A stretch of 28,528 nt of DNA from an uncultured bacterium (lineage in GTDB: Bacteria; Cyanobacteriota; Vampirovibrionia; Gastranaerophilales; Gastranaerophilaceae), in the NCBI GenBank assembly GCA_949286405.1, contig CASECH010000157.1, positions 1 to 28,528 on the forward strand, in the 5' to 3' direction. Under the pieces are notes generated by a model. It made no database searches. It was not told where the DNA came from and worked only from the letters and a program-made list of their open reading frames with translations. The translations under genes were made by a program, and so were the position numbers. Of the stretch, positions 1 through 28,528 are shown in pieces. Within the stretch, counting starts at the first letter, position 1, and every line of letters starts with the position of its first letter.

Positions 1-1
1 A

Positions 2-136
2 TCATCTACAGTTGATGCTCTATTAACTCGTGTAATGGGCGGAAACCAAGTTAAAATTATTTCTTGGTATGATAACGAAATGGGTTACTCAACTCGTTTA
101 GCTGAAACTACTTTGATGGTTGCTGAAAAATTATAA
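2..136 (+). CDS. gap: Glyceraldehyde-3-phosphate dehydrogenase, 3' end (5'-partial)
   Basis: Frame 2 reads SSTVDALLTRVMGGNQVKIISWYDNEMGYSTRLAETTLMVAEKL*. WYDNExGYS is the conserved GAPDH C-terminal motif. Not in the ORF track. Confidence 0.9.
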   Translation, partial: SSTVDALLTRVMGGNQVKIISWYDNEMGYSTRLAETTLMVAEKL

Positions 137-162
137 TTAATCTTTTGGATTAAATAGTTTTG

Positions 163-194
163 GATAGCCTCTTAATAAAGAGGCTATCTTTTTT
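163..194 (+). terminator. Rho-independent terminator after gap
   Basis: Perfect 10-bp stem GATAGCCTCT/AGAGGCTATC, 6-nt loop, followed by T6. Confidence 0.9.
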
Positions 195-261
195 ATTCTA
201 CTTTTGTCGAATTTATTTTTATTTGTAGTGCGGCACAATATATTTGATAGGAGGGAATATT

Positions 262-465
262 ATGCAAGCAGTAAAAATAATTACTTATATTTTGGTGTTA
301 GTTGGAGCCTTAAACTGGGGCTTGGTAGGCGGTTTTAATATTGATTTAGTCGCATTAATTTTTGGTGATATGACATTACTATCAAGAATAGTTTATATTC
401 TTGTTGGTTTGAGTGCTATCATTTATGCTATTGCATCTTATAGGGATGTATTTTATAGAGATTAG
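262..465 (+). CDS. DUF378-like small membrane protein
   Basis: LVLVGALNWGLVG...DLVALIFG...LSRIVYILVGLSA matches the DUF378 pattern. ATG at 262 follows AGGAGG (249-254), so it is preferred over the TTG at 244. Confidence 0.85.
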   Translation: MQAVKIITYILVLVGALNWGLVGGFNIDLVALIFGDMTLLSRIVYILVGLSAIIYAIASYRDVFYRD

Positions 466-3275
466 TTAATTAATTTTGAAAGATATTCTTTGTTAGCATC
501 CAAAGTATTTTTTGTTGCTAATATTGAATAGACAGGATGACCTGAGAAAATGTAGTTTGCGGCATTGAATATATCTTCTTGAGTTATGTTATCAATCATG
601 TCGAAATATTGGTTTTCTTTTGAAATTCCATATTGAGAGCATATTCCAGAGCCAAGAGATGATATCTTTCCGCTTATGCTTTCATTACTGCTTAGGATTT
701 CATTTTTAAGACTAAGTTTAGCATTTTCTAGTTCTTCTTTTGATACTTTGTTAGTTTTTAAGTCAGCTATGTGGCGTTTGAAGCCTTCTATGGATTTTTG
801 AACGTTGTCATAGCTGATTTCTCCGGTTTGATTATTTTCTGTTGTTGTTCCAATTTTGAGTTTTATTGTTCCGATATCATCTATACGAGAGTATTTGGAA
901 CGTACAGAGTATGCAAGTTTTTCTTGTTCTCTTAGGTTGTTGAATAATCTTGAAGATGGACCTCCTCCTAGAATTTTATTCAGAAGATCTAGGGTCACTG
1001 AATCTTTTAGATTACCATTTGTTTTGAATTTATAAGCCATAATTATATCGGCTTGGTTTTTAAAATCAGTATCTGTAAGGACTTTTGCTTTTTCGATTGG
1101 TTTATATGTATTAGGAATTTTAATTGGACTAAATTCTTTAAATTTAGGCATTGTATTTAATTCATAGAATAATATATTGTTAAGCTCCGGCTTTTTGTTC
1201 AGAGGTGCTGCGATTTCTACATCAACTTTTGAATTGTTCATAAGGTATGTATAAAGAGATTTGACTTCTTCTAATGTAATAGTTTTTAAATCTTCTAAAA
1301 TTTCTTCTTTTGAATAGTTGTATGGAAGATTTTTAAATAATTCATCATCTAATTTATCATTAGCTCTTTTTTCAGCTGTTTTAAGATTGTCTATAATTAA
1401 ATTTTTTACATAATCAAAAGACTCTTGCGTAAATCTAGGGCTGTACATGATTTCTTTTAAGGATTTTAGACCGATTGCAAGGTCTTCTGTCCCACAATTT
1501 AATGACAATGACATTGAGGCTTTTGTTGCATTCCCATCAAGTTTGATTCCTGATTTAGCCATGTCAAAATCGAATTGTTCTTGGGATTTGTTTGCAGTAC
1601 CTTCATTTAGCAAACCACTTAAAATTAATGTTGAAGAAGGACGAGCATTGGCATAGTCGTCACAGTTTAAATTTATATCAAGATATATGTTGTCAGTTTT
1701 TGTATTATTTGTAATTACTTGTATGTTATTTGGTAGTTTGTACATTTTTACATTGGAAAGATTTAGAGGTTGTTTTTTGTTCCCCATAAATGATATATGT
1801 TGAGCCTTTTCGTGATTTGTTTGGATATCTTTTTCACTAACTGCTTGTGGGTGGATAACTGTTAGTGCTGTTTTATTTAAATCCAGATATTTTTTTGCTG
1901 TATTTGAAATATCTTCTGGGGTAATTGAGTTTACTATATTTTCAAAATTGTTTATATAGTCAGTGTTGTTTTCAAGTAATGATGTGCCTATTATATTATT
2001 TATTGCAAAAGAGTATTCAAAAGATTTTCTAAAATTATCTATCATATTTTTTTTGACAATTTGTAATTCATCTTTTGTTGGTGGAATATTTGATATTTTA
2101 GTTATTTCATTGTATATTGCTTTGATTGCTTTTTCTGAATTCTCGTCAGAGCATTCTGCAGAAAGTAATATTGCTATTCCTTCTGATGGATTTGAGCTGA
2201 TTTTTTCATTGTCAATCCAAGCACTCGTGTTTAGAGGTTTTAGCACTTTATTAATTCGTGGAATTGATGGCAGTGTTAAAGTCTTTGCAAGTGCTTGTAT
2301 TAGTATTCTATCTTTTGCGTTATTACTTTGTGGACCATTAAATCCCATAATTATATTTGTAGCTGTTGCTTTATCAGAGATTATATCTTCCCTTTTAGTT
2401 GATTGGATTGGTTTTAATTCTTCGAAATGCCTGTTATTCGATGGAGTTTTTGGGGAAGTAAAGTATTTTGATATAAGTTTGATTGTTTCATCCGGGTTTA
2501 CTTCTCCAGATATCACTGTTACCATATTGGCTGGGTAGTAGTTATTATTGAAGTAGTTTACGACATCTTCTCTAGTTAAATTGGTTATATTATCGGTTGA
2601 ACCTCCAATTAAATCAGTAGAAGTTGATTTAATATTATACAAGTTTTTTATAGTTTTATTAACTGCAAGATTTTCAGGATCAGAAAGTATCATATTAATC
2701 TCTGAGTTTACAATACCTTTTTCTTTTTCGAGTTTTTCAACTGCAAATAAAGGGGTTTCAAGCATTGAAGCATGGAGTTTAATCTTATTTTCTAAATCAG
2801 TAGGGTTCAGCAGGTTTGAACTAATGTAGTAATTTGTTTCTGCAAAACCTGTACTAGCATTGGTTTCTGCCCCCATTTTATCTACTTCTTTGAAAAACTG
2901 ACCTTCTTCAAGTCCGTTTGAACCGTTAAATAAGTTATGTTCAATATAGTGACTTATACCTCTGAGTTTGTCTGGCTCATTCATTGAGCCTGTATTTACG
3001 TAAGTTCTAAGTACAGTTTCTCCTTCTTTTGGAACAATAACTACTTTTTGCCCATTTGCCAGTTTATAGCAGTGAGCTTTTATATCGTAAGGAAAACTAA
3101 TTTCACCTGTTTTGTTGTAGCTAAGAGGAACTTTTACAGAATAATCTTGTGTTGCAATAGGCAACATTGTTTTTTGTCCCGTTTCGGGGGTAGTTGTTTG
3201 GTTCTTTTGAATATTATTCGTTTGTTTATATTTGTTGATATTTTTTATGAAAATTGGATTAATATTATTAAGCAT
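462..3275 (-). CDS. M16 (pitrilysin/insulinase) family zinc metallopeptidase, two fused modules
   Basis: Inverted zincin motif HYIEH in GISHYIEHNLFNGS, then NASTG and EKEKGIVNSE. The second module (YKLPNN..., LGGGPSSRLFNNLREQEKLAYSV) lacks HxxEH. GGAG SD upstream. Confidence 0.9.
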   Translation of the reverse strand: MLNNINPIFIKNINKYKQTNNIQKNQTTTPETGQKTMLPIATQDYSVKVPLSYNKTGEISFPYDIKAHCYKLANGQKVVIVPKEGETVLRTYVNTGSMNEPDKLRGISHYIEHNLFNGSNGLEEGQFFKEVDKMGAETNASTGFAETNYYISSNLLNPTDLENKIKLHASMLETPLFAVEKLEKEKGIVNSEINMILSDPENLAVNKTIKNLYNIKSTSTDLIGGSTDNITNLTREDVVNYFNNNYYPANMVTVISGEVNPDETIKLISKYFTSPKTPSNNRHFEELKPIQSTKREDIISDKATATNIIMGFNGPQSNNAKDRILIQALAKTLTLPSIPRINKVLKPLNTSAWIDNEKISSNPSEGIAILLSAECSDENSEKAIKAIYNEITKISNIPPTKDELQIVKKNMIDNFRKSFEYSFAINNIIGTSLLENNTDYINNFENIVNSITPEDISNTAKKYLDLNKTALTVIHPQAVSEKDIQTNHEKAQHISFMGNKKQPLNLSNVKMYKLPNNIQVITNNTKTDNIYLDINLNCDDYANARPSSTLILSGLLNEGTANKSQEQFDFDMAKSGIKLDGNATKASMSLSLNCGTEDLAIGLKSLKEIMYSPRFTQESFDYVKNLIIDNLKTAEKRANDKLDDELFKNLPYNYSKEEILEDLKTITLEEVKSLYTYLMNNSKVDVEIAAPLNKKPELNNILFYELNTMPKFKEFSPIKIPNTYKPIEKAKVLTDTDFKNQADIIMAYKFKTNGNLKDSVTLDLLNKILGGGPSSRLFNNLREQEKLAYSVRSKYSRIDDIGTIKLKIGTTTENNQTGEISYDNVQKSIEGFKRHIADLKTNKVSKEELENAKLSLKNEILSSNESISGKISSLGSGICSQYGISKENQYFDMIDNITQEDIFNAANYIFSGHPVYSILATKNTLDANKEYLSKLIN

Positions 3276-3347
3276 AGTTCTCCATCTACCTACATATTAA
3301 TAAAAACATGAGGAAGAAAAAAATTGCTTTTTTTTTGTTGTAAATAA

Positions 3348-4625
3348 TTATTTTTTGAAAATAGTTTGTTCTCGATCCGGTCCAACGCTTACTATTGAAA
3401 TTGGAACTTCGAGAATTGCTTCAAGTCTTTCCAAGTATTTTTTACAATTTTCTGGAAGCATTGAGTATTCTCTAACTTCTGAAATATCTTCGTTCCAACC
3501 TTTAAATGTTTCATAAACAGGTTCAAGATATTTATGAATAAATACATTTGTTGGATAGTGAGTATAAATTTTACCATCTCTTATATCTTTATATGCAATG
3601 CATACTTTAATTTCATCAAAATTATCAAATACATCAATTTTAGTTAAAGCGATAGAAGTAAGTCCTCCTACAAGTACAGAATATTTCATTGTAACAGCAT
3701 CAAACCATCCGCATCTGCGAGGACGACCGGTTGTTACACCAAATTCATGCCCTACTTCTCTTATTTTATCACCTATTTCATCAGTTAATTCTGTTACGAA
3801 AGGTCCTTCTCCAACTCTTGTTACGTATGCTTTAGCAACTCCTATAACTTCATCAATCATTGTTGGTCCATATCCACTGCCTGTAGCAGCCCCTCCTCCG
3901 ATGGGGTTGGAACTTGTAACATAAGGATATGTGCCATAGTCTATGTCTAGCATTACGCCTTGAGCTCCTTCAAATAAGATGTTTTTACCTTTTTTATTTT
4001 GATTTAGCATTTCTTGCCAGTCAAAACATACGTATGGTCTAAATATTTCAGCATATTTTTCACATAATGATTTAATTTCTTCTTTTGAATATGGTTTTAG
4101 CCCATATACATCTTTTAGCATTTTATTTTTTAGTGGGAGTATAATATCAATTTTTTCATTAAGTGCTTCCGGTGAATATAAATCTTCTATTTTAAATCCA
4201 ATTCTTGCTGCTTTATCAGTATAAGTTGGTCCTATTCCCTTTTTTGTTGTTCCGATTTTCCCTTTTTTAGCATTGTCTTCGCTATAGCCGTCTACTTCTG
4301 TATGATAAGGCATTGTAATTGAAGCAAGAGGGCTGACTTTTAATAAAGAAACATCAATACCATCTGATATCAGTCCTTGTACTTCTGCTTCAAAGGATTC
4401 TGGTAATATAACTGTGCCTGCCCCAATAAAGCATGTTTTGTCTCCGTATAAAATTCCTGACGGAATTAGGTGGAATTTGTAGGTTTTATTATCTACAACA
4501 ACCGTATGTCCTGCATTGCAACCGCCCTGATATCTTATAATTAAATCAGCTTCTTGAGCTAATAAATCAGTAATTTTTGCTTTACCTTCATCGCCCCATT
4601 GAGCACCAACTACTACTTTATTCAT
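3348..4625 (-). CDS. purA: Adenylosuccinate synthetase
   Basis: QWGDEGKAK, RYQGGCNAGHT, GTTKKGIGPTY, EGAQG, YPYVTSS, TTGRPRRCGW motifs. Start at ATG 4625 (MNKVVVGAQW) chosen on family N-terminus. Confidence 0.97.
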   Translation of the reverse strand: MNKVVVGAQWGDEGKAKITDLLAQEADLIIRYQGGCNAGHTVVVDNKTYKFHLIPSGILYGDKTCFIGAGTVILPESFEAEVQGLISDGIDVSLLKVSPLASITMPYHTEVDGYSEDNAKKGKIGTTKKGIGPTYTDKAARIGFKIEDLYSPEALNEKIDIILPLKNKMLKDVYGLKPYSKEEIKSLCEKYAEIFRPYVCFDWQEMLNQNKKGKNILFEGAQGVMLDIDYGTYPYVTSSNPIGGGAATGSGYGPTMIDEVIGVAKAYVTRVGEGPFVTELTDEIGDKIREVGHEFGVTTGRPRRCGWFDAVTMKYSVLVGGLTSIALTKIDVFDNFDEIKVCIAYKDIRDGKIYTHYPTNVFIHKYLEPVYETFKGWNEDISEVREYSMLPENCKKYLERLEAILEVPISIVSVGPDREQTIFKK

Positions 4626-4664
4626 ATCCCACAATCCTTTCATAAATTGGTCAATTACTTATGT

Positions 4665-4673
4665 ATTTTAACA
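4665..4673 (-). promoter_or_regulatory. Putative extended -10 promoter for purA
   Basis: Minus strand TGTTAAAAT (TGn-TAAAAT) about 40 nt upstream of the purA ATG. AT-rich background lowers specificity. Confidence 0.35.
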
Positions 4674-4711
4674 TAAAAAGAAGAAGTATTAAAATATAAA
4701 ACTTGTATATG

Positions 4712-5722
4712 TTAAAATTTATATTTTTTTTGTTTTAGAAGATTGGTTAATTTAGGTATAATATCAAAAGCATCTCCAACTATTCCGTAGTCACAATTTT
4801 CAAATATTGGAGCATTGGAATCTGAATTTATTGCTATTATTTTATCAGAATTGTTCATACCTACTATATGTTGAATAGCTCCTGAAATTCCACATGCTAT
4901 ATAGAGCTTTGGAGATACTGTTTTCCCTGTTTGACCTATTTGAATTTCTTGAGGGGCAATCCCTATATCCACTGCACCTCTGCTAGCAGCGACAGTTCCT
5001 CCGATTGCATTGGCGAAGTCTTTCAAAAGTTCAAAGCCTTCTTTAGATTTCATTCCTTTGCCTCCTGCAACAATTATATCTGAGCTGTCTAGGTCATTTA
5101 TGGTTGTTTGTGCTTTTTTTATTATATCTATCAGTTCTATTTGTGGATTAATAGAGCTAAGATTTACTTCTTTATAAATATATTGAGTCTCTTTTTTTAT
5201 TATATTTTCTAATGGTTTGAAAACTTTTGGTCTTACTGTTGCCATTTGAGGTTTGTTTTTGCAAATGATTGTTGCCATTAGCTGACCGCCAAATGTAGGT
5301 CTTGTCGCAGCTAAGAGGCCTTTTTCATTTATTTGCAATTCAATACAATCTGCAGTTAGACCAGTGTGTAGAGAAGAAGATATTCTCGGTGCGAGATCTC
5401 TACCTTGATTGGTTGCTCCAAGTAGAAATATTTCTGGTTGTATTTCCTCTATTATTGGAATTATTGTTTTTGAATAGTATTCCGTTGAATAGTGTCTGAA
5501 TTTTTCATTTTCTAGGACATAGACTTTATCCACTCCATTGTTTTCAAAGCCTTCTTTATACCCGTTAATTAGTCCTTGTGGGGTAAGCATTATTAATTCT
5601 ATTGATGGATTTTCAAGAGATTTTGAAAGCTCAATAGCTTTTTGTATAAGTTCAAATACTACAGTATGTATGTAAAAATCAGGAGTGATTTCTGCATATA
5701 TTAAAATAATATTTTTATTCAT
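4712..5722 (-). CDS. etfA: Electron transfer flavoprotein alpha subunit
   Basis: GRDLAPRISS.L.TGLTADC, RPTFGG, IIVAGGKG, QIGQTGKTVSPKLYIACGISGAIQH. Overlaps the etfB stop by 8 nt. Confidence 0.95.
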   Translation of the reverse strand: MNKNIILIYAEITPDFYIHTVVFELIQKAIELSKSLENPSIELIMLTPQGLINGYKEGFENNGVDKVYVLENEKFRHYSTEYYSKTIIPIIEEIQPEIFLLGATNQGRDLAPRISSSLHTGLTADCIELQINEKGLLAATRPTFGGQLMATIICKNKPQMATVRPKVFKPLENIIKKETQYIYKEVNLSSINPQIELIDIIKKAQTTINDLDSSDIIVAGGKGMKSKEGFELLKDFANAIGGTVAASRGAVDIGIAPQEIQIGQTGKTVSPKLYIACGISGAIQHIVGMNNSDKIIAINSDSNAPIFENCDYGIVGDAFDIIPKLTNLLKQKKYKF

Positions 5723-6500
5723 TATTCAAGACTCCACATTGACATATTTTTTCAAATAATTCATTGCAGTTTGTACAGATGAATTTTTCAGAACGTTTGT
5801 TTGGAGCTCTAAATGCTTTGCTCACGTAAGTTGGAGAACCTTTTATTCCAACATCGTCGCTATTTAGTTCGATGTCTGACATATTTAAAGTTTTAATAGA
5901 TGCTTTTTGTGCTTTTATTATACCGTTTATAAGAGGTCTAGTTGGCTCATTATCTTGCTGTAGCACACATACAAGTGCAGGAAATTTTATTTTTAGAATT
6001 TCTATACCATAATCACTTTCTTTTTTTACCGTAATTGATTCTTCATCACAATTTTCTATAGATTTTACATAGGTTACTTGAGGAATATCAAGTTTGCTCG
6101 CAATACTTGGGCCAGTTTGTGCTGTATCACCATCTACGGCAAATTGGCCGCAAATTATAAGATCAAAATCAGGTGAGAATTTTTTTATAGCCTGTGAAAT
6201 TGTTTTTGATGTTGCATAAGTGTCAGCTCCTGCAAATTTTTTATCAGATAGCAATATCCCATCGTCACATCCTATTGCTATAGCTTTTCTTAGCATTTCA
6301 TCAGCTTGAGGAGGCCCCATGGTTATCGCTATTATGTGCACATTATTACATTGCTTTTTGATATTTAAAGCAAATTCTAATGCATATACATCAAAAGGGT
6401 TGATGATACTTTCAACACCTTCCCTTTGAATTGTATTATGCTCTGTCCATTTGATATCTGTTGTATCAGGAACTTGTTTTATGCATACAAGAATTTTCAT
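5715..6500 (-). CDS. etfB: Electron transfer flavoprotein beta subunit
   Basis: MKILVCIKQVPDT, INPFDVYALE, TMGPPQA, FAGADTYATS, DGDTAQTGP. Confidence 0.95.
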   Translation of the reverse strand: MKILVCIKQVPDTTDIKWTEHNTIQREGVESIINPFDVYALEFALNIKKQCNNVHIIAITMGPPQADEMLRKAIAIGCDDGILLSDKKFAGADTYATSKTISQAIKKFSPDFDLIICGQFAVDGDTAQTGPSIASKLDIPQVTYVKSIENCDEESITVKKESDYGIEILKIKFPALVCVLQQDNEPTRPLINGIIKAQKASIKTLNMSDIELNSDDVGIKGSPTYVSKAFRAPNKRSEKFICTNCNELFEKICQCGVLNNE

Positions 6501-6502
6501 TT

Positions 6503-6685
6503 TTACCTTGATTGACTTGCTGCTCTTTGTCTTGCATTAGTTTCGATTAGTGCGTTATATGCAAGCATATACATAGAGCATTTTTTTACACTTGGCAAAT
6601 ACCAAGCGCAACTTTCTAAAGTACATACTTTGTCAATTTCTGAACCTGCACTCATTAGTGGACAGTAAGGTATATCTTTTGCCAT
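6503..6685 (-). CDS. Small Cys4 hypothetical protein (C-x12-C-x4-CAW-x7-C)
   Basis: 60-aa ORF with strong AAGGAG SD, 12 nt after the NfnA-like stop and 2 nt before etfB. No family recognised. Confidence 0.75.
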   Translation of the reverse strand: MAKDIPYCPLMSAGSEIDKVCTLESCAWYLPSVKKCSMYMLAYNALIETNARQRAASQSR

Positions 6686-6697
6686 TATAATCTCTCC

Positions 6698-7546
6698 TTA
6701 TTTACTTATAGCAGCTGCTTGTTTTAGTAAATTACAGTTTTCGTCCCTTTTTCTTTCTTGATCTTTGTATATCCTTGTTCTGTTTATTACTTCATCAAAG
6801 TCAATTTTATGGGCATCAAAGTCAGGACCGTCAACGCAGGCAAATTTTGTTTCTCCGCCTACAGTAACTCGGCAAGCTCCGCACATACCTGTGCCGTCTA
6901 CCATAATTGGGTTCATACTTGCTTCAGTATAAATGCCTTTATCTCGAGTTAAATTAGCCACTGCTCTCATCATTGGCATAGGTCCAACGGCTATTGCATA
7001 ATCAATTTTTTCTTGTCCCATTAATCTTTCTAGTACTTGAGTTACAAAGCCTTGTTCACCTAATGTGCCGTCATCTGTTGTTATAAATAATTCTGTGCAA
7101 GCATCTTTCATTTTTTCTTGCCAGAAAATAAGGTCTTTATTTCTTGCACCCATAATCATGTATACTTTATTGCCAGCTTCTTTAAATGCTTTTGCAATTA
7201 AATAGCAAGGAGCTGCACCATAACCACCAGCTAAACATACTACGGTTCCGTATTTTTTGATGTGGGTAGGTTGTCCTAGTGGGCCTACAATATCAGCAAT
7301 TTCATCACCAACATTTTTTGCTGCTAATTGTTTTGTAGAGTAACCTACTGCCATAAATACCAATGTCAAAGCTCCGGTTTCTTTATTTACGTCTGCTATG
7401 GTAAGAGGTACTCTTTCACTATTTTCATTAGCTCTGAATATGATAAACTGTCCTGCCTTTGCATTTCGTACAACATATGGTGCATCAATAGTAATTTCAT
7501 ATTGATTTGGACATAATTCTTTTTTAGATAAAATTTTATAACCCAT
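6698..7546 (-). CDS. NfnA/SudB-type FAD/NAD-binding [2Fe-2S] subunit (ferredoxin-NADP reductase small subunit-like)
   Basis: GQFIIFR...ERVPLTIAD, GPLGQP, GGYGAAP, AVGPMPMM, NPIMVDGTGMCGACRV...FACVDGPDFD (Asp + 3 Cys cluster motif). AAGGAG SD. Confidence 0.9.
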   Translation of the reverse strand: MGYKILSKKELCPNQYEITIDAPYVVRNAKAGQFIIFRANENSERVPLTIADVNKETGALTLVFMAVGYSTKQLAAKNVGDEIADIVGPLGQPTHIKKYGTVVCLAGGYGAAPCYLIAKAFKEAGNKVYMIMGARNKDLIFWQEKMKDACTELFITTDDGTLGEQGFVTQVLERLMGQEKIDYAIAVGPMPMMRAVANLTRDKGIYTEASMNPIMVDGTGMCGACRVTVGGETKFACVDGPDFDAHKIDFDEVINRTRIYKDQERKRDENCNLLKQAAAISK

Positions 7547-7571
7547 ATTAGTCTCCTTCTTATATGCTAGT

Positions 7572-7601
7572 ATTATACAATAAATTTTTTAATATAGGCA
7601 A
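7572..7601 (-). promoter_or_regulatory. Putative sigma70 promoter of the nfnA-etf operon
   Basis: Minus strand TTGCCT-18 nt-TATAAT just upstream of the SD. Confidence 0.5.
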
Positions 7602-7731
7602 GCTTTTTAAGGAATGTTATATAATTTTTCACAAGATTATAGTTGGTAAAGTGGATTCTAATTTTCGCTAAGGTATTTTTTTTTTTAAGTATGCATAATT
7701 GAAGCAGTATAGGATGTTTGAATTTATTAAT

Positions 7732-8289
7732 ATGAAAGAAAATTTAGATAATAAAAAAACAAATTATAGATCTTCTACTGATGATAAAAGCTTATTTTTT
7801 AAGCGTGTTGCTTGTAAGGCTTTGTGTTACAAGTATAATTCTATATCTCCTAATATGGTTGGGCTTAGAATTGAGTTATTACGTAAAATTTTAGGGAAAA
7901 CAAAGTCGTTATTTCTTATTGAACAACCTTTTATGTGTGATTACGGATGTAATATTTCTGTTGGAGAAAATTTTTATGCTAATCATAATCTTTTAATTTT
8001 AGATTCAGGGAAAGTGATTTTTGGAGATGATGTACTAGTAGGTCCAAATTGCTCTTTTTATACTACAAGTCATCCATTGGAACCAGAATTAAGAAAATTT
8101 GGATTAGAAGAATCTAAATCAATCGTGATTGGTAATAATGTCTGGATTTGTGGGAATGTTACTGTTTTACCCGGAGTTAAAATTGGTGATAATTCTGTAA
8201 TAGGGGCTTCAAGTGTTGTTTCTAAGGATATTCCTGCAAATGTGCTTGCGGTTGGAAGTCCTTGTAAGATAATAAAAAACTTGAAGTGA
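7732..8289 (+). CDS. Sugar (maltose/galactoside) O-acetyltransferase, hexapeptide-repeat family
   Basis: IEQPFMCDYGCNISVGENFYANHN, IGNNVWICGNVTVLPGVKIGDNSVIGASSVVSKDIPANVLAVGSPC. Start uncertain (7699 TTG, 7714 or 7732 ATG). Confidence 0.88.
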   Translation: MKENLDNKKTNYRSSTDDKSLFFKRVACKALCYKYNSISPNMVGLRIELLRKILGKTKSLFLIEQPFMCDYGCNISVGENFYANHNLLILDSGKVIFGDDVLVGPNCSFYTTSHPLEPELRKFGLEESKSIVIGNNVWICGNVTVLPGVKIGDNSVIGASSVVSKDIPANVLAVGSPCKIIKNLK

Positions 8290-8326
8290 TTTTTCTCTTC
8301 AAGTTTTTTAGTATGCACTTTATTCA

Positions 8327-9373
8327 TTACTTCTCAATTTTATATGTGTAGTCAGAATTTTGGGCTAACCTTTTTTCTATTTCATCAAAATTTAGAAGTC
8401 CTTCTGTTGCACCAAATTCTGAAACAACTCCTGCAGAATTGACTGAAGCATACATAAGAGCTTTCCCTATGTTTTTGTTAGTTCTGTCAAGTGCAACGCA
8501 GAATGTTGAGGCAAATGCATCTCCAGCTCCAAGCGTTGAAACTACAGGACTATTAAATACAGGACAGTAATAATAATCTTTACCATCGTATGCATATGCT
8601 CCATGACCACCATCTGTGATTACAATGATTTGGTAATCTCTGACTTTCAATTTTTGGAACATTTCTTTTATGTCAGGATGTATTAATTTATCAGAATATT
8701 TTTCATCTCTTGTATCTGGTCTTACTTGTATTTTAGTCGCAAGAGATGCTTCTTCTTTATTCATTACAACAATATTAGCGTTTTCAAGAATTTTTTTAAG
8801 GTAGTTAAATCCTTTTTTAATACTTGATGAGCCAGCGTTAAAGCATACAAATACGTTATTTTCTCTTGCAAAAGTTGCAATATCATCAAGTACTTTAGTA
8901 CTATCACCATTAAGTGGGGCTATGTATAACAGTTTAGAATTTTTTATAGCTTCAAAATTTATTTCGGATTTTTGTATCATAGCATTGGCTCCTCGGTGAG
9001 CAAGTACCGTTCTGTCTCCTTGAAAACTTACAAGAATTATTGAAAAGCCTGTGCTTATTTTTGGATCTTGAATAATATTAGATAAGTCAACTTTTTTATT
9101 TTTAAAAGCTTCCATTACTCCTGCTGAGTATATATCATCTCCTATTTTAAATATTGCACTCGTATTGTATCCAAGATTAGCGAAGTTCATTGCTGTATTT
9201 ACGCCGCCTCCACCGACTTTAGAGGCAAAATCGGTTATTTCAACTTTAGCTCCATATGGGTAGCTCATAAATTCTGATTTTTTATTTTTTGTATAAACTG
9301 ACACAATGTTAGCGTCGTCACTTTCGACAAACACATCCATTGTTGCACTTCCTATTGTTATAATATCGCACAT
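8327..9373 (-). CDS. PfkB/ribokinase-family carbohydrate kinase
   Basis: IGSATMDVF, GGGGVNTAMNFANLG, ITDGGHG, STLGAGDAFAS. ATG 9373 follows GGAGGGAG. Confidence 0.9.
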   Translation of the reverse strand: MCDIITIGSATMDVFVESDDANIVSVYTKNKKSEFMSYPYGAKVEITDFASKVGGGGVNTAMNFANLGYNTSAIFKIGDDIYSAGVMEAFKNKKVDLSNIIQDPKISTGFSIILVSFQGDRTVLAHRGANAMIQKSEINFEAIKNSKLLYIAPLNGDSTKVLDDIATFARENNVFVCFNAGSSSIKKGFNYLKKILENANIVVMNKEEASLATKIQVRPDTRDEKYSDKLIHPDIKEMFQKLKVRDYQIIVITDGGHGAYAYDGKDYYYCPVFNSPVVSTLGAGDAFASTFCVALDRTNKNIGKALMYASVNSAGVVSEFGATEGLLNFDEIEKRLAQNSDYTYKIEK

Positions 9374-9508
9374 TTTATCTCCCTCCAATTGATTTAAAGC
9401 TTATCACAAAAAATTGTATTTGTTAATTTATATTAATATTTGGCAAAAAATAATATTTTTAGTTTTAAAATATTACGGTAAATATACATTAGAATTGGAA
9501 AGTGAGAT

Positions 9509-11728
9509 ATGAAAATAAATTCAATACCCCAAGTTTTGTTAATTAACTCAAAGTTATCCTGTTTGGGGACTAAATATTCCGTGAATGAACAATCAGAGTA
9601 TAGAAATTCTAAATATTCATATAATCCTGTTGCTTATCGGGATTATGATGTCAATTTTATGGCCAGATTATTTAGAACTCCTGCGAATTTTTATGAGCAA
9701 GAGTTTAACAAAAACGGTATGCCAAAAACTATGAAAAATTATTTGGAAGCTGATTTTGAAGATAGGCAAAATATGCCTCCAGCACAAATGATGCGTCTTG
9801 TATTTGGTGATATAAATCTAAATGAGGTAAAATCTCTTGAACAAGTAAAAGCGATTTATCCAAATGAACCTTTATTCAATAATTTACGGGATGTGCCAAA
9901 TAGGAATTCAAGAACAGGTGTTATTGCTGAAATTGATTTAATGAGAGAAGATAATAAATCGTTATTTAAAAATGGACAAGATAATTTAGGACTATACCTT
10001 CTTAGGAAAATTTATTTGGAAGGTAAAACATTAAAAGAAATAAATAAAGATTTTCAAAAAGATATTTCAGTATACTATAAAGGATTAAGTCCTATTAAAT
10101 ATGTAACTTTGTCTGCTTATGGTATTAAATTCCCTAACAATGCTTTTTGGAAGTCTTTTACTGCTACAAGACAAGATTTCCCTTATGAATATAAACCTCG
10201 TAAAAGTTTTGTTTCTGAATCTGTTCTGCATAATCTTTCTCCAAAGAAACATAGTACAGAAATCCATAAAATAGATAAAAAGTTTGGCAAAGTTAAAGAT
10301 TGGGAAATTGATAAAATTGCTAATGCTATGATTTTAGGTATTGGTAGTGAAGAAGAGACAAGAAAACACATAAAAAAATACAATATACAAGATAAAGAGT
10401 CTTTAAATTTTGTTGCAAAATATATGAGTGAGATAAATTCTGTTGTATTGGAAAAAGTTCATGCTTCTGATGAAATGAAAGAATTTTACGAAAATTTTGA
10501 TAATTTATCGAATTCACAACGTAATATATTTAGAGCTTATTGGAATAGCAATCCACAAATTAAAGAAAATAGATCTTTGGTAATGAAAGATACAATAAAA
10601 CTATTTATGGATTTATATGGTGTAGATGGTAATAATGAAGAGTTTAAAGCTCTTTTAGATTATGCACATGGTATTAAGCCTGCCAGACTTGAACAGCAAA
10701 AAATACATGATCAAATTCAAGCGGAATATGATGAAATGTTTGCTAAATTAGGATTAGTTGATGACATTGATAATAACATTGATAATGAAATGTTAAAGGA
10801 AAATGAACTTAGTGAAATTAAATCACATAAGAAATTAGATCCGTATACCATCATTCCTGAAAAGCATGAAATTGTTTATAACGGTGATTTAGATTCTGAT
10901 TTCAGTAATCTTTTGAAAGAACAGATGAAATTTATTCCTGAGGCTTTTTCAATGAGATACTCAAAATATTTTTTAACAAGTCCGAGTGTTACTGATAAAT
11001 ATAAACTGTCTGCACTCATAGGAGCTGATTTACCCGAAGAATATAAAGATTTGGTGTATTCGGAAAAAGAATTTTATGATATTTCTTTGAATATTAATAG
11101 ATCTTTTACTTTAAAATATCCAAAGGTAATTGCTGCTTGTAATCAAGCTATGTTCGATTTACTTGCAGAAGTTGATCCTGAAAAGGCTTTTCATATTGAA
11201 ACACTCGATACCGATGTGTTAGCTAAGGCTATAAGTACTTCTTTGGGAGATGATTTATCTCCAAAACAGGCGAAAGAATTAAATAATGATTACTTGGCTT
11301 ATTTGAGACCAATAACTTCAAAAGAAGAAATCAATAAAATTAATGATATAATCACTGATTTTGTTGTTAATTCTGATTCAAATTTAATTTATGACAATCC
11401 GGAATTATCACCTTTAGTGAAATTGTTAAGAGCCAACATAAAAACTAATCCTAAATTGAGAAAAGATTTTGTTAAGTTACTTAAGTATTCAAATTTTATT
11501 GAAAATTATGGTGCTTCAGCTAGAGTATTATTAAAAAATGGAATAAGTGATGATGTTAAAAATGCAAAAATTGAGCTAATGATTGGTGATTTAATGTTAA
11601 TCGGATCAGAAGCTGCAATTGTTGATATTCTATCTGATAATTTATACAATCTTGAAACCATAATGAAACCTGCAAATAGTGAATTGTATTATTTGTTAAA
11701 ACAAAAATATTATAATAAAATAAGATAG
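9509..11728 (+). CDS. Hypothetical 739-aa protein, largely helical, possible DNA-binding elements
   Basis: Long ORF with its own terminator. No signal peptide or TM segment. No recognisable full domain. HTH-like KIYLEGKTLKEINKDF segment. Confidence 0.7.
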   Translation: MKINSIPQVLLINSKLSCLGTKYSVNEQSEYRNSKYSYNPVAYRDYDVNFMARLFRTPANFYEQEFNKNGMPKTMKNYLEADFEDRQNMPPAQMMRLVFGDINLNEVKSLEQVKAIYPNEPLFNNLRDVPNRNSRTGVIAEIDLMREDNKSLFKNGQDNLGLYLLRKIYLEGKTLKEINKDFQKDISVYYKGLSPIKYVTLSAYGIKFPNNAFWKSFTATRQDFPYEYKPRKSFVSESVLHNLSPKKHSTEIHKIDKKFGKVKDWEIDKIANAMILGIGSEEETRKHIKKYNIQDKESLNFVAKYMSEINSVVLEKVHASDEMKEFYENFDNLSNSQRNIFRAYWNSNPQIKENRSLVMKDTIKLFMDLYGVDGNNEEFKALLDYAHGIKPARLEQQKIHDQIQAEYDEMFAKLGLVDDIDNNIDNEMLKENELSEIKSHKKLDPYTIIPEKHEIVYNGDLDSDFSNLLKEQMKFIPEAFSMRYSKYFLTSPSVTDKYKLSALIGADLPEEYKDLVYSEKEFYDISLNINRSFTLKYPKVIAACNQAMFDLLAEVDPEKAFHIETLDTDVLAKAISTSLGDDLSPKQAKELNNDYLAYLRPITSKEEINKINDIITDFVVNSDSNLIYDNPELSPLVKLLRANIKTNPKLRKDFVKLLKYSNFIENYGASARVLLKNGISDDVKNAKIELMIGDLMLIGSEAAIVDILSDNLYNLETIMKPANSELYYLLKQKYYNKIR

Positions 11729-11756
11729 AACGATATATATCTGATTGCATTTAAAA

Positions 11757-11793
11757 TAAAAAACACCACCTATTAATTTGGTGGTGTTTTTTA
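11757..11793. terminator. Bidirectional intrinsic terminator between the 739-aa ORF and pnp
   Basis: 14-bp inverted repeat TAAAAAACACCACC/GGTGGTGTTTTTTA, giving T-tracts on both strands. Confidence 0.9.
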
Positions 11794-11809
11794 TGGTTAA
11801 TTTTAACCT

Positions 11810-13951
11810 CTAGTTTAATTGAGCTTTTTCTTCTTCGGTTACCCCTTTAATTGTTAGGTTAACCCTACCCTTATCATCAATTTTTATAACCTTAACTATT
11901 ACTTCATCTCCGATATGTAGGTGTGGTTCTATCGCATCAATTCTTTCCTTACATACTTGTGATATGTGTACCATACCATCTTTGCCCGGAGCTAATTCTA
12001 CAAAAGCACCTATTGGAATAATTCTAACAACTTTTCCTTTTAGTACCATTCCTTCTTGTGCTTTGAACGTTAATTCTTTAATCATTCTTTTTGCAATTTC
12101 AGCACCTTCTTGGTCATTAGATGTTATAGTTACTACTCCTGAATCTTGGATATCAATTTCAGCACCTGAAGCATCAATAATTGCTCTAATTTGTTTTCCG
12201 CCAGGTCCTATTACTGTTCCGATATCTTCTGAAGGAATTGTCATCGTTGTAATGCTTGGTGCAAATGGAGATAAGTGGTCTGCAGGTTCAGTAATTGCTT
12301 TTCTCATTTCTCCAAGAATATGTAATCTTCCTTCTTTAGCTTGTTGAAGAGCTCTTCTTAGTGTATCGTTTGCAATACCTTTTGCTTTCATATCCATTTG
12401 CAAAGCAGTAATTCCTGTATCGTTACCGGTTACTTTAAAGTCCATATCACCTAAAAAGTCTTCGATTCCTTGAATATCGGTTAGTACAACAGGTTCTTTA
12501 CCTTCTTCTGTAATCATACCCATTGCGACACCACCAATCATACATTTTACCGGAACACCTGCATTCATAAGTGCCATAGAAGAACCGCAAGTTGATGCCA
12601 TTGATGTAGAACCATTTGATTCTAATACATCTGATGTTACACGGATTGTATATCCGAATTCTTCTTGAGATGGAAGTGCAGGAACATTTGCACGTTCAGC
12701 AAGGTTACCGTGTCCTACTTCTCTTCTTCCTGGACCTCTTAGAGGTTTTACTTCCCCTACAGAAAATCCTGGAAATATGTATTTATGCATATAAGTTTTT
12801 TCTGTTTCAGGATCAACTCCGTCCAGTTCTTGTTTCATTCCAGGACCTGCAAGAGTTGCTACAGATAATACTTGAGTTTGTCCTCTTGTAAATACAGCTG
12901 AACCGTGTGCTCTTGGAATAACTCCTACTTCACACCAGATAGGACGTACTTCGTGAGGCTTTCTTCCATCAGCTCTTACGCCTTCATCAAGAATCATTGT
13001 ACGCATAATTTTCTTTTCTGCATTTTTGAATTCTTCTGCAACAAAGTCAATGCCTGTTTCTTCCATTATTTTTTTGCTATAATCATCATCTGGTAGGGCA
13101 TCGATTCTTTCTTTGACAAGTTTTTTTGCTTCTTCAAGTTTTTCTTGTCTGTATTTTCTATCAAAATTATGATATGCATCAAAAATCATATCATGAGCTG
13201 TCTCATTTATTATGTTTTTAATCGCTGTTGTATCGTAAGGGTTTACAAATACTTCTTTTTCTACTCCGCATTCTTTTGCAAATGCTTCTTGAGCTTCACA
13301 TTGTTTTTTGATTTCAACTTGTGCAAATTCTACAGCAGCCATGATATCGTCTTCTGTCACGAATTTACATCCAGCTTCAACCATAATTACTGAATCATGA
13401 GTACCTGCTACCACAATATCAAGATCTGACTTATCAGCTTGTTGGTGTGTAGGGTTTGCAATTAAGTTGCCATTTTCGTCTTTTGATACTCTTACTGCAC
13501 CGATAGGTCCTTCAAATGGTGCACCTGAAAGCATTAAAGCACAAGATGCTCCTAACATTGCAAGTGTGTCAGGTTGGTTTTGTTGATCATAGCTGAATAA
13601 TTGAGCTACGATTTGAATATCGTTTCTATATCCTTTAGGGAATAATGGTCTTATTGGTCTGTCAATCAATCTTGAAACAAGGATTGCTTTATCACTTGCT
13701 TTACCTTCTGAGCGGTTATAGCCACCAGGAATACGACCAATGGCAGACATTCTTTCTTCGTAATCAATTAACAGTGGAAAAAAGTCAATCCCTACGCGTG
13801 GTTCTTTTGATACGCAGCAGTGAACGAACAACATTGTATCGCCACATCTTACTGTTACAGAACCATTTGTAGATTGAGCGTATTTACCTGTTTCTACGGT
13901 AACAGTTTTTCCACCGATTTCAATTTTAAATTTTTTTGTTTCCGGTATCAT
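11810..13951 (-). CDS. pnp: Polyribonucleotide nucleotidyltransferase (PNPase)
   Basis: DFFPLLIDYEER, SRLIDRPIRPLFP, FTRGQTQ, RREVGHGNLAERA, VLESNGSTSMASTCG, TDIQGIEDFLGDMDFKVTG, KH (IGPGGKQIR) and S1 (GMVHISQ) domains. Start at ATG 13951 after AAAGGT. Confidence 0.98.
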   Translation of the reverse strand: MIPETKKFKIEIGGKTVTVETGKYAQSTNGSVTVRCGDTMLFVHCCVSKEPRVGIDFFPLLIDYEERMSAIGRIPGGYNRSEGKASDKAILVSRLIDRPIRPLFPKGYRNDIQIVAQLFSYDQQNQPDTLAMLGASCALMLSGAPFEGPIGAVRVSKDENGNLIANPTHQQADKSDLDIVVAGTHDSVIMVEAGCKFVTEDDIMAAVEFAQVEIKKQCEAQEAFAKECGVEKEVFVNPYDTTAIKNIINETAHDMIFDAYHNFDRKYRQEKLEEAKKLVKERIDALPDDDYSKKIMEETGIDFVAEEFKNAEKKIMRTMILDEGVRADGRKPHEVRPIWCEVGVIPRAHGSAVFTRGQTQVLSVATLAGPGMKQELDGVDPETEKTYMHKYIFPGFSVGEVKPLRGPGRREVGHGNLAERANVPALPSQEEFGYTIRVTSDVLESNGSTSMASTCGSSMALMNAGVPVKCMIGGVAMGMITEEGKEPVVLTDIQGIEDFLGDMDFKVTGNDTGITALQMDMKAKGIANDTLRRALQQAKEGRLHILGEMRKAITEPADHLSPFAPSITTMTIPSEDIGTVIGPGGKQIRAIIDASGAEIDIQDSGVVTITSNDQEGAEIAKRMIKELTFKAQEGMVLKGKVVRIIPIGAFVELAPGKDGMVHISQVCKERIDAIEPHLHIGDEVIVKVIKIDDKGRVNLTIKGVTEEEKAQLN

Positions 13952-14078
13952 AATTACCTTTTCTTTCTCGCACTTCCTGTGCGTTTTAGTTATACACTTC
14001 CTTTGTTCTTTTTGATTATACCGCAAACAAGATAATTTTTGTAGTTTTACAATATTTTTATGTACTTAAGTGAACATT

Positions 14079-14108
14079 AAAAAAAGCCCTTTAGGGGGGG
14101 GCTTTTCT
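14079..14108 (-). terminator. Intrinsic terminator after the 14130 ORF
   Basis: Minus strand AAAAGCCC-loop-GGGCTTTT followed by further Ts. Confidence 0.75.
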
Positions 14109-14129
14109 AGTTTATATAGACTGTTTTGT

Positions 14130-14426
14130 TTAAAAATGCATATCAAATGAAGGAGGCATTCCATTTATTTTTTCATCTTCCATACGCATTGCAGAGCCTA
14201 TTGTGAAACTTTCTGCATAGATTTTATTGATTTGGAAGTTGATATCTCCGTTGAAGACATTTTCGTTTTCTTCAAGGAAATCAAACAGTGGTTCTGTTGG
14301 ACTTTTAATTATATTACCAAGTGTGTTACCGGCAAGTTTCATAGTATGCTCGCCGATTTCAGGCACTTTTACATTCATTCCGAATGGTTTGTATGGTCTG
14401 TTAAATGATGCACCTGTATCTGCCAT
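14130..14426 (-). CDS. Small hypothetical protein (about 98 aa)
   Basis: ORF MADTGASF...PPSFDMHF directly followed by a terminator. ATG 14426 chosen over 14459. No family recognised. Confidence 0.6.
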   Translation of the reverse strand: MADTGASFNRPYKPFGMNVKVPEIGEHTMKLAGNTLGNIIKSPTEPLFDFLEENENVFNGDINFQINKIYAESFTIGSAMRMEDEKINGMPPSFDMHF

Positions 14427-14528
14427 TTTAAATAAAATCCCTATTTTTACTAAGTACATTTATTTAATCGGTAGTAAGGAGCAAAAAGTTTAATATATTA
14501 TTGTTTTTGTTTTACAATTTGTAATAAT

Positions 14529-16031
14529 TTATTCTTTGGTATATTTCATTCCGGTTAATTTTATTTTTATTCCGGTTTGCTCAAAATAGTTTTTTGCCAT
14601 ATTTATTACTGAACTTGCAGATAACGAGCCTTCATTTACATCTTGTATTAAGGTTTTAAAATATTTTTTACCGGCTTCTTTACTGAATGGAAAGTTTACG
14701 TTTTTAATGTTTTTACTGCCATGCAAAAAGTTGCACCAACCATGTGCGAGTGCCCAATTGTCAATGTTATTAGTTCCTCTTTTTATTTTACTATTTTTAT
14801 CTAAGTTTTTATTTAGTTGTTTTATTTCTTTATCTGAAGTGTTTCTTAGTATTGGGGTTATGTGTTCCAATGTTACCAGAGAATCTTCAAGCATCTTGGT
14901 AATTATTGTATCAGTCGATTCATTTTGGTATTTTACAATAAATGCATCCATACTATCCAAGGATGTAGGAAATTTATTGATAATATTTTCAAATTTATTT
15001 ATTATTTTTTTATCTTGTACATTTTCAAGAATTTCATACAATTTATAGATGAATGCTTTATTACTGAATTGAACGAGGGCTGGTACGCCAAGGATTTTAT
15101 TTTTCGTCATATCGCACAATTTTACAATTGAAGGGTTATTATTATTTGTCGCAAGTTGTGAGATTTTATTTAATAAGATTATTTTTAATTTATCTTTTGC
15201 CTCATTGTCATAAGGCGATATGTAATTCCCTTTTTGTTTTGGATTAATTTTAGCTTGTTGATAAACCTTTTTTAGCCATTTTTCTGGAAGGTATGATTCA
15301 GCTTCTTTAAATATCGGGTGCGTTAATATTTGAGCTGTTTTTAAAATTTCTTCTTTTTCTTTTAGAGGTAAAGTTTTTGCAAGATTATTGAGTTGATAAT
15401 AAAATTCTTTAGCACTGTATTCACTTACATAGGGAATTTTTTTGATTCTATATATACTGTGATTGATTAAAATATCAAGGTCTTTGTGTAGTTCTAATGG
15501 TAGTTCTGACTTTAGATTTTTAATGTTATGTAATAAAAAGAATTGTTTATTAAGTAATCTTTTTTCTGCAGGGGGAGTCATTTTATTTAGTACATATTTT
15601 AAATTCGTATTAGGATATGCCTTACTGTAATTTTTAATTTGCTCAATTAACTTAACTCTTTCTGGAGGTAAATAATCTTTAAAATGAAGCATTACTCTTG
15701 AAAAAAGTTCACTATTAGATGCAAGGCGTCTGGAAATAGTTTTGAACATATCAAGTTCATTTTGCATGAACATTGATCCTCCGCACCATATGCAACATAG
15801 ATGTCCATTTTTGGCTAGTTGTTTAAATTCATTTTTATTTGTTATTATGTGAGAAAAATTTCCGTTGAAGTTTATATTATAATCCCCAATATTATTGGCA
15901 TATTGGGGTGAAAGATTTGATGGAGCAGAATATTTCAACATTCCCTTTGAGACTTTTTTTGAGTCAATTAATTCATTTTTATTTTTTATTACGAATGTTG
16001 TTGGTAAAATCCTCATATGATTAGAATACAT
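14529..16031 (-). CDS. Split-HNH endonuclease-like protein, paralog 1 (500 aa)
   Basis: CIWCG at aa 80-84, then TLEHITP (E389-H390)...GTNNIDNWALAHGWCNFLHGS. Homologous to the adjacent ORF. Start may be ATG 16016. Confidence 0.75.
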   Translation of the reverse strand: MYSNHMRILPTTFVIKNKNELIDSKKVSKGMLKYSAPSNLSPQYANNIGDYNINFNGNFSHIITNKNEFKQLAKNGHLCCIWCGGSMFMQNELDMFKTISRRLASNSELFSRVMLHFKDYLPPERVKLIEQIKNYSKAYPNTNLKYVLNKMTPPAEKRLLNKQFFLLHNIKNLKSELPLELHKDLDILINHSIYRIKKIPYVSEYSAKEFYYQLNNLAKTLPLKEKEEILKTAQILTHPIFKEAESYLPEKWLKKVYQQAKINPKQKGNYISPYDNEAKDKLKIILLNKISQLATNNNNPSIVKLCDMTKNKILGVPALVQFSNKAFIYKLYEILENVQDKKIINKFENIINKFPTSLDSMDAFIVKYQNESTDTIITKMLEDSLVTLEHITPILRNTSDKEIKQLNKNLDKNSKIKRGTNNIDNWALAHGWCNFLHGSKNIKNVNFPFSKEAGKKYFKTLIQDVNEGSLSASSVINMAKNYFEQTGIKIKLTGMKYTKE

Positions 16032-16072
16032 CTGATAAAATTTTTTTGTTAATATGTTAAAAATTTGTTACG

Positions 16073-17047
16073 TTATTCATCAAGTTTTGAAATATCTATG
16101 TCAATTTGTTTGTTGGAAAGCTGATATAGTATATTTTTGAGATTTTTTATGTATTCTTTACTTCCTATGTTTTTTCTGCATAGCGAAATTAATTTATCAG
16201 CTTGTAGTTGTGCATTAGCTGGCATATATGGATTTTCTTCTATTTGTACAGGTATAGGGAAATGATGTCGAGAATTGTTGCAGTATGAACATTCAAGTGC
16301 GAAGTTAAGAGAGTTATTTGGTCCTTTTTGGCTTTTTGGAAGTAGATGCTCAAATGTTCCAACTGCCGGATGAATAAGGTTTAGAGCGATAACTTCCGGT
16401 TTTTTTCGTGCATTTTTTACAACAAAAGCACAGACTTCATCACTTGAACGAGGGAGTCTGCGTGCAATTTCTATTATTTCGTGTTTTATTTTTTTGTTGT
16501 TTAAATTTTTCAGAATATGTTTTATTTTTGATATAAATATTCTTCTGCTGAAAGGTTTTTTTGGTTGTGGGTCAAATATTATATCATTTGTTTTTATCAT
16601 CAGGTTTCGGAGCTTTTTTGATTCTTTTTCCGGTAGAATTCTTCTGTAAAAGCTTATTTTATTAAATATTATGCTCTGAATTCTTACTAGTGCTAATTCA
16701 TGTACATCTTTTTTTAGAAGGAGTAGTTGTTGAAAATTTCTGTTAGGGTATTTTATGGACAGGTTTCTAAGCATATTAAATACTTGTCTTTCAACTGGGT
16801 ACATTATTTTTTCATATGGTTCAAGTATTTGGATAACAAGTTCGGATGGGCCTGATAGTTCTTTTAGGTGAATAAGTTTGAGGTATTCCTCTGGGTGTAG
16901 CATTTCTCGTCCACAGCACAGGCATGGAATGCGAAAATTAAGTAAATTTTTTAGTTCTCGTCGAGTAAGAGGAATATTCTCGCTTGAGCATTTGAATACT
17001 ATATTTTCTTTTTTTACAATCTTTTTCACCATAAAATCCCGCACCAA
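16073..17047 (-). CDS. Split-HNH endonuclease-like protein, paralog 2 (324 aa)
   Basis: CLCCG at aa 42-46, then TFEHLLPKSQKGPNNSLNFALECSYCNNSR (aa 231-260), a canonical HNH/McrA-type catalytic half. Likely start ATG 17032. Confidence 0.8.
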   Translation of the reverse strand: MVRDFMVKKIVKKENIVFKCSSENIPLTRRELKNLLNFRIPCLCCGREMLHPEEYLKLIHLKELSGPSELVIQILEPYEKIMYPVERQVFNMLRNLSIKYPNRNFQQLLLLKKDVHELALVRIQSIIFNKISFYRRILPEKESKKLRNLMIKTNDIIFDPQPKKPFSRRIFISKIKHILKNLNNKKIKHEIIEIARRLPRSSDEVCAFVVKNARKKPEVIALNLIHPAVGTFEHLLPKSQKGPNNSLNFALECSYCNNSRHHFPIPVQIEENPYMPANAQLQADKLISLCRKNIGSKEYIKNLKNILYQLSNKQIDIDISKLDE

Positions 17048-17119
17048 AATATTTCTAATTATGTTATTCCCATAATTAGAAAGTTTGTAATATCTGGTTA
17101 GAAAAGATTTTATTCTAAA

Positions 17120-17737
17120 TTATCCCATCGGAGGTGGTTGAATGTATAATGGCTTGAGTTTTCTCCAATTACATTCATCTGTTTTAGATTTTTTGATAGC
17201 AAGATCTGCTAAAATTTCTCCAAGAGGGTAGTCTTTGGCTTGATATGATATGCCTCCTAGAATTGGTTGCAATTTATTATCTGTAATTACAAAATAATCT
17301 TTGCTATTTATTATGTTTTTTACTTCGTCAAGTTTTACAGCTCCTTTTATTTCTTTGTTTACAAGAAGATATGCAGAGTCTTTTCTTGCATCAAGTGCAA
17401 CAAGGGTCGGTTTTTGTGTGTCATTAATTTGTTCAAGTATTTCAAGAGAAGATATTCCTATCGCTTTAATATCAAGTTGCTGTGCCATAACTCTTGCAAC
17501 TGTTGTACAAGCTCTGATTCCTGTAAAACTTCCTGGCCCGATGTTTACAGCTATTAAATCTAAATCTTGAGGTTTTATATTGTTGGTTTTCATAACTGAT
17601 TGCAGTGTAGATATTAAAAACGCTGAATGGTATTTTGAATCAGTATTTTCTACTACTTTTGAAGATAAAACAGTGTCATCTTTTTTGAGTGTGACGTACA
17701 TTTTATCTAAACAGGTATCAAAGCATATTAGTAGCAT
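17120..17737 (-). CDS. tsaB: tRNA threonylcarbamoyladenosine biosynthesis protein TsaB
   Basis: CFDTC, HSAFLI, DLIAVNIGPGSFTGIR, GISSLE, LDARKD, LKPLYI. Overlaps tsaE. Confidence 0.92.
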   Translation of the reverse strand: MLLICFDTCLDKMYVTLKKDDTVLSSKVVENTDSKYHSAFLISTLQSVMKTNNIKPQDLDLIAVNIGPGSFTGIRACTTVARVMAQQLDIKAIGISSLEILEQINDTQKPTLVALDARKDSAYLLVNKEIKGAVKLDEVKNIINSKDYFVITDNKLQPILGGISYQAKDYPLGEILADLAIKKSKTDECNWRKLKPLYIQPPPMG

Positions 17738-18204
17738 TTACTTAACTCCTTGATTATATTATCCTTATCTTCTCCTACAAATGAAAAAGTGTATATTCTT
17801 GATTCATCTTCATCTGAGTAGGTTACGTTAATTTTTAGATGATTAAACGGAACTTCATCTTGAGAAAATTCTGCCCATTCCACAAATGTTATTTGCTTAC
17901 CTTCAGAATATTCTCTAAGTTCATCTACAATGGTTTTTACTCCTTCGTTTTCAAGTCTGTATAAGTCAAAATGGTATACAGGAATAGAGCCTGTATGATA
18001 TTCATTAAGTATTACAAAACTTGGGCTTGTTACTTTTTCTTTTATACCAAGAGCTTCAGCTACTAGCTTTACAAAGGCAGTTTTACCTGCACCTATTTCT
18101 CCATATAAGTTTATGAAGCATCCATTATCAATTAATTTTGCAAAATTGTATGCCAGTTCTTTTGTATCATCAAGAGTATTACAAACTTTTTCAAATGAAT
18201 TCAT
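17728..18204 (-). CDS. tsaE: tRNA threonylcarbamoyladenosine biosynthesis ATPase TsaE
   Basis: LYGEIGAGKTAFVK, VTSPSFVILNEY, HFDLYRL, VEWAE. Confidence 0.95.
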   Translation of the reverse strand: MNSFEKVCNTLDDTKELAYNFAKLIDNGCFINLYGEIGAGKTAFVKLVAEALGIKEKVTSPSFVILNEYHTGSIPVYHFDLYRLENEGVKTIVDELREYSEGKQITFVEWAEFSQDEVPFNHLKINVTYSDEDESRIYTFSFVGEDKDNIIKELSKCY

Positions 18205-18223
18205 AACTATTTCCTTACAAATT

Positions 18224-19585
18224 TTATTCCTGTATCAAAACCTTGTTACGCCCTGATTGCTTAGCGTTATACAAAGCTTTATCTGCTTTTTTTAATAAAT
18301 CTTCTTCAGAATCTTCTGCTTTGTATTGGTATATCCCAAGACTTATTGTAACACTAATAATTTTTTGAGCTACTTCTGAGTTTATTTTCGAAATGTCAAG
18401 TTTTTTCTTTTCGACAGCTTTTCGAAGTCTTTCTGCAACTATTTGAGCATCTTTTATTTCTGTATATGGTAGTAATATTGCAAATTCTTCTCCACCATAT
18501 CTACCGGCAATATCATATTCTCTAAGTTGAGAGCGAATCACTTGTGAAACATTTTTTAATACAAAATCACCTACTGCATGTCCGTATGTATCATTAACGC
18601 TTTTGAAATAGTCGATATCTGTCATAATTGCACAAAGCGGTCTTGATTGACGTTTGGATGTCGCAATTTCTTGTTTTATACGTTCTTCCAGCTGATGTCT
18701 GTTATAAAATCCTGTAAGTGCATCAAGAGTCGCGTGTTGTAAAATTTCTGCGTATACATTAGCTCTGTTAATAGTTGTGGCAGCTTGAGTTGTTAGCTGT
18801 TCAAGATATTCAATTTCTTTTTCACTAAGAATATTTTCAGTGCTTTTTGTTACAATGCAACCAAGCAGAACATTTTCGCTGACAAGTGGGAATATGCCTA
18901 TTTTTTTGTCCGGTGTTAGAATGTAATCAGAATTGTCTGTTAGGCATTTTATAAGTTCAAATATTTTAAAATCTTTACAGGCTGATGGCCAAATTAGTTT
19001 TAATTCTTTTGTTTTTTCGCACTTTAGAAATATATAAATTAGATGATCTGACACAAATTTGTCTATCATTTCACCGATTATTGGTATTATATAGTTTGTT
19101 TCATATTGTGTTTCGATTATTTTAGCAATATTTTTCATTGCATCATGAAAATCAATATTTTTTTGCATTCTTTCTGAAAGAATTACATTTTGAATTTTTA
19201 GTGAAATGCTAAATGATGCATAGTCTAAAAATTCCAAAATTGTATCATATGAAGAACCTTTAAAGACTAACATTCCGATTACTTTATCCTGTTTTAATAT
19301 CGGATAAAAAAGGGTGTTGTCTTTATTTTTTATATATTTTTTTGATTCAAGTTTTTTGAATATTTGATATGTTTCTTTAGATTTTTCTTTTTCAAGACAT
19401 TCATCAATACACATCCAGCTCCTTGAAAAATCTCTCAGCGTTGATGTAGTTTCATCAAATACGAAAATTGATATTTTATCTACATCACAAGGAGAGAAGA
19501 ATTCTTCAAGAATTCTTATTATTCCCTGAGCATTGGATGTGTTATTAAGCTTTTCAGATAAATCTTTTATGTATTGTAACATCAT
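18224..19585 (-). CDS. GAF-GAF-GGDEF diguanylate cyclase
   Basis: DALTGFYNR, DIDYFKSVNDTYGHAVGD, RxxD I-site (REYD), RYGGEEF, ADKALYNAKQSGRN. Two N-terminal GAF-like segments (YPIL...VIGML; FPLV...LLGCI). No TM helix. Confidence 0.9.
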   Translation of the reverse strand: MMLQYIKDLSEKLNNTSNAQGIIRILEEFFSPCDVDKISIFVFDETTSTLRDFSRSWMCIDECLEKEKSKETYQIFKKLESKKYIKNKDNTLFYPILKQDKVIGMLVFKGSSYDTILEFLDYASFSISLKIQNVILSERMQKNIDFHDAMKNIAKIIETQYETNYIIPIIGEMIDKFVSDHLIYIFLKCEKTKELKLIWPSACKDFKIFELIKCLTDNSDYILTPDKKIGIFPLVSENVLLGCIVTKSTENILSEKEIEYLEQLTTQAATTINRANVYAEILQHATLDALTGFYNRHQLEERIKQEIATSKRQSRPLCAIMTDIDYFKSVNDTYGHAVGDFVLKNVSQVIRSQLREYDIAGRYGGEEFAILLPYTEIKDAQIVAERLRKAVEKKKLDISKINSEVAQKIISVTISLGIYQYKAEDSEEDLLKKADKALYNAKQSGRNKVLIQE

Positions 19586-19595
19586 TTTAAAGATT

Positions 19596-20345
19596 TTATC
19601 CTTCTAATTTTTGTAGAATTTCGTCTGAGATGTCAAAATTAGCGTACACATTTTGTACATCATCGTGTTCTTCTAATTTGTCTAAAAGTTTAAGTATTTG
19701 ATCAGCAGTTTTTTCATCTGTTACTTCTACAGTATTTTGTGGGATTCTTGATAGTTCTGCTGATGTAGATTTAAATCCTTCTTTTTCAAGCCCTTCTACT
19801 ACATTTTGGAAGTTCTCTACAGTTGTAAGTACTTTATATGAACCTTCATCTTCAACTATATCTAGTGCATCTAATCCGATAGCTGTCTCAAATAATTTTT
19901 CAAAATCAGTATCTTCATCAAATGTTAGTACACCTCTTTGATCAAACATCCAGCCAACGCAACCTGTTGCACCAAGACTTCCGTTGTATTTTGTGAAATA
20001 ACTTCTTATGTCACCTGCAGTTCTGTTACGATTATCTGTCATTGCTTCTACTACAACAGCTACACCTCCCGCTGCGTATCCTTCATAGATTAATTCTTCG
20101 TAATTTTCAGCAGCTCCTGACCCTGCACCTTTTTCGATTGCTCTTTTTATATTGTCGTTTGGTAGCCCTGCTGCTTTTGCTTTTTCAATTGCTGTTCTTA
20201 GTCTGAAATTTCCTGCCGGATCAGGACCGCCAAGCCTTGCTGATACTATTAATTCTCTTGAGTATTTTTGGAATACTACTGCTCTTTGTGAATCTACTTT
20301 TGCTTTTTTGTGTTTAATGGTTGACCATTTTGAGTGTCCTGACAT
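19596..20345 (-). CDS. yebC: YebC/PmpR family protein
   Basis: MSGHSKWSTIKHKK, NFRLRTAIEKAKAAGLPNDNIKRAI, YEGYAAGGVAV, TDNRNRT, LEEHDDVQNVYAN. Confidence 0.95.
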   Translation of the reverse strand: MSGHSKWSTIKHKKAKVDSQRAVVFQKYSRELIVSARLGGPDPAGNFRLRTAIEKAKAAGLPNDNIKRAIEKGAGSGAAENYEELIYEGYAAGGVAVVVEAMTDNRNRTAGDIRSYFTKYNGSLGATGCVGWMFDQRGVLTFDEDTDFEKLFETAIGLDALDIVEDEGSYKVLTTVENFQNVVEGLEKEGFKSTSAELSRIPQNTVEVTDEKTADQILKLLDKLEEHDDVQNVYANFDISDEILQKLEG

Positions 20346-20438
20346 ATTTTTTACCTCATAATTTAATTTACTTCTATAATCTATAATTTATCACAAACAA
20401 ATTTCGATTATTTAATATTTTGAAATTTTTACAGCTCC

Positions 20439-20466
20439 TTTACATTAAACTTTCATAAGATATAAT
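20439..20466 (+). promoter_or_regulatory. Putative sigma70 promoter of glyS
   Basis: TTTACA-16 nt-TATAAT, 35 nt upstream of the ATG. Confidence 0.45.
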
Positions 20467-20501
20467 TTAGTTAAGTTATAGATAAGTTATAAGGGAAAAG
20501 T

Positions 20502-22559
20502 ATGAGCAAATATTTATTAGAAATAGGTACTGAAGAATTACCTTACAAGTTTATTCCGTCTGCAATAGAACAACTAAAGTCTGGTTTTGAAAACTTTTTG
20601 AAAGGGAATAAAGTTGATTATCAAAAAGTAGATGTATATGCAACGCCAAGACGTTTGGCAGTTATTGTTTCAGGTCTTGAAAAACAAAGTAAGGATGAAG
20701 TTAAGGTAATAAAAGGGCCTATTAAGAAGGTTGCTTATGATGAAAATGGAAATTTAACAAAAGCAGGTGAAGGTTTTTGTAAGAAAAATAGCTTGTCTGT
20801 TGATGATTTGTATTTGGAAGATGATTATCTTCATGCAAAAATTGTTATTAAAGGAAAATCAATTATTGAATTATTAAAAGAAAATGTCCCATCCATTGTA
20901 TTAAAGCTGCAAGGTTCTCATTTTATGCGATGGGCTGATAATGATGAGAAGTTTTCTCGCCCAATCAGATGGATTGTGTCTATTTTAGATAGAGAAGAAG
21001 TTAAGATAAAGATTATTGATAAAGAAAGCTCTAATCTTACAAGAGGTCATAGATTTGCTCAGCAAAATGTTGTAATCGGTGATCCTGATGATTATGTTGA
21101 ATTAATGCGTAACTGTTGTGTAATTGTTGATCAGAATGAAAGACGCCAAAGAATTATAGACAGAGCAAAAGAAGAAGCTGACAAAATTGGTGCAGTACCT
21201 TATTATACTGATGATTTGTTGGATGAGGTAACATTTATTACTGAGTACCCTGTTCCTGTAACTTGTGAATTTTCTGAGGAATATTTGAAACTTCCTGAGG
21301 AGTTAGTAGTTACAGTTATGGCAGTTCATCAAAGATATTTTGCTCTACATAAAGATGGCAAATTGATTAATAAATTTATTACTATGACAAACTATATAGG
21401 TGATGAGTTTGAAAATATCAAAGCCGGAAATGTTAGAGTAGTTAAAGCTCGTTTGGATGATGCTGTATTTTTCTTTAATGAAGATACTAAAAAGCCTTTA
21501 TGTGAATATGTTGAAGCTTTAAAAGGTATTACCTTCCAAAAAGGTATGGGAACTATGTATGATAAGGCTCAAAGACTTGTCGTATTATCTAAGTTGATCT
21601 CTAAAGAATTAGGTATAAATAAGGCTTCTGTTGAAAGAACTGCTTTGCTTGCAAAGGCTGATTTGACAACTAACCTTGTGTTTGAGTTTACTGAATTACA
21701 AGGTTATATCGGAGCGGATTATGCGAGAGTTTCTAATGAACCTCAAGAAGTTTGTGATGGTATAAAAGAACACTATTTCCCGTTAAATGCTGAAGGTGAG
21801 ACTGCAAAATCAATTGAAGGTCAAATTGTTGGTATCGCTGATAAAATAGATACTATTTCTGCTGTTTTTGCAGAAGGTAAAAAACCTACAGGCTCATCTG
21901 ATCCATTAGGTGTAAGACGTGCAGCTTTAGGTGTTATTAGAACTATTCTTGCAAATGATTTGAAAATTAATATACCAAATTTGATTAATGAGACTTTGCT
22001 GTTATTGCCTGTCAAAACTGATGGAGATACAGTCCTTGATAAAGTTAAAAATATAGCCGGTTCAAGTGTTAACAGATTGTCTGGTAAGTGTGGTGATGAA
22101 ATTAATGAATTTATAATTCAAAGACTAATTATATTCTTGTCTGATAAGTATTCTAAAAATGTTTTGGAAGCTTGTGCAGCAGTGAAAAATCCATTAATTG
22201 ATTTAAATGACTACGTAAAAAGAGTAGATGCTATGTCTAAGTTTAATTCTGCTCAAGTGCTTGAAAGTGCTAATAGAGTTATCCGTATTCTAAAGCAAGA
22301 TTCTGCAAAATCCGTAAATAGAGATTTATTCAAAGATGCTGCAGAAGGAATTTTGTATCAACAAATATTAACCGTTAATGAGTCTTTTGATTATGAAGAA
22401 TATTTGAAATCTTTAGAGGAAATTAATCCTTCTGTTGAAAAATTCTTTGCAGATGTACTTGTTATGGATAAAGATGAAAAAGTTAAGGAAAACAGACTTG
22501 CTCTTCTAACTATGTTAAAGAGAAAATATGAGTATGTTGCTGATTTTAGTAAGATATAA
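20502..22559 (+). CDS. glyS: Glycine--tRNA ligase beta subunit
   Basis: LLEIGTEELP, TPRRLA, FSRPIRWI, ARLDDAVFFF, KADLTT.LVFEFTELQG, PTGSSDPLGVRRAA, VMDKDEKVKENRLALL. Confidence 0.97.
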   Translation: MSKYLLEIGTEELPYKFIPSAIEQLKSGFENFLKGNKVDYQKVDVYATPRRLAVIVSGLEKQSKDEVKVIKGPIKKVAYDENGNLTKAGEGFCKKNSLSVDDLYLEDDYLHAKIVIKGKSIIELLKENVPSIVLKLQGSHFMRWADNDEKFSRPIRWIVSILDREEVKIKIIDKESSNLTRGHRFAQQNVVIGDPDDYVELMRNCCVIVDQNERRQRIIDRAKEEADKIGAVPYYTDDLLDEVTFITEYPVPVTCEFSEEYLKLPEELVVTVMAVHQRYFALHKDGKLINKFITMTNYIGDEFENIKAGNVRVVKARLDDAVFFFNEDTKKPLCEYVEALKGITFQKGMGTMYDKAQRLVVLSKLISKELGINKASVERTALLAKADLTTNLVFEFTELQGYIGADYARVSNEPQEVCDGIKEHYFPLNAEGETAKSIEGQIVGIADKIDTISAVFAEGKKPTGSSDPLGVRRAALGVIRTILANDLKINIPNLINETLLLLPVKTDGDTVLDKVKNIAGSSVNRLSGKCGDEINEFIIQRLIIFLSDKYSKNVLEACAAVKNPLIDLNDYVKRVDAMSKFNSAQVLESANRVIRILKQDSAKSVNRDLFKDAAEGILYQQILTVNESFDYEEYLKSLEEINPSVEKFFADVLVMDKDEKVKENRLALLTMLKRKYEYVADFSKI

Positions 22560-22696
22560 TACTGTTTTTAGCTTTTTTATAAAGAATTGTAAATAAAGTT
22601 TGTAAAATAGTAAATTATTTTATTTAGGATACTTTAGAATAGTACAAAGAAGGTAAATAAAATTATAGATAATTTATAAATGGTAGGAGTCGACAG

Positions 22697-23002
22697 ATGC
22701 TAAATCGTTTTAAAAATTTGAAACTGGTAAGACGCTTAAATCAGAATTTAAGTGCAAAGTTAAGATGGATTATGTATTCTAAAAATACAATGGATAAGTC
22801 ATCTCCAGATTATATTCATATGATTAGCGGTGTTGATGAATTGAAATCAAGTTCTGACGAAAGAAGGCTGGAAGCGATGGTCAGAGAACAACTCAAAGCT
22901 GAGTTTCCAAATATTGAGGAAATGAAGTCTTATGAATTACTTGTAGATGCAGTGATGCATAATATCAAGAAAAAACAGCTTCAGGCCATGGATGACGAAT
23001 AA
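22697..23002 (+). CDS. Hypothetical protein (101 aa)
   Basis: AGGAG SD at 22685-22689 and a downstream terminator. No family recognised. Confidence 0.7.
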   Translation: MLNRFKNLKLVRRLNQNLSAKLRWIMYSKNTMDKSSPDYIHMISGVDELKSSSDERRLEAMVREQLKAEFPNIEEMKSYELLVDAVMHNIKKKQLQAMDDE

Positions 23003-23017
23003 CATATCATCAAATTT

Positions 23018-23041
23018 AATACCCCGTTGAGGGGTATTTTT
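23018..23041 (+). terminator. Intrinsic terminator
   Basis: AATACCCC-GTTGA-GGGGTATT followed by Ts. Confidence 0.8.
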
Positions 23042-23088
23042 GTATCTGTTCTTTTTTATAATTGTTGTTAAATAAAGGAGTGATATAT

Positions 23089-23325
23089 ATGGCGACAACA
23101 ATTATTGGTGTAAATATTGAAAATAGAGAAGAAACAGCTATTAAATTTCAAAAAATTTTAACAAAATTTGGCTGTGAGATAAAAACACGTATAGGTCTGC
23201 ACCCTTCTGTAGGATGTGTATGTCTTAATAGAGGGATTGTATTGTTGGAAGTATCTGGTGAGGCTGAGGAGTTAAAAAAAGAATTGTGTAAATATTGGGA
23301 TGTGCAGTCAATGATTTTTAATTGA
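23089..23325 (+). CDS. Small ACT/ferredoxin-fold protein, TM1266-like (iron-only hydrogenase system regulator-related family)
   Basis: IIGVNIENREETAIKFQKILTKFGCEIKTRIGLH...GIVLLEV resembles this family as I recall it. AAGGAG SD before ATG 23089. Confidence 0.6.
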   Translation: MATTIIGVNIENREETAIKFQKILTKFGCEIKTRIGLHPSVGCVCLNRGIVLLEVSGEAEELKKELCKYWDVQSMIFN

Positions 23326-23404
23326 TAAACTTTTGTAACGCTTTATAATATTTTTCGCAAAAAAATATATTCAGGCTTTTTGTATTCATGGAAAATTATT
23401 GAAT

Positions 23405-24982
23405 ATGATTAAGCCATTGAATTCAGTACAATCAAATTTAATTAATCAGGCAATTTTAAAAAGATTGCACCAGAATTCTACAAACAAAAATGGTCAGAGT
23501 GATGCTTCTGAGAAGAGTATTGATAATGTTGTCAGAACCAGCATTTTTTATATAAATGATTTTCACGGGAAGTCGATTAATATGGAAAGAGCTATGACTG
23601 CATCAAATGTTTTTGATGCTTTTGTTCCTTCTGAAAAGACTGATAAATTAAAACTTTCATCTGGTGATATTATGATAGGTGAAATTTTAAAAGCAAATCA
23701 AGTTGCTGTTAAAGCTCAAAAGGCGATGGGTATAATGGCATCTGCTATGGGAAATCATGAGTATGATATGCCGAAACATGTTGCTGAAATTATTCCGACA
23801 ATAGGTTTTAAATTGCTTGCTTGTAATGTCAATATAAAACCTGATAATCCACTCAGTAAAAAAGTTGAAAAATCATATGTTCAAGAGGTAAATGGACATA
23901 AATACGGCATTATAGGTGCGACACCGGTTGATTTGTTAATGCGTCTAAAGTATGGAAAAATATTTGATCAGTTGAATGTGGATAGTATTGATAAAACAAT
24001 CGTTGATATTCAAAATGAAGTTGATAAATTAAAGGCCCAAGGTATTGATAAAATAATATTACTTTCTCATGTAGGTTTTGGTTATGATCAAAGAATTGCA
24101 CAAGAAACAGATGGAATTGATGTTATTTTAGGTGGACATTCCCATAATTTGATAACTGATGTTAAAGATGGTGTAAATTTATTTAAATCAAAATCAGGAG
24201 AGCCTGTTGTAATTACTCAAGCAGGTCGAGATGGAAAGAATTTCGGAATTTTAAATCTTGAATTTAATGCGAAAGGGATTTTGACAAAAATTCAAAATAA
24301 TGTGGCTAATACTCGTAAATTTAAACGTAATGCTCCTATACGTTATGTCTTTGAACAAATTTTAGGAAAGCCACAGGTAATAGGTAAGATTAATTCTGCA
24401 CCACCTCCATTAATAAATGATTTGATTGATCCAAGCGGTCATGCAAACTTTTTGACTGATTGTATGCGTGAAGAATTGGGTACTGATATTGCTATGTTTG
24501 GTGCTGCAACAATAAGAGGTTACTTTGAAGCAGGAAATATTGATACTCGTTCAATAGAAGATTTATCTCCGTTCAAAAATAAAATGGTGATAGTTAAATA
24601 TAATCAAAAAGATATTGTGGATGCTTTGAAAATCGCAGCTAAATCTATGACTAATACAAATAATAAACCGGGATTTATTCATGTATCAGGATTAAAATAT
24701 ACGGTTTCAAAAGATGGTGAATTAAAAAGTCTTGCATATATTGATAAAGCTGGAAATGTAACTCCTATTGATATTAATAATCCTGATATTTCAAAGTTTT
24801 ATAGAGTTGCTATTACTGATTATTATGCAGCAGGGCAAGATGGTTTTGCTCCATTGAACAAAATAAAGGATGCGGAAGTAAAATATAATTTTGATGTTAG
24901 TAAATGTATTGAAGATTACATAAAAAAACATCCGGAACCAATTGATATAAAAGATGACGGAAGAATTCAAATTGTTGAATAA
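23405..24982 (+). CDS. Bifunctional metallophosphatase/5'-nucleotidase (UshA/CpdB superfamily)
   Basis: Calcineurin-like motifs INDFHG, SSGD, GNHEYD, LSHVG, ILGGHSH, QAGRDG, plus a C-terminal 5'-nucleotidase domain (TIRG, PFKN, HVSGL, DYYAAGQDG). Confidence 0.88.
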   Translation: MIKPLNSVQSNLINQAILKRLHQNSTNKNGQSDASEKSIDNVVRTSIFYINDFHGKSINMERAMTASNVFDAFVPSEKTDKLKLSSGDIMIGEILKANQVAVKAQKAMGIMASAMGNHEYDMPKHVAEIIPTIGFKLLACNVNIKPDNPLSKKVEKSYVQEVNGHKYGIIGATPVDLLMRLKYGKIFDQLNVDSIDKTIVDIQNEVDKLKAQGIDKIILLSHVGFGYDQRIAQETDGIDVILGGHSHNLITDVKDGVNLFKSKSGEPVVITQAGRDGKNFGILNLEFNAKGILTKIQNNVANTRKFKRNAPIRYVFEQILGKPQVIGKINSAPPPLINDLIDPSGHANFLTDCMREELGTDIAMFGAATIRGYFEAGNIDTRSIEDLSPFKNKMVIVKYNQKDIVDALKIAAKSMTNTNNKPGFIHVSGLKYTVSKDGELKSLAYIDKAGNVTPIDINNPDISKFYRVAITDYYAAGQDGFAPLNKIKDAEVKYNFDVSKCIEDYIKKHPEPIDIKDDGRIQIVE

Positions 24983-25010
24983 AAAAACTCCTTATTAGGA
25001 GTTTTTTTAT
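24979..25010. terminator. Bidirectional intrinsic terminator
   Basis: Perfect 14-bp inverted repeat ATAAAAAAACTCCT/AGGAGTTTTTTTAT between convergent genes, overlapping the nucleotidase stop codon. Confidence 0.9.
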
Positions 25011-25015
25011 AGTAT

Positions 25016-25759
25016 TTATAAATTATTTGACTTTTTATATATTTGAATAAATCCGTAATCCCAAATTAATTGTAAAATAAATCCGATATAGCCGCATATT
25101 ATTGCATATATATATGAGCATACAGCACAATCAGGATTAATGTTGCACATTTTTAGAAGAAGACCTGAGCCAATTAGTATTGCAATTATAATAACTAAAA
25201 GTATAACGAAAACTGCCACAAATTGAAAAATTTCTTTAAAAGATTTATTTACCCATTTGAAAGGTTTCAGAATGTTGAATAATCCTTTTGCTTCATAATT
25301 TTTACAGAATGCTACAAATATCAATGACATAAGGATAGAAGATATAAGTGTTATTAATATTATTCCTACTATTAATATTTTGAAGAATATTGTAATACAT
25401 AATGCTGAAAAAATTAAGCAATACATTAACCAACAAAGACCAAGAGGAATACTTTTCCAAAAAGCTATTATTGGTTCTTGGTCAGTATCAGGCAGACCGA
25501 TTGCACTTTCATCATAGTATTTGTTTATAAAAGTGTATGTGTAACCGGTAAGATATATAGCTGTTAGAATTAATATGATTATACTGATAACGAGTAAGCT
25601 GATATCAGGCATAAATTTTGCTTTTTCCATCCCGTCCAGCATAGTAGTGATAACCGAATATATCCCACAGATTGAAAATAGTGTGATATGGTTAAGTATT
25701 GTATATTTACCTGTGTATATTTTTTTTAAACTATTTGGGATGAATTTTAATACATTCAT
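25016..25759 (-). CDS. Polytopic membrane protein, DUF4013-like, paralog 1
   Basis: About 6 hydrophobic helices. YLTGY...GLPD motif. ACAGGAG SD. Homologous to its two neighbours. Confidence 0.7.
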   Translation of the reverse strand: MNVLKFIPNSLKKIYTGKYTILNHITLFSICGIYSVITTMLDGMEKAKFMPDISLLVISIIILILTAIYLTGYTYTFINKYYDESAIGLPDTDQEPIIAFWKSIPLGLCWLMYCLIFSALCITIFFKILIVGIILITLISSILMSLIFVAFCKNYEAKGLFNILKPFKWVNKSFKEIFQFVAVFVILLVIIIAILIGSGLLLKMCNINPDCAVCSYIYAIICGYIGFILQLIWDYGFIQIYKKSNNL

Positions 25760-25771
25760 TTTTGTCTCCTG

Positions 25772-26557
25772 TTATTCGTCTGTCTCTATATATTTTTTAG
25801 CGAAATCATAATCCCAAGCAAGGATAGCTATTGTGCTGAAGTAGCAATATAGAATATTTATTGAATATGTAGACAGTTTAAAAAGTGCCATTTGAGAAGA
25901 TTGTGCTGAAAATATTATATCAGTAAGTGCTTGGGTGTTTATGAAACCTGTAAGTATTATAATAATCGCTAATATTACCATTCCTAAAAATACTATTCCA
26001 TAGCTCATTAGAGCAGTTGCAATGAATACCAAAATACGTTTGAAGAAATATTTTACAAAGTCAATACATTTTATTTTTTTGAATGGATTAATTATGTCTT
26101 TGTTTGATAATTTTTTTGCGTATCCTATTTGGAATATAGTTATAAAAAATGCTATTGCGATATCACTTATGGTAGAATAATAAAAACTTTTTTCCGGATT
26201 AAGTAATACAAATAAAATTAATGTTGTGTTAATTATTATAATTACCAGAGGAGTGCAGTCTTTTAAGATACTTAAAGGTTCAAAATTTATTTCAGGTAGA
26301 ATTGTATCTCTTGAATTTAATACATTATTTAAAAATTTTGTTTCATAGCAAAAAAAGTAGTTGCTCCAAAGAATATATAGACCGAGTATTATACAGATTT
26401 TTGTGTTAGATAAATAAATTTCATAGGCATGTTCAAGTGTAATGTATGTTATAGCTATTGAAAATATACCCAATAGCGAAAATAATGATATTTGTTTATC
26501 TAATATATCTTTTCCTTTGTATAAATTTTTTAATCCTTCTTTGAAGTATGAATTCAT
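25772..26557 (-). CDS. Polytopic membrane protein, DUF4013-like, paralog 2
   Basis: KNLYKGK...ISLFSLLGIFS, LPEINF, LAWDY. ATGA overlap with the upstream gene. Confidence 0.7.
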   Translation of the reverse strand: MNSYFKEGLKNLYKGKDILDKQISLFSLLGIFSIAITYITLEHAYEIYLSNTKICIILGLYILWSNYFFCYETKFLNNVLNSRDTILPEINFEPLSILKDCTPLVIIIINTTLILFVLLNPEKSFYYSTISDIAIAFFITIFQIGYAKKLSNKDIINPFKKIKCIDFVKYFFKRILVFIATALMSYGIVFLGMVILAIIIILTGFINTQALTDIIFSAQSSQMALFKLSTYSINILYCYFSTIAILAWDYDFAKKYIETDE

Positions 26558-27345
26558 TTGCTGAGCCTTTCTTGAGAATTTTCATCGTAGAAAATCGGTT
26601 TTATTTTCTCTGTGTATATTTTAAGTACTGTGTATGGGAATACAAATGACCATATAATTATAATGCAATAAAAAATTACAGGAAACATAAATACATCGTA
26701 TAGAGCATAATCTTTGTTAATAGGGGATATGCTATCTAAATTAAAAAAAGTTCCTGTTATGTAAATTGCAAAATATAATACAAGTATTATAAGTGAAACA
26801 AAAATAGTTTTTAGTATTTGTTTCCAATATGGAATAAAAGCAGCTTTGACAAATTTGAATATTAACATTATGTTTAGTAATTTTTTTGTTGAAATATTAT
26901 CAGCTAAAGCGATATATAAAAAATAGAAAAATGGTGCTAATAGAGCTATACTAACTAATCCTACATACAGAAAATAAATGGAATTTGGTAAAGAAAAGTA
27001 TAATATAATTCCAATTATAAAAAACGTTGCTAAATATATTGTCCATACTGTATTTATGATAATCATCGGAATTAATTTTTTCCAATCAATTTTGCTAATT
27101 GGTGGGATAAAATCAGCATTTGGTTTAAAAGAATTAGTTATGAACTGAATGCTATACAATGAAAGGAATAAGCTAAACATAAAGTCTATTGGATTTTGTT
27201 TAGATGTATAAAAGTTTTTAAATTTTATGTCAAATATTGTCGACAAAAACATATATATCAGGCACATCCCAAATAAAATCAAATGTTTAGAAGTTGCATT
27301 TTTATCTGTGTATATTTTTTTTATTGTTTCTAAAATTCCGCTCAA
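26554..27345 (-). CDS. Polytopic membrane protein, DUF4013-like, paralog 3
   Basis: KKIYTDK...LILFGMCLIY, IPPISKIDW. TTG start with GAGGAG SD. Confidence 0.65.
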   Translation of the reverse strand: MSGILETIKKIYTDKNATSKHLILFGMCLIYMFLSTIFDIKFKNFYTSKQNPIDFMFSLFLSLYSIQFITNSFKPNADFIPPISKIDWKKLIPMIIINTVWTIYLATFFIIGIILYFSLPNSIYFLYVGLVSIALLAPFFYFLYIALADNISTKKLLNIMLIFKFVKAAFIPYWKQILKTIFVSLIILVLYFAIYITGTFFNLDSISPINKDYALYDVFMFPVIFYCIIIIWSFVFPYTVLKIYTEKIKPIFYDENSQERLSK

Positions 27346-27445
27346 AATAAGCTCCTCATTATTTTATAATGTTTTAATTATAACACTTTTTGTAGTTCTG
27401 ACAACCTCTGTTTGATTAAAGATATTTTTGTTGTATTATTCAACT

Positions 27446-28528
27446 ATGGCTATTGAATTAAAACAGTTGTTAAACAGTTTAAAAAATCGTTTTGAAAAAA
27501 TAAAGGAGTGTCTTTGACTCTGAGAATCTAACTTCTGAATTAAAAGATTTGGAGATAAAAATGCAAGCTCCTGATATTTGGTCAGATAAAGATAAAGTTT
27601 CAAAGTTAGGTGTGCAGATTAAGGAAGTTAAAGAAAGTTTAGAGTTTTTATCAAATTGTCAGTCGATACTTGATGATGCTCAAGTTGCAATTGAAATCGA
27701 TGATGATGATTTAGTGAGAGAAAGTTCTATAAAACTTTGTGAATTAGAAAAATCTTTAGATAAATTTGAAATAAAGCAGATGTTGAGTGGAGAGTATGAT
27801 GAGGCTGATGCAATTTTAACGATTAATGCAGGTGCTGGTGGTACCGATGCTCAGGATTGGGCTTCTTTGCTATTGAGAATGTATATGCGTTGGGCTGAAT
27901 CGAGAGAGTGGAAAGTTGATTTGCTTGACAAATTGGATGGAGAGGAAGCTGGTATAAAATCAGCGACTATTAAGATTTCTGGTAAGTATGCTTTTGGTTA
28001 TGCAAAAGCTGAAAAAGGAGTACATAGACTTGTCAGGATATCACCATTTAATGCGAACGGTAAACGTCAGACAAGTTTTGCATCTGTAGAAGTATCTCCA
28101 ATAATAGAAGATTTTGAAAAAACAATAGTGATACCTCCGGAAGAACTTGAGATAGATACAATGCGTTCAGGAGGTGCTGGTGGACAGAATGTTAATAAGG
28201 TTGAGACTGCTGTAAGAATCTTACACAAACCTACAGGTATTGTGGTTAAGTGTCAGCAAGAACGTTCTCAACTGCAAAACAAAGAAAATGCTATGCAAAT
28301 TCTTGCTTCAAAACTGCTTGCAATAAGACAGGCTGAGCATGAAAAGAAACTCGCAGAATTAAAAGGTGAGAATGTAGATATCAACTTCGGTTCCCAAATT
28401 CGATCTTATGTATTTCATCCTTATAAAATGGTAAAAGATCATCGAACAAATTATGAAGTAGGAAATGTTGATGCTGTTATGGATGGCGATATTGATGCCT
28501 TTGTCGAAGAATTTTTAAGAAAAAACTG
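27446..28528 (+). CDS. prfB: Peptide chain release factor 2 with programmed +1 frameshift (3'-partial)
   Basis: ORF1 27446-27514 (MAIELKQ...KIKECL) ends at CTT TGA C. The +1 frame from 27516 encodes [44 protein letters not shown] and GSQIRSYV and runs to the window edge. Not in the ORF track. Confidence 0.97.
27503..27518 (+). other. RF2 autoregulatory frameshift site
   Basis: AAGGAG TGT CTT TGA C: internal SD-like element, 3-nt spacer, then the slippery CTT-TGA-C, matching the established prfB signal. Confidence 0.95.

Follow-up and report, generated by a model that had tools for sequence, protein, structure and literature searches.

A predicted HNH nuclease family with a helical insert inside its motif in Gastranaerophilales: a conserved core gene beside a replaceable slot

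Two adjacent genes of an uncultured bacterium of the Gastranaerophilaceae (referred to as SHORT and LONG) probably encode nucleases of a family restricted to the Gastranaerophilales, in which the HNH motif is split by a large helical insert. In this explanation, which we consider the probable one as a whole, SHORT would be the core enzyme, and LONG an accessory enzyme occupying a replaceable slot. HNH is among the most widespread nuclease folds, provides the cutting module of Cas9 and IscB, and is normally compact (40-60 residues). The window analyzed was a stretch of 28,528 nucleotides (contig CASECH010000157.1 of assembly GCA_949286405.1, positions 1 to 28,528).

Two paralogous ORFs and their motifs

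SHORT and LONG are adjacent and co-oriented, with a gap of 41 nt (Table 1). Since relatives begin at an internal Met, the likely true starts are ATG 17032 for SHORT (MVKK...; 319 aa) and ATG 16016 for LONG (MRILP...; 495 aa); protein P0121 corresponds to LONG in its 495-aa form. The two proteins matched each other in BLASTP (E=2e-12) with an ungapped block at LONG 322-390 and SHORT 166-234, and beyond the knuckle a further block (E=1e-6) included SEL and YPNxN. A joint alignment of the SHORT and LONG families was coherent over the full length, and its invariant columns (SHORT numbering) included C42, C45, Q124, P139, E233, H234, N248, C256, and N257. The paralogy proposed in a first-pass annotation of this DNA was thus borne out, together with the gapless block of 69 aa before the Glu-His dyad and the elements common to both proteins after the knuckle. 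The motifs were also found where that annotation had placed them: CIWCG at aa 80-84 and TLEH at 386-390 in LONG, and CLCCG at aa 42-46 and TFEH at 231-234 in SHORT. The distance from the knuckle to the dyad, put there at ~305 and ~190 aa, was 309 residues in LONG and 191 in SHORT. At the level of sequence, the motif pattern and the paralogy of both ORFs are far above chance, because purifying selection acts on dozens of orthologs of each gene.

Table 1. Positions of the two ORFs and their predicted parts within the window.
Feature	Coordinates	Strand	Description
SHORT paralog ORF	16073..17047	-	324 aa; conserved core member of the split-HNH family
SHORT zinc knuckle CLCCG (C42, C45)	16910..16924	-	Counterpart of the first CxxCG in a canonical HNH; invariant in SHORT and joint alignments
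SHORT helical insert, aa 60-205	16433..16870	-	Basic, net charge +15; all helices in the predicted model
SHORT catalytic half, VGTFEH...N248...C253xxC256-N257...H262	16262..16363	-	PF01844 match, profile positions 15-46
LONG paralog ORF	14529..16031	-	500 aa; occupies the variable slot
LONG polar N-terminal leader, MRILP start to F55	15867..16016	-	Predicted disordered (pLDDT <50, aa 1-55)
LONG zinc knuckle CIWCG (C80, C83)	15780..15794	-	Invariant in the LONG alignment; co-varies with the distal pair
LONG helical insert, aa 101-360	14952..15731	-	Net charge +18
LONG catalytic half	14718..14879	-	Beta 385-390 (VTLEH), 21-aa loop, beta 426-430, helix 431-437 (H430xxC433-N434)

The insert had been described as Lys-rich, and correctly so: Lys makes up 13.4% and 11.4% of the two proteins versus 8.9% genome-wide, the inserts carry net charges of +18 and +15, and the whole proteins +29 and +24. 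In the predicted model of LONG, a four-helix bundle (~aa 203-316) appeared to be nested inside a second bundle (~aa 159-355), with generic bundle matches at Z 6-9. According to the joint alignment, ~125 aa of the LONG insert are absent from SHORT. F55, at the end of the LONG leader, was kept in 139 of 140 relatives.

Profile, structure, and ligand evidence for a single HNH domain

Full-length SHORT scored 20.3 bits against PF01844 (profile positions 15-46; gathering cut-off, 21.4 bits), and its C-terminal half alone scored 26.2 bits over the same positions; no HNH match to full-length LONG was found in Pfam. Several relatives scored 23-29 bits. Eight relatives matched an HNH profile, and in seven of them the PF01844 match began at profile positions 13-15. 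HNH_4 (PF13395) was matched by one relative, a likeness to the HNH domains of Cas9 and IscB, and neighbor clusters of the family in the Atlas carried HNH or HNH_4. When the SHORT knuckle was joined to the C-terminal half, the PF01844 match grew to positions 1-46 with a gain of just 0.7 bits, and the HNH_5 match grew to positions 1-43, from 18.8 to 23.2 bits; no such extension was obtained with a shuffled knuckle.

The AlphaFold model of LONG (145 sequences) had a pLDDT of 89.9 and pTM of 0.82. Its two core strands and the following helix (Table 1) were modeled at pLDDT >90 as a beta-beta-alpha unit. In the first AF2 model of SHORT, built from 23 sequences, pLDDT was >90 over aa 60-230 (all helices), and the HNH half was poor (38-48). 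In VIA-align, the best structural matches to the reassembled HNH domain of the LONG model were the HNH domains of type II-C Cas9, with ~105 of their ~116-135 residues aligned to the predicted model: 4oge_A (Z 7.8, rmsd 3.5, 105 aligned, model 64..485 and chain 549..664), 8d2k_A (Z 7.7, 104 aligned, model 60..487), and 9k32_A (Z 6.7), all with Z <8, a range in which chance arrangements occur, and with alignments known by their first and last residues only. Since the alignment with the Cas9 HNH spans model residues 60..487, it is discontinuous. Whole-model Foldseek searches of the PDB gave no match to either SHORT or LONG, and in AFDB clusters they hit nothing beyond unnamed "HNH domain-containing" clusters of the family itself. 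A family profile found nothing significant among PDB sequences (best E=0.13, the second knuckle of the MqsA zinc ribbon). In hhalign, this profile aligned with a compact HNH relative over the catalytic half alone (probability, 5%), and the insertion point is, therefore, not documented by this method.

The putative catalytic residues were retained across the family. The D/E-His dyad on the second strand corresponds to E233-H234 in SHORT and E389-H390 in LONG; the general-base His was kept in 143 of 146 relatives and the preceding E/D in 144 of 146, while the first Asn (N248 and N425) was present in 142/144 and the second Asn, on the helix (N257 and N434), in 144/145. Across 150 diverse relatives, H/N/N were ~98% conserved, all zinc-less members included. 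The spacing in SHORT is H-14-N-9-N, as for H840/N854/N863 in SpCas9, and LONG carries a 21-aa loop insert.

Zinc-containing HNH endonucleases of the McrA type and of phages have a [CxxC]2 site (PMC3592412). In the present proteins this site is not contiguous, with the first CxxC 191 (SHORT) and 309 (LONG) residues upstream of the dyad. Among 134 relatives, 53 combined an N-terminal CC pair with [CH]xxC at the C-terminal position and 16 combined it with CxxD there, and [CH]xxC was found in none of the 63 relatives lacking the N-terminal pair. All four ligands were missing in about half of the relatives, and the fourth may be His or Asp. That the distant pairs are kept or lost together matches the expectation for one structural zinc site, which they would form in three dimensions. 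After correction for phylogeny, the co-variation amounted to 7-8 changes on the FastTree phylogeny and two independent pairs on supported branches (sign test p=0.5), short of significance because of too few independent transitions. In zinc-less members, the knuckle position reads D-P-Y-S-G, similar to the C/Y-x-x-x-G turn of Cas9.

These proteins share with canonical HNH (PF01844 and HNH_5, PF14279) the D/E-H...N...N/H arrangement on a beta-beta-alpha unit, a CxxCG first knuckle, CxxC-N on the helix, and a predicted four-ligand metal site. They differ in that the knuckle lies 191 to ~575 residues before the His versus ~15 in the Pfam profile, that the hairpin loop is filled by helical bundles, and that the full-length sequences do not exceed the Pfam cut-off. 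Unlike Cas9 and IscB, SHORT and LONG have no RuvC domain, guide RNA, CRISPR array, or bridge helix, and the insertion is reversed: helical domains lie inside HNH here, whereas the HNH of Cas9 is itself inserted in RuvC. By profile, the nearest relatives of conventional build were compact HNH proteins from other families of the order, which matched over the catalytic half at E 1e-13 to 1e-18, such as those encoded by tandem genes of 184 and 221 aa (locus L068). They resemble the split family in their element order (x-F-G strand, knuckle, E-H, N, N) and tandem arrangement, but have the knuckle ~10 residues before E-H and no helical insert, and probably show the state of the family before insertion.

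The partial Pfam matches, the modeled beta-beta-alpha unit, the Cas9 matches, and the ligand pattern largely support the original proposal that a helical insert splits the HNH motif and that a single distal metal site has four ligands. The closure of the fold in the predicted structure, with both protein ends building one Cas9-like HNH domain, is strongly supported.

Distribution of the family and evolution of the locus

The family comprises about 790 clusters at 50% identity, and its named members are all hypothetical proteins. It was found in 171 of 172 genomes of two Gastranaerophilales families (168/169 plus one more, and 2/2), and one further family of the order also carries split-HNH genes; it was absent from all 230 other genomes of the phylum searched, and no relatives were detected in the phage records, plasmid records, and IMG/VR contigs searched. 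Each genome holds two to five family genes. The long form is the typical architecture, and most genomes outside a few genera hold long-type genes only. Insert size ranges from ~190 to ~575 aa: in members of ~760 aa, the single knuckle (near aa 75) and the single EH (near aa 650) are separated by repeated helical modules. A natural 823-aa protein contains two complete family units in one chain (31% identical to each other); since each unit resembles the other more than it does SHORT or LONG, this protein arose from an independent duplication. Other paralogs sit at different, stable sites of the core genome. Literature searches found no paper on the split-HNH family. The suggestion of an uncharacterized, lineage-specific nuclease family was supported, the family being confined to the Gastranaerophilales among the genomes searched.

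The window neighbors of the two genes are tsaB, tsaE, a GGDEF gene, yebC, and pnp, and the order yebC-GGDEF-tsaE-tsaB-SHORT-slot-small ORF-pnp was found in most of 50 loci, with the pnp end exchanged in several. None of these neighbors hints at a substrate or pathway. SHORT was 67-94% identical across 50 Gastranaerophilales species, with dN/dS (omega) of 0.02-0.10. Slot orthologs had an omega of 0.08-0.17 and dN 3-10 times that of SHORT, and non-orthologous occupants (26-39% identity) were found in pairs of genomes whose SHORT proteins were 93-97% identical. Compared with the locus of one close relative (L001), the flanks of the window were 91-92% identical in nucleotides, and the LONG gene was not common to both. 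Among close relatives, the slot held another paralog or was doubled, broken (a pseudogene), or empty; in locus L044, the small ORF directly followed SHORT. By sequence comparison, SHORT belongs to the vertically inherited core, with strong purifying selection acting on it, and the slot downstream of it is functional and a replaceable cassette; the core status of SHORT and the cassette nature of the slot are new here.

The window contained no Rfam match or repeat array, the intergenic gaps measured 41-90 nt, PADLOC gave no hit at E up to 1, and neither SHORT nor LONG had RuvC or another Pfam domain; the score for IscB (NF040563) was 16.6 bits versus a cut-off of 175. There was no methyltransferase or restriction-modification partner among the neighbors, and no intron, intein, or phage context at the slot, where occupancy is sporadic and decay is present. 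These results, with the housekeeping neighbors, support the earlier view that this is not an R-M, CRISPR, or IscB context.

The downstream small ORF (98 aa) was 77-93% identical whether or not the slot was filled and whatever it held; an adjacent immunity gene varying with the occupant was, thus, not found. A role for this ORF as a leader-trimming, retropepsin-like protease, raised by an Atlas feature match to RVP (0.93, below the recognition mark) and by DTG at residues 3-5, was rejected: Pfam finds nothing, DTG lies at the extreme N-terminus, and the motif is not conserved (ETG, DAN, EAG, and DNG in orthologs). Replacement of a missing Holliday-junction resolvase by SHORT was also rejected, as RuvC was present in all 21 relatives searched, its own genome included; RecU was not found in the relatives searched.

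Proposed function and alternative explanations

In the explanation that we favor, a compact HNH domain would have been pulled apart, the first strand and CxxCG knuckle remaining N-terminal, the catalytic strand and helix (E-H...N...[C/H]xxC-N) coming to lie 190 to ~575 residues downstream of the knuckle, and one or more basic helical bundles being inserted into the hairpin loop between the halves. Catalysis would follow the usual one-metal mechanism, with H234/H390 as the general base, E233/E389 and N257/N434 holding Mg2+ or Mn2+, and N248/N425 bracing the hairpin. Binding and selection of the nucleic acid, most likely DNA, would probably fall to the positively charged insert; this insert is basic and modular, and may serve as the specificity or partner-binding module suggested in the first-pass annotation. 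The slot enzyme would be an accessory nuclease of variable specificity in genetic conflict or DNA turnover, a role suggested solely by evolutionary behavior, because the slot evolves fast and is swapped, doubled, broken, or emptied.

The same behavior could be expected of methyltransferase-free defense nucleases (type IV restriction-like or other anti-phage or anti-plasmid enzymes), with an insert that reads foreign or modified DNA and a slot that is the product of an arms race. The replacement, duplication, breakage, and loss of the cassette between close relatives, the two to five genes per genome, the very basic proteins, and the lack of a methyltransferase nearby are consistent with this reading, which we nevertheless consider unlikely: no PADLOC model matched, no relatives were seen on the phages, plasmids, and viral contigs searched, the paralogs lie among housekeeping genes and not in defense islands or mobile elements, and SHORT is a strictly conserved core gene with a low omega, which is unusual for defense genes. 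That the slot gene is present, absent, decayed into a pseudogene, or replaced at the same intergenic site, between conserved flanks and in a fold that is classic for homing endonucleases, also suggests a free-standing selfish cassette of this kind, cycling through invasion, decay, and loss between SHORT and the small ORF, with SHORT as a domesticated copy. Its chance is small, given the purifying selection on slot orthologs, the location of other paralogs at different, stable sites of the core genome, the absence of an intron, intein, or phage context, and the finding of the family in three families of one order only; furthermore, known homing HNH enzymes consist of a compact HNH plus DNA-binding modules, an architecture unlike the present one. 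Fainter still is the case for exported nuclease toxins or effectors, in which the disordered leader (M-K/R-I-x-x-V/I ... x-F-x-G) would act in export or sorting, as a lineage-specific signal common to other cargo. Both ends of the leader are conserved in spite of its disorder, and about ten unrelated proteins of the same genome begin with a similar one (a loose pattern without statistical calibration); however, among these are an AAA ATPase and a glycosyltransferase-like protein, kinds of protein usually located in the cytoplasm, and the small ORF does not behave as a cognate, variable immunity gene. Since compact HNH relatives have a similar x-F-G strand ~25 aa before the knuckle, the leader motif may simply belong to the domain.

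The heterodimer that the first-pass annotation had considered possible was not borne out. An obligate SHORT-LONG pair, with two active sites jointly making double-strand breaks, would fit the adjacent, co-oriented genes 41 nt apart, and the 823-aa fusion indicates that two units can work together; however, this fusion is an independent duplication, and most genomes outside a few genera hold long-type genes only. SHORT lacks a partner in at least one genome (locus L044), and close relatives in which SHORT stays 93-97% identical have a broken gene or a paralog of 26-39% identity next to it, which argues against an obligate, co-evolved pair and makes this reading quite improbable. We regard it as very improbable that the HNH core is kept as a fold only, in non-catalytic nucleic acid-binding or structural proteins. 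The weak Pfam scores and the loss of zinc ligands in many members point in this direction, but the His and both Asn were found in ~98% of the 150 diverse relatives, every zinc-less one included, a retention that is hard to explain without catalysis.

Within the explanation of a split-HNH family with a core enzyme and a replaceable accessory enzyme, a more speculative extension, to which we give only a slight chance, is that the helical modules are exchangeable and repeatable recognition units (in one, two, or three sets), and that SHORT and the slot form a core-plus-variable system for DNA self/non-self recognition. If true, such a system would represent a defense or homing logic so far undescribed, in gut Melainabacteria.

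The HNH unit of a whole order appears to tolerate a nested hairpin insertion of 190 to ~575 residues with its catalytic residues retained, and this bears on the engineering scope of the fold, such as domain insertion at the same point in the HNH of Cas9 or IscB. A large unannotated protein family is defined in gut Melainabacteria, a group with little experimental characterization, and the frozen core copy versus the hypervariable slot next door suggests an undescribed function in conflict or DNA maintenance.

Evidence for a split HNH motif in SHORT and LONG

The genome behind the window had a low GC content (about 30%) and belonged to the order Gastranaerophilales (Melainabacteria/Vampirovibrionia). 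The 50 closest loci were all from metagenome-assembled genomes, the majority labelled Candidatus Gastranaerophilales or Melainabacteria, and the remainder uncultured Clostridium, 'Clostridium sp. CAG' or uncultured bacterium. SHORT and LONG, two co-oriented genes separated by 41 nt, were paralogous (E=2e-12) and could be aligned over their full length, as the first-pass annotation had claimed, and the motifs reported there were all located: the N-terminal knuckles (CIWCG at aa 80 of LONG and CLCCG at aa 42 of SHORT), the E-H motifs (TLEH at aa 386-390 and TFEH at aa 231-234, respectively), a common 69-residue gap-free block ahead of E-H, and the common SEL, YPNxN and Q...LP motifs. In the alignment, LONG contained an additional helical segment of ~125 aa, together with a 21-aa loop within the HNH core. 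Since relatives begin at internal methionines, the true starts are probably 16016 (LONG) and 17032 (SHORT). A 21-bp unit occurred twice (85% match) within the coding sequence of LONG, which is probably trivial, the DNA being A+T-rich.

Coordinates of the features described (window positions unless a locus or contig is named)
Feature	Position	Strand	Description
LONG	14529-16031	-	ORF, 500 aa
SHORT	16073-17047	-	ORF, 324 aa
Small ORF	14130-14426	-	98 aa, MADTGASFNRPYKPFG..., directly downstream of the slot
Hairpin	14082-14106		G+C-rich with flanking A/T runs, after the small ORF
21-bp unit, two copies	14970-15010		Within LONG
739-aa ORF	9509-11728	+	No Pfam match
Leader site	9509-9670	+	
Leader site	15867-16016	-	
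Leader sites elsewhere in the genome	Contigs C36, C96, C98, C165, C175, C213 (loci L057-L061)		
Third family member of the genome	L054 1249-2694, contig C96	-	481 aa, CAICG knuckle, SFEH...N...HMICN
Tandem compact HNH genes	L068 1372-1926 and 2523-3188	+	184 and 221 aa, another family of the order

The central claim, that the HNH motif is split by the insert, was largely supported by five lines of evidence: profiles, joined halves, predicted structure, structure comparison, and ligand co-variation. In canonical HNH, the [CxxC]2 zinc site lies within one compact domain (PMC3592412), and the first Cys of the Pfam profile stands ~15 positions ahead of the His. The Pfam HNH match of SHORT (20.3 bits) was confined to profile positions 15-46, leaving out the first CxxCG, and its catalytic half (E-H...N...[C/H]xxC-N) in isolation scored 26.2 bits. 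The match also began at profile positions 13-15 in 7 of the 8 relatives with an HNH match, one relative additionally matching HNH_4. No significant Pfam HNH match was obtained for LONG, plausibly because of its 21-aa loop; P0154, a relative without this loop, has precomputed HNH annotations. When the knuckle and catalytic half were joined in silico, the HNH match lengthened to profile positions 1-46, and the HNH_5 match (1-43) rose from 18.8 to 23.2 bits, while the gain for PF01844 was just 0.7 bits. The end-to-end HNH match was not obtained with a shuffled knuckle as a control.

The AlphaFold2 model of LONG (145-sequence alignment) had a mean pLDDT of 89.9 and pTM of 0.82, with pLDDT >90 over residues 60-500, disordered residues 1-55, and a predicted core of two strands (385-390, VTLEH; 426-430) and a helix (431-437). 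In the SHORT model (23 sequences), the helices were confident and the HNH half was poor. An exhaustive VIA-align search with the LONG model matched the HNH domains of three Cas9 proteins: Z of 7.8 (4oge_A), 7.7 (8d2k_A) and 6.7 (9k32_A), values below 8 that are not decisive by themselves. The alignment extended from model residues 60-64 to 485-487 with ~105 residues against a domain of 116-135 residues; therefore, both ends were used and the insert was skipped. For the insert of LONG itself, the matches were to generic four-helix bundles only (aa 203-316, nested within aa 159-355).

Co-variation was analyzed in 134 sequences, drawn from the top 150 cluster representatives with SHORT and LONG added. 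Of these, 53 combined the N-terminal C..C pair with the distal [C/H]xxC and 16 combined it with CxxD, and the distal [C/H]xxC was found in none of the 63 sequences without the N-terminal pair. This was suggestive of the four putative ligands acting as a unit; it was not statistically proven because the tree has just 7-8 changes and 2 well-supported independent pairs.

Insert, architecture and distribution of the family

The insert was basic in both LONG (net +18, ~260 aa) and SHORT (net +15, ~145 aa), and the pI of the whole proteins was about 9.6-9.7. Relatives of ~760 aa (P0211, P0238, P0270 and P0291) contained one knuckle near residue 75 and one E-H near residue 650, with two to three repeats of the helical modules in between, and an 823-aa relative (P0269/P0303) consisted of two complete zinc-less units, mutually 31% identical, fused head to tail. 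The nearest conventional relatives were compact HNH proteins from other families of the same order, in which an x-F-G strand is followed by the knuckle, ~10 residues, and E-H. They suggest that the family arose via insertion into the hairpin loop. The tandem compact genes of L068, with the x-F-G strand and an H-C-A-Y-G-G knuckle just ~10 residues before A-E-H, may resemble the family before insertion. To our knowledge, no HNH has been described whose hairpin carries a nested insertion of several domains, and none was found in the open-access literature searched.

A profile search against 1.84 billion cluster representatives matched 790 clusters at E<=1e-3, of which 161 remained at E<=1e-30. 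The majority were 440-500 aa, and the long form is therefore the typical form; all of the named members were 'hypothetical protein' from Melainabacteria. Two families of the order carried it in 168 of 169 (plus the window's own genome) and 2 of 2 whole genomes, respectively, and a further family also carried it (G412); genomes had about 2-5 of its genes. Four further families of the order gave compact HNH matches only, and searches for the split-HNH family came up empty in a different family of the class (5 genomes) and elsewhere in the phylum (225 genomes). The third paralog of the window's genome had a long C-terminal coiled coil; it adjoins a 233-aa Cys-rich protein with no function assigned. 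Other paralogs were placed amid housekeeping genes: after secDF and near murT/pdxJ.

Conservation of SHORT and variability of the slot

The gene order yebC, GGDEF, tsaE, tsaB, SHORT, slot (the position filled by LONG in the window), 98-aa ORF, pnp was found in most of the 50 species, the pnp end being swapped for other genes in several loci. Across these species SHORT showed 67-94% identity and a dN/dS of 0.02-0.10; its reading frame was intact in 49 of the 50 loci, the other having an apparent frameshift. The slot occupant was a LONG ortholog in about 20 loci and a different paralog (336-516 aa) in others, and L002, L008, L011 and L012 contained two family genes. Slot orthologs, where comparable, were under purifying selection (omega 0.08-0.17), with a dN higher than that of SHORT by a factor of 3-10. 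In several pairs SHORT was 93-97% identical, yet the slot proteins were just 26-39% identical. The window provides one such case: its flanks and those of the related locus L001 were 91-92% identical in DNA, yet in L001 a 457-aa paralog (35-39% identity), without the loop and with a CCCC site, took the place of the LONG gene. The replacement spans that gene from near its start through the 3' end. The two genes follow two evolutionary regimes, which is new in this analysis.

The small ORF was present at 77-93% identity in 46 of the 50 related loci, and no Pfam family matched it; an Atlas hint of a retropepsin was rejected upon checking. The hairpin could terminate a putative tsaB-SHORT-LONG-small ORF transcript.

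In a loose, uncalibrated pattern search, about ten otherwise unrelated proteins of the window's genome shared a similar polar N-terminal leader (M-K/R/N-I/V-x-x-I/V ... (N/S/T/Q-rich) ... x-F-x-G/A), predicted to be disordered in LONG. They included an AAA ATPase, a glycosyltransferase-like 981-aa protein, and the 739-aa ORF, which was 52-59% identical in some related loci and missing at that position in others. The leader may act as a sorting or docking signal specific to the lineage.

Proposed function and rival explanations

The alignments and models established the predicted fold and the conservation of the family, which belongs to the HNH superfamily by catalytic motif and predicted fold, but whose architecture departs from the compact contiguous [CxxC]2-HNH. 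Cas9/IscB was ruled out, with no RuvC and no RNA at the window genes. SHORT as a stand-in for a missing resolvase was rejected because RuvC is present.

The family is most likely a metal-dependent nuclease, with DNA as the presumed substrate. One rival is a non-catalytic binder; the catalytic residues were kept (His 143/146, Asn 142/144 and Asn 144/145), even in all zinc-less members, which argues for a working active site. Another is a methyltransferase-free defence nuclease; PADLOC models gave no match, and by that search the proteins are not a recognised defence system. The slot gene may alternatively be a homing-type selfish cassette: the slot pattern is typical of genetic-conflict genes or selfish cassettes, without telling which, and no family member was found in the phage, plasmid and viral-contig collections searched. 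An exported toxin using the N-terminal leader is a further rival; the window genes did not match a toxin-immunity pair. SHORT and LONG might also form an obligate heterodimer; the slot was empty in L044, where the small ORF directly follows SHORT, and its gene was broken in L015 and L038.

As a nuclease, the enzyme would cleave by the one-metal mechanism standard for His-Me enzymes, with the N-terminal strand stapled onto the catalytic helix by a structural zinc, and would bind its substrate on the surface of the basic helical insert. SHORT would serve the lineage as a housekeeping-like enzyme, and the slot enzymes may be its relatives of variable specificity.
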